From: an uncultured Phycisphaerales bacterium
GTDB taxonomy: Bacteria; Planctomycetota; Phycisphaerae; Tepidisphaerales; Tepidisphaeraceae
Direction: 5' to 3'
Length of the DNA stretch: 64,000 bases
NCBI GenBank assembly: GCA_963758525.1
Contig: CAVWVQ010000003.1
Location: 896,001-960,000 of the forward strand
This document shows positions 1 through 64,000 of this stretch, one piece after another (position 1 is the first letter of the stretch; every line of letters starts with the position of its first letter). Both the position numbers and the translations under genes were made by a program. The notes below the pieces were generated by a model. That model was not told where the DNA came from. It did no database searches and saw only the letters and a list, made by a program, of their open reading frames with translations.

Positions 1-215
1 CTTACGACCTGGTCGGACGGAGCGCTGTAGCTTAGGCATTGTCGCAACCAATAGTACGCCTTCAGGTGTCCCCAGAGGGCCGGAGCGGCATGCCAGGCCA
101 TCGCTATCGACAGCGCCGTGGCAGCAATAATCAGCATCCTTGCAATTCGCTGGCGTCGGCTTAGCCGGGGCCGATTAGATGTGTAATCGATTTGACAGAT
201 CGGCGGCTTGAGCAT
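1..215 (-). CDS. Hypothetical membrane-anchored protein, 5' part only (runs off the window edge)
   Basis: Manual translation from ATG at 215: MLKPPICQIDYTSNRPRLSRRQRIARMLIIAATALSIAMAWHAAPALW..., open to position 1; basic patch followed by a hydrophobic helix. Confidence 0.55.
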   Translation of the reverse strand, partial: MLKPPICQIDYTSNRPRLSRRQRIARMLIIAATALSIAMAWHAAPALWGHLKAYYWLRQCLSYSAPSDQVV

Positions 216-296
216 GTGCAACGGCTGCCCGTAACTTCGTGCGTTGTTGTGTCGACGTCACGTTGCAATAGTCCAGGATCGACATACGGCGCACAA

Positions 297-1194
297 TCAG
301 GGCGTCGAATTTAGCAACTTCATCGCCTTCATCCATTCCGCACAGCGGGCAGGCCAGGTGTGAACGGGATGATCGGACGGCCGCAGGCCATAGCCATGCC
401 CCCCTGCGGAAAAGATGTGCAGCTCGGCGCTCACCTTGGCTCGCTTTAACGCGAGATACATGAAGACGCTGCTTTCGGAATTGATCGGATCATCATTGGT
501 CTGAACGATGAACATCGGCGGAGTTTGCGGGGTCACTTTCAGTTCGGGGATAAGCTCATGCGTTTTGTCGTTCACGAGCCACGCAGGATAGATGAGGACG
601 GAAAAATCCGGCCGGCAACTGATGGCGTCGATGTCATCCAGCGGCGGATACGCGCGCTGATCGTAAGCGGTGCTGGCGCGGGCGGTGAGATTTCCGCCGG
701 CGGAAAAACCGAGCATCCCGATGCGATGCGGATCGATCTTCCAGTCGGCGGCGTTCTTTCTGACGAGGCTCATCGCGCGCTGCGCGTCCTGCAAGGGCGG
801 CAAATACGCGGGAAGACCGCTGCGCCGGCACGCGGTATTTCAGCACGATCGCGTTGACGCCGATGGAGTTGAGCCAGGCGGCGATTTCCGTTCCTTCAAG
901 GTCGAACGCGAGAATTTTGTACGCCCCGCCGGGGCAGATCAGCACGGCCGCGCCGCTGTTGTTTTCGGGCGGCGCGGGAAAAAGCGAGAGGGTTGGAACG
1001 GTGACATCGGTGATTCGATTTACGGGATTCTTCGGCGTGACCGGCGCGAGATGCTCCGGGCCGATTCCTGACGGCTCGCCCGGCGCCGCGGCGGGCCAGA
1101 CGGGAAGCGTGGTGGGCTCGGCCGCAAGCGCCGCGAAAGCGCACGCGAGGCAGCCGAGGAATGCGGCAAGGGGTATCGAATGAACATGGTGCAT
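297..1194 (-). CDS. Secreted alpha/beta hydrolase (acetyl esterase/xylan esterase-like), frameshifted near 820
   Basis: N-half in ORF 634..1434 (signal peptide, ICPGGAY, LKYRVP); C-half in ORF 297..803 (LQDAQRAMSLVR, GFSAGG nucleophile motif, GGHGYG). Restoring one GC in GCGC joins the two. Confidence 0.85.
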
Positions 1195-1258
1195 GCGATC
1201 AAGTTGTACCCGCACGCCACCCTGATTGTGAAGCTTCCAATGCCAGGGCTCGCCATTT

Positions 1259-2649
1259 CTACGGCACAGCCAGCTCGACTTTAGCCCTGTGAATCGCAGG
1301 CGGAAGGCTCGTGCTGCACGGGACCGCGCCCGTTTGCCGTTTGGCATCGACGCGCCTGCTGGCTGCGATCGGACGCCGAAGGCTTTCGATGGAGATGCCG
1401 TTGCGAAGCGCGAGGACCACGCCGGACGCTTCAAGATAGGATTCTACTTCGATCACGTTCTCCATCGGGAGCTGTTCACGGCCGACGCGCAGGATGGTTT
1501 CGTTCTCGCGAACGGCAATCAGCGGAATCCCGCTGTACTGTGCCGCAAGCGCCGGGATCCCGCCCAGGCAGCTTGCCGGAATCACCACGGCGCCAACGTG
1601 ATTGAGCGTCAGCAGATGCTGCGGGGGATTCTGCAAATCGGAGATGGGCACCAATCGCGGCGCGTTGGCCAGCCCCTTGAGAACGCAGAAGTAGTGCGGC
1701 GTGGAGATCAATTCGGCCGAGGCGCAGGGTTGAGCGTGCCGCGCTGCTTCACATTCTGGTAGTACGGCAGCGGCGCATGGGCGGCGGGGACGCGGAACAA
1801 CTTGGAAATCAGATGAGTGATGATCGCTTCGACGCCGCCTGAAGGATTGGGAATTTCGCCGCGGAGATGGGCGGCGGACATTTCCCTGGTGACGCCGTGA
1901 ATGACCGAGACTCCGCCGATTGCTTGTGCGCCGTGGGACAGAAGGATTTCCACTCCATCGAGAATCGCCTGCGGATTGCGAACCGATCCGACGGCGCACC
2001 CTGCCGGCGACCACTCGATCTTGACCCCCAGCTCCTCGGCAAGGATCGAATAGAGGCCGCCGTCTATTCCCCGCACGGCCCTGGCGGCGTTGAGCGTGTT
2101 GATCACGTCGTCGAGATAATCCGCCCCGGTCGGATCGACGAATGTGCCAACGCGGTTGCCCGCGACCCGAAGCAAGCCGAGGTGCCCCAGCAGGAAATCA
2201 TCCAGGCTCTTTCCCTCCACGTAGAGAACGTTGGACGCCATCTCATTCAATTCAGAGGCGTTGACGGCGTTTGGGTGCGTGATGACTACATCGGCGCTGG
2301 CGGCCAGAAGGTTGGTGGCGGGACACGCGTCGCCGGCGTAGCCGCCGATCTCACAACGCAGCCCCGTGGGGACGATCTGTACGACGCCGAATGGCTGCGC
2401 CTGATATTGCTTTCTCCGCGGATGATTCAGCTCGACTTCGCGCAGGGAGGCGGCGTATTTGCTGTCAGGGGAATATTGGACCGTGGTCGCCTCTACGACC
2501 AGCTCGCCTTGCTTCACGGCGACGATTGCGAAGCGCAGCGGATAGCTGTCGGGCTCAAGGTGCTGTTCCAGTGCCGCGGTCACAGTCCTCAGCCAGCCGC
2601 CGTCTGATGCTCGGGCCGGGGTCGTGAAGCTGACATTGTGAATCTTCAT
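1259..2649 (-). CDS. DUF3326-family protein, frameshifted near 1725
   Basis: IVPTGLRCEIGGYAGDA...ITHPNAVNAS...LYVEG and GGVEAIITHLIS motifs in ORF 1708..2721. The C-terminus (SAELIS...IAVRENET...YLEASG) continues in ORF 1259..2014. Confidence 0.8.
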
Positions 2650-2853
2650 CAGATGCTCCGCTGCCAGTCGGTCTGGTGCGCGCGTTATCGGTCGTGCCAT
2701 GAGCGGGCATGCAGCCGGCAATGGGGTATCGGCTCAAGACCTGCGGAAGTCCAGTCGGCCGGGGCTGCTGCTTCACATGGGAAAACATTCATTTGACGCC
2801 ATTGCGCTGTGGTCTGAAGCGTCGATATAGCGGTGGAGAGAAACGAAAAGACG

Positions 2854-4164
2854 ATGCCACTGATCCGCCGGCACGCGTTGCCGGATCGCGCAGGACTGGG
2901 ACGACCATTACCAATGATCCGGCGACTTCAATCCACGTGCGCGAGAGTTCTCTGGAAGGCGTACGAACGCGCGCCCGAGCCGCTGGCGAAATTCGCAGGC
3001 TGCGCGCGACGCGCTGTTGCACCGCTGAGTGAGCTGCGCGTTCCCCTCGCATGGTACGCCGGACGGACGCCAGCGGGACTTTCGGCGCGCGTGCTGACCG
3101 CCGGAGAAGGCCTGGCGACCAAATACTTCCTGGCGCGGACTTTCCTGAACGAGCCGGTCCGCACCTCCGGCGGTTCAGTTCTTCTGACATCCCTCCCGCG
3201 CGTGTTGCGCCAATTGCGCGGCGAAGCGGACTTGACGATCGCGGAGATGGACCGCATCGCATCCGACCTGCTCTTTGAATCTGATTATCTCCGCGTCCCC
3301 GCCTGGATTCTGGCGACGATGCCGGTGTCCAAAGAAATGAAGCCACTGGCAACGCGCAATCGCGACACGCGCAACGACTGGAGGGTGGTCCGTCGCAGCG
3401 GCCTGCGAATTGAAACGTCGCACCGGCGCGAGGACTTTGAGATGTTTTGCAGCGAGATGTATCTCCCGTTCATCCGCCAGCGCCATGGCTCCCAGAGCAT
3501 CCTGCGCTCTGCCGGCTACCTTCGGCGCAGCTTTCTCAAGGGCGGGCTCTTCTTCGTGTGTGATGGAGAGCAGCGCATTGCAGCCACGCTTTACACCGTG
3601 AGCGGCGCCGTCATGCGGATGCTCTGCTTTGGGACGATGGGCGGAGACTACGAACCGGTGCGCCGTGGCGCCATGTGTGCGCTTTATGTCTACTCGGCTG
3701 AACTGGCGCAAAGCCAGGGCTGCACCATGCTGGATTACGGCGGATCGCGGCCGTGCGCCCGCGACGGCGTGCTCCAGTTCAAGCGGAAGTGGGAGATGGA
3801 CTTTGCCTGCAAGGACGACGTGCGGATCGATCTGCTGATGCGATGGTCCCCACAACGCCCGTTCATCGAGGAGTTTCTGACGCACTCGCCCCTCTTCTTC
3901 CGCCAGGGTCACGAATTGAATCTGCTGGCGTCTTCGCCGGCAATCGGGCCGGCACTGCTGCGCGAGCAGTTGTGGGTGAACGGGCTGAGACGCATGTATG
4001 TGATGGGAGCCCGCTCCAATCACCCATTGCCCGATGGCGTGGTGCTCAGCGATCCGCTGCACGACACGGCAACACCCGCGCGACCTGCCGAGACAACCCC
4101 TTTGCCCTCGCTCGAACATGTGCGCCGGCACGGAATGGAAAAACTGCGGGAGATGGCGCGATGA
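2854..4164 (+). CDS. GNAT-fold (FemAB/BioF2-like) acyltransferase
   Basis: C-terminal GNAT-like pattern (ALYVYSAELAQSQGCTMLDYGGSRP...DGVLQFKRKW); ATGA overlap with the next gene. Start codon uncertain (2833/2854/2913). Confidence 0.6.
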   Translation: MPLIRRHALPDRAGLGRPLPMIRRLQSTCARVLWKAYERAPEPLAKFAGCARRAVAPLSELRVPLAWYAGRTPAGLSARVLTAGEGLATKYFLARTFLNEPVRTSGGSVLLTSLPRVLRQLRGEADLTIAEMDRIASDLLFESDYLRVPAWILATMPVSKEMKPLATRNRDTRNDWRVVRRSGLRIETSHRREDFEMFCSEMYLPFIRQRHGSQSILRSAGYLRRSFLKGGLFFVCDGEQRIAATLYTVSGAVMRMLCFGTMGGDYEPVRRGAMCALYVYSAELAQSQGCTMLDYGGSRPCARDGVLQFKRKWEMDFACKDDVRIDLLMRWSPQRPFIEEFLTHSPLFFRQGHELNLLASSPAIGPALLREQLWVNGLRRMYVMGARSNHPLPDGVVLSDPLHDTATPARPAETTPLPSLEHVRRHGMEKLREMAR

Positions 4165-5549
4165 GTTCGCCAGCCGAGCGGACGCGCGGACTGGTCCTCT
4201 CGGCCCGCTATCCGAAGCTCGATCGGCACGCGCTGCGCACATTTCGTGATCGGCGGGTGCGCCTGCTCGTGCGTCACGCTTATCACCACGTTCCGTTCTA
4301 TCGCAGGCTCTATGACGAACACGGCGTCGATCCGCGCGCGATTCGCGGCGTCGAAGACCTGCAGAAGCTGCCGATCGTCACCAAGCCGATGCTTCAAGGC
4401 CTGCCCATCGAGCAGCGACTGGCGAGCGGAACGGACCATCGCCGTCTCATTGTGCGAAAAACCAGCGGCTCATCGGGGGAGCCATTCTGCATCGCGCACA
4501 CCTGGATTGAAGAACGCTCGCTGGGGCTGCTCCGCTGGCGCGCGATGTTCGATATGGGGTATCGCCCCACCGATCGACACGCCGGCGTACTGATGACGCA
4601 CCCGAGCCAGCGGGCGGATGTGCAGTTGCCGCTCCGCGTTCTGCGCGCCGCCGGCGTGCTTCGCCAGACGCATATCGATTGTTTGCAGGAACCCGCGATG
4701 ATCCTCGAAGCGCTGCAATCGGCGGATCCCCAGGTAATTACCGGCTTTCCTGGCGTGCTGGCACGCGTCGCCGCATTGTCGCAACAGCGCAATGTTACGA
4801 ATTTGCGGCCGCGACTCATCACCACGGGCGGCGAAACCATCACGCCGCTGATGCGAAAGCAGATCGAGCAGGGTTTCGCCGCGCCTCTTTACGACGCATA
4901 TGGATGCCATGAATTCAATCTGCTTGCCTGGCAGTGCAGAGAGGGAACGATGCACACCTGCGACGACGGGAGCATCGTGGAAGTTCTGCAGCCAGACGGC
5001 GCCGCCGCTCCGCCCGGCGGCCGGGGCGAAGTGGTCGGCACCAACCTTCACTCCTTCGCGATGCCGTTCATTCGCTACCGCATGGCCGACATCGTTACCC
5101 GCGGCGAGGACCGCTGCGGATGCGGCAGCCCGTTCGCTTCGATCGCATCGATCCAGGGACGCATGGTCGATCATTTCCAACTGCCCGGCGGACGCCTGAT
5201 CCACCCCTGGGAGTTGGCCGCTCACGGGATTGTGAATCCGGAAATTGTCCGCGAATATCAGCTCCTGCAGGAAAGCGAATCCCGGGTGCTTCTACGGATC
5301 GTCCCGCAACGTCCACTCAACGAATGGGAATTGAGCCATCTCGCAAAGCCGGTGCAACAGATGCTCGGCCCGGACGTGTCATTTGAGCTGCGCCTGGTGG
5401 AAAGAATCCCCTTGGAAGTGACGGGCAAATTCCGTGTGGCCCGATCGCTCGTGAAGTCCAACTATGACAACTTCGCCTGGCGGACCGGGGAGCCAACCGC
5501 CCCGGACGTTGTTTCCCGCAAGGCGGCGACTTCGCGCAATCACGGGTGA
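4161..5549 (+). CDS. Phenylacetate-CoA ligase family (PaaK/CapK-like) adenylate-forming enzyme
   Basis: HAYHHVPFYR, DLQKLPIVTK, TSGSSGEP P-loop, YGCHE, MPFIRYRMADI, TGKFR; ATG at 4161 overlaps the upstream stop. Confidence 0.85.
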   Translation: MSSPAERTRGLVLSARYPKLDRHALRTFRDRRVRLLVRHAYHHVPFYRRLYDEHGVDPRAIRGVEDLQKLPIVTKPMLQGLPIEQRLASGTDHRRLIVRKTSGSSGEPFCIAHTWIEERSLGLLRWRAMFDMGYRPTDRHAGVLMTHPSQRADVQLPLRVLRAAGVLRQTHIDCLQEPAMILEALQSADPQVITGFPGVLARVAALSQQRNVTNLRPRLITTGGETITPLMRKQIEQGFAAPLYDAYGCHEFNLLAWQCREGTMHTCDDGSIVEVLQPDGAAAPPGGRGEVVGTNLHSFAMPFIRYRMADIVTRGEDRCGCGSPFASIASIQGRMVDHFQLPGGRLIHPWELAAHGIVNPEIVREYQLLQESESRVLLRIVPQRPLNEWELSHLAKPVQQMLGPDVSFELRLVERIPLEVTGKFRVARSLVKSNYDNFAWRTGEPTAPDVVSRKAATSRNHG

Positions 5550-5610
5550 GGGTTCAGGGTTCAGTACCTCTGTTTTCCGCTGAACCCTGAACCCTGACAC
5601 CCTGAACCCT
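5549..5610. repeat. Inverted heptamer tract (GGGTTCA)n / (TGAACCC)n between convergent genes
   Basis: gggttcagggttcag...ctgaaccctgaaccctgacaccctgaaccct; the same family recurs at 10234-10290. Confidence 0.8.
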
Positions 5611-5721
5611 TTCCGACTCCTGGCGCAGAAGAACGCTTCAGAGTTTCTGCATCGGCATTTTAGTTTAGCGGCTGCCCGCAGGGCAGCGGGGTGTCTTGCA
5701 ACTGCGCACCCTCGCGCACGC

Positions 5722-6993
5722 TCATTTAATCAAATCGGCAAGATCCGTAGCAGGATCTTTGAACAGCTCTTCATTCCCGTTGATTCTGGTGCGTGCGGCG
5801 ACGAGGGAACGGAGGGTGTCGTCCTCGCCGAGGTGATTGACGGCGAGAATCTGAGCGATGCGACCGTCGGAGGCGATGCCGATTTCGACAAAGTTGGGGG
5901 AATCCGGATTGGCCGACCCGCGCAGGAGGCGGCGCTCGACCTGGCGGGCTTCCCCCCAGCCGTTGAGCGAGAGATCGAAGACATCGCTGAAGAAGTTGTT
6001 GACCGCGGAGTAAGGCTCGCGCCGCCCAGCCATGTTACGGCCGGCAAGGGCGCCGCTGACGCGGGCGTGATCCCAGTGGTCGATATTGCGGTGCTTGCCG
6101 AACAGCGGATCGAATAGCGCGGCACAGTCGCCGGCGGCCCAGATGGACGGGACGTTGGTCTGGCAGAATTCGTCGGTGAGGATCGCGCGCTCGGCGGTGA
6201 TAGGCGTGCCGCGCAGAAGCTCGCGATTGACGTTCATCCCGATCGCGGCAACGACAAAATCAGCGGTAACGACAGTTCCACCCGCAACGACGCGTTGAAC
6301 CCGGCCGTCTCCCTCGATCCGCTGCGGGGGAGATTGTGCCAGGACAGAAATATGATGATTGGCGAGATAGCGCGCCAGGACGCTGCCGGTATTTTCGCCG
6401 GCAAACTTCTCCCAGGGGAATGCCGTCGCCAGGAGGAGGGTGACGGCCAACCCCGAGGCGCCCAGCGACGCGGCAATCTCCACGCCGAGCAGGCCTCCGC
6501 CCACGACCACTGCATGCCCGCGCCCGTTGTCGTGAGCGCGGCCCTCGGCTCTGGCTTTGTCGATCGCCTTGTGCAGTCGCTCGGCATCCTGAAGCGTGCG
6601 AAGGTAGAAGACGTTGGGAAGATCCGCGCCGGGAACATCGAGCCGGGCAGGCACGCCGCCGGTGGCGATCAGCACGTGATCGAAGGAAATCTCCTCTCCG
6701 CTGTCGAGCGTGGCGGACCGGCGCGAGGCGTCGAGATGCGCACAGCGACTGCCGGTGCGAAGCGTGATGTGCTGCTCCTCAAACCAATCAGGCCCATGGA
6801 CGAACAACTCCGCCCGCGGCTTTTGCCGGCGAAGGTATTCCTTGCTTAATGGGGGACGATGATACGGTCCGCTGATCTCCTGGCTGACGAGCGTGATGCT
6901 CGCCGCCTGATCGATCTCGCGGATCGCCTCGGCGGCAGCGCTGCTGGCGAGGCCGCCGCCGATCAACAGATATTTCACGTGAGGAACGCTCAT
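5722..6993 (-). CDS. FAD-dependent NAD(P)H oxidoreductase (ferredoxin reductase-like)
   Basis: IGGGLA, PYHRPPLSKEYL, ATGG, VVGGGLLGVE, IWAAGDCA motifs. Confidence 0.9.
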   Translation of the reverse strand: MSVPHVKYLLIGGGLASSAAAEAIREIDQAASITLVSQEISGPYHRPPLSKEYLRRQKPRAELFVHGPDWFEEQHITLRTGSRCAHLDASRRSATLDSGEEISFDHVLIATGGVPARLDVPGADLPNVFYLRTLQDAERLHKAIDKARAEGRAHDNGRGHAVVVGGGLLGVEIAASLGASGLAVTLLLATAFPWEKFAGENTGSVLARYLANHHISVLAQSPPQRIEGDGRVQRVVAGGTVVTADFVVAAIGMNVNRELLRGTPITAERAILTDEFCQTNVPSIWAAGDCAALFDPLFGKHRNIDHWDHARVSGALAGRNMAGRREPYSAVNNFFSDVFDLSLNGWGEARQVERRLLRGSANPDSPNFVEIGIASDGRIAQILAVNHLGEDDTLRSLVAARTRINGNEELFKDPATDLADLIK

Positions 6994-7076
6994 GTGCTTC
7001 CTGCTCGGTTGGTGTCCTTACTATTGTATCGTCGGAGAGCCGGGAAAGTTCGTGAGGAAAAGAGGGGGGATAGATA

Positions 7077-7200
7077 AGGCACGGAGGCACGGAGGGGCAA
7101 ATTGCAAATTGAGGATTGCAAATTGCAAATTGAAAGAACTGGGAGCCCTTGGGCGTGCTGGCGTTGTCTGGCCAAATTGAAACTTGCAAATTGCAAGCTC
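7077..7200. repeat. Intergenic GGCACGGA octamer plus TTGCAAA heptamer tract
   Basis: aggcacggaggcacggagg followed by caaattgcaaattgaggattgcaaattgcaaattg; similar tracts at 14457-14550 and 56405-56500. Confidence 0.8.
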
Positions 7201-7244
7201 GCGGTCCGCGCACCGGCTGTTTTGGTGCCGCCGTGCCCACCCAG

Positions 7245-7466
7245 CTACTTCTGGCGGAAGACGATACGGCCTCTGGTCAGATCGTAGGGGGAAAGCTGCA
7301 CTTTGACGCGGTCGCCGGGCAGGATGCGGATGAAGTGCTTGCGCATTTTGCCTGAGACGATGCCGAGGATTTCGCGCTCGGAATTGTCGAGGCGCAGCTT
7401 GAACATCGCGTTCGGCAGCGCCGTTGTCACGGTCGCTTCAATCTCAATCGGCTCGGACTTTGCCAC
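7245..7466 (-). CDS. infA: Translation initiation factor IF-1
   Basis: [10 protein letters not shown]...ALPNAMF...[34 protein letters not shown]. Confidence 0.97.
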
Positions 7467-7594
7467 AGTTACCCTTCTCTCCGCGGAACTTCAGTCGAAA
7501 CCGCTATCATACGCGAGGATCGCAGGGCGAACAAGGCGGGGAAGAAACCCGGAAATTGTCGGGTGTGGCGCTCGAAAGTGGCGATCGGCTCCGA

Positions 7595-7662
7595 GTAGGG
7601 CGGGATTCATCCCGCCGATTTGTTGGCCGGCTGAGAAAACGGCGGGATGAATCCCGCCCTAC
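7595..7662. repeat. REPIN-like element: two inverted GTAG-REP palindromes
   Basis: Perfect 23-bp inverted repeat GTAGGGCGGGATTCATCCCGCCG (7595-7617) / CGGCGGGATGAATCCCGCCCTAC (7640-7662). A near-identical ~80-bp copy of 7567-7647 lies at 58111-58192 and a single arm near 24470-24491. Confidence 0.85.
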
Positions 7663-7709
7663 GATCGCAAAATCTGCAATCGCCACAAATAAAAGTTACA
7701 CCCAAATTG

Positions 7710-8426
7710 TCAGTGCCCGTCAACCCGTAGCGGATTGCACCAGAATCCGCCGGCGGTAGGGACTGCGAGGGCCGATTGATACTCCGCGCCGCTCATCCAG
7801 GCGACCGACCCATCGATCATCCCAATTTGGCCTCCATTATTGTGACGGATGGTCAAACCATCCCACGGGTAAGCAGAGCCATCATTCCACGAATTGGCCG
7901 TCACATTGCCGGGCTCATCTTCGCCGGCCTCCCAAAACAAAATATTTCCGGGTTTGAACTGGCGCATGGGGAGCGACCAGGTTCTCGATCCAAACGCGAG
8001 AACAGCCATATTCATCATGTAGCTGGTGAGATGCTGGCTCGGACCCGAAGTGTAATCCGTGGGGGCCATCGCGCAGCGGTATACTTCACGCGTTCGCAGA
8101 TACTGCCACAGCGAACCAGTTTCCACCTGAGATTCGTCGGCGGGGTTCGCGATGGGCGGCATGTAGAGCCATCCGACACGCGGCGGAGTCATCTCAATCG
8201 CGATGTCGTTTGGTTGAGGAAGTGAGCCGGCGTTGTCACCGACATATGCAATTGTCGCTTCGATCAACTGGTGGAGATTGGAGGAGCACTTGACACGTCC
8301 GGCCGTCTCGCGAGCTCGATGCAGGAGCGGCGCCAGCACCGCGATCAGCAGCGCAATGATTCCGATGCAGACGAGCAATTCGATGAGGCTGAACGCCGCA
8401 GGCCGATGAGACGAGTTGCGAAGCAT
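7710..8426 (-). CDS. Prepilin-type N-terminal cleavage/methylation protein with H-X9-DG motif (DUF1559-like)
   Basis: AFSLIELLVCIGIIALLIAVLAP...ARETAGRVKCSSNLHQ; C-terminal H-NNGGQIGMI-DG. Confidence 0.9.
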   Translation of the reverse strand: MLRNSSHRPAAFSLIELLVCIGIIALLIAVLAPLLHRARETAGRVKCSSNLHQLIEATIAYVGDNAGSLPQPNDIAIEMTPPRVGWLYMPPIANPADESQVETGSLWQYLRTREVYRCAMAPTDYTSGPSQHLTSYMMNMAVLAFGSRTWSLPMRQFKPGNILFWEAGEDEPGNVTANSWNDGSAYPWDGLTIRHNNGGQIGMIDGSVAWMSGAEYQSALAVPTAGGFWCNPLRVDGH

Positions 8427-8524
8427 CGCACCCCCATGTTGGGTGCGAGCACCTTATGCATCCCGCCGCACGTGCGTCAAAAATTTTTGCTTTTCGCAAC
8501 GGGGGCGTCTGTGGGTTCGGTCGG

Positions 8525-10106
8525 TCAGACCGCGTCGGCTCGGACTGCCTCGAGCATTGATCGCACGAGTCCCGGAATGTTGTACGTGTCGGCCTGCACG
8601 GCGGGTGTGTAGCCAAGATCCTCGAGCGTGCGCGTGGTGATGGGGCCGATGCTCGCGAGGCGAATCTTTTTCAGCATCTCGCGCCGCGGGGCTGAGCAAC
8701 GCGACGAGATTCCGGGCGGTGCTGCTGCTCGTGAAGGTGATCCATGCGACATCGCCGGCGTCGAGCGCTGCAAGGAACGCCGGCGGCAGCGAGGTTGCGG
8801 GGCGCGTGTGGTAGACGGAGACGTCGGAAACTTGTGCCGCGTTTCCCTTCACGAGTCGCTCGGCAAGCAACGGCCGGGCAATATCGGCGCGAAGGAGCAG
8901 AAAATTCCGGCCGGCGATCTCGTCCGCCTGCGCCAGTGCATCGGCCAGAGCCTCGGCTACGAAAGACTCGGGGCAAAGATCGACGCGAAGGCAAAGGCTG
9001 TCGCGGATTGCGGCTGCGGTGGCGTCGCCGATGGCGGCGATTTTGACATCGTGAAACGCGCGGGCGTCCCGACCGGTTTCCATCAGCCGCTGCCGGACAA
9101 ACTCCACGCCGTTGGCGCTGGTGAAAATGACCCAGTCATAATCCTCGATGTGTTCCAGCGCCTCGTCGACTTTCGACCATTCCCCAGGGGCCGCGAGCTC
9201 GATTGTGGGCGCTTCGATGACCGAAGCGCCAAGCTCGCAGAGTTCTCGTGAAAGGTCGCTGGCCTGTTGCCGTGTGCGAGTGACGACGACGGTTTGGCCG
9301 AAAAACGGGCGCGACTCGAACCAACTGATCGTTTGCCGCAGTTCGACAACCCGGCCGATGATCGTCAGCGCGGGCGGACCGATCCCGGCGGATTCCGCCA
9401 GCGCGGGCAGGGTTTCGATGGTGCCAACGATCGTGCGCTGGCGTGGCGTGGTGCCCCACTGAATCGTCGCGGCGGCGGTCGTTGGCGCCATCCCATGATC
9501 GATCAGCTTTCGGCAGATGCGCGGGAGCGACTTTGCCCCCATATAAAAAGCAAGACACGGCAACTTCGCGAGGACCGCGTAATCCAAATCCGAAGCGCCC
9601 GCTGGCGCATCGGCGGCACGCGCGACGGCGGCCGGGTCCTGATATTCCTGTTCTTTTTCGTGTCCGGTGATGAGCGTGAAGCTGGAGTTCAAGTCACGAT
9701 GCGTGACGGGGATTCCAGCATACGCCGGCGCGGCAATGGCCGCCGTAATTCCGGGAACGACTTCAAAGCGAACCCTGGCTTTGGCGAGCGCTTCGCATTC
9801 TTCGCCGCCGCGTCCGAAGATGAACGGATCGCCGCCCTTGAGTCGAGCCACTCGTTTCCCCTCCAACGCCTTTTCCACCATCAGTTGGTTGATCTTCTCC
9901 TGCGTGAGGGAATGATCCGATGCTTTTTTCCCGACGTAGATTTGCTCGACATCCTCCCTGCAATAATCAAGCAGCCGCACGTTGGCCAATGCATCGTAGA
10001 CGACAACGTCTGCGTCAGCGAGCAGATTTGCCCCGCGGACGGTGATCAGCCCTTCGTCCCCCGGTCCCGCGCCGATCAGGTAGACAACTCCGGACGATTG
10101 CGACAT
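8525..10106 (-). CDS. cobA: Uroporphyrinogen-III C-methyltransferase / synthase fusion (CobA-HemD), frameshifted near 8682
   Basis: VYLIGAGPGD, RLKGGDPFIFGRGGEE, then HemD motifs FTSANGV and FTSSST. The true C-terminus (ASIGPITTRTL...) lies in frame 8525..8773. Confidence 0.92.
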
Positions 10107-10233
10107 GCAGTGAATGGTAATGCCAAGATGCCGCCGTGGGGAATGATGGCGACGGAAATGCGGCAGGTGATTGGAAGCGAGTGGGGATCAAATGAAGGCC
10201 GCCGCGGTTCGAACTCGGCATCTCCCGCTCTTA

Positions 10234-10290
10234 CTGAACCCTGACACCCTGAACCCTGACACCCTCAACTCTGACACCCTCAACTCTGAT
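10234..10290. repeat. CTGAACC/CTGACAC short tandem repeat tract
   Basis: ctgaaccctgacaccctgaaccctgacaccctcaactctgacaccctcaactctga. Confidence 0.75.
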
Positions 10291-10495
10291 GCTCTGAGCC
10301 CTCTTCATGTCCGATAACAGCGCTCGCGTCGGACTGACCAACAGCCCGTCGGCGCGCCGCATAATTTCAACAGGACAACTGGCTAAACCGGGTAAACCCT
10401 GCGGCGCGTATCGCCGATGGAACCAATGCGCGGCCCAGGCGTGGAGTGACGGAACACCCGGCCTGTCCGCTGCTTATAGATGTTTGGAGCCGCTT

Positions 10496-10846
10496 ATGGT
10501 TGCACTGCTCAAGATGCCCGCTCGAATCGGTCCCGCGGACGATCAGGACAATCGCCGGATCTTTCCCCGCAAGGAATGTCACGCTCAGGTCGAGGGACGG
10601 CGCATGGATCACAGTGTCATCGCCCATCGCTTCCCGCGCTTCACGCTGGCTCTTCGCGACCTCTCCTTCGGCGGCCTCTCTGCCATCAGCCAGACCCCGC
10701 TCGACCGCGGCGAGCGGCTCGCGGTCTACTTTCCCAAGCAGGGCGAGCTGCAGGAGTGGGACGCGGTCGGCCGAGTGCTTCGCTGCGACACCAGCAGTCT
10801 GGGATATCGGGTTGCCGTCGAGTTTGATCCGCTGCCGGCAGCGTAG
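10496..10846 (+). CDS. PilZ domain protein
   Basis: NRRIFPR (RxxxR) and DLSFGG (DxSxxG); GGAG before ATG 10496. Confidence 0.85.
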   Translation: MVALLKMPARIGPADDQDNRRIFPRKECHAQVEGRRMDHSVIAHRFPRFTLALRDLSFGGLSAISQTPLDRGERLAVYFPKQGELQEWDAVGRVLRCDTSSLGYRVAVEFDPLPAA

Positions 10847-10883
10847 TGCGCGCCCCCGAGTAATAAACTGCGCCCTGTAGGAC

Positions 10884-11189
10884 CTATTTCTTGCTGCGCT
10901 GCGCCAGCCAACGTTCTGCATCGGCCTGACCGGTGAAGTCGAGAAGCGCGTCGCCGAGCGCAAACATCGCGGCATCGTCCAAACGCTGGATTTGCCTCGA
11001 TAAGCTCGCCGAAATTCTACCGAGCCGCCGGCCCAGCAGGCGGACTACCAAATCCCGGGCCTCCTGTCGGCCCTCCGCCCGGCCTTGTTGCAGCCCCTTC
11101 TTGACGCCCTCCTCGATCCATTCGTTGGTCCACTGCATGACAGCCTTCCGTTCTCTGGGAGCCACCGATTCAAGCATCACTGGACTCAC
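10884..11189 (-). CDS. Stand-alone DUF4351 (Rpn-type C-terminal) protein or gene remnant
   Basis: EEGVKKGLQQGRAEGRQEARDLVVRLLGRRLG...LGDALLDF...WL; no nuclease N-domain upstream. Confidence 0.65.
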   Translation of the reverse strand: MSPVMLESVAPRERKAVMQWTNEWIEEGVKKGLQQGRAEGRQEARDLVVRLLGRRLGRISASLSRQIQRLDDAAMFALGDALLDFTGQADAERWLAQRSKK

Positions 11190-11290
11190 GGTCGCGATTG
11201 TAACTTGAGGAGATGGGGAAAGAAGCGACGTCTGCAGGCTTCTTCGCCCTCACTCCCCCCGCCTCGCGTTTCCCCTACAATACGCTTCGC

Positions 11291-12295
11291 ATGACCACCG
11301 CAACGCCGCCACCCAAGAAGAAAGTCAAATCGAGCGCCGCTCACGATCCCGATTCCTATCGGATGACGATCGGCGAACACCTCGAGGATCTGCGCTGGCG
11401 GCTGATCATCGGCTTGCTCGGGTTTGCCGTCGCGGTCGTGATCTGCGTGACCTTCACCGAACGGCTGATGGTCTTTTTCACCGCGCCGTACATCTCGCAA
11501 CTGGTGAAGCATCACATGAATCCGCAGATGTACTACAACCAGATCACCGAGGGGTTCATGACCTACCTCAAGATCTGGATGATCAGCGCCGCGCTGCTGG
11601 CCGGGCCGTGGCTGCTCTATCAGATCTGGCAGTTCGTCGCGGCCGGGCTCTATCCCAACGAGCGGAAGATGGTCACCCGCTACATCCCGCTGTCGATCAC
11701 GCTGCTGATCACCGGGGTGGTGTTTGTGTATGTCGTCGTGCTGCCGATGTCGATCTCGTTTTTCCTGAGTTTTTCGGGCGGCCTTCCGCTGCCCGGCATG
11801 CGACACGGGGATCCTGTCCCGCTCAAAGACGATCCATCCCCCGCCCGCTTCAAGGTCTTCCAAGGGGATCCGGCACAGCCGGTTGAGGGAGAGGCGTGGA
11901 TCAACTCGGTTGAGAATCGCGTCAAGACATACTACGGCGGCGAAGTGCATGTCATGATGATGGGGTCCACCAGCTTGCTGACGCCGATGATCACCCTGTC
12001 GGATTACATCGACCTGGTGCTGACGTTCATGCTGACGTTTGGGCTGGCATTTCAGCTGCCATTGGTCGTGCTTGCGATGGTGAGCGCCGGTCTGGTCGAA
12101 ATTGCGTTTCTCAAGAAACAGCGGCGAATGGTCTATTTCGTGATGGCAATCGCCTCAGCCGTCCTCGCGCCGGGGGAAATTGTTTCCAGCATGTTATCGC
12201 TCCTGATTCCGTTGATGATCCTCTACGAGTTTGGCCTCTGGCTGGCGCAGTGGCGGCAAAAAGCGGCGGCAGCGACGGCCGCGGCGGAAGACTGA
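11291..12295 (+). CDS. tatC: Twin-arginine translocase subunit TatC
   Basis: MTIGEHLEDLRWRL, YQIWQFVAAGLYPNER, FGLAFQLP, LYE. Confidence 0.93.
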   Translation: MTTATPPPKKKVKSSAAHDPDSYRMTIGEHLEDLRWRLIIGLLGFAVAVVICVTFTERLMVFFTAPYISQLVKHHMNPQMYYNQITEGFMTYLKIWMISAALLAGPWLLYQIWQFVAAGLYPNERKMVTRYIPLSITLLITGVVFVYVVVLPMSISFFLSFSGGLPLPGMRHGDPVPLKDDPSPARFKVFQGDPAQPVEGEAWINSVENRVKTYYGGEVHVMMMGSTSLLTPMITLSDYIDLVLTFMLTFGLAFQLPLVVLAMVSAGLVEIAFLKKQRRMVYFVMAIASAVLAPGEIVSSMLSLLIPLMILYEFGLWLAQWRQKAAAATAAAED

Positions 12296-12333
12296 CAAGA
12301 TTCGGTCCTCAAGTTCCGCGGTGGTTTGCCGAT

Positions 12334-12441
12334 GGTTAGCCGCGACGCGCAGCGGAGCGCGTATTCGTGCGAATTACGCAACGGGCGAAATCACGCTGTT
12401 TCTCGTTCGAATACGCGCTCCGCTGCGCGTCGCGGCTAACC
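12334..12441. repeat. REPIN/MITE-like perfect 34-bp inverted repeat with 40-nt spacer
   Basis: GGTTAGCCGCGACGCGCAGCGGAGCGCGTATTCG (12334-12367) and its exact reverse complement (12408-12441). Confidence 0.9.
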
Positions 12442-12560
12442 TCGGCCCGGGGCGATCTCGCGTGAACATTCCCCGCTTTTAGACTGAAAGAATGCTTCCG
12501 TTCACTTGCTCCCCCAATATAATCCGATGAGATGACTGACCGCCTTACGAGAGAATTTTC

Positions 12561-13103
12561 ATGATCCATCCCTGGCACGACGTGACTCCCGGCGAATCCA
12601 TTCCGCAGGAGTTCAACACTATTATCGAAATCCCCTTCGGCTCCAGCGTCAAATACGAGCTTGACAAAACCAGCGGCCTGATCAAGCTCGATCGCGTCCT
12701 GTATTCGGCGGTGTATTACCCCGCGAATTATGGGTTTGTGCCGCAGACGCTCGCGGAAGATGACGACCCGCTGGACGTGCTGGTGCTCTGCCAAGAAACG
12801 GTCGTGCCGCTGACGATGATTCACGCCCGCACGATCGGCCTGATGACCATGATCGACGGCGGCAAGAAGGACCACAAGATCATCGCCGTCGCGACCGAGG
12901 ATCCTGAATTCAACAGCTATCGCGAAGCCGAAGAGATGCCTCCGCATCGCCTGACGATGCTCCGCCGATTCTTCCAGGACTATAAGCAACTGGAAGGCAA
13001 AGCCGTTGAGGTCGATCAGATTCAGTCGGCAAAGGACGCGTTTCCGATCATCGAAGATGCGTTGAGCAGGTACAGCCGGCAGCGACGGCGCGGGTTCAAA
13101 TAA
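12561..13103 (+). CDS. ppa: Inorganic pyrophosphatase (family I)
   Basis: [38 protein letters not shown]. Confidence 0.96.
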
Positions 13104-13110
13104 GATCGAA

Positions 13111-13139
13111 TTGACGCCCTTCTCGCCCCCCGCTACAGT
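13111..13139 (+). promoter_or_regulatory. Sigma70-type promoter upstream of citrate synthase
   Basis: TTGACG (13111-13116), 17 nt, TACAGT (13134-13139). Confidence 0.55.
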
Positions 13140-13286
13140 CTGCGCGGAGTTCGGCGGCCCCTGTTTTGGCGGACTCTGCTAAGCGATTTGCTTGTCATCC
13201 GATCAGACGGCTTGGGGCCGGTTCACGTCTCCTCACTCCCTACGAGCAAGTCGCCTGGCAGCATCCCCGAGAGACGATAATTTCAC

Positions 13287-14450
13287 ATGACTCAGGCTTC
13301 TCCGCAGGCGGCAAAGTCAGGCGGTCTTCAGGGGGTTGTCGCGGTACAGAGCGATATCTGTTTCATTGACGGCATGGCCGGGCGGCTGGTCTACCGCGGC
13401 TATGAAATCGCGGACCTCGTCGACAACACCAGCTTTGAGGAAACCGCTTACCTGCTGTGGCATGGAAAGCTTCCCAATGCCGCCGAGCTGGCGGAGCTTC
13501 GCGGGCAGCTTGGCGCGGCGACGTCGCTCCCGCCCCACGTCCTGGCGGTGCTGAAGAGCCTTCCGGCCAAGACGCAGCCGATGGACGCGCTGCGAACCGC
13601 TGTCAGCGCACTGGGCGCAATCGATCCGGATCTCGAACACAACGACCCGGCGGCGAATCTGCGCAAGGCGATCGGACTGACCGCGCGGTTCCCAACGATC
13701 GTGACGGCGTTCCATCGCCTGCGCAACGGGCAGGATCCGGTCGCGCCGAATCCGCAGTTGTCGATCGCCGCCAACTTCCTGCACATGATGACCGGCAAGC
13801 CCGCTGATGAGACCATCGTCCGCGTGCTGGACGGCGCACTGGTGCTCCACGCGGAACATGGCATGAACGCCAGCACGTTTGCCGCGCGCGTCACTGCCGC
13901 CACGCTGGCGGACATGCACGCTTCGGTCACTTCCGCCACCGCCGCGCTCAAGGGGCCGCTGCATGGGGGCGCCAACGAAGCCGTCATGCAACTGCTGCTC
14001 AAGTGCGGCGATGCCGACACCGCGGTCAAAACCGCTCAAGACATGCTCGCCAAGGGGGACAAGGTGCCCGGCTTCGGCCATCGCGTTTACCGCACGTTCG
14101 ACCCCCGCGCCACATTCCTCCGCAAGATGAGCAAGCAACTGGGCCAGGCGGCGGGCAATCTCAAATGGTACGAAATGTCGGAGAAGCTGATTCCGATTCT
14201 GAAAGATTCGCTCGGCTCGAACGGTCAGCCGCGCAACCTCAATCCCAACGTCGACTTCTTTTCCGCAAGCGCCTACTACACCATGGGCATCCCCATCGAC
14301 CTGTTTACCCCCATCTTCGGCGTGGCCCGCGTCGCCGGATGGTGCGCCCACATCATGGAGCAGCACGCCAACAACCGGATCATCCGTCCGACAGACGACT
14401 ACAATGGGCCGTTCGGATTGAAGGTTGTCCCGATCGCCGAACGGAAGTGA
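13287..14450 (+). CDS. gltA: Citrate synthase (short type; 2-methylcitrate synthase not excluded)
   Basis: LVYRGY, LHAEHGMNASTF, GPLHGGANE, GFGHRVY, PNVDF. Confidence 0.9.
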   Translation: MTQASPQAAKSGGLQGVVAVQSDICFIDGMAGRLVYRGYEIADLVDNTSFEETAYLLWHGKLPNAAELAELRGQLGAATSLPPHVLAVLKSLPAKTQPMDALRTAVSALGAIDPDLEHNDPAANLRKAIGLTARFPTIVTAFHRLRNGQDPVAPNPQLSIAANFLHMMTGKPADETIVRVLDGALVLHAEHGMNASTFAARVTAATLADMHASVTSATAALKGPLHGGANEAVMQLLLKCGDADTAVKTAQDMLAKGDKVPGFGHRVYRTFDPRATFLRKMSKQLGQAAGNLKWYEMSEKLIPILKDSLGSNGQPRNLNPNVDFFSASAYYTMGIPIDLFTPIFGVARVAGWCAHIMEQHANNRIIRPTDDYNGPFGLKVVPIAERK

Positions 14451-14456
14451 GTGGGA

Positions 14457-14550
14457 AGGCACGGAGGCACGAAGGGGAAAGGCAAACGCGGTCTGACTCT
14501 CAATTGAGATTTGCAATTTGCAGTTTGCAATTTGCAATCCTCAATTGAAT
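14457..14550. repeat. GGCACGGA plus TTTGCAA composite tract
   Basis: aggcacggaggcacgaagg...atttgcaatttgcagtttgcaatttgcaatcctcaattg; the heptamer part closely matches the reverse complement of 7105-7132. Confidence 0.8.
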
Positions 14551-14601
14551 TTTCCCCGTCCGCTTTTGCCTCAGGGTTTCCCGTTCTTCTCTGTTGTTCT
14601 G

Positions 14602-15951
14602 ATGCAGACCCCCAGCGATCAGTCCGACCGCGAGGATATCAATCGGCCGGCTTCCGGTTCTCCGACGGAAAATCAGCTTGAGTACTGGTCAGCAGAACCG
14701 CACGATCCATACGCGGCTCTTCGAATCGCCGACTATCGGCGCTACGCGCTGGGTTGGATGATCGCAGTCATCGGGCAGCAGATGCAAAGCGTTGCCATCG
14801 GTTGGCAGCTCTTCCAGCTTGCGGGCGGCGGAAAGCGCGGCGCCCTCTGGCAGGGATGGGCGGGCGGCGTGCAGGCGCTGCCGGTGCTTTTGCTCGCGCT
14901 TCCCGCGGGACATCTCGCGGATCGGTTCGACCGCCGACGGATGTTGATCGTCACGCAATCCTGCGCGGCGCTGTTCTCGCTGGGGCTGGCGGCGGCATCG
15001 CATCTGCACGCATCGGTCGGGCTGCTCTATCTGTTTTTGAGTCTTGGCGCCACCGCGCAAGCTGTGGGCTGGCCGGCGCGCGCGGCGCTGTTGCCGCAGC
15101 TCGTGCCGGACAGACTTTTCTCCAACGCCGCCACCTGGAACAGCAGCACATTTCAGATTGCCTCGGTGATCGGACCGGCGATGGGGGGACTGATCGTCGC
15201 CTTCTCCGTGACCGCGGCATATCTGTTGGATGCGACGTGTGCCGCGGGCTTTCTCACGCTGATTTACCTGCTTCAGCCGCGACAGGTTCAACGGACGCCT
15301 GAGGCGGTGAACCGCCAATCCCTGCTGGCGGGAGCGAGATTCGTGGGCCGCTCGAAAATCATCCTGGCCACCATCACGCTCGATATGTTTGCCGTGCTTC
15401 TCGGCGGCGCGACGTACCTGATCCCCAACTTCGCCAGTGATATCCTGCACGTCGGCGCCGTGGGCTTCGGCTGGCTCCGCGCCGCGCCGGCGTTTGGCGC
15501 CTTTGCGATGGCAATCGTCATCGCTCATCGCCCGCCGATGCAGCATGCGGGAAGAGCCCTGCTCTGGTCGGTCGCGGGATTCGGCGCTGCCACCATCGGC
15601 TTTGGCCTCTCCCGATGGTTCGCGTTCTCGTTTATCATGCTCTTGCTCACCGGCGCATTCGACAATGTCAGTGTTGTCATCCGCAACACACTCGTCCAGA
15701 TGCTCACGCCCGAGCACATGCGCGGCCGCGTCTCGGCCGTGAACAGCATGTTCATCGGCTCCTCCAACGAGATCGGCGGCCTGGAATCGGGTGTGACCGG
15801 CTGGTGGCTCGGCGTCGTCCGCTCGGTCGTCTACGGCGGGATCGGAACCATCGTCGTCGTATTCGGCATCAATCTCATCTGGCCGCAAGTGCGGGAGATC
15901 GGCGCGCTCAATGAGTTGCGGCCAATTGAGGCCGGGGCCGACGGAGCGTAG
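14602..15951 (+). CDS. MFS transporter (EntS/DHA3-like)
   Basis: GHLADRFDRR motif A, about 12 hydrophobic segments, TPEHMRGRVSA. Confidence 0.9.
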   Translation: MQTPSDQSDREDINRPASGSPTENQLEYWSAEPHDPYAALRIADYRRYALGWMIAVIGQQMQSVAIGWQLFQLAGGGKRGALWQGWAGGVQALPVLLLALPAGHLADRFDRRRMLIVTQSCAALFSLGLAAASHLHASVGLLYLFLSLGATAQAVGWPARAALLPQLVPDRLFSNAATWNSSTFQIASVIGPAMGGLIVAFSVTAAYLLDATCAAGFLTLIYLLQPRQVQRTPEAVNRQSLLAGARFVGRSKIILATITLDMFAVLLGGATYLIPNFASDILHVGAVGFGWLRAAPAFGAFAMAIVIAHRPPMQHAGRALLWSVAGFGAATIGFGLSRWFAFSFIMLLLTGAFDNVSVVIRNTLVQMLTPEHMRGRVSAVNSMFIGSSNEIGGLESGVTGWWLGVVRSVVYGGIGTIVVVFGINLIWPQVREIGALNELRPIEAGADGA

Positions 15952-15999
15952 AATGTTGCACATGCCCTCTCCCCGTCATTGCCAATCTCGGAGCAACTG

Positions 16000-16545
16000 A
16001 TGCCCGCGAAAGAACCGAAACGCAAACCGGTCGCCAAGGCTGCGTCGAAGGCAGACACCGCCGAGGTTTTGCGGGTCATCATCGGCATGATCGATCAGTT
16101 CTGCCGTGAGCGTCTGAACAACGAGTACGCTGTGCTCTGCCGCAAGTTGGCCGAGAAGCTTGCTCGCAAACGACCGTCACCGTTGCTGACAGGCAGCCCC
16201 AACGGCTGGGCCAGCGGCATTGTGCGTACCGTTGGCTGGGTCAACTTTCTGCACGATAAGAGCCAGACGCCCTCCATGCGGCTTGGCGACATCGATGGTT
16301 TTTTCGGAATCAGCGAGAGCAGCGGTTCGGCGAAGCTGGCGGCAATCCGCAAGATGCTCAAGCTTCACCCACTTGATCCGAACTGGACTTTGCCAGGCCG
16401 CCTGATGGACAATCCGATGGTTTGGATGCTTCAGGTCAACGGCTTTATGATGGACGTTCGCCATGCTCCCAGGGCGGTGCAGGAGGTCGCCTTCAGCAAG
16501 GGTCTGATCCCGTATATTCCCGCAGATCAGCCGCTCGGCGAGTGA
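16000..16545 (+). CDS. DUF6398-family protein
   Basis: FCRERLNNEYAVLC...LARKRPSPL...WASGIV...NFLHD...DVRHAPRAVQEVAFSKGLIPYIP. Confidence 0.75.
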   Translation: MPAKEPKRKPVAKAASKADTAEVLRVIIGMIDQFCRERLNNEYAVLCRKLAEKLARKRPSPLLTGSPNGWASGIVRTVGWVNFLHDKSQTPSMRLGDIDGFFGISESSGSAKLAAIRKMLKLHPLDPNWTLPGRLMDNPMVWMLQVNGFMMDVRHAPRAVQEVAFSKGLIPYIPADQPLGE

Positions 16546-16605
16546 CTGCCGGCGGTCAGGGGGAAGGGAGAGGCGAGCCATCGCGTCACGGTGAAGACGA
16601 CGCTC

Positions 16606-17670
16606 TCACTGAAGCGATTCTTCGATCCGCGCGTAGCTGTCGCGGCGCCAGCCGGGGGCAATGTCCGTCAGAACATCGGTGAAGAAGTTGGGAAGCGTTT
16701 CGCGGGTGACATTCCAGAGTCCGAAGAGCTTGACCCCCGGCGTGTCGATCACGGCTCCGCCGAAGTCGAGGTGGTAGTAGCGGGCCGACGTCGTGGTGTG
16801 CCGGCCTTTGTCGTTGTAATGGCTTATTTCACCAACGCGCAGGTCGAGCAGGGGTTGAATCGCGTTGACCAGACTGCTCTTGCCCACGCCGCTGTGACCG
16901 GCGAGGACGGTGGTCTTGTCCTTCAAGGCCGACCGCATTGCTTCCAGACCAATGCGCTTCTCGGCGCTGGTGCGAATCACCGCAATCTTCAGAACGTCGG
17001 CGTAGTACGCGAGCACTTCATCGGCCAATCGGCTTGCTTTAGAGGGGTCGGGGCCGGCCAAGTCTGTTTTATTCAGACAGACGATCGGGACGAGCCCCCC
17101 GCTCTGTGCCGCCACAATCATCCGATCGACCAAGCCCCATTTGGGACTCGGCTGCACGAGTCCGACGACGATCAGCATCTGATCCGCATTGGCGACGATC
17201 GCATGCTGCTCGATTCCCCTGAAGCTGTCTGATCGCGACAAAACCGTTCGCCGTGGAAGGACCGCCTCGATGACGCCTTCGGGAGAATCCGGACTTTCAT
17301 TCGGCGGCCGCAGGTCACCTTCGGCATTCACGTGGCGAAAGCGCACCTGGTCGCCAACGATGATGGCGGTCTTGCTGACCTTCGACAGCGTCTTACGAAT
17401 CACACAAAGATATCGAGCCGACGCGTGCTCGACGACGCAGTAGAGGCTGTAGACGACGATGACCTGCCCGACCGGCAGCGTCTCGACATCGATCTGCTCA
17501 GCCGCCTCCTCCGCTCGCATTAGAGCGGTGCGGAGAATCTTATCGTGCTCGGCACGCTTGTTGCGCGCGGAGAACTTCTGGCTCGCGTCCACGCGATCTT
17601 CGTCGAGGTTGCCGGACGTATACCGGCTCGTCAAATCTTTTTCTCGAGGACCTTTTCGTCGTTGGGACAT
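16606..17670 (-). CDS. rsgA: Ribosome small subunit-dependent GTPase A
   Basis: Circularly permuted GTPase: NKTD, GHSGVGKSS, GRHTTT, DTPG. The usual C-terminal Zn-finger cysteines appear absent. Confidence 0.92.
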   Translation of the reverse strand: MSQRRKGPREKDLTSRYTSGNLDEDRVDASQKFSARNKRAEHDKILRTALMRAEEAAEQIDVETLPVGQVIVVYSLYCVVEHASARYLCVIRKTLSKVSKTAIIVGDQVRFRHVNAEGDLRPPNESPDSPEGVIEAVLPRRTVLSRSDSFRGIEQHAIVANADQMLIVVGLVQPSPKWGLVDRMIVAAQSGGLVPIVCLNKTDLAGPDPSKASRLADEVLAYYADVLKIAVIRTSAEKRIGLEAMRSALKDKTTVLAGHSGVGKSSLVNAIQPLLDLRVGEISHYNDKGRHTTTSARYYHLDFGGAVIDTPGVKLFGLWNVTRETLPNFFTDVLTDIAPGWRRDSYARIEESLQ

Positions 17671-17707
17671 GGGGGGGACTGGTGATTGGTGAGTGGAACG
17701 TGATGGG

Positions 17708-17830
17708 GAAGGCACGGAGGCACGAAGTGGAGGAGGAGGCAAGCCAAGTACTGACGCCGGGCGTCTCTTCTCTTCCCTTCGTGCCGCAGTTTACCCGCCG
17801 CGGCGGGTGCCTTCGTGCCTCCGTGCCTTC
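17708..17830. repeat. 20-bp inverted repeat built of GGCACGGA octamers between divergent rsgA and purF
   Basis: GAAGGCACGGAGGCACGAAG (17708-17727) and CTTCGTGCCTCCGTGCCTTC (17811-17830). Confidence 0.8.
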
Positions 17831-17962
17831 CGCAAAATTTGACCCTGCCAGCCGGCGGAGATATCCTTTACCTCTGATGCGGCTGGTCCGCAGCATGTTC
17901 GTGCCGCGTTTCTGCATTGTAACGTAACATCTTGTGTCCGCTGTACAAAGACGGAGACTTCC

Positions 17963-19462
17963 TTGGCGGTGTCGCTTCCGGTTCTGAATATTGCCGCCAA
18001 CGCTGATGGATCGTCCGCTGACGATCAAGGCGAATGGCTCCTCGAGGGGTACGAGAAGAAGGAAAAGTGCGGGGTCTTTGGCATCTGGGGACCCAAGGAA
18101 GCATCGCAAATCTGCTATCTGGGCCTTTTTGCGCAGCAGCACCGAGGACAGGAATCGGCGGGAATCGTCGTCTCTGATGGGGTGACTCTGGAAGGCCACG
18201 CGGGAATGGGGCTGGTCAGCCAGTGCTTCAGCCCGCGGATGCTTCGGGAAGAACTGGTCGGGCACGCCGCCATCGGACATGTCCGCTACTCCACGACAGG
18301 CTCAAGCAAACTGTGCAACGCACAACCGCTGCTCCGTCAGTATCTGATGGGGCCGGTCGCGGTTGCGCACAATGGCAACCTGATCAACGCGCAACTCCTC
18401 CGCCAGCAGTACGAGGAGCATGGGCACATCTTTCAGAGCACCACCGATACTGAAATTATCGTCCATCTGCTGGCCAAGCCGACGCATCTGGAGCGGCACG
18501 ATCCATTGCCTCACGTGCTGAAGCATTTGCAGGGCGCATTCAGCCTGCTGTTTCTGTTTCCCAACCGTATTGAGGCGGTGCGCGATCCGTGGGGCATTCG
18601 GCCATTGGTCCTGGGAAAGACCAGCGCCGGCCATTGGTGCGTAGCGAGCGAAACGTGCGCTTTCGACGCAATCGACGCCGAGTACATCCGCGAAGTAGAG
18701 CCTGGGGAAATCGTCAGAATTGACGAACATGGATTGACTAGCCGGACATTCGATTTTCCCGCCAGCGAGCGTGCGCACTGCGTCTTTGAACACGTCTATT
18801 TCGCGAATCCCGCGAGCCGGATTTTCGGCCAGAACGTTCACATGGTGCGCGAAGCGATGGGCCGGCAGTTGGCCAAGGAAGCGCCGGTCGCCGCGGATTA
18901 CGTGATGCCAATGCCCGACTCGGGTCGAAGTGCAGCGCTGGGATTCGCCAAAGAATCCGGAACTCAATTTGAGGAGGGAATCGTTCCCAACCGGTTCGTG
19001 GGCCGGACCTTTATCCTGCCGGGTCAGGCACAGCGCGACCGGGCTGTATCGATGAAGTTAAACATTATTCCTGATGTCATCGCCCAGCGACGGATCGTGA
19101 TCGTGGAAGATTCAGTGGTACGCGGCACGACGACAAGATCGAAGATGTGCGCCATTCGCAGAGCGGGGGCCAAAGAAATTCACCTTCGCGTTTCGTGCCC
19201 GCCGATTCGCAACCCCTGCTTCTACGGAATTGACTTTCCCACCCGTGAGGAATTGATCGCCCACAATCGGACGGTGGAGCAGATCCGCGACTTCCTGGAA
19301 GTTGACAGCTTGGCGTATCTGTCGCTGTCGGGAATGCTCGGCTGCCTGAAGCATGCTGCCAGCGATTATTGCACAGCCTGCTGGAGCGGGAAGTACAAGA
19401 TTCCCATCGACAATCCGCAGAGCAAGTTCAGTTTTGAGCGGGATCAATTGCGAATGTTCTAA
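17963..19462 (+). CDS. purF: Amidophosphoribosyltransferase
   Basis: EKCGVFG propeptide/catalytic Cys, QHRGQESAG, GHVRYST, HNGNL, EDSVVRGTT, CTACW. Confidence 0.97.
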   Translation: MAVSLPVLNIAANADGSSADDQGEWLLEGYEKKEKCGVFGIWGPKEASQICYLGLFAQQHRGQESAGIVVSDGVTLEGHAGMGLVSQCFSPRMLREELVGHAAIGHVRYSTTGSSKLCNAQPLLRQYLMGPVAVAHNGNLINAQLLRQQYEEHGHIFQSTTDTEIIVHLLAKPTHLERHDPLPHVLKHLQGAFSLLFLFPNRIEAVRDPWGIRPLVLGKTSAGHWCVASETCAFDAIDAEYIREVEPGEIVRIDEHGLTSRTFDFPASERAHCVFEHVYFANPASRIFGQNVHMVREAMGRQLAKEAPVAADYVMPMPDSGRSAALGFAKESGTQFEEGIVPNRFVGRTFILPGQAQRDRAVSMKLNIIPDVIAQRRIVIVEDSVVRGTTTRSKMCAIRRAGAKEIHLRVSCPPIRNPCFYGIDFPTREELIAHNRTVEQIRDFLEVDSLAYLSLSGMLGCLKHAASDYCTACWSGKYKIPIDNPQSKFSFERDQLRMF

Positions 19463-19520
19463 CGGTACAGATGCAGCCGCAGGCGCGGCCCGCTGAGTCC
19501 GCCGAGAGGGGTGTCTCGCC

Positions 19521-19886
19521 TCACGCCGCATCTTCGGCGGACTCATCACGGAATTCGTCACGTTTGCCCAACGATTCTGAGATCGGACTTTCCAGCGCTT
19601 CTTGTTCCGCGCTGCCCGACGGCATCTGGACCGACGGCTCATGCGGCTGAGCTTGCTTCTTCCGTCCGGCGGACTTCTTGCCGCCAATTCGCCCGATCTG
19701 CGACATGTGACCGCGGTTGGCACTGACGGCTTCGCCGCCCTTGCGCCCTGCGGCTCTCGCTTCGTCGGCTGTGAACTGATGCGCAGTCCCTTTCTGATGC
19801 GCTGCTTTCCCCCCTTTGCGGGCAATTTCCTTCTGTCGGGTGCGATCCATCGCAGCAAAACCGCGATTTTTTGGGTTTGACTCCAT
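19521..19886 (-). CDS. KGG-repeat general stress protein
   Basis: RGFAAMD...QKEIARKGG...AHQFTADEARAAGRKGG...HMSQIGRIGG. Confidence 0.88.
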   Translation of the reverse strand: MESNPKNRGFAAMDRTRQKEIARKGGKAAHQKGTAHQFTADEARAAGRKGGEAVSANRGHMSQIGRIGGKKSAGRKKQAQPHEPSVQMPSGSAEQEALESPISESLGKRDEFRDESAEDAA

Positions 19887-20173
19887 CCGCGCTGCTCCTT
19901 TTCGCAAATAATTCTTTGGCAGCTTGCCAAATAAGACATTCGAGTAACGACGATGGCAGGCTCGTTGCAACGGGGATACCAACGGAGCGTCTTCTGCATT
20001 ATTTGGTGTTTATTGCACGTCTGGATTATCGGAGCTTGGATTTTTCGCAAGCTCGATCAGTTGGCAACAATTCTGGTTGGCCCTAAAGTAATGTGTCTAT
20101 CTTGATATAATCGTCCACGGGCAGTGATGGGCGCGCCGGCCCCGCATTTCGCCGTGATGGGAGTGAACTTCCG

Positions 20174-23041
20174 ATGGATCGTTTCGACTTTGTGAACCGC
20201 GCCAACGCGGATTACATGGAGCGGCTCTACGAGCAGTATCAGCGGGATCCGCGCACGCTCGATCAGTCCTGGCAAGCGTACTTCGCCGGATTCGAAAGTG
20301 CCGGTGGCCGCCGCCCCACCGATGAGCATGCCGCGCCGATCACCTTCGGGCTGCACAACCTCGTTCACACGTATCGCGAACTGGGACACTTCGTTGCCCA
20401 GCTCGATCCGCTGGGGCACGATCGCCCGAGCAATCCGTTGCTGGAATTATCCCAGTTCGGCATCAGCACCGACAGCCTCGACGAAGTCGTCGGCCGGGCG
20501 GACTTTTACGGGCCGACCAATGGCACCGTCCGCGATCTGATCGAAAAGCTCCGCGACACGTATTGTCGAACCATCGGTGTGGAGTATCAGGACATCTCCG
20601 ACAAGACCCAGCGCGAATGGCTCGCGCTGCGAATGGAGCCGATCCTCAATCGTCCGCAATTCTCTGCAGAAGAATCGCGGGCGATTTTGTTTCAGCTCGT
20701 TGCCGCGGAGGAATTCGAACAATTCCTTCACAAAAAGTTCGTCGGCGCCAAGCGGTTCAGCCTTGAGGGGGCGGAATCACTGATTGCGCTGCTCAACACG
20801 ATGGTCGATGACGGAGCAAAGCTGAAGGTCGACGAGGTCTGCATCGGCATGTCGCATCGCGGCCGGCTCAACGTTTTGGCGCATGTGCTCAACAAGCCTT
20901 ATGAGGTTCTCTTCAGCGAGTTCATGGGAACGATCGTGGAGCAGACGTCCGAAGGCGACGGCGATGTCAAATACCACCTCGGCTATTCCAACGATCGCCC
21001 CGCCGGCGATCGGACCATTCACCTTGCACTGAGTCCCAATCCCAGCCACCTGGAGCTGATCGATCCGGTCGTGCAGGGAATCGTCAGGGCCAAGCAGAGC
21101 TATAAGGGAGACAAGGACCACGGGCGGGTGGTGCCGCTGTTAATTCACGGCGATGCGGCGTTTACCGGGCAGGGGATCGTCTCAGAAACCCTGAATCTCT
21201 CGGAGCTGGAAGGCTATCGCACCGGCGGGACCATTCACGTCATCGTGAACAACCAGATCGGCTTTACCGCGGTGCCGCGCGAGTGCCGCTTCACGCCGTA
21301 TCCCACTGACGTCGCGAAGATGATCACCGCGCCCATTTTCCATGTAAACGGGGATGACCCCGAGGCGGTGGTGCACGCGGCCCGCCTGGCGATCGCGTTC
21401 CGCGAGGAATTTCGCTGTGACGTGATGATCGACCTGTGGTGCTATCGCCGGTATGGGCACAATGAAACGGACGAGCCGAGTTTCACCCAGCCCGTCATGT
21501 ATCGGGAAATTGCGGCGCACAAGTCCGTGCGCGAGCTCTACTCGGAGCGCCTCATTCGCGAAGGGAAGCTGACCGCCGAGTCAATCGAGCTGATGCGCAA
21601 GACCTGCCGCGAGCGCATGGAATCCGCGGCGAAGCTCGCCAGCGAGTTCCGCCCGCGCCAGCGGACCGCGGCAATGAATCCCCTCTGGAAGGGCTTTTCC
21701 TGCCATACCCACGGAGACTGGAGTGCCAAGACCGCGGTGCCGCGCGAAACGCTGACGCGGATCGCCGAGGGGACCTCGAAGCTGCCGGCGGATTTCACGA
21801 TCCATCCGAAGCTCAAAAAGGTGATGCAGAACCGCTTCGATGCGGTCAAGAGCGGCAAAGGGATCGACTGGGGCTGTGGCGAGATGCTTGCGCTGGGAAG
21901 CCTGCTGCTGGAAGGAACGCCGGTTCGGTTCACGGGCCAGGACGTGCAGCGCGGAACGTTCAGCCATCGCCACGCGGTCCTCCATGATTACAACAATGGC
22001 AAGACCTACACGCCTCTCTCGAATCTCGCGCCGGGTCAGGCGAAGCTGACGATCATCAACACGATGCTTTCCGAATTGGCGGTCCTGGGCTTTGAATACG
22101 GGTTCAGCTCGGGCGATCCGCGCAATCTGGTGATGTGGGAAGCACAGTTCGGCGACTTCGTCAACGGCGCGCAACCCATCATCGACCAGATGATCGCCGC
22201 CGCCGAGAGCAAATGGCGGCTCTCGAACGGCCTCGTATTGCTCCTCCCGCACGGCTTTGAAGGGGCTGGCCCGGAGCACAGCAACGCCTACATGAATCGT
22301 TTCCTCACGCTCTGCGCCGAGGAGAACATGCAGGTCTGCGTGCCGAGCAATCCCGCCCAGTATTTCCACCTGCTGCGACGCCAGATTCATCGCAAGTTCC
22401 GCAAGCCTCTGGTGCTGATGATGCCCAAGTTCCTGCTGCGGTACGAGCCGGCGATGTCCCGCATCGAAGAGTTTGCCGAGGGCTCGGCATTTCAACCGGT
22501 GATCGACGATCCGACGGCCCCGGAACGCGACAGCGTAAATCGGGTGCTCTTTTGCTGCGGCAAAATCTACTATTTCCTCGACGACCGCCGGCGAAAGGAA
22601 AAACTCAAGGGCGTGGCAATCGTGCGGGTCGAGCAGTTGTATCCCTTCCCGAAAAAGGAGATTCAGAACCTGCTGGCGCGCTATCGCAAGGCACGCGACA
22701 TCTGCTGGGTGCAGGACGAGCCGCGCAACCGCGGGGCGTGGAACTACATGCACGAACTTCTCCACGAGATGCTTCCCGATCCGGCGGTGCTGAACTATCA
22801 CGGGCGCGACGCGGCGGCGAGTCCCGCGACCGGCTCTCACAAGATGCACGAGATCGAATCGGAAGAAATCATCTGCCACGCACTCGAGCTGCCGTGCAAG
22901 CCTTCCGATTCGGTTGCGGCTTCGCCCGCCGCGGGATCAGGCGAAGCCGCCCCTCAGACGCCCGAACCCGTATCGACAAAGACCACTGCGGCCGTTGCCG
23001 CGTCCGCGGAAACGCAGCCGGAGGAAGCCAAGAAATCCTGA
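20174..23041 (+). CDS. sucA: 2-oxoglutarate dehydrogenase E1
   Basis: KRFSLEG, GMSHRGRLN, GDVKYHLG, HGDAAF, GQDVQRGTFSHRH, WEAQFGDF. TG-A-TATAAT at 20103-20111 upstream. Confidence 0.97.
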   Translation: MDRFDFVNRANADYMERLYEQYQRDPRTLDQSWQAYFAGFESAGGRRPTDEHAAPITFGLHNLVHTYRELGHFVAQLDPLGHDRPSNPLLELSQFGISTDSLDEVVGRADFYGPTNGTVRDLIEKLRDTYCRTIGVEYQDISDKTQREWLALRMEPILNRPQFSAEESRAILFQLVAAEEFEQFLHKKFVGAKRFSLEGAESLIALLNTMVDDGAKLKVDEVCIGMSHRGRLNVLAHVLNKPYEVLFSEFMGTIVEQTSEGDGDVKYHLGYSNDRPAGDRTIHLALSPNPSHLELIDPVVQGIVRAKQSYKGDKDHGRVVPLLIHGDAAFTGQGIVSETLNLSELEGYRTGGTIHVIVNNQIGFTAVPRECRFTPYPTDVAKMITAPIFHVNGDDPEAVVHAARLAIAFREEFRCDVMIDLWCYRRYGHNETDEPSFTQPVMYREIAAHKSVRELYSERLIREGKLTAESIELMRKTCRERMESAAKLASEFRPRQRTAAMNPLWKGFSCHTHGDWSAKTAVPRETLTRIAEGTSKLPADFTIHPKLKKVMQNRFDAVKSGKGIDWGCGEMLALGSLLLEGTPVRFTGQDVQRGTFSHRHAVLHDYNNGKTYTPLSNLAPGQAKLTIINTMLSELAVLGFEYGFSSGDPRNLVMWEAQFGDFVNGAQPIIDQMIAAAESKWRLSNGLVLLLPHGFEGAGPEHSNAYMNRFLTLCAEENMQVCVPSNPAQYFHLLRRQIHRKFRKPLVLMMPKFLLRYEPAMSRIEEFAEGSAFQPVIDDPTAPERDSVNRVLFCCGKIYYFLDDRRRKEKLKGVAIVRVEQLYPFPKKEIQNLLARYRKARDICWVQDEPRNRGAWNYMHELLHEMLPDPAVLNYHGRDAAASPATGSHKMHEIESEEIICHALELPCKPSDSVAASPAAGSGEAAPQTPEPVSTKTTAAVAASAETQPEEAKKS

Positions 23042-23094
23042 ACGCCGGCAGGCCTCCTCCATCCACGCACCCTTTGTTCCGAAAGAATTTCCCG

Positions 23095-24362
<1,268 letters not shown>

Positions 24363-24703
24363 AGCTGGTCATTGGAACGTGGAACGTGACAGGATTAGGC
24401 CGACCTTCGTGTCCGATTCGTATCTTGGTGCGCATCGAGCTCTCCTGATGGCGCTCTTCCGGGTAGATAGGGCGGGATGAATCCCGCCCTCCTTCGCGGG
24501 ACGGAAACCCATAGCGCTGCGTCGGCGCATTGTTCATGACAACAGCGGCACTGTTCGAGGAATCTGAGAGCCAAACTCAGTTTCGTCATTCGTGCTTCGG
24601 ATTTCGGGTTTGATTCTAATTTCGGGTTTCGTCATTCGGGCTTCCGCGGCGCAGCTTGGATTTCCGCTCCGCAAACGCCTTCCACCACCCGGCGGCCCCT
24701 CCC

Positions 24704-24731
24704 TTGTAAACGTCACATTAACGCCTATAAT
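24704..24731 (+). promoter_or_regulatory. Sigma70-type promoter for the ncRNA/uORF/rny unit
   Basis: TTGTAA (24704-24709), 16 nt, TATAAT (24726-24731). Confidence 0.65.
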
Positions 24732-24737
24732 CGGTTG

Positions 24738-24903
24738 ACGTTGAAGCGATTGCGTTCTCCCTAAGGAAAATGGAACCGCTTCAAACCCGCCGGCGTTCGC
24801 GGATCGCTGGCGGTGTGCAGGCCTCGATGTAATCGCTGCGGATCATGGGTTTTTGAACGCTTCTCCAACGGGAAGCAAGCCGCCGCGATTTCGATACGAA
24901 CGT
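24738..24903 (+). ncRNA. ssrS: Candidate 6S RNA
   Basis: Starts ~7 nt after TATAAT. Nested complementarity ACGTT/AACGT, TTGAA/TTCGA, TTGC..TTC.CCC/GGGAAGCAA, TTCAAA-CCC/GGG-TTTTTGAA gives a ~165-nt rod with a central bubble; lies upstream of rny. Confidence 0.6.
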
Positions 24904-24925
24904 GGTTTTCCCGGAGTACCCTACC

Positions 24926-25189
24926 GTGCAAACAGCAATCATGGGAATCTTCAATAGCCTGGCGCTGCTGACGATTGCCCTTCTGCTGCGGGCAGGATTG
25001 ATCGCCGTTCGGCGCTTCGCCGGACGAACAACGCTGACGGTTCCCGTCCGCGTCGCAGCGAGCCATTCCTGCCATCGCGCACGGGTCCGGCCGACGGCAT
25101 TCGACGCCGACGGCCTCTCGTTGCGGGCTCCGCCCACACTCCCGGCGCAACGGCGCCGCGTCAATCCCGGGATCCCCGGGCCAAGCTGA
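24926..25189 (+). CDS. Small uORF with N-terminal hydrophobic segment and RAPP motif (candidate ribosome-arrest peptide)
   Basis: GGAG 24913-24916, GTG 24926; MQTAIMGIFNSLALLTIALLLRAGLIAVRRF...GLSLRAPPTLP...; RAPP codons at 25124-25135. Confidence 0.55.
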   Translation: MQTAIMGIFNSLALLTIALLLRAGLIAVRRFAGRTTLTVPVRVAASHSCHRARVRPTAFDADGLSLRAPPTLPAQRRRVNPGIPGPS

Positions 25190-25333
25190 CGAGAGTGACG
25201 CGGGCGCATTCGGCGCACCGTGCGTTCGATCACATCCAGACGTCCCTGCCTGTTGTCATCCGCGCGAACGATGCGAACGGCCCTGCCGTTGGCAATGACG
25301 TGTTGGAGCGCCGTCAAGACGGCGGGAGCGCAC

Positions 25334-26893
25334 ATGTTCGGATATCTCGTCGGCGGAATTCTCATTGGCTTGATCATCGGCGGCGGCGGCCTGTTCGCGC
25401 TGCTGCAACTCTCCGGCCGCAACTACATGGCGCAGGCTCGCGCCGATGCCGAGAAGCTTCGGCAAAACGTCGCGGCCGAGGCACAAAACCGCGCCAAGGA
25501 AATTGAGCTGTCGGCCCAGCAGGATCTGCTCAAGCGCAAGGAACTGTTCGAGCGCGAAAATGACGCCGCCCGGCGCAAGCTTGAAGAACACGATAACCGG
25601 CTCTCCAAACGCGAAGACACACTCGACCGCAAGCTCGACACCCTCGGCGTGAAAGAGCATCAACTTGAAGATCTGGAGAAAAAGCTCATCCAGCGCGACA
25701 AGTCGATGGCGGGGAAGGAAGAGCAGCTCACCGCTGTGTTGCGCGAGCAGCGCGACCGCCTGCTGCAGCTCACCGGCATGTCCCCCGAAGCGGCAAAGGA
25801 AATGCTGCTTCGGCGCATCGAAGATGAATGCAAACAGGAAGCCGGGGGCGTGATCCAGCGCATCACCGAGCAGGCCCAGGAGCAGGCCAAGGAAAAGAGC
25901 CGGATGATCGTGCTCCAGGCGATTCAGCGCTACGCCGCCGAGCAGACCAGCGATCACACCGTCAGCACGGTGGTGATCCCCAGCGACGACATGAAGGGCC
26001 GCGTCATCGGCCGCGAGGGCCGCAACATCCGCAGCTTCGAAAAAGCGACCGGTGTTGACGTCATCATCGACGACACCCCGGGAATGGTCGTCGTCAGTTG
26101 CTTCGATCCGGTCCGCCGGGAGATTGCCCGCATGTCTCTCGAACGGCTCGTGCAGGATGGCCGGATTCACCCGGCCCGCATCGAGGAAATTGTCGTCGCC
26201 ACCAGCAAGGAAATGGACGAAGAGCTGCTCAAGATCGGACGCGAAGCCGTTCAGGAGGCAAACCTGCCCGGCATCGCAAAGCCGATCATTCCCATGCTCG
26301 GCCGGCTCGGATTCCGCACCAGCTACGGGCAAAACGTTTTGCGCCACTCGATGGAAGTCGCGTATCTCGCACAGGTGATGGCCGACGAACTCGGACTCGA
26401 CGGCGCGCTCGCCCGCCGATGCGGCCTGCTCCACGACATTGGCAAGGCAATGGACCACGAAGTGGAAGGCGGCCACCCGCAAATCGGCATGGAATTCCTC
26501 CGCAAGTTCAACGAGAGCGAAGCAGTGCTGAATGCCGCCCTCGCCCACCATGGCGACGTTCCCGCGACAACTCCCTATACGCCCCTGATCATGGCCGCCG
26601 ACGCCATCAGCGCCAGCCGTCCCGGCGCTCGGCGCGAGAGCCTCGAACGGTACGTCACGCGTCTGCGCGAGTTGGAGGATCTCGCCACAAGCTTCGAAGG
26701 CGTCCGCCAGGCGTATGCGATCCAAGCCGGCCGCGAAGTGCGCGTGATCGTTGACGCGAAGCTCGTGGATGACAAGATCAGCGCCAAGCTCGCGCGTGAC
26801 ATCGCCAAGCGCATCGAGACGGAGATGACCTATCCTGGGGAAGTGAAGGTAACCGTGATGCGCGAGGTGCGGACGGTGGAGTATGCGCGGTAA
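25334..26893 (+). CDS. rny: Ribonuclease Y
   Basis: N-terminal TM, coiled coil, KH ([14 protein letters not shown]), HD (LLHDIGKA), [23 protein letters not shown]. Confidence 0.97.
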
Positions 26894-27044
26894 TTCAGAT
26901 GAGAGACGACCAAAGCGCATTCGGCTGAAAGCAAACTTGCGCCACGGCTTCTGCACCAGCCGGTTTTGACGATTGCGGCGAATTTGCCCGCCGGACTTGC
27001 CGCTTCAGCGGCGAGGGCTCCGCGAGATTCAATTGGAGTGGGGA

Positions 27045-27848
27045 TCATGCACCAGCGCCAGCCGGCAAGTGAGCGGCCCAAGCGGCGCTGTCGCCCTGAA
27101 GCGGGGGAACGGGCGGTTTGCTGTAATCCAATTCCAGCTCGTAGCTCGCTCGCTTGTAAACCGTCGCCAGCGCCGCTTGCAGGTCCAACCGTGTGTCGGG
27201 GTCTTCTTTGCGGAGTGGAATGAAGATCTGCGGCAATCGCTGCCGAAGACGGATGGGCCAAATCCAGGCGCGTCGCGATTCGGGAACACGCTTGCTCACG
27301 CGCACGGCATAGTCGTGAGCCGGCATGCTGTCGCGCGCGAATACCCAGGCGCCCGCCCGAAGCAGATCGATTTCGACAAGATGGCTGTCCGAGTCAATCA
27401 CTTCCTGTCGCTTTTGAAGATAATTGGCGCGACCCGCGGCGCCGACCGTCTTGTTGGCGGGACTGATCACTTCAATCACTGCGACGATGGATCGGTCATC
27501 CTGCAAAAGGATATTCAGCCGAGCCTCCCGCACAGCCTCTTCGAGCTCCACCTGCACCTCGATCGGATCCGCGCATTCGAGCACGCCAACTGAGCTCTCC
27601 TCGGCCGGCTTTAATGTGCCGCCGGAGCGCTTGGACGCGGACACCACATGCACACCGCGAATTCGTTGCAACCGCGTCTCATCGTCCCGCCCCGCCGTAT
27701 AAATGCGCTCTTCCACCCGGACGAGGTATTTCGGCGAGAGCCGATCCTGCAGAAGCTCGCTCGTCACCGTGATCAGCCGATGATGCACGTCCGGCCACAG
27801 GCCAGGCTCTTCCAGATAAGGATCCATTCCGGGAAAGGGTGACGGCAT
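27045..27848 (-). CDS. DUF4058-family (PD-(D/E)XK-like) protein
   Basis: MPSPFPGMDPYLE...W.DVH, VIEVISPANK, HLVEIDLLRAG, IPLR..DPD..LDLQ. Confidence 0.88.
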   Translation of the reverse strand: MPSPFPGMDPYLEEPGLWPDVHHRLITVTSELLQDRLSPKYLVRVEERIYTAGRDDETRLQRIRGVHVVSASKRSGGTLKPAEESSVGVLECADPIEVQVELEEAVREARLNILLQDDRSIVAVIEVISPANKTVGAAGRANYLQKRQEVIDSDSHLVEIDLLRAGAWVFARDSMPAHDYAVRVSKRVPESRRAWIWPIRLRQRLPQIFIPLRKEDPDTRLDLQAALATVYKRASYELELDYSKPPVPPLQGDSAAWAAHLPAGAGA

Positions 27849-27890
27849 AGGTACGCACGCAGACCGCGACAAGGATCGCTTGTAGTATAG

Positions 27891-29650
27891 TCAGGTTCCC
27901 GCAGGCTCGCACTCCCCCGCCAACGCCTCCAATTGCTCGATCGTCTTAAACGAAGGAGCGCGATCGTCCAGCCAGCGGCAGGTGCGCTGAATCTGCTCGT
28001 GCGCCAGACGCGTGAAACGATCGGCAATGCGCTGATTCGCGGAGCGCGTCCGGCCGGAAACTTCGTTGCTCAATTTTTCCGTGAGCCACGTCGCAATCGA
28101 GTAGCCGCCGAGAACCAGCAGGTCCATTCCGAAGAAGGTGTGATGCACCACCAGTGCAAGCGTCAGAAGATAGGGGGCCGCCTCGGTCAGCCGGGTAAGC
28201 TGCTTGCCGCCCGGCAGGTGCTTGAGCAGGGCCATAACGATTCGCGTGTCGCGCGGGGTGGCGTCCCACCGTTTGTCGAGCCAGCCGCGAAGATCGGAAA
28301 TTTCCTCTGCGGCGATCTTGCCCGCCTCTGCGGGATCAAATCGCTCGCGAGCATACGCGGCCCCTTCAACAGGATCCGCCAGCCACTGCGCCGCCGACGG
28401 ACTGCCCCGCAGTGCATCGTCGATCCGGCTCTGCACAACCGCGAATTGATCGCAGAGAATCGCCCGAAAGTCCGGCGGCTGCTGCGCCTTCCCGCCCTCG
28501 AGCGGAGCAAACGCGCTGGCGGACACTTCGCCCGTGCGAAAATAATCCCACGCCACCCGCGGAACGCGGGCCAGCAGCCCCGGCGCTGGCGCAGCCGATC
28601 GATCATCCGCTGCGGGCCCATGAGATAGAGAATGCTCCGCTGCTGCAGACGCTGGCGAAGCTGTTGCGTAATCGGATTCACATCCACCCCGGGCGGCACC
28701 GTCTCCATCGCACGCAGCACCGCGCACAGACGATCGGCAATCAGCCGGCGCTCGCGCAACGGCGCGATAATCTGATCGTTCAATCGCCCGACAATGTCGT
28801 TCAAACGCGCAGAGACGCCGCGGGCGAGTGCATCATCCCCCGGCGCTGATACCCGCGACACCGCATCCCGCAACGCCGCAAGATTCGCGTCTCTCGGTGG
28901 TTCGTATCCGGCATCATCCCGCGGAACAGCAAAGACGCCAGCAAGCCGTTCCGTGTCCGGCGTGGCTTGCCCCTTCGCATCAGCGCCAGCAAGCTGCCGC
29001 GCATAATCATCCACCGCCGCCTGACTCTCCGCCTTGTTCATCACAAACAATCGCGGCAACTCATATCGCTCTGCCAGCCGGTAGTACGGCAGCAACTCGG
29101 TCATCTGATATTTCTCCGGGGTCACCAGAAAAAGCGCCGCCTGCACCCAGCGAAAAACACGATCCGCCTCGGCATGATGTGCCGGCTGATCGCCATCCAG
29201 ATCAGGCGTATCGATCAGCGTGACACGCGACGTCACATCGCCCGATACCGCCGCGACAAGAAGCGACCCCGGCTTTCCGCGCAGCGGAAACTCCGCCGAC
29301 GCCGTGGTGACGTGCTCAACTCCCAGCCAATCTTCCGGCAGCGCGTCCGCGGAGCCCGCGATCGCGATCGCGCCGGTGGTGAACGTACGACGGAAACTGG
29401 CCGCCGTCAGATTTTGGCCGAGCAGTCGATTAACCAGCGTGCTCTTCCCGGTCCCGGTGCCTCCAAAGATGCCCAAGATTAAATTCCCCGGCTGATTTCT
29501 CGCTTGCAAGTGATAGACGACCGCTGCCGCATCCGCCCGCCATCGGTCGATGGCCAAGCGCAGCGGCCCGCCAATGCGCGACGCCAACGGGACGAGTAAT
29601 TCTCCAATCCGAGACAACACAATTTCCCGGCGATGGAAGCGATCGGACAT
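27891..29650 (-). CDS. Dynamin/Era-like P-loop GTPase with C-terminal helical/membrane region, frameshifted near 28585
   Basis: GGTGTGKST, DTPD, NKAE in ORF 28187..29650. C-terminus (APGLLARVPR...hydrophobic hairpin) in ORF 27891..28727. Confidence 0.8.
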
Positions 29651-29674
29651 GCAGCGAAGAATAGCACAAGAAGA

Positions 29675-31041
29675 AGTCAGGAGTCAGGAGTCAGGAGTCG
29701 GAAGTCAGTGTCCCGAGTTAAAGGATCCAGTTCATAACCCATTCGCGTCTCCCGAATCTGCTCTTGCTTCTCCCTTCTGACTTCTGGCTCCTTGCTTCTG
29801 ACTCCTTTAATCTGGGAGTCAGGAGCCAGGAGTCAGGAGCCAGGGGTCAGTGTCCCGAGTTAAAGGATCCAGTTCATAACCCATTCGCGTCTCCCGAATC
29901 TGCTCTTGCTTCTCCCTTCTGACTTCTGGCTCCTTGCTTCTGACTCCTTTAATCTGGGAGTCAGGAGCCAGGAGCCAGTGTCCCGAGTTAAAGGATCCAG
30001 TTCATAACCCATTCGCGTCTCCCGAATCTGCTCTTGCCTCTCCCTTCTGACTTCTGGCTCCTTGCTTCTGACTCCTTCCCCGATTCCCCTTCTGACTTCT
30101 GGCTCCTTGCTTCTGACTCCTTCCCCGATTCCCCTTCTGACTTCTGGCTCCTTGCTTCTGACTCCTTCCCCGATTCCCCTTCTGACTCCTGGCTCCTTGC
30201 TTCTGACTCCTTCCCCGATTCCCCTTCTGACTTCTGGCTCCTTGCTTCTGACTCCTTCCCTGATTCCCCTTCTGACTTCTGGCTTCTTGCTTCTGACTCC
30301 TTCCCTGATTCCCCTTCTGACTTCTGGCTCCTTGCTTCTGACTCCTTCCCCGATTCCCCTTCTGACTTCTGGCTCCTTGCTTCTGACTCCTTCCCCGATT
30401 CCCCTTCTGACTTCTGGCTCCTTGCTTCTGACTCCTTCCCCGATCTCCCTTCTGACTTCTGGCTCCTTGCTTCTGACTCCTTCCCCGATTCTCCTTCTGA
30501 CTTCTGGCTCCTTGCTTCTGACTCCTTTAATCTGGGAGTCAGGAGCCAGGAGTCAGGAGCCAGTGGCTCCTTGCTTCTGACTCCTTCCCCGATTCCCCTT
30601 CTGACTTCTGGCTCCTTGCTTCTGACTCCTTCCCCGATTCCCCTTCTGACTTCTGGCTCCTTGCTTCTGACTCCTTCCCTGATTCCCCTTCTGACTTCTG
30701 GCTCCTTGCTTCTGACTCCTTCCCCGATCTCCCTTCTGACTTCTGGCTCCTTGCTTCTGACTCCTTCCCTGATCTCCCTTCTGACTTCTGGCTCCTTGCT
30801 TCTGACTCCTTCCCCGATTCCCCTTCTGACTTCTGGCTCCTTGCTTCTGACTCCTTCCCCGATTCCCCTTCTGACTTCTGGCTCCTTGCTACTGGCTCCT
30901 TCCCTGATTCCCCTTCTGACTTCTGGCTCCTTGCTTCTGACTCCTTCCCTGATTCCCCTTCTGACTTCTGGCTCCTTGCTTCTGACTCCTTCCCCGATTC
31001 CCCTTCTGACTTCTGGCTCCTTGCTTCTGACTCCTTCCCTG
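29675..31041. repeat. Higher-order tandem array: three ~130-140-bp units, then 11+11 copies of a 45-bp unit
   Basis: Unit CCTTCTGACTTCTGGCTCCTTGCTTCTGACTCCTTCCCCGATTCC, interrupted at ~30527-30563 by TAATCTGGGAGTCAGGAGCCAGG. The longer unit's TCCCGAGTTAAAGGATCC recurs at 29711, 29853 and 29981. No unique spacers. Confidence 0.95.
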
Positions 31042-31157
31042 AACCACTTCGTGCCTTCTTTCACCCACTTTTTTTGCCGACATTTGTGGAGTTCTTTGTT
31101 CACTGGAACAGGAGCACGTGCGTAAAATAAGCCGGTCGCCATCTTAAGGAGCCTTGC

Positions 31158-31661
31158 ATGACAGGTGCTGCTGATCACTCCGCGGTTCTTCCAAATGTCT
31201 CCGCTCAATCCGCAATGCGAATGGCCTGGGGTTGTTGGTTGTTTCTGCTGGTCTTGCCATTTCTGTATTTTATCTACGTGATTTGGACGCTGATGGGGGA
31301 GGAAACCAGCGGACCGCCGCCGCACTCCAGCCAGGGGTGGTTTCTGATGTCGATGATTTATCTGATCGTTGCTGTGCCGTTGTCGTTCTTTGGGCGCAGC
31401 AGGCTGTTCAAGGCATATTGGACCGGCAAGCCGGTGGAACCGAAGAAATACCTCGTGGGAATGCTCGCGATGTGGCTGACACTGGAAGTCGGCGGGCTGC
31501 TGGCGCTGACAGGATGCCTGGTGGATCACAAGCCGATGCCCAATCTTCTGCCCGCGCTGGTCGCCTTCATGTTCTTCACCACTCTCTGGCCCAGCGGCCG
31601 TGCGATGACCCGCACCACAGGCGACTCCGAAGACGCCGGAGTCTACGAGGAACCCAGGTGA
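31158..31661 (+). CDS. Hypothetical 4-TM membrane protein
   Basis: AAGGAG before ATG; four hydrophobic segments. Confidence 0.75.
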   Translation: MTGAADHSAVLPNVSAQSAMRMAWGCWLFLLVLPFLYFIYVIWTLMGEETSGPPPHSSQGWFLMSMIYLIVAVPLSFFGRSRLFKAYWTGKPVEPKKYLVGMLAMWLTLEVGGLLALTGCLVDHKPMPNLLPALVAFMFFTTLWPSGRAMTRTTGDSEDAGVYEEPR

Positions 31662-32200
31662 GAACGGCCGGAGAAGCCGATTCAACGATTCTCGCTCTAA
31701 CAGATTTACCACGCGCGATTCCACCTTGATTGTGAATCTCCCAAAGCCGCGGATCCTTCCCTGCGACATCGCGCGACAGATTTTGCAGCGCCGCATGTCG
31801 CATCCGCCGCGCAACTCCCCAACATGCCGCGGGATACGCTCCGGCCTGGCGCGACACGGCGCGCAACAGTTGCGCGCCGTTTGCTGAAAACGCGGTATCG
31901 CCACGCGCTTGCCATGCACGGCGAGCCTGCCCGCCGCCAAACAATATCCTCCCTTCCTCCCCTTCGTGCCTTCGTGCCTTCGTGCCTCTCCCCTGATCTA
32001 CCTTCCTCCCCTTCGCGGCGCAGCAAGGTCTCGGCGCGCCGGGGCTTGAATTGCCAACAGCGTCGCGCCGCCGTGCGGACCATTCCTCGACGGCGAACAC
32101 AATGCTTTACGACGCTCTCCACCGCCCATGGCGAACGTTCCATTCAACAAGTCTCTAACAGATTTCGCACATCGCAATCCACCTTGTTTGTCAATCTCCC

Positions 32201-32230
32201 AAAGCCAACGGATTGCCATCCGTTGGGTAT
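32201..32230. repeat. REP-like palindrome, left copy 1
   Basis: AAAG-CCAACGGAT-tgcc-ATCCGTTGG; other copies at 32591-32620 and, inverted, at ~39120-39151 and ~40662-40693. Confidence 0.8.
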
Positions 32231-32590
32231 TGATCACTCCTCCCGCTCGCAGCACAAACCCCGATCCCTTTCCCAGAAGAATTTACATCAGAAAGACGCG
32301 ATCCCGCCTTTACCCCGCAGAGTGGCACGATTTGGCACGAAATGGCACGATTTGGCACAGTTTCGCAATGCGACAAGAGCAAAAGTTCCAACGGTGCCCC
32401 CGCGCGAGTCGCGGAGCAAGGAGTAAGAAGCGAGCCGGAGCCATCCCCGGCGACAGATTCGCTCAGCTCGCTGCCGGCACGGTAGCCGGCGTGCCCGTCG
32501 CGACTCGCTGTCTCTTCGCACCAGCATCTGTGCATCCCGCGCTCGCGCGCGATGTTCAAAGCGAATCTGCCGAGGGATCCGCGCTCCCTG

Positions 32591-32620
32591 AAAGCCAACG
32601 GATTGCCATCCGTCGGTCCC
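32591..32620. repeat. REP-like palindrome, left copy 2
   Basis: AAAGCCAACGGATTGCCATCCGTCGGTCCC. Confidence 0.8.
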
Positions 32621-32948
32621 AGGAGGAGCAGTGACTCGCGCCGCGCGGAGTTGCCCGCGGGCGGCTAATGGAGTCGAGGCGCAATACCCGCTGGCCCGCA
32701 CGTTCCCCGGTTCGACTGAGCACCTTCCCCTGTCAACGCTTCGACGATGATCTTGCGATCATCCCCGCATGACTCGGGGCCGACGTGGCTCGCTACGCCT
32801 TCGTCGCATAAACTTTCATTCACTGCACCTCACCGGCTTTGCTGGCGCACTATGACCCCCTCATCCCGGCCACCTACGATCGAAGCGATTGCCAAGGCGC
32901 TGGGGCGTAAAGGCAAAAGACTTGCTTAGATGAGATTCGATCGGAAGA

Positions 32949-33488
32949 ATGATGGGAATGGAAAATAGCATCAATGAAAAATGGCGGGGCGTGATGATGC
33001 ATAGCCACTCAGTTCCAATGGGGTTCCAAGTCGCGTTTGACGCACGCGGTTTGATGAACTCGATCGGTCCAGACGGTCCCACAAGGGTGCCGAAGGGCGC
33101 GCGCGTACTTCTTGGGCATGCTCTGGAATTGATCTCGTACGATCCGCCCGAGGTCGCGATCGGCGGCATCGAGCGCGACGACTACGTCGCGAAAGCGACC
33201 GAAATCGCAAATAAGCCGGCGGGTCAATGGATAACTTTCAACCGACTCCCGGATGGCAAAGTGCGCGTCTGTTTTGGTATGCCCATCTTGCAAGACCTTG
33301 GTGAACCCTCGAGAGCCGCGAGCGGCGCGCACGTGACACTGAATGCCGATCTCACAGAGGCAATTGAATACTGGGAGGCGGAGGTCGGCGATCCGCATCG
33401 CAAGGAATACATCGCGAAAGCGATTGAAGCGGCAAGGGCAGACAGGAAGAGAAACATGACAGTGACGGAGGCAATTCAGTGTCTGTGA
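32949..33488 (+). CDS. Hypothetical protein upstream of the TerY operon
   Basis: 179-aa ORF with globular composition, co-oriented with terY; start uncertain; no family recognised. Confidence 0.55.
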   Translation: MMGMENSINEKWRGVMMHSHSVPMGFQVAFDARGLMNSIGPDGPTRVPKGARVLLGHALELISYDPPEVAIGGIERDDYVAKATEIANKPAGQWITFNRLPDGKVRVCFGMPILQDLGEPSRAASGAHVTLNADLTEAIEYWEAEVGDPHRKEYIAKAIEAARADRKRNMTVTEAIQCL

Positions 33489-33652
33489 AAGTGAAACTTC
33501 GAAGAGCTTTGAGCGCTGTCGAGGATGCCGCGAGCACCCTCAAGAAGCTACGAAGCCAGGTCGAAGATCATCGAGACGTTGATCGCGCCATAAGCGAACT
33601 TGACGATGCGGAGTCAGAGATTCGGCGCGCGAAACCGCAGCCGCAGCACTAG
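33479..33652 (+). CDS. Small 57-aa helical-hairpin protein (not in the ORF track)
   Basis: GGAGG 7 nt before GTG 33479; MSVKVKLRRALSAVEDAASTLKKLRSQVEDHRDVDRAISELDDAESEIRRAKPQPQH; overlaps the upstream stop. Confidence 0.6.
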   Translation: MSVKVKLRRALSAVEDAASTLKKLRSQVEDHRDVDRAISELDDAESEIRRAKPQPQH

Positions 33653-33724
33653 GGGCACGAAGCCCGAGGATGATTCGCGAGTCGCCGCCGTTCAAAACGA
33701 ATTCGACAATGTGAAGGAGAGCGC

Positions 33725-34393
33725 ATGGCCGAGCAAATCCCATTCGGCACCAGTGACTTCGCCGAAAATCCGGAACCAAGATGCCCATGTATCCTCCTGC
33801 TGGATACATCGGTCTCGATGAACGGTAAGCCGCTTGAAGAGCTCAACGCCGGATTGCTGGCGTATAAGGATGAGCTTGCAGCGGATTCGCTCGCGGCAAA
33901 GCGAGTCGAGGTGGCTATTGTCACTTTTGGACCCGTGCAAGTCGCGCAGGAATTCACAACGGCAGAGCAATTTAACCCCCCGACGCTACAAACCACAGGC
34001 GACACGCCAATGGGCGCCGCGATAGAACGCGCAATCGAAATGGTGACAGCTCGGAAGCAAACTTATCGTTCGAACGGGATCGCATTCTATCGACCGTGGA
34101 TTTTCCTAATTACTGACGGTGGCCCTACGGACCCATGGCAATCGGCCGCTGCACAGGTGCATGAGGGGGAATCGTCGAAGGCATTTTCGTTTTTTTGCGT
34201 CGGGGTAGAAGGCGCGCACTTTGACATCCTGAAGCAAATTTCCGTTCGCGAGCCGCTACGGCTCAAGGGCGTACGCTTCCGCGACCTATTCCAATGGCTT
34301 TCGAATTCGCAGAAATCCGTCTCCCGGTCGACACCAGGGGATGCCGTGCCGATTTCCAACCCGGCTACCCCAGAGGGGTGGGCAAGCGTTTAG
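33725..34393 (+). CDS. terY: TerY-like vWA domain protein (YegL-like)
   Basis: [18 protein letters not shown] (MIDAS DxSxS), [27 protein letters not shown]. Confidence 0.93.
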
Positions 34394-34400
34394 CGGCCCA

Positions 34401-35174
34401 ATGTGGAAATATCTCAACGAAAGCATCGAAGGGACGTCTCACCGTGCGAGCGGCATAGCTTGCCAGGACTCCTCGTTTGTATCGCCATGCCGGGTCGAAG
34501 GAGAGGATATCCTGATTTTGGTTTGCGCCGACGGTGCGGGGAGTGCCGCGCAATCGCAAATAGGGTCCAAGCTCGCTTGCGAGGTTGTCGTGCGAGAGGT
34601 TCTGGCCTTCTTTGGATCGGGGAAAACGCCCGCGCAGATCGAGAAGGATTTGCCACTTGAATGGGCCCACCAAGTCCGGCATGCGATCGACGAAGAGGCA
34701 AAGCGTCGCTCAACGAGTCCCCGCGAGCTCGCATGCACGTTGCTGTTCGCGGTTCTCGGAAAAACGACCGCCGTCTTCGGACAGATCGGCGATGGCGCTA
34801 TCGTGATTGCAAGGGCCGGGGGCATGCGTGCCGTTTTCTGGCCGCAGAGCGGTGAATATCACAACACAACGTACTTCATCACAGACGAGCAGTACGAGCA
34901 GCGTTTTCAGGTAGAGGTTGTGCAGCAGTCTGTAGACGAAATTGCGATCTTTACGGACGGCCTCGAAATGCTTGCGTTGGAATATTCCGGACGGACAGTG
35001 CACGAGCCGTTTTTTTCTCCAATGTTCGCGTCACTACGTGTCGCCGTGGATTCCCATGACTTAATCATACCGATGCGCCAGTTTCTCGCTTCCAAGGCGG
35101 TGAACGATCGAACGGACGACGACAAAACGCTCATCTTAGCGAGCCGGGTGGCGAGTGCCGACGCTATTGTATGA
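34401..35174 (+). CDS. PP2C-family Ser/Thr phosphatase (TerY-associated, PphC/YegK-like)
   Basis: GTSH...CQD, CADGAGSA, QIGDG, GEYHNTTYF, TDGLE, TDDDKT. Confidence 0.93.
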   Translation: MWKYLNESIEGTSHRASGIACQDSSFVSPCRVEGEDILILVCADGAGSAAQSQIGSKLACEVVVREVLAFFGSGKTPAQIEKDLPLEWAHQVRHAIDEEAKRRSTSPRELACTLLFAVLGKTTAVFGQIGDGAIVIARAGGMRAVFWPQSGEYHNTTYFITDEQYEQRFQVEVVQQSVDEIAIFTDGLEMLALEYSGRTVHEPFFSPMFASLRVAVDSHDLIIPMRQFLASKAVNDRTDDDKTLILASRVASADAIV

Positions 35175-37125
35175 TTCGACGGGGCGCGCCCTGACATTGG
35201 GCCGTGAGATCGCCCGCGGTGGCGAGGGCGCGATTCTTGAAATCCCTCAGAGCGAATCGGTTGTCGCAAAACTGTACCATTCGCCGCCCGATAACGAGAA
35301 AATTGAAAAGCTGAGACTGATGGCGAGGCTCGCGACGGAAGACCTCCTGAATATTGCTGCATGGCCAACGGGCACAATTCACCTAACGCCTGGAGGAAAA
35401 CTGGTCGGCATATTGATGCCTCGGGTTACCGGGCGGAGAGAAATTCATCAGCTCTACAGCCCGGCCCAAAGGAAGTCTTTTTTTCCAAGAGCCGATTGGA
35501 GTTTCCTGGTTCATGTGGCGATGAATTGCGCAGCGGCTTTCGAAACAGTGCATTTGCACGGCCAAGTTATTGGCGACGTAAACCAAAGTGGCGTGCTCGT
35601 ATCCGATCGCGCCACTGCCTGCTTGATCGACTGCGATTCGTTTCAGATTAGGGGCAACGGACGAATATTTCATTGCGAAGTTGGGGTACCGCAGTTCACG
35701 CCGCCCGAGCTACAGGGAGTGTCGTTCAAAGACGTGGAGCGCCAAGTCAATCACGATCTCTTTGGACTCGCGCTATTGCTTTTTCACTTGCTATTCATGG
35801 GGCGCCACCCATTCGCTGGCCGATTTGGCGGTTCATCGGAAATGCCCATCGAGCGTGCCATCAGCGAAGGAAGGTTTGCATTTAGCAGCAGTGCCGCGAC
35901 TTATGGGATGATGCCGCCACCTTACTCGCTCCCGATGATGGCGCTGCCGCAGGAGACGGCGAACCTCTTCGAACGGGCATTCATGCGTCCGGCACCCGGT
36001 GTGACCCGTCCAACAGCTCGTGAGTGGCGCGAGGCCATGTCGGCGCTAGAGCGGAACCTGAAATCGTGCCACGCAGATCGGGGGCACCGCTTCTATTGCC
36101 ACCTTGCACGCTGCCCATGGTGTCAGCTCGTGAATGAGGGCGGCCCAAATTTTTTCATCTCCGTGGAGTTGGTTTTAGATCATGTCCAGGTGAATTTGCC
36201 GCATGTCGATTTTAAGCGGCTTTGGACGGCGATCGACAGTATTCCGCCGCCGAATTTGGAGCGCCCGGATTTTCCAAACCGGCCATCCAACCTGCGCGCC
36301 GACCCACTGCCAGAGTCAATACGCGACCAGGGGCTACTTCTTCGGCTGGTGATTGTGACCGAAGTCGCATCGGCAGCAGGCACCATCGTCGGATGGTATT
36401 TTGCGCTGGTGGCCTTTTGGGCGTGCGTTGGGCTCCTCGCGGTTTTCGGCATTTGGTGGATAATTCTAGCTAATCTTTCCGGATTGAAGAAGGAACTGGC
36501 TGGCCGTAGGGCGATCGCCGAGCGAAAACGCGAAGAGCTGAAGGATCTACAGGACCTATGGGATTCTCGCGGAGATACCGCTGTCAGAAGATTCGACTCA
36601 CTCAAGGCCGAACTGGTCAAAACATGGGAGCGAGCCGAACATCTTTCAGCGGAATTTCAGAGGGAAAAGGACCGGTCGGAGGTGGCTCGGCGAGAAACGC
36701 AGCTGGACGAATACCTGAACCAACAGTTCATCCGAAACGAGAAAATTGCTAGAATTGGCCCCGGCCGCCTCTCGATCCTGCTCTCCTATGGAATCGAAAC
36801 CGCGGCCGACATCGAGACTCGGCGGTTGTTGCAAATTCCTGGGATGGGGGCCGCGGTTGTTGGCGAACTGGTCTCCTGGCGCGAGGAAAAGGCGCGCGGA
36901 TTTGTTTTCGACCCGAAGCGCGCCGCGCCTGTTAGCGAGCTGCGAGCATTGGTCATAAAATATCGGCAGTTCCAACAGACTTTTGAGGCCAAGCTAACCT
37001 CGGGAGCTCGCGACCTGGATCAGATTGCGTCCTCGGCACACCGGGAAAGTTCCGTACTAACTGAGCAAATCCGTCGGCTCGTACTGGAAATCTGGCAGGC
37101 GGACGCGAACGCGGCAGTGCGATAG
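35155..37125 (+). CDS. Membrane Ser/Thr kinase with C-terminal helix-hairpin-helix (YegI-like)
   Basis: GGEG, VAKLY, IGDVN, IDCDSFQ, FTPPELQ, GRHPF, CPWC; two TM helices; IGPGR...YGIETAADI...IPGMG HhH. Confidence 0.92.
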   Translation: MPTLLYDSTGRALTLGREIARGGEGAILEIPQSESVVAKLYHSPPDNEKIEKLRLMARLATEDLLNIAAWPTGTIHLTPGGKLVGILMPRVTGRREIHQLYSPAQRKSFFPRADWSFLVHVAMNCAAAFETVHLHGQVIGDVNQSGVLVSDRATACLIDCDSFQIRGNGRIFHCEVGVPQFTPPELQGVSFKDVERQVNHDLFGLALLLFHLLFMGRHPFAGRFGGSSEMPIERAISEGRFAFSSSAATYGMMPPPYSLPMMALPQETANLFERAFMRPAPGVTRPTAREWREAMSALERNLKSCHADRGHRFYCHLARCPWCQLVNEGGPNFFISVELVLDHVQVNLPHVDFKRLWTAIDSIPPPNLERPDFPNRPSNLRADPLPESIRDQGLLLRLVIVTEVASAAGTIVGWYFALVAFWACVGLLAVFGIWWIILANLSGLKKELAGRRAIAERKREELKDLQDLWDSRGDTAVRRFDSLKAELVKTWERAEHLSAEFQREKDRSEVARRETQLDEYLNQQFIRNEKIARIGPGRLSILLSYGIETAADIETRRLLQIPGMGAAVVGELVSWREEKARGFVFDPKRAAPVSELRALVIKYRQFQQTFEAKLTSGARDLDQIASSAHRESSVLTEQIRRLVLEIWQADANAAVR

Positions 37126-37149
37126 ATGCCCATTGCAATCGCCACAGCC

Positions 37150-38289
37150 TCAAATCGTGGGCCAGGGCTTGCGATGCGTTGCCGCCACCGGGCCAGGAAC
37201 GCCAACGGCCGAAACCGCGGATTGACGCATGCCGATAATCGCAACGACAAGATTGTCCGCAGCGTTCGCTTTAGAGAATTTGAATTCTTCACCCAGTCCG
37301 GAGGAACTGCTTATTTTTAACGTACCATATTGCATGATCGGCAGCATCCGGTTGCCATTGAAGCGTCGGTCCGGGCCGCCGTCCTTATTTACGAAACGCC
37401 AAGTTTGCCCGATCTGCCGGCCATCCCTCGGCGGCGCATTATTCTCCACGAACGTGCCGCTTGTAACCTGCGCCAGGAATTGACTGTATCCGATTGCGCC
37501 AACGCTTTTGGAGTCGAACACAAGTATGGTATCGGGAAAGAAGAAAAGTTTGATGGGCCCGGCTGTCAGCATCGCCGGGCAAACGTTGCTCTCAAAATAT
37601 GGCGGCAACTTAAAGGATGGCAACGTCGCTTGCCTTTCCACTATGGTAGACACACCTGCATGATATTTCCTGTTCCAGACAGCCGAAACGGAACGGACGT
37701 GCCAGAAGCCCTGGCAGGTTCGCAAAACTTCGAAAGCCTTAAGAAGTTGCCCGTACTGCTGGTTGAAGCCAGGATCCAAATGATAGGAAATCTCGACGGT
37801 TTTGCGTCGGATATCGACTCTCCACGCGAACGGCGTCAACAGAATGCATACCACGACGGTGATCACTCCCAAGGTTGCCGAGCCGGCAATAAGCGACGCG
37901 ATGGCGGCGGTGACGCAGATGGCCAGGACCCAAAGGTGGAGCCGCACCCTTCGGTATTTCTCCCGGACCTCGCTTAAGAGCTCCGCGTGCGACGAATCGA
38001 CCATACTCGCGACGTTGGCACTCGATACAACCTGCTGAGGCCCGACTCCCGAGGCCGAAGAATTTTGTTGATTTGACGAGACCCCTCGCGGATTTCCGCG
38101 GGTGCCAGATGCTGACCACTGTTTTCGGTAATAAATTCCTCCGGCACCGCATTGGACATAGCGTTGCCCGCGCGAGGATATGCCGAAGCGCAAGCCCCTC
38201 ATCCCGGCCGAAACGCCTACCCCACTTTTCGACAGGTTAAGGCGTAGCCCGCTGCCGAGGTTTACGCTCTTGCGAAAAAAGAATCCCAT
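37150..38289 (-). CDS. DUF4236-domain membrane protein
   Basis: MGFFFRKSVNLGSGLRLNLSKSGVGVS...GIYYRK N-domain; two TMs; C-terminal VNKDGGPDRRF. Confidence 0.85.
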   Translation of the reverse strand: MGFFFRKSVNLGSGLRLNLSKSGVGVSAGMRGLRFGISSRGQRYVQCGAGGIYYRKQWSASGTRGNPRGVSSNQQNSSASGVGPQQVVSSANVASMVDSSHAELLSEVREKYRRVRLHLWVLAICVTAAIASLIAGSATLGVITVVVCILLTPFAWRVDIRRKTVEISYHLDPGFNQQYGQLLKAFEVLRTCQGFWHVRSVSAVWNRKYHAGVSTIVERQATLPSFKLPPYFESNVCPAMLTAGPIKLFFFPDTILVFDSKSVGAIGYSQFLAQVTSGTFVENNAPPRDGRQIGQTWRFVNKDGGPDRRFNGNRMLPIMQYGTLKISSSSGLGEEFKFSKANAADNLVVAIIGMRQSAVSAVGVPGPVAATHRKPWPTI

Positions 38290-38643
38290 TTTGCCCCAAC
38301 CTAGCGGCGCGACTACCTTCCGGGAAAAGTATAAAGGTGCTGCGTGATAGTGGCAAATACCTGTGCTGTGGCGAGTACCTCTGCAATCTTCGATTGACAG
38401 GTTCGTTTAAGCTTTCCGGCCTGCAATCGTCTCCTCATTGGTAGTTGCCGCGATTACCGGATAGGCGCCCCTAACCAAGTTGCGCCCTTGGAGCGTCGGA
38501 AAAAAATTCGCCGCGGCAAATCGCTCGTGGCGGCGCCGTCTGACGCGTTCATGCTAAGAATCGCCGTGCAGTGGAAACGCGAAGGGGGACACTCGACACT
38601 CGTACTTATTCACGATGGCCATTTCTCGGGATAATCAGCGGCA

Positions 38644-38805
38644 ATGCCCGGCACGCAAGGTCTTCGGCGGACAATCAGGTCACCCACGCGCTCAATCGCG
38701 GCACCTGCCGGATGCGGCTCTTCCGCAAGCCAGCGGACTTCGACGTGCTCGTCAAAATGTTGTCGAAAGGACTGGAGCGATGGTGCGTCGATGTGCATAG
38801 CAGCC
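38644..38805 (+). pseudogene. Truncated Y1 (IS200/RAYT-like) transposase N-terminus
   Basis: With a one-base shift just after ATG it reads M(P)RHARSSADNQVTHALNRGTCRMRLFRKPADFDVLVKMLSKGLERWCVDVHS, resembling the MPRxxR...HxxNRG...LF...D start of RAYT-type proteins. It breaks off before the HUH motif. Confidence 0.6.
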
Positions 38806-39024
38806 CGTGGTTAAAGTTCCCGGCATGCCGGGACTGCTTGTGGCTTCGGGCCGGGCTCTTCGTTGTCGAGACTTGCCTGTCCCGGCGCGCCGGGACTGCT
38901 GCGTCGCGACGCCTTGATCCCCGCCCGATGCCACGGCGCATCGACGCGCGGGACATTAACCACGGACTGCCAGGATCAAGGCGAACCCGCGGGGACTTAT
39001 TTGTCGCGGCAGCGCGGAGCCGGG

Positions 39025-39157
39025 CGACTTCCCGCGGTGAGCTTGCCGTGGGCGGTTCGCCCACTCGCAGCGCAGGTCGGGAAGCGGAGCAGCAGCGTGT
39101 CATTGGGCACGGGAATCCGGGGACCAACGGATGGCAATCCGTTGGCTTTTGGAAAGG
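39025..39157. repeat. ~133-bp direct repeat, copy A (upstream of the AAA ATPase)
   Basis: CGACTTCCCGCGGTGAGCTTGCCG...GTCGGGAAGCGGAGCAGCAGCGTGTCATTGGGCACGG...GGATGGCAATCCGTTGGCTTTTGGAAAGG. Confidence 0.9.
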
Positions 39158-39391
39158 GCGAGGAGGGAAGCACGAGCGGGGCGGTGGGCACGTCTTGCTG
39201 CAATCTCTGAGCTGAAGAATGGATGGCTCGATGGAGCCGGCACCGCTCCGGAGCCAGGGAAACTCGCGGCAAGCGTGCTGCTCTGTTACGCCGGGCACCA
39301 CTGGGCGGAGCTGAGCCTGCTGTCCTATACGGTGTTTAGCCGGTTATAGCTAAAAACTGGAATAACCTGGCATAACTGCCTAAATGCCCGC

Positions 39392-40583
39392 ATGGACAGA
39401 GTCAAAAACCCCTTTTCCCCTGGCGCCGGCAGTCGGCCGCCGGAGTTGGTAGGACGAGACGCGATATTGGAGGATGCGCGGGTCGCATGCTGCGCGGGTG
39501 AAATCGAACTGGACCGCCCAAGGAATGATGCTGACGGGACTGCGAGGCGTGGGCAAGACGGTTTTGCTGAATGAGGCTCGACGAATAGCGCAGGATCAAG
39601 GGTATCACCCCGTCATGATCGAGGCTTATGAGGACAAGCCGCTGGGACCGCTGCTTGCTCCGTCTCTGCGGCAGCTTTTGTACGAATTTGATCGCGTTGC
39701 TGGAACTGGAGACAAAGTGAAGCGGGGGCTGCGAGTGCTGCGCAGCTTTGTGGGAGCTCTGAAAATCACGACAAACGACGTCACGTTCGGACTTAACGTG
39801 GAACCAGAGAAGGGCGCAGCCGACAGTGGCGATATAGAAATCGACCTGCCGAGCCTGTTTGTTGCCTTGGGTGAAGCGGCGGCAGATCGGCGAGAGGCAG
39901 TCATTCTGCTGATCGATGAAGTGCAATACCTCTCTAAAAAGGAACTCGGCGCCATGATCATGGCAATGCATCAAGTTCAGCAGCGCCAGCTCCCGATCGT
40001 GTTCATCGGGGCGGGTCTGCCCATTCTTCCGGCGCTCGCGGGCAACAGCAAGTCATACGCAGAGCGGCTCTTCAAGTTTCCGGTCGTCGGTCCGCTGTCC
40101 GCAGCGGACGCCGCCAAGGCGCTGCGAGAACCCACGCTCGCCGAGAATGTGGTTTTTAATGAGGACGCCTTGGCAGAGGTTTATCGATTGACGGAAGGCT
40201 ATGCGTATTTCGTGCAGGAATGGGGGTCGCAGTGCTGGAATGCCGCCGCAGCAAGCCCGATCACCATCGGCAGCGTCACGGCGGCGACACCGGCGGCGAT
40301 TGCTGAACTTGACAAGAGCTTCTTCCGCGTGCGGTATGACCGGCTGACCCCGGGAGAGAAGCGATTTTTACGAGCTATGGCTGAGGTGGGCGCGGGCCCC
40401 GTCCGAACGGGTGATGTGGCTACAGTATTGGGCGTGAAAGTGACTTCAATGGGTCCAACGCGGGCAGCGTTGATCGCAAAGGGGATGATCTATAGCCCGG
40501 CGTTTGGTGACATGGCGTTTACTGTGCCGATGTTCGATCAGTTCATGAAAAGATCGATGCCAAAGCTCGACTTCCCGCGGTGA
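39392..40583 (+). CDS. AAA-family ATP-binding protein with C-terminal winged-helix-like region, frameshifted near 39490
   Basis: MDRVKNPFSPGAGSRPPELVGRD, then GLRGVGKT (Walker A), LLIDEVQ (Walker B), SKSYAERLF, RAALIAKGMIYSP. Confidence 0.88.
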
Positions 40584-40699
40584 GCTTGCCGAACCGGTCG
40601 CCGGACTCGCAGCGCAAGTCGGGAAGCGGAGCAGCAGCGTGTCATTGGGCACGGAAATGCGGGGACCCACGGATGGCAATCCGTTGGCTTTTGGAAAGG
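40568..40699. repeat. ~132-bp direct repeat, copy B (overlaps the ATPase stop codon)
   Basis: Highly similar to 39025-39157; supplies the codons DFPR* of the ATPase. Confidence 0.9.
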
Positions 40700-40786
40700 C
40701 ATCGATGGCGGTCGGCGCGTCAGCCCGACGTTGCAACGCGGCGCCCGCTCCGACGCAGCGGCGGGCGGGGAAGTCACGTCCGATCC

Positions 40787-40872
40787 GCTTCTGGCTCCTT
40801 GCTTCCCGCTTCTTACTCCTTGCTTCTGGCTTCTGGCTTCTTGCTTCTGACTCCTCGCTTCTGACTCCTCGC
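40787..40872. repeat. Degenerate CTGACTC/CTGGCTC/TTGCTTC heptamer tract
   Basis: cttctggctccttgcttc...cttgcttctgactcct; same building blocks as the 29.7-31.0 kb array. Confidence 0.75.
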
Positions 40873-41068
40873 TCATCGCTCCCCATTTCCCTCCCCAGCC
40901 CCTCCCCTTCTTTCAGTATTTTCACACGCGAGGAAATGAGGGACTTGGTCTGGCGTCGGTCGGGGCGTCTCGCTATGATCCTCGCGCAATCAGGGAAGGC
41001 GTCGGGCATGGCAGCGACGCCGCGCGTCAGTCCGGGCATCGGAGCGGAGTGACGGGACGGATGATCGT

Positions 41069-41752
41069 ATGACGGATGGCGGTCGTAATTCGTTTTTCAT
41101 TTTTCCGCGGTGGGCGAACTACGCGCTCCCGGTGATCGCGCTGGCCGCGTTCGGGGGGATGATGTATGTCCCGACGCTGATCACGCTGGGGGCGTCGCCG
41201 CGGACGACGGCCGTTGGGTATTCCCCGACGCAGCCAATACCTTATAGTCATAAGCTGCACGTGGGGCAGCTTGGGCTGGACTGCAGATATTGCCATTTTT
41301 CCGTTGAGAAAGCGGCCTTTGCGGCGATCCCGCCGACGCAGGTGTGCATGAACTGTCACACGAAAATCCGGCCCAACAGCGATCAGCTCGCGCCGCTGCG
41401 GGAGAGTTGGGACACGGGCAAGCCGGTGGAGTGGGTCAAGATTCACGATCTGCCGGACTATGCGTATTTCAATCACAGCGCGCATGTGAATCATGGCATC
41501 GGCTGCGTGAGTTGCCACGGGCGGATCGACACGATGGAGAAGGTGTATCAGGTGCAGCCTTTGAGCATGGGCTGGTGCCTGGATTGTCACCGTGCTCCGG
41601 AAAAGAATTTGCGTCCGAAGGATCAGATCACGAATCTGGCGTGGAAGCCCGACCCGGACGTGGACCGGGTGCAACTCGGGCTGGAACTCAAGAAGTCGTA
41701 CGGGATTCATGACACCGCGTACATGACCAGTTGCTCGACCTGTCATCGCTGA
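41069..41752 (+). CDS. actA: Alternative complex III pentaheme cytochrome c
   Basis: One TM, QPIPYSHKLH, five CxxCH (CRYCH, CMNCH, CVSCH, CLDCH, CSTCH). Confidence 0.93.
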   Translation: MTDGGRNSFFIFPRWANYALPVIALAAFGGMMYVPTLITLGASPRTTAVGYSPTQPIPYSHKLHVGQLGLDCRYCHFSVEKAAFAAIPPTQVCMNCHTKIRPNSDQLAPLRESWDTGKPVEWVKIHDLPDYAYFNHSAHVNHGIGCVSCHGRIDTMEKVYQVQPLSMGWCLDCHRAPEKNLRPKDQITNLAWKPDPDVDRVQLGLELKKSYGIHDTAYMTSCSTCHR

Positions 41753-41765
41753 GAATTGCGGCTCG

Positions 41766-44848
<3,083 letters not shown>

Positions 44849-44849
<1 letters not shown>

Positions 44850-46411
44850 TGAGCATGACCGCCCTTCCAACTTCGCCCGAATCGCTCGACACGCTCTTTG
44901 CCGAAGCGCGGGCCAACGTCGCCCGCATCGCCGCCGAGCATGACAGCGACAACACTTCCGACGATCCCCGGGCGCGCATGCCGCTGGTGGTCGGCGGCAA
45001 GAACTTCACGACCGTGACGGAAAACATCGCCGGCGTGGCGGAGAACCCGACGCCGCTGGGGTGGTACATCGCCTTCGTCATCGCGCTGTCGCTGCTTGGC
45101 CTGCTCGGGCTGTGCGTCAATTATCTGATCCTCACCGGCGTCGGCGTCTGGGGAAATAATCAGCCCGTCGGATGGGGCTTTGGCATCGTCAACTTCGTCT
45201 TCTGGGTCGGCATCGGCCACGCCGGCACGCTGATTTCCGCCATCCTCTTCCTGTTCCGCCAGAACTGGCGCACGGGCATCAATCGGTTTGCCGAGGCAAT
45301 GACGATCTTCGCCGTCATCTGCGCCGGCATGTTCCCTGGGATTCACGTCGGGCGGGCGTGGATGGCGTATTACATGTTTCCCCTCCCCAACCAGATGGAG
45401 ATGTGGCCCAACTTCCGCTCGCCGCTGCTGTGGGACGTTTTTGCCGTCGGCACGTATGCGACCGTTTCGCTGCTCTTCTGGTATGTCGGAATGGTGCCCG
45501 ATCTGGCGACGTTCCGCGACCGCGCGAAGGGCCCGATCCGGCAGATTGCCTACGGAATTGCCGCTTTGGGATGGAACGGCTCGAGCCGGCACTGGCACCG
45601 CTACGAGCGGATGTATCTGCTGCTGGCCGCGCTTGCGACGCCGCTGGTGCTCTCGGTTCACTCGGTGGTGAGTTTCGATTTTGCCACCGCGCAGCTTCCA
45701 GGCTGGCACGCCACCATCTTCCCGCCCTACTTTGTCGCGGGCGCCATTTACGGCGGCTTCGCGATGGTGCTCTGCCTGGCAATTCCCTGCCGCGAATTCT
45801 TCGGCCTCAAGGACATCATCACCAAGCGGCATCTCGACAACATGGGCAAAGTGCTCCTGGCGACGGGAATGCTCGTAGCCTATTCGTATCTCTGTGAAGC
45901 ATTCATCGCCTGGTACGGTGGAAATCCCACCGAACAATTCACGTTCCGCAACCGCGCGTTCGGCCCGTATGCCTGGGCGTACTGGATCATGATCTGGTGC
46001 AACGTGATGGCGCCGCAATTCCTCTGGTCGAGCACGATTCGCAAGAACCTGCTGGCCTTGTTTATCGTGGCAACGTTCGCGAACATCGGAATGTGGTTCG
46101 AGCGATTTGTCATCATCGTCACCACATTGACCCGCGACTTCCTCCCGTCGAGTTGGCACAGCTTCCGCGCCACATGGGTCGATCTTGGGACGCTGGCGGG
46201 AAGCTTCGGATTGTTCTTCACGCTGTTCCTGCTCTTCTGCCGGTTTCTGCCAATGGTGGCGATGGCGGAAGTGAAGAGCACGATGCCGCAGGCACACAGT
46301 CATGATCCCGACGCGCATCCGGATACGCAGCGATCAGATTATCGTCCCGACGAGCATTCGGATCCGGATCATGCAGCTCCCCGTGGCGGAGGCGCCGTTT
46401 CGGCCCCGTGA
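44849..46411 (+). CDS. actC: ACIII NrfD-family quinol-oxidising membrane subunit
   Basis: [55 protein letters not shown]. Confidence 0.95.
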
Positions 46412-46426
46412 GCAAGGCGAAAACTC

Positions 46427-47017
<591 letters not shown>

Positions 47018-47049
47018 GTCGCGACTGCCGCAAAAGAGCTGAGTGATTG

Positions 47050-47859
47050 ATGAGCGAGCATCCCAATACACCGCATCCCGATGAGCCCCAGGGGGACGAG
47101 CCGGCGTCGCTGGACGACCTCTCGAAGCTTGCGGTCCCCGCGGAACTGCCGCTGCCTCCGCTGCCGCGCCCGCCCTTCTGGCTGATGGCGATTTTTCTGG
47201 TGGGCGTGGTGATCACGTGGGTGCCGCTGGCGGTCATCGCCCGGGCGCGGGTGTCGCGCTCGGAGGAGCCGGCCATCCACATCCTGCAGGACATGGGAAC
47301 GCAGCCGAAATATCGCGAGCAGCAGACCAGCGAAGTCTTCGCCGACGGACGTGCCGATCGGCAGCGCGTCGCGGGAACGGTGGCGCGTGGCATGCTCGAA
47401 GACGACGATCAATACAATCGCGGCTTCACCCGCACCATGGAGGGCTCGGGCAAGTCCACCGTGAAGTTCTTCGACGGCTTTCCCGCACAGGTGAAGGTCG
47501 ATAAGGCGCTGCTGGAGCGCGGCCAGCAGCGATTCAATATCTACTGCTATGTTTGCCACGGGTACGACGGCGCCGGGCACGGCCCGGTGAACGAACGCGC
47601 GATGGAACTGATGTCGCTGCAGCTTGCCAATTGGACGCCGGCGGCTTCTCTTCTGTCTGACACTGTCCGCGGACGGCCCAATGGACATATTTTCAACACC
47701 ATCACCAACGGCATTCGCGGAATGCCCCCGTATGGGGCGCAGGTTCCGATTGCGGACCGCTGGGCGATCGTCGCTTATGTGCGGGCGCTGGAATTGGCGC
47801 AGAACGCGCCGCTGAGCACGGTGCCGAAAGAGAATTTGAACGGCTTGCCGACGCACTGA
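47050..47859 (+). CDS. actE: ACIII monoheme cytochrome c subunit
   Basis: DMGTQPKY, GTVARG, RGQQRFNIYCYVCHG, MPPY...DRWAIVAYVRAL. Confidence 0.9.
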   Translation: MSEHPNTPHPDEPQGDEPASLDDLSKLAVPAELPLPPLPRPPFWLMAIFLVGVVITWVPLAVIARARVSRSEEPAIHILQDMGTQPKYREQQTSEVFADGRADRQRVAGTVARGMLEDDDQYNRGFTRTMEGSGKSTVKFFDGFPAQVKVDKALLERGQQRFNIYCYVCHGYDGAGHGPVNERAMELMSLQLANWTPAASLLSDTVRGRPNGHIFNTITNGIRGMPPYGAQVPIADRWAIVAYVRALELAQNAPLSTVPKENLNGLPTH

Positions 47860-47891
47860 GTCGGTCGAGCAGGCAGCTGGTTGGAGTTTGA

Positions 47892-49195
47892 ATGGCGAAC
47901 AGCCCGACGCATCTTGATCCCCATGGAGCAGCAAGCGTGCCCGAGCGCCTTGAGCTGGGCGATAGCGCATGGCCGCTCTACTGGACGTCGACCATCGTCG
48001 GCGTCATCGGCATCCTTCTGGCGATCCTCATCGGCGCACGCGAAGACTCCACGCTCGCTCGTTTCTTTTTCGCTTATCTCGTCGCGTTTTGCTTCGTGCT
48101 GAGCCTCACGCTCGGCGCGTTGTTTTTCGTGCTGCTGCAATATCTGGTCAAGGCGGGATGGAGCGTCAACGTGCGGCGCATTGCCGAGTGGATGGCATCG
48201 TCCATGCCCGTCGTTGCCGCCATGTCGGCGCCGCTGCTGATTTCGGTGGTGATGCACAATGGCATCCCATATCGCTGGTCGACTCCCGGCTGGGGCAAGC
48301 CGGCGGTTCCCGCCGCCCATCAGGTCGAGGGCGCCGTCAAGACCGAAGAGATCAGCGCCTCCAAGCGCGCTTATCTCAGCCCGCCTTTTTTTGTCGCCCG
48401 CATCGTGATCTATTTCGCGATTTGGGGCGGCATTTCGTTCTGGTACTGGAAACAGTCTGTCCTGCAGGACAAGACCGGCGATCCAAAGCTCACCGCCCGC
48501 ATGCAATCACTGGCCGCGCCCTGCCTGGTCATTTGCGCCCTGACGACGACGCTGGCGGCCTTCGATCTGATCATGTCGCTCGATCCCACCTGGGCCAGCA
48601 CGATGTTCGGCGTCTATTACTTTGCCGGCTCGATGCTCGGGTTCTTCGCGTTCGCGATCATCGTGGTGGTCTACCTTCAGTCGAAGGGGTTTTTGACCCG
48701 AGGCATCACCGTCGAGCACATTCACGACATGGGGAAGTTTCTCTTCGCGTTCACGTTCTTCTTCGGATACATCGCCTTCAGCCAGTACATGCTGATGTGG
48801 TACGCGAATATTCCCGAGGAAACGGAATGGTTTCTCCGACGGGGCGTTTCCACGGCGCCGGCGCGCAAAACGGCTATACCGTTTTCGCGTTTTGCATTCT
48901 CTTCGGGCAGGTGCTGATTCCGTTTGCCGGGTTGTTGTCGCGGCATGTGAAGCGGAATCCGAAGTTGCTCGCGTTCTGGGCCTGCTGGCTGCTCGTGTTC
49001 CACTGGTGCGACATGTATTGGCTGATCATGCCGGAGATCAAGGCGTTCGTTTTCCCCGGTCTTCTGCCATTGTGTGCGACGGTCGGATTGCTCGGATTCT
49101 TCGTGGCAACCATCGTTCGCAAGGCGGCACACGAGTCGCTTCGGCCGCTGCATGATCCGCGGATGAATGAAGCGATGGCGTTTCACAATATTTGA
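47892..49195 (+). CDS. actF: ACIII membrane subunit F, frameshifted near 48861
   Basis: MSLDPTWASTMFG, HIHDMGK, FSQYMLMWYANIPEET; continues in another frame (PFAGLLSRHVKR...DMYWLIMP...DPRM). Confidence 0.9.
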
Positions 49196-49232
49196 GAGTT
49201 GACCATCGGCCCCGACGGGCCAAAGGTGCTGT

Positions 49233-49553
49233 GTGGCTTTTAAACAGGAAATCAACGTTCCGCTGGTCTTCACGATCGGAGTCGTCTCCGGCTTCCTCCT
49301 GATTACCATCGTGATCGGAGTGCAGGCGTGGTACCTCAGTGAAGAGCAGGGCGAAATCGACGCCAAGGCGGATACGTCGCCGGTGCAGATTCTCGTCGAC
49401 GCCAAAGAGGCCAGGGCGCATTTGAGCGATCCGCCGCATTGGACCGACAAATCGCGCAAAACGCTGCAAATCCCCATCGAGCAGGCAATGGACCTGATCG
49501 TGAGCAACAAGGGCGTCTTGCCGGCAACGCAGCCCAGCGCCTCGGCGCAATAG
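49233..49553 (+). CDS. Small single-TM ACIII-associated protein (ActG-like)
   Basis: One TM; C-terminal W.DK...QIPIEQAMDL; sits between actF and sco. Confidence 0.7.
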   Translation: MAFKQEINVPLVFTIGVVSGFLLITIVIGVQAWYLSEEQGEIDAKADTSPVQILVDAKEARAHLSDPPHWTDKSRKTLQIPIEQAMDLIVSNKGVLPATQPSASAQ

Positions 49554-49565
49554 AGCGACGGTGAC

Positions 49566-50438
49566 TTGAAGACTGAACTGATGCGACGTGTCGCCAAACA
49601 TCTTCGGATCTTGATCGTGCTAGCCGCCGGATGCTTCGCTATCGGCGCAGCGCAAGCGCGCGGGGATACGGGCGCGGACCAGTTCCCCTCGGGTTCCGAA
49701 GCCTCCCCAAATCTTCCTCCGGTTCTCGATGGTGTTGGCGTGATTGAACATCCCAATGCACGGCTGCCGCTGGATTCCCGCTTTGTGGATGACCGGGGAC
49801 GCACCATCACGCTCGGCCAGCTTTTCAATGGAAAACGTCCTGTGGTGCTGCAGCTTGGTTACTTCGGCTGTCCCAAGCTCTGCGGTCTGATCTCGCACGG
49901 GCTGGTCGATTCCGCCAAGGTCCTGGGGCTCAAGGCCGGGTCCGACTACGACATGATCTTTGTCAGCGTGCATCCAGCGGAAACGCCCTCCCTTGCCGCC
50001 CAGGCCCACGAAGCGTTCGTTCACGACTACGGCCGTCCCGAAGAGACCGGCGGATTCCACTTTCTCGTCGGTGAGCAGAACGTAACCAAGGCACTTGCGA
50101 ATACGGTCGGCTTTCAATTCAAGAAACAGCCCGGCACTCAGTTGATCGCCCATCCGGCGGTCGTCTTCATCTGCACCCCCGATGGCCGGGTCTCCCGTTA
50201 TCTCTACGGCGTCGATTTTCCGACCCAGACGCTTCGGCTTTCGCTGGTCGACGCTTCGGATGGAAAAATCGGCACCACCGTCGATCGGATTTTAACCTTC
50301 TGCTATGACTACGACGCCAAAAGCCAGACGTATAAACTGGCGATCTGGGTCATGCGCGCCAGCGGCATTCTCACGATGCTCATGCTCGGATCGGGCATTA
50401 CCTGGCTGATCCGCCATGAGGCGCGAGCGCGACACTGA
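49566..50438 (+). CDS. SCO1/SenC copper chaperone
   Basis: Signal peptide, CPKLC (CxxxC), AHPA, SRYLYG, C-terminal TM. Confidence 0.9.
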   Translation: MKTELMRRVAKHLRILIVLAAGCFAIGAAQARGDTGADQFPSGSEASPNLPPVLDGVGVIEHPNARLPLDSRFVDDRGRTITLGQLFNGKRPVVLQLGYFGCPKLCGLISHGLVDSAKVLGLKAGSDYDMIFVSVHPAETPSLAAQAHEAFVHDYGRPEETGGFHFLVGEQNVTKALANTVGFQFKKQPGTQLIAHPAVVFICTPDGRVSRYLYGVDFPTQTLRLSLVDASDGKIGTTVDRILTFCYDYDAKSQTYKLAIWVMRASGILTMLMLGSGITWLIRHEARARH

Positions 50439-50453
50439 TACTGAAAGACGTTC

Positions 50454-51578
50454 ATGCACCAGTTCATTCTTCCCATGCTCGCTGATCTGTGGCTGCCTCA
50501 CGGCGCGTCGACCGTCGCGGAGCCGATCGACTGGCTCTTCTATTTCATCCTGTACATCTGCGTCTTTTTCTTCTTCCTGATTCTCGGGCTGGTCTGCGTA
50601 TTCTCGTGGAAATATCGATATCAGCCGGGCAAAACGCAGGGACCGGCCCCCAAGCACAGCACGGCGCTGGAACTCACCTGGACGTTTATTCCGACGGTCA
50701 TTGTCATCGTGATCTTCTACTACGGCTTCAAGCAGTATCTGAACCTGGCGGTGCCGCCTCCCAATGCCTATGAGGTCATCGTCATCGCCCAGACCTGGAA
50801 CTACGCCTTTCAATATCCGGACGGGTCGATCGACTCGAAGCTGCACATTCCCGCAGGCGTCCCCGTGAATCTGATCCTGGAATCCAAGGACGTGATTCAC
50901 GGCTTCTACGTGCCGGAATTCCGCGTCAAGAAGGACATCGTCCCCGGACGCTACAACCGTCTGTGGTTTCAGTGCAACGAACCAGGCGTCTACGACATCT
51001 ATTGCACGCAATATTGCGGACAGGGTCATTCGCAAATGCGGTCGACCTGCACAGTCGATCCAGAATTGGATTTCAAGAAATATCTGACGGTGTTAAACAC
51101 GCCGGTCGGACCCAAGGACCAGATCGGCCGCCATCTCTATGAGACGCGCGGCTGCATGACGTGCCACACCATTGACGGCAGCAAAGGCACCGGCCCGACC
51201 TGGAAAAATATCTGGGGATACGAGGTTCAGTTTGAGTCCGGGCCGCCGCTGATCGTGGATGCCCCGTACATCCGCGAATCGATCCTGATGCCCTCCGCCA
51301 AGATCGTCAAGGGATTCAGCAACGTGATGCCCAGCTTCCAGGGGCAGTTGAAGGACGAGCAGATCAACGACATCATTGCGTTCATTCAAACCTTGAGCGA
51401 CAAATACACCCCGCCGCCGACCACTGGCCCGACCAGCGGGCCCAGCACCAAACCGGTGACTGCATCGGCAGGCGACTCGCGGGCCCGGAAAACCTCGGCG
51501 TCGATCGGGCTGTCTGATTCGGCTGCGAAGCCGTTCCAGAGCCGCGTGCCAACTTCTCCAAACAATGGAGCGTTTTGA
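50454..51578 (+). CDS. coxB: Cytochrome c oxidase subunit II with fused cytochrome c (caa3 type)
   Basis: [27 protein letters not shown]uA site, CMTCH heme. Confidence 0.95.
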
Positions 51579-51597
51579 CAGGACTGGAGTCGTAACA

Positions 51598-53388
51598 ATG
51601 TCTTCCTCAGACCATCCCGTCGCAACCTCAGGGCCGGCGGTTCTTTATTTAACCCCGCCGGAAGACAACTATCTCACCCACGACAAGGGCGTACTGTCGT
51701 GGCTCTTCACGCTGGATCACAAGCGCATCGGGATCATGTACATGATTGCCGTATGCGCCTTTTTCTTCTTCGGCGGAATGTTCGCGCTGGGCCTGCGGAC
51801 GGAGTTGCTTTCGTACAACGCCTGGCAGGACCACGGCAACCACAGCGTTCCCCAGACGCTCATGCTCTACAACAACATGTTCACGCTCCACGGCGCGATC
51901 ATGGTTTTCCTGTTCATCATTCCCGCCGTGCCCGCGATTCTCGGCAATCTCATCCTCCCCATCATGCTCGGGGCCAAGGACGTGGCTTTCCCCCGCCTGA
52001 ATCTCATGAGCCTCTATGTCTACTGGCTCGGCGCCGCGTTCTTTCTCTATGTTTTGCTCGGCGGCGTGTTAGGAGCCCTGGGCCATCCGCTTCCCGGCGG
52101 GATGGGGCTCGATACCGGCTGGACGTTTTACGCGCCGTACAGCACCACTCGCAGCATGGCGGGCGTGGTCCCTGCCACCTTGGGCGCGTTCGTCGTTGGG
52201 TTCAGCTCGATTTTGACCGGCGTGAACTTCATCACGACCATTCACATTCTCCGGCCCAAAGGGATGACCTGGTTCCGCATGCCGCTGTTCCTGTGGGGCC
52301 TCTATGCCACCAGCATCATCCAGATCCTGGCAACACCGGTCCTGGCGATTACGCTGCTGCTGGTTGTCGCCGAACGCACCCTGCGGGTGGGCATTTTCGA
52401 CCCCTCCATCGGTGGCGATCCGGTCCTCTACCAGCACTTCTTCTGGTTCTACTCCCACCCCGCCGTCTACATCATGATTCTGCCGGCAATGGGCGTGATC
52501 AGCGAACTGATCTCAGTCTTCAGCCGCAAGCACATTTTCGGCTACAACTTCATCGCTTTCAGCTCCATCGCCATCGCCCTGCTCGGGTTCCTGGTTTGGG
52601 GCCATCACATGTTCGTCAGCGGCCAGTCGGCGCTGGCGGATTCGATCTTCAGCTTCCTGACATTCAGCGTGGCCATCCCCTCGGCCGTCAAGGTCTTCAA
52701 CTGGACCGCCACCCTCTACCGCGGCTCCATCCGCTTCAAGACGCCGATGCTCTATGCCCTTGGATTCATCGTGCTGTTCACCGTCGGCGGGCTCACTGGT
52801 CTTCCCCTGGGGGCTCTTGCGACCGACGTTCCGCTGCATGACACGTACTTCGTCGTGGCCCACTTCCACTACGTCATGATGGGAAGCATGCTGTTCGCCT
52901 TCCTCGGCGGCATGTACTACTGGTTCCCCAAGATTTTCGGGAAGATGTATCACGAAGATACCGGCCGTATCGCGGCCCTGATCGTCTTCCTCGGTTTTAA
53001 CCTGACGTTTTTCCCGCAATTCATCGCTGGCACCAAGGGGATGCCGCGCCGATGGGCGACGTATCCCGAGAAGTATCAGATTTATCACCAGACCTCGACC
53101 TGCGGCGCGTATCTCATGGCGATCGGGCTGTTCACCGTCGCGGGCAATTGGATTCACGCGCTGGCAAAGGGCCGCAAGGCGCCGCCAAATCCCTGGGGCG
53201 GAAACACGCTGGAATGGCACTGCAGTTCACCGCCCCCCTACTACAACTTTAAGAAGACTCCCGTCGCCGACGATCCCTATAACCTGGGGAATTGGGAGTA
53301 TGTGTCCGAGGAAGAGGGCTGGCTCCCGCGCGTGAGCGAGCCCGCGCCTGTCGCGCCGCCTGACAAGACGCTGCCGATCACGAGCTGA
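51598..53388 (+). CDS. coxA: Cytochrome c oxidase subunit I, A2 type
   Basis: [23 protein letters not shown] (A2 YS signature), [28 protein letters not shown] before ATG 51598. Confidence 0.96.
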
Positions 53389-53438
53389 AACGCCTTGGAA
53401 ACCGCGACGATGATGATGACGAAAGGGACAACGCGAAG

Positions 53439-54369
53439 ATGAGCACTGCAACCGATACCCATGGCGCCACCGCCCTGGCCGCGCACGACGACGCGGAAGG
53501 GCACGTCCATCATTCGCCGCACCTCGCCCACCACTTCGACAGCCCCGAACAGCAGTTCATGGGCGCCAAGCTGGGCATGTGGGTGTTCCTCGGAACCGAA
53601 GTGCTGATGTTCGGCGGATTGTTCTGCGCCTACTCGGTCTATCGCCGATCCCACCCGCAGGTGTTTGAGTTTGCGGCGCAGGACTACCTCAGCACCAAGC
53701 TGGGGGCGCTGAACACAATCGTTCTCATCACCAGCAGTTTGACGATGGCCTGGGGCGTGCGATGCGCAGCTCACGCAAACCCGGGGCCTGATCATCTGCC
53801 TGATTCTCACCCTGCTCGGCGCCGCGGGATTCCTCGTCGTCAAAACCATCGAGTATCGAGCCAAATGGGTCGAGCACGTCTTTGTCGGCGACTGGCCCGG
53901 CAACCCCAACCGGTTTCTGGGCGCCGGGCAGCATCCGGCAAAGAAAATGGCTCCGCCGCCGCCCAACATCATTTCTCCCGACAACTTCAGCGACGGCAAC
54001 GCCGAAAGCCCCGATGCGGCGCAAATCCGCCCCTATATGGCCGGCCCCTCCGGTCTGACGCCCACTTATCTGCAGGAAGATAAACCGGCTCCGGTCGGTG
54101 AATATAAAACGCTCACCTATGACGATCTCTCACCGGCGGATCAGAAAAACGTCTCCACCTTCTTCAGCATTTATTTCCTCATGACCGGCCTGCACGGCGT
54201 TCACGTGGTGGTCGGCATGGGGCTGATCACCTGGATTCTGATTCGGGCGATCAAAGGTGAATTTTCCAGCGAATTCTTTACGCCGGTGGATCTGATCGGA
54301 CTCTACTGGCATCTGGTCGATCTGATCTGGATCTTCCTGTTCCCTCTGTTGTATCTGATTCACTCATAA
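53439..54369 (+). CDS. coxC: Cytochrome c oxidase subunit III, frameshifted near 53766
   Basis: [31 protein letters not shown], then [36 protein letters not shown]; Pro-rich extracytoplasmic insertion. Confidence 0.92.
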
Positions 54370-54385
54370 CGCGAACGACATCATC

Positions 54386-55372
54386 ATGAGCAGTCTGGCC
54401 CAATCCAACGAGATCCCCGCTCCAGTCGCTGACGACGTCCCCAGCGGCGGCCATCATCCCCAGGGCGCGCACGCGGTTCCCAAGCGCGTCTTGCTGGGAG
54501 TCTATGGACTCCTGTGCCTGCTCACCGCCATCACCGTCGGCGTTTCCCTCATCGATCTGGGCCCGGCCAACATCTGGGTCGCTCTCTTCGTCGCCGTCAT
54601 CAAGGGCGGCCTGGTCGTCATGTACTTCATGCACCTGCGCTGGGACAGCCCATTCAATGGCGTGGTGCTCATCGCGGCGATGTTTTTCGTGGCGCTCTTC
54701 ATCGGCATCGCGATGCTCGATTCCAAGGAGTATCAGCCCAACCTGGAAAAGCCTGAAATCGTCCAGCAATACTCCGCCGCCGACACCGGGTCGAACCTTC
54801 CCAACGGTCCCAAGCCCCCGATGCTTCCCAGCGCGTTAACCGGGGACCAGGTGAAGGACATTCTCGCTGCTGATGTCAAAGAAACGCCCGCCAGCAAGTT
54901 GAACTATGACGACGTCGTGGCGGCCGCCGAGAAAGATCCCGGCGACGCCGAGCTTGGCGTGGCGTTGTTTCAGAACAGGGGCTGTGTGAACTGCCACACC
55001 CTGACCAAAGATCAGGCGCCCCGTGCCCCTTATCTTGGCGATGTGACTGCCCGTCACGACAAAGCCTATATCTTCGAATCGATCCTTCGTCCCAGCGCCA
55101 AGATCGCCGACGGCTTCGCCAATAATCTGTTCCAACTCAAGGACAAGACGATCCTGCAGGGCTTCCTCATTGCCGAGTCCGACGACAGCGACACCATCCG
55201 CGATACCAACGGCCTGGTCACGGTCATCCCAAAATCGATGATCAAAAAGCATCGCGTCCTTCCAGACTCGCTGATGCCCGCGGGCCTGGGCGATAATCTC
55301 ACCGTTCACGACCTGGCCTCTCTCTACGCATTCCTCGACTCGCTGAACAAAACCTCCGTCGCCGAAAAATGA
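54386..55372 (+). CDS. caa3 oxidase subunit IV fused to a C-terminal c-type heme domain
   Basis: N-terminal LLCLLTAITV...KGGLVVMYFMHLRWD; C-terminal GDAELGVALF...CVNCH...ESILRPSAKIADGF...SLMPAGL. Confidence 0.88.
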   Translation: MSSLAQSNEIPAPVADDVPSGGHHPQGAHAVPKRVLLGVYGLLCLLTAITVGVSLIDLGPANIWVALFVAVIKGGLVVMYFMHLRWDSPFNGVVLIAAMFFVALFIGIAMLDSKEYQPNLEKPEIVQQYSAADTGSNLPNGPKPPMLPSALTGDQVKDILAADVKETPASKLNYDDVVAAAEKDPGDAELGVALFQNRGCVNCHTLTKDQAPRAPYLGDVTARHDKAYIFESILRPSAKIADGFANNLFQLKDKTILQGFLIAESDDSDTIRDTNGLVTVIPKSMIKKHRVLPDSLMPAGLGDNLTVHDLASLYAFLDSLNKTSVAEK

Positions 55373-55376
55373 CCCC

Positions 55377-55401
55377 CCGTGGCATGGGCGCCCCGCCCAT
55401 G
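55377..55401. repeat. REP-like palindrome GTGGCATGGGCG..CCGCCCATG
   Basis: Also at ~57956-57980, with an inverted partner at ~58050-58081. Confidence 0.65.
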
Positions 55402-55539
55402 CGGGCTGCATCAGCAATAAAATGAATTGGGATCGCAAGTATCTGCCATCCAGGTTCCCTTTTTTGCCCTTCTACGTGATAGGTGGAAGCCCGTGCCAGG
55501 CCTGCGACGGGCCCTAAGATTCACTCGGACCGCACCTCA

Positions 55540-56160
55540 ATGCCGTCAAAAGAAGATTCATCATCGCCTCGTTTCGGCTCGCCAACCCATCCACCGGCGA
55601 CGCTCGCCACCCGCGCGGGCACGGTCGCGATGGTGCTCTTCCTCCTCTCACTGGGAATGCTCTTTTTCGTCAGCATTCTCGGCTACGTGCTGATTCGCAC
55701 GCGCAGCGAAAAAAGCCCGCCCCTGGGAGCAATTCAGATTCCCGCGGGATTATTCCTTAGCACCGTCCTGGTGATCGCCGGAAGCTTCACCATGCACTTT
55801 GCCGTTCGCGACGTACGCCAGGAAAAACTCGCGCAACTCCGCAACTGGCTGTCGATCACGCTCACCATTTCCGTCGCATTCCTGCTCCTCCAGGCCGTCT
55901 TCCTCCGCGAGCTGTTGGTGGAACATGCCGATGCCCAATCTCATGGCATCGTCCTCTACGGCCTGATCTTCTTCCTCGTCCTCCTGCACGGCCTCCACGT
56001 CGTCGGCGGGGTCGTCGCCCTGCTTCTGGTCTACATCGGCGCCCGCGCCGGCCGATACGATCACGAACATTTCTACCCCGTCCGCAACGCCTGCCTCTAC
56101 TGGCATTTCCTCGACGGCGTCTGGCTCACCATGTTCGCGATGTTCATCATCTTGCGGTGA
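55540..56160 (+). CDS. Second heme-copper oxidase subunit III-family protein
   Basis: Five TMs, LHGLHVVGG, CLYWHFLDGVW. Confidence 0.88.
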   Translation: MPSKEDSSSPRFGSPTHPPATLATRAGTVAMVLFLLSLGMLFFVSILGYVLIRTRSEKSPPLGAIQIPAGLFLSTVLVIAGSFTMHFAVRDVRQEKLAQLRNWLSITLTISVAFLLLQAVFLRELLVEHADAQSHGIVLYGLIFFLVLLHGLHVVGGVVALLLVYIGARAGRYDHEHFYPVRNACLYWHFLDGVWLTMFAMFIILR

Positions 56161-56310
56161 GGGGACGGAGGGAGAGAGGGACAGAGGGACAGAGGGACGG
56201 AGGGACAAAGGGACAAAGGGATAAAGGGACAAAGGGACACAGGGACAAAGGGATGGAGGGACAGATGGACGGAGGGACAGAGGGGTGGAGAAACAAAGGG
56301 ACAAAGGGGA
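56160..56310. repeat. Purine-rich GGGACAAA/GGGACAGA/GGGACGGA octamer tract
   Basis: agggacagagggacagagggacggagggacaaagggacaaaggg... immediately after the operon stop. Confidence 0.85.
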
Positions 56311-56404
56311 CACCACCCGACGAAGTAATGCCAGCGTAAGATGATTCCGAACTCGCCAGGGGTGTCGAGGTAGCTTGCCCTTCGCGGAGCGTCCCGCCGA
56401 TTTC

Positions 56405-56500
56405 TTCAATTTTGCAATTCGCAATCCCCAATTTGCAATTTGCAATCTCCCTGATCTCCCTTTGCAATTTGCAATCTCCCTATCTCCCTCTGCAATTTGC
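56405..56500. repeat. TTTGCAA heptamer tract
   Basis: caattttgcaattcgcaatccccaatttgcaatttgcaatc...tttgcaatttgcaatc. Confidence 0.8.
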
Positions 56501-56511
56501 ACTCCCCTCCG

Positions 56512-57963
56512 TCACGGATCCTTCCCGCGCCCTCCCAGCGTCACCATCGTCTCGACATACTCCTTCTCCCTGCGAAGTCGCAGACGAATCGCTTGCCCCG
56601 GTTCATGCGGCGCCAGCAGCCGTTCGAGAGCCGCGCGGTCGCGGAGTTCCTTGCCGTCCATTGCCACCAGGATATCTCCGACCTTGACGTCTCCCGACAT
56701 CGCGGGACTGCCGGCAGGAACGCTTGCAATGCGCACGCCATCGATCGCGTCGGCGATTCCCACGCCCAGCAGCGGCCCGCCGGGACGCGCGGCGCTCGCG
56801 CAACAGGCCGATCCAAAATCCATTGCACAAACGCCTTCCGCAGGCTCGCGAGGCTGGAGCCCGTGACCTTCTCCAGCGCCGCTGCGCCGGTCGGATCCTG
56901 CTCATACCCCGCCACATAGGCATCGTAGAACGCCTTCAGCAGCCCCGTTTCCTGCAGAAATTGCAGCAGGCAGCCCGACTCGCCGTATGCGAGATTCGGC
57001 CGCGCGCTGAAATCCTGCCGCGTCATCCGCACCAGCGTTTCCAGCGCCGGCAACTCGCCGCTCTTTGCCGCCACCCGAACAAACTTCAGCCGGGCGTTGT
57101 CGTGCGCGATGTATTTCCCATCGTCGATCTCGCCGCTCTCGAAGAGCGTGGCCAACCCCTCGCTGAGCCAGACGGGATGCTCCTGTCCCAGCGCATGCTG
57201 ATCGGCCGCGTGCAGCGCGTGGGTGAATTCGTGTGTCACAAATTGGCCCAGCCGCATCGACACCGCCGTTCGCGTCGCATCGTCATATTCACCGCCGAGA
57301 TGCGGCGCCAGAGCGAGCCGCGCAAAGTCGGCGCCGGTGGGGATGACGATGCGGATAAACTCGTCCGGCGGATGGGAGAAAACCGCCCTCTCCTCGGCCG
57401 ACTCGACAACCAGCAGATCGCTTTCCAGCATCGCCAGCGTTGGCTGATCCACCGCGGCGGCAAACACCAGTTTGTGCTGTTCATCGGCGTCGTACACATA
57501 TTGTTCCCCCAGCTCGCGGCGCAGTTCCGCGATCGCCAGCCCCGCCGCGTGATGCACGATCTGGTCCTTGCGCAAGCAACGCCTCGAATCGCGGGGAATC
57601 GCGCACCTCGGCCAGCGCCCGATTGCTCGCGAGCATTGTGAAATCCGTAAAGCCCGCATCGGTTGCCTGCTCGAGTGCCCCCATCGCATCCGCGCTCTTC
57701 CCCTCGGCGGCCAACACGCACGCCAGGTTATAGAGCCGCGTCGGCTGCGCCGGCACGAGCGCCAGGGATTGACGCAGAGTCGATTCAGCGTCGGAAAGTT
57801 TCCCGCGATCGATCAGATCAGATGCACGACGCGAGAGCTCCGCCGCCCGCTGTTGCTGCGCCGGCGAAGAATCGGCAGCGGCAAGCGGCGATGAAGAATG
57901 GAGACAAATCATCGCGCCAAGCGCGATATGCCGTCGTCGGAGTTGAAAGCATCCCCGTGGCAT
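56512..57963 (-). CDS. Secreted TPR + peptidase MA-like (HExxH) + PDZ protein, frameshifts near 57572 and 56797
   Basis: TPR (YNLACVLA...AGFTD) in ORF 57481..57978; HEFTH...WLSEGLAT in ORF 56541..57689; PDZ (LLGV...GSPA...GDILVAMDG) in ORF 56512..56823. Start uncertain. Confidence 0.75.
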
Positions 57964-58110
57964 GGGCGTCCCGCCCATGTTAGCGACGCGGAGCTAACAA
58001 ATACTCTCGATACTCTCGATATCGAAATTTCATACTCCCGCGCCGCCAACATGGGCGAGACGCGCCGGACGCCCATGCCACACACAATGCCAAGGCGGCG
58101 TGTGCGATCC

Positions 58111-58192
58111 GGCGCTCGAAAGTGGCCATCAGCTCCGAGTAGGGCGGGATTCATCCCGCCGATTTGTTGGCTGGCCGAGGAAAACGGCGGGA
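58111..58192. repeat. Second copy of the GTAG-REP element at 7567-7647
   Basis: ggcgctcgaaagtgg...ctccgagtagggcgggattcatcccgccgatttgttgg...aaaacggcggga. Confidence 0.85.
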
Positions 58193-58259
58193 AATTCACG
58201 CCACCCCGCGCCACCGGGAACTTTCAAGCCGAATACGGCTCGGGTACGATGCCCCTGCA

Positions 58260-59162
58260 ATGGACGCTGGGCACAAAGACAACGCGGATTTGCGAATCGA
58301 CCAGATCCTCGGCAAGGGGAAGCCGGTGATCTCGTTCGAGTTTTTCCCGCCGAAAACCGAGGCGGGATTCAACGCCCTCTACCAGACGATCAACGAACTC
58401 CATCCGCTGCACCCCTCGTACGTTTCGGTGACCTACGGCGCCGGCGGGAGCACCCGATCGAAAACCGTCGAGCTGGTCGAGCGAATTCAGAACAATCTCA
58501 AGCTCCGCGCGATGGCCCATCTGACCTGCGTCGGCCATACGTCCAATGAGATCGGCGAGATTCTCGACGATCTCTGGAAGGCCAACATCCGCAACGTCCT
58601 CGCCCTGCGCGGCGATCCACAGCCCGGGCAGATGCAGTTTGTCGCCACCCAAGGTGGCTTTGCCTACGCGGACGAATTGGTTTCCTTTGCCAGATCGCAT
58701 CACGATTTCTGCATCGGCGTCGCCGGTTATCCCGAGGGGCACCCGCAGTGCCTGAACCTCGCCCGCGACATGCAGAACCTCAAACGCAAAGTCGACAACG
58801 GCGGCTGCTTCATCGTGACCCAGCTCTTCTTCGACAACACCGATTTCTACCGCTTCCGCGAAACCGCCCGTCTCATGGGCATCAGCGTGCCGATCGTCGC
58901 CGGCATCATGCCGATCCTCAATGTCGCGCAGATCAAGCGGTTTGTCTCCATGTGCGGCGCCAAGATTCCGCAACGCCTGCTCGTAAAGCTCGAATCGCTC
59001 GAGGCCGACCCGGAAGCGGTCTATGCCGCCGGCGTTGAATTCGCGACACGCCAATGCCAGGACCTCCTCTTCAACGGCGTCGACGGACTTCACTTCTATA
59101 CGCTCAACAAGAGCAAGGCGACGGTGCAGATCTGCGAACAGTTGGGCGTGTCCGCAGCGTGA
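58260..59162 (+). CDS. metF: 5,10-methylenetetrahydrofolate reductase
   Basis: SFEFFPPK, SVTYGAGGS, AHLTC, LALRGD, AGYPEGH, TQLFFD, HFYTLN. Confidence 0.96.
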   Translation: MDAGHKDNADLRIDQILGKGKPVISFEFFPPKTEAGFNALYQTINELHPLHPSYVSVTYGAGGSTRSKTVELVERIQNNLKLRAMAHLTCVGHTSNEIGEILDDLWKANIRNVLALRGDPQPGQMQFVATQGGFAYADELVSFARSHHDFCIGVAGYPEGHPQCLNLARDMQNLKRKVDNGGCFIVTQLFFDNTDFYRFRETARLMGISVPIVAGIMPILNVAQIKRFVSMCGAKIPQRLLVKLESLEADPEAVYAAGVEFATRQCQDLLFNGVDGLHFYTLNKSKATVQICEQLGVSAA

Positions 59163-59172
59163 TCGGCACTTG

Positions 59173-59525
59173 CAAAGCTCGAATGTCGAAGCTCGAATCC
59201 TCGAAGCAAGCTCGAAGCTCGAAGCTCGAATCCTCGAAGCAAGCTCGAAGCTCGAAGCTCGAATGTAGAAACTCGAAACAGGCGGGACGTCACGAAAACC
59301 CGAATGACGAAACCAGAATCCCCGAATCAAACCAGAATGACGAATGACTAAATGAAGACGGGGGAATGCGGGTCCTCTGGTAGCTCGATCGGTATCGAGG
59401 CTCCGGGGATGTGTTGCGAGAACAGACCGTTCCGACATTCGTCATTCGGGCTTCGGATTTGATTCGGAATTCGGGTTTCGGAATTCGGGTTTCCGCCCGC
59501 AGTGGCGGCAGGGTTTCGTCATGCG
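59173..59525. repeat. AAGCTCG heptamer tract followed by inverted GAATGAC/GTCATTC-type tracts
   Basis: aagctcgaagctcgaagctcgaa...; cgaatgacgaaa...gaatgacgaatgac vs ttcgtcattcgggcttcggatttgattcgg; a related tract lies at 24578-24645. Confidence 0.8.
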
Positions 59526-59582
59526 AATTTCCCAACATGGCCTCCCCTCGGCCCACGCGATCCCACCACCCGCACCGATCCC

Positions 59583-59622
59583 AAAAAGAAAGCCCCTCAT
59601 CCGAAGATGAAGGGCTCTTTCT
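59583..59622 (-). terminator. Rho-independent terminator of the RRM gene
   Basis: Minus strand: AGCCCTTCATC-TTCG-GATGAGGGGCT followed by TTCTTTTT. Confidence 0.8.
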
Positions 59623-59654
59623 ATTTGCGTTATCGACGTGAGTCGAAAGCCGGC

Positions 59655-60080
59655 TTAGTAGCGATCGCGGCCGCCGCGATCGCGGCCACCGCCGCCACCG
59701 CCGCCGCCGTATCCACCACCGCCGCCGCTGCGGCCACCGCCGCCGCCGCCGAATCCACCGCCGCCGCCGCGACGGCCACCGCCGCCACCGCCGCCGCCGT
59801 ACCCACCACCGCCACCGCCGCCGCCACGCTCTTCGCGGGGACGTGCTTCGTTGACGGTCAGAGCGCGGCCGCCATGCTCGTGACCGTTAAGCGCCGCAAT
59901 GGCAGCCTCGGCCTCGGCATCGTTAGCCATTTCGACAAAGCCAAAACCCTTGCTGCGGCCCGTGTCGCGATCATTGATGATCTGAGCAGAAACCACCTGC
60001 CCGTGTGCAGTGAACAACTGCTCTAGTTCCGAGCTATCTACGCTGTAGCTCAAATTCCCCACATACAACTTCTTACCCAT
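59655..60080 (-). CDS. RRM RNA-binding protein with Gly-rich tail
   Basis: KLYVGNL (RNP2), KGFGFVEM (RNP1), VNEARPRE, GGG/RGG tail. Confidence 0.95.
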   Translation of the reverse strand: MGKKLYVGNLSYSVDSSELEQLFTAHGQVVSAQIINDRDTGRSKGFGFVEMANDAEAEAAIAALNGHEHGGRALTVNEARPREERGGGGGGGGYGGGGGGGGRRGGGGGFGGGGGGRSGGGGGYGGGGGGGGRDRGGRDRY

Positions 60081-60298
60081 TGGAAATCTCCTATGGAATG
60101 GGTATCAACAGCCCGTGTTTTGAAACGGTTCTTTCCGGGCCAGAATCGAAAGAGGTTGACATACCAACCGGGGGATGTGCGACACAGACGGAGGAAGAAA
60201 CAAACACGATGCAAGTTTCCTGAGGCCGATCGACGTACCCGCCACCTTGAGCGGATACGATACCGCTTTCCACAGGGATAGCAAGAGTCAAATCTGAG

Positions 60299-60540
60299 GA
60301 AGGCACGGAGGCACAAAGGCACGGAGGCACGAAGGGGAAGAGAGTGACCGCCGGAGACCCTGTCGCGTCGATACCGCCGACGGCGCCGCCGTAGCTTGCC
60401 CTTCGCGGCGACAGTCCCTCCTCGACAACCCGCGGCCTACCCCTTTGACCTCCAACCCGCCCTGCCTCCACCTCTTCCCTCCCCCATCCTCCCCTCCGTG
60501 CCTACGTGCCTACGTGCCTTCGTGCCTTCCCCCCGTGCCT
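60299..60540. repeat. Inverted GGCACG(G/A/T)A octamer tracts between divergent genes
   Basis: gaaggcacggaggcacaaaggcacggaggcacgaagg (60299-60335) vs ccgtgcctacgtgcctacgtgccttcgtgccttc (~60496-60530). Confidence 0.75.
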
Positions 60541-60568
60541 TTCTCCCCCCACGTCTTATAATCCCCCC

Positions 60569-61540
60569 ATGATTCTCGCAGGCATTGATGAGGCAGGTTA
60601 CGGCCCCGTGCTGGGGCCCTTGGTCGTCGGCTGCACCGCCTTCGAAGTGCTTCCTGACGTTGAAGGAACCCAAATTCCCTGTCTTTGGAAACGCCTCAAT
60701 CGATGTGTCAGCAGGAACCGCAGCAAGAGCGGACGGAAGCTGCACGTGAACGACAGCAAGATCGTCTACTCCCCCGCCAACGGGCTTGCGGAACTGGAGC
60801 GGTCGGTGCTCGCCCTGGTGACGGCGATGGGAGATTGGCCGGATGGACTCATCGCGCTGCTGCGTGTCGTGGCAACGGACGTGGTCCCCCAGATGCAGCG
60901 ATACCCCTGGTACCATCCGCCGGATGACGAAGCCTTTCCGCTGGCGCAGGAGGCCATGGCGATCCGACTCCTGGCCAACGCCCTTCGCGCCGAGATGCAT
61001 CGCTCCAATACCCGCTGCGTCCACGTTGCCGCTCGCGTGATATGCGAGCATGAACTCAATGCGATGCTCAACGCAACCCGCAATAAAGGGAGCACGCTCT
61101 TTTCCGTCACGTCAATGCATCTGGATCACTTGCTGAGAACCTACGGCCGCCTGGGACTGACCATCGTCTGCGATCGTCACGGCGGCCGCGGTCATTACGG
61201 CGCTCTGCTTCGACTCATGTTCGAAGACTGGTCGCTGGAAATCGTCGACGAACAGGAAGCTGTCAGCGAATATCAATTGTGCCAGAACGGCGCCGCCGTG
61301 CGGATCATTTTCCGCGAGAAAGCGGAGGCGCAGTGCCTGCCGGTCGCGTACGCGTCGATGGTGAGCAAATATCTGCGCGAAGCGATGATGCATCGCTTCA
61401 ACGCATTTTGGAAAGTCCAATCCCCCGGCGTGCATCCCACCGCCGGATATCACAACGACGGTATCCGCTTCCTCACCGACATCTCCAAACGACGCCTCGA
61501 ACTGGGCATCCCAGATGAGCTGCTGATTCGCTCGCGGTGA
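60569..61540 (+). CDS. rnhB: Ribonuclease HII-like protein (divergent)
   Basis: AGIDEAGYGPVLGPLVV, NDSK, CDRHGGR, KAE...VAYASMVSKYLRE, GY. Confidence 0.75.
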   Translation: MILAGIDEAGYGPVLGPLVVGCTAFEVLPDVEGTQIPCLWKRLNRCVSRNRSKSGRKLHVNDSKIVYSPANGLAELERSVLALVTAMGDWPDGLIALLRVVATDVVPQMQRYPWYHPPDDEAFPLAQEAMAIRLLANALRAEMHRSNTRCVHVAARVICEHELNAMLNATRNKGSTLFSVTSMHLDHLLRTYGRLGLTIVCDRHGGRGHYGALLRLMFEDWSLEIVDEQEAVSEYQLCQNGAAVRIIFREKAEAQCLPVAYASMVSKYLREAMMHRFNAFWKVQSPGVHPTAGYHNDGIRFLTDISKRRLELGIPDELLIRSR

Positions 61541-61552
61541 GCGATTGCGGCT

Positions 61553-61873
61553 TCACTGCCGTCCTCGAAGCCGATGCAGATGGTGGCGAATCGCAACTGC
61601 AGCGGCCCCGATGCAGACGAGCAGCACAAACACGCAGTAAACGAAGACGATCGTGTCGCCGCCGTTTTGTACAAAGTCACGAATCAACGCGAGAAAGAGA
61701 ATGATCAGCACCGCGCAAATGCTGGTTCGATTGAACACGTCGCCGCCCGGATCCTCGGGATCTTCGGTACAAATGGAGTTACCTGGGGGCGCTGTCGCCG
61801 CGTGCTCCGCAGACGAGGGAGGCCTGGCATAGGAAAGCGATCGCAATTCGGGGTCCGGGGATGCGTTACCCAT
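61553..61873 (-). CDS. Small 2-TM hypothetical protein
   Basis: MGNASPDPELRSLSYARP... followed by two hydrophobic helices. Confidence 0.55.
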   Translation of the reverse strand: MGNASPDPELRSLSYARPPSSAEHAATAPPGNSICTEDPEDPGGDVFNRTSICAVLIILFLALIRDFVQNGGDTIVFVYCVFVLLVCIGAAAVAIRHHLHRLRGRQ

Positions 61874-61956
61874 TTTTACCACTTGCCGTATTTTAGGGGG
61901 GTTCAGAACCTGTTTATGTCTCTTCGCGCAGCCAACTGCCGATCGGCGGGGAACGT

Positions 61957-61999
61957 ACCCCCCTCTCCCGGTAGTCCGGGAGAGGGCAGGGGTGAGGGT
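61957..61999. repeat. REP-like palindrome CCCTCTCCC...GGGAGAGGG-CAGGGGTGAGGG
   Basis: ccccctctcccgg-tagt-ccgggagagggcaggggtgaggg; another palindrome, CACAGCCG-gga-CGGCTGTG-CTAC, at ~62126-62148. Confidence 0.65.
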
Positions 62000-62282
62000 G
62001 ATCTCGCGAACACCGGCGCACGCTGATCTTGCAAATCACCGCAAGCTCAGGTCGACAGGGCAGTTTCCGCTCTCGTTCGCGACGGCCGCTCGTCGCATGG
62101 CCGACTCGGCTGTGAACGCCAAGCCACAGCCGGGACGGCTGTGCTACGAAATTCGCAACTGCGTGGCGTCGAAACCGCGGGTAGCGCCAGCGAATCTCGC
62201 AGTTTTTCCTTGCCTTTCAAGCGAAAAATGGGATAGCCTGACACATGAACAAAAGCACATCACGTTCAGTATGTCATAGCAA

Positions 62283-63278
62283 GTGAGCAATACCATGATC
62301 CCATTTAGATTTGCACCCGTACTGGTCGTCGCGCTGTGTTTGATTAGTACCACCCCGGCCTTTGCCCGCACGAGGGTTTCAGCCGCGGCGCAACAGGCGG
62401 CGGACGCCAAGAAAAAGCAGGAGCAGCAGCAGGAAGAGCAGCAGGAGCAACAGCGACGGGCGGCGGAGCAGGCTCAGGTCCAGGCGGTGAATGCCGCCCA
62501 GAAAAGCCTGGACGATGCGCAGGCTGCCCTGAACGCCGTCACGCTCAAAGCGGAAACGCAATTCGAATCGTCGCCGGAATACATCGCCGCCAACAACGAA
62601 TTGAAGGCAGATCAGGCCGCGTATGACGCGGCCGCAGGCACCGTGGCAACCAAGGCCGACGCGGACCCGGCATTTGCCTCGGCGAAAGCGCGCAGCGACA
62701 AATTGGAAGCTGAGCTTGCGGATATGAAGGCGGGCGGCGTCAGTTCCGACGACGAAATCGTTGCCAAGTCGCAGGAGGTGATGCAAGCCTCCTCCGCCAC
62801 TCACAAGATCGAAACCGACGCAGTCGCCGCTGACCCGGCAGCCACCGCGGCCCACGAGAAGCTGATCGCCGCGCAAAAGACAATGGACGCGCTCAAGGCC
62901 GACTTTCACGCGAAGCTGAGCAAGACGCCCGATTATGCGGCGGCGAAGAGCGCGGTGGACGCCGCCGATCAGCAACTGATCGCCGCCCAGCGCGGCGAAG
63001 GCCGTGGCGTCCCGGCAGTCGCAACGACCGTGAAGGGGAAGATCACCGGCGTCGGCAACGACAGCTTCACGATGGCAGTTTCGGAGGCCAAAAAGAAGAG
63101 CCGAATCGTGACCGTGAAATACACCAGCGGCGCCACCATCACCGGCCCCGCCAGCGGAACGATCGACAAGACCGCCATCGGTCAAACCGCCAGCGTCGTC
63201 GGTAAAGAGACCGGCAACACCATCAGCGCCTCCAGCATCACCATCAGCGGCACGCCAAAGAAGAGCGGAGCGGCGTGA
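62283..63278 (+). CDS. Secreted Ala/Gln-rich coiled-coil protein with C-terminal OB-like (DUF5666-like) beta domain
   Basis: Signal peptide ending PAFA, long helical region, C-terminal VKGKIT...VKYT..ATI...GQTASVVG...ASSITI. Confidence 0.75.
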   Translation: MSNTMIPFRFAPVLVVALCLISTTPAFARTRVSAAAQQAADAKKKQEQQQEEQQEQQRRAAEQAQVQAVNAAQKSLDDAQAALNAVTLKAETQFESSPEYIAANNELKADQAAYDAAAGTVATKADADPAFASAKARSDKLEAELADMKAGGVSSDDEIVAKSQEVMQASSATHKIETDAVAADPAATAAHEKLIAAQKTMDALKADFHAKLSKTPDYAAAKSAVDAADQQLIAAQRGEGRGVPAVATTVKGKITGVGNDSFTMAVSEAKKKSRIVTVKYTSGATITGPASGTIDKTAIGQTASVVGKETGNTISASSITISGTPKKSGAA

Positions 63279-63298
63279 GCGTGCGATGGCCGACTGCT

Positions 63299-63997
63299 CT
63301 AATGATCGAGCATTGGTTTCAGTAAGGAAACCCAAAGCTCGTACCCCGCTCGCACCATATGCAGACCGTCGGGGCGGAAGAGCTTCTTGAGCGGCTTCCC
63401 GTCCGGTCCGAGCATCGGAGTAAATACGTCGACATAATGCAACGACGGATCGGCGGCAACGTCCTGCGCGATCAGGCGATTGGCTTGGCGAATCTTGTCG
63501 ACGATCTTCCACCGCAACAAACTCGGTTTGATCGAGATGAAATAAATCGGCGCTTCTGGAAGCTGCGAACGCACCTTCTCAACGAAAGCCTTGAAATCGG
63601 TCTCCACTTGCTCCGGCGACATTCCGCCGGCCAGGTCATTGTCCCCCGCGTAGAAGACGATCCGGCGCGGGTGGTACGGGAAGATGATTCGATCCGCGAA
63701 AAAGGTGCTGTCGGCGATGCGGGAACCGCCAAAGCCACGATTCATCGTGGGAAACTCGGGGAAATCCGTGGCCAGCGTCGTCCAGAAGCGGATGCTCGAA
63801 CTGCCGATGAAAAGCGTCGCGTCCGCGGGCGGCATCTTCTTCCGATCCGCCCTTTCAAACGCCGCGATTTCATTTTCAAATGCGTGTGGCTTCGCCGGCC
63901 GCGTCGCCGGCGATTCCGCGGAATATGCGACGCTCTGCGCGATGAGCAGCATCCACGCGATCCGCCATGCGATGCTGTTCTTGGGTCGTCTTACCAT
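63299..63997 (-). CDS. SGNH/GDSL hydrolase
   Basis: FIGSSSIRFW, NRGFGGS, YAGDND, DGLH blocks; signal peptide. Confidence 0.9.
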   Translation of the reverse strand: MVRRPKNSIAWRIAWMLLIAQSVAYSAESPATRPAKPHAFENEIAAFERADRKKMPPADATLFIGSSSIRFWTTLATDFPEFPTMNRGFGGSRIADSTFFADRIIFPYHPRRIVFYAGDNDLAGGMSPEQVETDFKAFVEKVRSQLPEAPIYFISIKPSLLRWKIVDKIRQANRLIAQDVAADPSLHYVDVFTPMLGPDGKPLKKLFRPDGLHMVRAGYELWVSLLKPMLDH

Positions 63998-64000
63998 TGC

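Follow-up and report, generated by a model that had tools for sequence, protein, structure and literature searches.

What does a short reading frame with a predicted membrane helix and an RAPP motif do directly upstream of rny, the gene for the mRNA-decay endonuclease RNase Y? The arrangement lies in a window of 64,000 nucleotides (the whole stretch of DNA analyzed; GCA_963758525.1, contig CAVWVQ010000003.1, positions 896,001 to 960,000) from an uncultured Phycisphaerales bacterium. A preliminary description of this DNA had suggested that the upstream open reading frame (uORF) encodes an arrest peptide, on which membrane-insertion-sensitive stalling would unmask rny's Shine-Dalgarno (SD) sequence. 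Comparison across genomes argues that the peptide is real and conserved, which would make RNase Y a new target gene for a RAPP-type leader peptide. The genes and signals of the locus are listed here in window coordinates.

24704..24731, + strand: sigma-70-type promoter, TTGTAA-16-TATAAT, 10/12 matches (0.4 expected)
24898..24916, + strand: uORF start region, with family-conserved AACGTGG (GTG 24902) and GGAG at 24913-24916
24926..25189, + strand: uORF, 87 aa, from GTG 24926 to a TGA ending at 25189; no Pfam family at E ≤ 1
24938..25009, + strand: predicted single membrane helix, N-out/C-in from flanking charges
25124..25135, + strand: RAPP arrest-type motif, 17 codons ahead of the stop (LRAPP, 25121-25135)
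25321..25329, + strand: rny SD region
25334..26893, + strand: rny, RNase Y, 519 aa, with N-terminal membrane anchor, RNase_Y_N, KH and HD domains

All the parts that the preliminary description had named, namely the 87-residue frame with its SD, hydrophobic helix, RR, spacer, LRAPP and 144-nt gap, are present in the sequence as stated. The hydrophobic stretch has a KD17 of 2.44 and is followed by RR at residues 29-30 and then by a spacer of 35 residues, and the rny ATG at 25334 stands 144 nt past the uORF stop. A longer form of 95 aa would begin at the in-frame GTG 24902; an exact-sequence lookup in the protein collection found neither of the two window peptide forms. The start conserved in the family is the GTG equivalent to 24902, often with an ATG two codons earlier, and GGAG at 24913-24916 is the SD for GTG 24926. 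Because both genus mates of the window genome have GCG in place of GTG 24902, the start at 24926 with its GGAG SD is the likelier one in this genus. In two pairs of loci (L041 and L203, L001 and L019), GGAG changes frame, yet compensating one-base changes around it leave the upstream start position in frame with the uORF, which shows that GGAG is conserved at the RNA level.

Boxes resembling the window promoter are also found in the leader alignments of the family. We infer that transcription starts near 24737, giving rny a leader of about 600 nt ahead of its ATG; given the promoter at 24704-24731, a single transcript probably spans leader, uORF and gene. Rfam covariance models gave no match at E ≤ 10 between 24360 and 25400, and the Rfam library thus rules out 6S RNA or a known riboswitch as the identity of the leader. 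At several of the loci L024-L030, from other Phycisphaerae families, a promoter-like site seems by eye to be followed by an rny leader of 600-700 nt, with no helix and RAPP uORF.

Elsewhere in the window, sucB (2-oxoglutarate dehydrogenase E2, 23052-24362) is split over at least three frame changes, and RNase E/G is also in two frames. These breaks are probably assembly indels, so single-base details of the window genome need care. Long tandem repeats on both strands at 29770-31125 give rise to repeat ORFs and spurious miRNA-like hairpin matches. A small ORF at 19521-19982 (- strand), between purF-like and sucA-like genes, carries repeats that we take to be of the KGG type.

Conservation of the uORF and selection on its peptide

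The family set comprised 141 genomes, and the family name (Tepidisphaeraceae/Tepidisphaerales) was taken from the titles of relatives. The rny gene was identified at E ≤ 1e-100 in 128 genomes and the upstream DNA was examined for 121; G058, G098, G108, G114, G123, G140 and G150 were left out of the count, and two more had less than 600 nt upstream, giving 119. A locus was scored as positive when a helix with KD17 ≥ 1.6 stood 30-60 aa before RAPP or RGPP and no more than 450 nt from rny. The arrest-peptide proposal implied that relatives would carry such a uORF, and they do: it precedes rny in 83/119 family genomes and 51/71 genera, with RAPP in 76 of the positive loci and RGPP in 7. Among 75 rny loci of other Planctomycetota (some perhaps from one genome), none had a helix and RAPP-like uORF, and a hydrophobic short ORF of any kind occurred in two. 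One positive locus, L010 (G004), comes from an unpublished genome, and the conclusions are independent of it. Related genomes are not independent of each other; genus-thinned tests were applied where stated.

Half of the 36 family loci without R[AG]PP retain a helix uORF with an altered motif (RDPP in 6, RASP in 4, RSPP in 2 and six single others), and RDPP, RASP or RSPP thus stands at the equivalent place in 12/36. The other 18 (18/119 in this search) show no uORF; one of them seems to be a frameshifted copy, and genus g82 contributes all four of its loci. RDPP takes the place of RGPP in L150, L172, L174, L183, L187 and L188, which belong to four genera, three of them also with RGPP members.

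A profile built from 31 uORFs gave 129 matches among 1.84 billion proteins, 117 with R[AG]PP and 6 with RDPP as judged from protein sequences alone. A sequence-only model of the leader gave strong matches only ahead of family rny genes, in 8/18 family genomes; weak matches, at E 1.6e-4 or higher, fell in 12 other genomes and off the locus in one family genome, and the window's own genome held one match. By these searches the element is single-copy and rny-specific. The uORF stays with rny while the gene neighbors vary, with 39 clusters among 46 upstream genes and 40 among 45 downstream genes. The preliminary description had cautioned that R, A and P codons are common by chance in high-GC DNA, and a genome-wide check indicated that the arrangement exceeds chance. 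Of 235 R[AG]PP occurrences outside called genes in the window's genome, two follow a helix at a distance of 30-60 aa and have a gene within 450 nt, namely the window locus and a marginal one with KD 1.71. The same screen with seven control motifs gave 0-3 of 150-978.

The codons of the motif indicate what is being kept. Across the 83 loci, Arg is written with all six of its codons, and Ala, Gly and Pro with all four each, and Ala and Gly replace one another. Within the RAPP codons, 16 within-genus pairs differ by 18 synonymous and 2 non-synonymous changes, a pN/pS of 0.06 (uncorrected) compared with 0.63-0.83 elsewhere in the uORF and 0.49 in the rny N-terminus. Given the six Arg codons and this difference in pN/pS within the uORF, what is maintained is the motif and not a folded protein. 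Furthermore, a start anchor defined by nucleotide pattern and blind to frame was in frame with the Arg, and open up to it, in 49/52 loci (four mis-anchored loci were removed and the window was anchored by hand). The peptide is under protein-level selection. Codon usage within the motif is biased, with GCT for Ala in 44/83 loci and CCC for the last Pro in 52/83.

Net positive charge precedes the helix in 0/49 loci and follows it in 40/49, which predicts an N-out/C-in orientation, and this charge pattern matches that of RNase Y's own membrane anchor. The distance from helix end to Arg is 33-57 aa, with a median of 43 and a 10th-90th percentile range of 39-48, where the filter allowed 30-60, and the tail after the motif is mostly 15-19 aa. 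This predicted topology and spacer fit a membrane-insertion monitor.

Predicted RNA pairings around the uORF

How a stall in the uORF might reach rny depends on the RNA between them, in which the following elements were recognized.

24787..24813, + strand: hairpin whose loop holds the conserved GCGGAT (24799-24804); unpaired at 0.54-0.78 for loop bases and at 0.1-0.2 for the stem
24798..24835, + strand: 5' leader arm, GCGGAT..GCAGG..GATGT/ATCG; predicted partner, the intergenic arm
25218..25264, + strand: intergenic arm; predicted partners, the leader arm and, as an alternative, the ribosome-binding site of rny
25218-25225, + strand: GTGCGTTC, part of the intergenic arm; pairs with the rny start in the window's local fold
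25227-25236, + strand: CGATCACATC, part of the intergenic arm
25243-25250, + strand: pyrimidine anti-SD TCCCTGCC, part of the intergenic arm
25258-25263, + strand: conserved ATCCGC, part of the intergenic arm

The preliminary description had pointed to complementarity between the Ala-Pro-Pro codons and the rny SD (GCTCCGCC / GGCGGGAGC), which is present in the window as described, and had proposed that this pairing masks the SD until a stalled ribosome unmasks it. Local folds do not bear this out. The pairing has a probability above 0.5 in just 4/83 loci; the window is at 0.02, whereas its two genus mates reach 0.8 and 0.9. Mean accessibility of the rny SD was 0.13, compared with 0.14 with a stall mask, and rose by more than 0.2 in 3/83 local folds. 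The pairing was rejected as a general mechanism from these folds and from a cross-genome test, at p=0.048. The usual partner of the rny SD lies downstream of the uORF stop, about 85-130 nt beyond RAPP, where a stalled ribosome would not reach it. The insertion-monitor idea thus keeps its conserved and selected helix and RAPP, its N-out topology and its spacer, and loses the SecM-style unmasking of the SD (4/83).

In the cross-genome test, each element was paired with the partner from its own genome and with the partners from other genomes, using one locus per genus. The leader arm, whose family consensus is GCGGAT..AGG..TTTGACGT, paired with its own intergenic arm at -23.9 kcal/mol and with others at -17.2 (39 genera, p<1e-4). 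The uORF start region paired with its own RAPP codons at -15.7 and with others at -14.0 (33 genera, p=0.0004; two controls p=0.89 and 0.76). The anti-SD and the rny SD gave p=0.001-0.006. Four controls of the test were null and one reached p=0.007; consequently, only the leader:intergenic and start:RAPP results are firm, and that for anti-SD and SD is weak. In alignments, leader GCGGAT and intergenic ATCCGC are both found in 63/119 loci, and the base adjoining them is Watson-Crick in 38/63, compared with 23.2 ± 3.1 after shuffling (not genus-thinned). GCGGAT is predicted to be enclosed in a hairpin loop in 73/83 loci. ATCCGC was considered as an exposed toehold and rejected, as it is not predicted to be exposed.

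The predicted helices nest around the uORF, with the start:RAPP helix inside the leader:intergenic duplex. On the intergenic arm, the partners of the leader and of the SD overlap by at least 4 nt in 57/62 loci, and in 58/71 the rny SD is less accessible than when the upstream sequence is shuffled. In the window the leader:intergenic duplex was computed at -41 kcal/mol, and the equilibrium fold of the window does not form it. Among 49 whole-leader folds the long duplex forms with at least 4 pairs in 36, and it is anticorrelated with the anti-SD:SD helix (r=-0.43). A stall mask lowered the leader duplex in 10 of these folds and raised it in 3, with no net effect on rny start accessibility at equilibrium (0.327 and 0.325); accessibility also differs little with and without the leader duplex, at 0.33 and 0.30. 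RNAalifold found no consensus structure in the family leaders, probably owing to varying hairpin lengths, and pair counts from a MAFFT alignment were marginal (21/500 and 13/500 shuffles). No helix joining the leader to the region of the uORF stop emerged from a search in which 1 of 156 window pairs had z<-3, that pair being the leader:intergenic duplex itself. Taken as models, these pairings suggest that the leader probably carries a long-range RNA switch; equilibrium folds reproduced no switch.

A proposed insertion checkpoint and its alternatives

The reading that we prefer, at a probability of roughly 0.4, is that the ribosome on a membrane-anchored RAPP peptide remains stalled until the peptide's helix is inserted, and that the peptide gates RNase Y via the long-range leader fold. 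That the uORF stalls its ribosome is very probable by analogy with the RAPP arrest mechanism (PMC10951233), and the element quite probably controls rny. Release of the arrest by membrane insertion is somewhat favored, and the direction, with release turning rny on, is close to an even choice. However, RAPP-like sequences tested in other proteins mostly gave no arrest (PMC10987492).

By extension from ApdA/ApdP, the ribosome would stall with RAP in the P site and with the helix, about 43 residues back, just out of the tunnel. Insertion of the N-out helix, a proxy for RNase Y's own N-out anchor, would then pull the ribosome free. In the off state, the stalled ribosome would bar start:RAPP pairing and hold the two ends of the mRNA apart, leaving the intergenic anti-SD to mask the rny ribosome-binding site. 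Upon release, the uORF start would pair with the RAPP codons, the loop would close and the leader arm would take up the anti-SD, such that rny would be translated on an mRNA already at the membrane. A membrane-anchored nuclease would in this way be produced only where insertion works. Release-on was chosen because the start:RAPP helix needs an absent ribosome and nests in the duplex that captures the anti-SD, and because the stall mask leans the same way. In its boldest form, which is tentative, an arrest peptide mimicking the anchor of its target would act as a checkpoint on insertion for the principal endonuclease of mRNA decay, with the peptide's coding sequence as the loop of a nested RNA switch of about 450 nt. 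If true, RNase Y would be made only from transcripts whose leader peptide was pulled into the membrane, the arrest peptide would license expression upon release rather than upon stalling, and membrane biogenesis would be directly linked to global RNA turnover.

The same parts could operate with the opposite sign, the stalled ribosome keeping rny on and release shutting it off. This is the main rival because the precedents all act that way: for SecM, MifM, VemP, uDF_RQH and CruR, the downstream gene is on during stalling, opposite to release-on (PMC10987492, PMC9426467). The stalled ribosome would cover the C-rich RAPP region, which would be either a Rho loading site or an anti-SD directed at the uORF's own start, with decay triggered when those two pair. 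CruR likewise combines a long intergenic gap (162 nt) with use of Rho (PMC9426467), the window genome has a rho gene, and remote anti-SD-like sequences can pair with a ribosome-binding site and promote decay (PMC12697547). C exceeds G around and past RAPP (skew 0.19-0.34), although this skew comes mostly from Pro and Ala codons and is mild past the stop. In the nested geometry, moreover, anti-SD capture shares a fold with the start:RAPP helix, which is ribosome-free, and the effect of the stall mask tends in the opposite direction (10 loci to 3). We regard stalling as the on state as unlikely. It is distinctly improbable that the element serves autoregulation with no insertion monitor, the stalled and anchored chain tethering rny mRNA beside membrane-bound RNase Y, which would cut the leader. 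B. subtilis RNase Y does control its own mRNA through 5' UTR cuts (PMC10303841), membrane attachment affects its choice of substrate (PMC11313650), and a single-copy, rny-specific element would suit such a loop. But autoregulation has no need for an exchanged anti-SD or a narrow spacer, and the B. subtilis route uses RNase J1, whereas RNase_J_C was not found in the window genome (91% complete).

A CsrA input is very improbable as the main signal. Here the RAPP peptide would report ribosome traffic, and thus the global translation state instead of insertion, while CsrA on the GGA of the hairpin loop (and on the start GGAG) would block the long-range pair. GCGGAT is invariant and loop-exposed, neither of which pairing alone would require, GGA in hairpin loops is a typical CsrA site (PMC13443453), and the gene is present in 140/141 family genomes. 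It is, however, equally present in genomes that lack the element, and CsrA leaves the helix, the charge asymmetry and the spacer unexplained. Finally, rny could be outside the control of the uORF, which would then be an independent small membrane protein or carry RAPP as a side effect of an RNA helix. The codon bias (Ala GCT 44/83, last Pro CCC 52/83) is what RNA pairing predicts, but the use of six Arg codons, a pN/pS of 0.06 at RAPP against 0.63-0.83 elsewhere in the ORF, and the constant position ahead of rny although neighbors vary (39 clusters among 46 upstream genes) make this highly implausible.

Relation to known arrest peptides

The rny uORF resembles ApdA, ApdP, ApcA and the RQH family in being a small uORF with an N-terminal membrane or export signal, a spacer of more than 30 aa and a C-terminal RAPP or RGPP, with RASP and RSPP variants and otherwise little sequence conservation (PMC10987492, PMC10951233). 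It differs from them in the downstream gene, which is rny here and secA, secDF or yidC there, and in the occurrence of RDPP (6 loci, 4 genera), which the main text of PMC10987492 does not mention. About 80 natural alleles, including RGPP, RDPP, RASP and RSPP, thus provide a panel for learning which variants stall. A further difference is that the anti-SD lies past the uORF stop and not beneath the stalled ribosome. This would be a case of control at a distance, in which an anti-SD past the stalled ribosome apparently alternates between two partners, the leader and the rny start. The arrest motif of MifM, the B. subtilis YidC monitor, reportedly differs from RAPP. MifM and the rny uORF both have one N-out/C-in helix and a spacer that is short and narrow, the mark of type I, YidC-monitoring peptides; the MifM median is 54 as measured in PMC10987492, and that of the rny uORF is 43 from helix end to Arg. 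MifM induces yidC2 via a local stem-loop (PMC10987492), whereas here a nuclease would be the target, through a predicted fold of about 450 nt.

Targets outside protein export have precedents. CruR of Bordetella pertussis (DUF2946) is likewise a RAPP uORF with a non-export target and a long intergenic gap (PMC9426467), and other RAPP/RGPP uORFs precede non-Sec genes (PMC12992588). Unlike CruR, the rny uORFs have CXXC in 1/83, and no Pfam match (DUF2946) was found at E ≤ 1. Neither the text nor the searchable supplements of PMC12992588 mention RNase Y, rny or ribonuclease; its figure panels of downstream genes could still show rny. Post-transcriptional control on the rny leader, predicted here, has a parallel in B. 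subtilis, for which the abstract of PMC10303841 reports that RNase Y and J1 make the cuts and mentions neither a uORF nor an arrest peptide. The literature searched, in which coverage of subscription papers was incomplete, links no arrest peptide to rny, in agreement with the preliminary description, which knew of no such pairing.

In the window's own genome, a short ORF ahead of secA (contig C3, 175642, + strand) has a signal-peptide-like start and ends in ...FRLPPPTL-stop. It resembles the Planctomycetota arrest peptide uA_LPPP (PMC10987492) and may thus be a separate Sec monitor. At yidC (C3, ~4218700, + strand) there is no uORF, and a long metallophosphoesterase-like ORF ends right at the yidC start.

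Sec and YidC monitors have a sec or yidC gene directly downstream, and the gene downstream here is rny. By analogy, then, the rny uORF would work like a monitoring arrest peptide, yet its gene context places it outside the Sec/YidC-linked group. The targets of known RAPP arrest peptides are protein-export, metal-uptake and redox genes; a RAPP peptide ahead of RNase Y would join nascent-chain sensing to the initiator of bulk mRNA decay.
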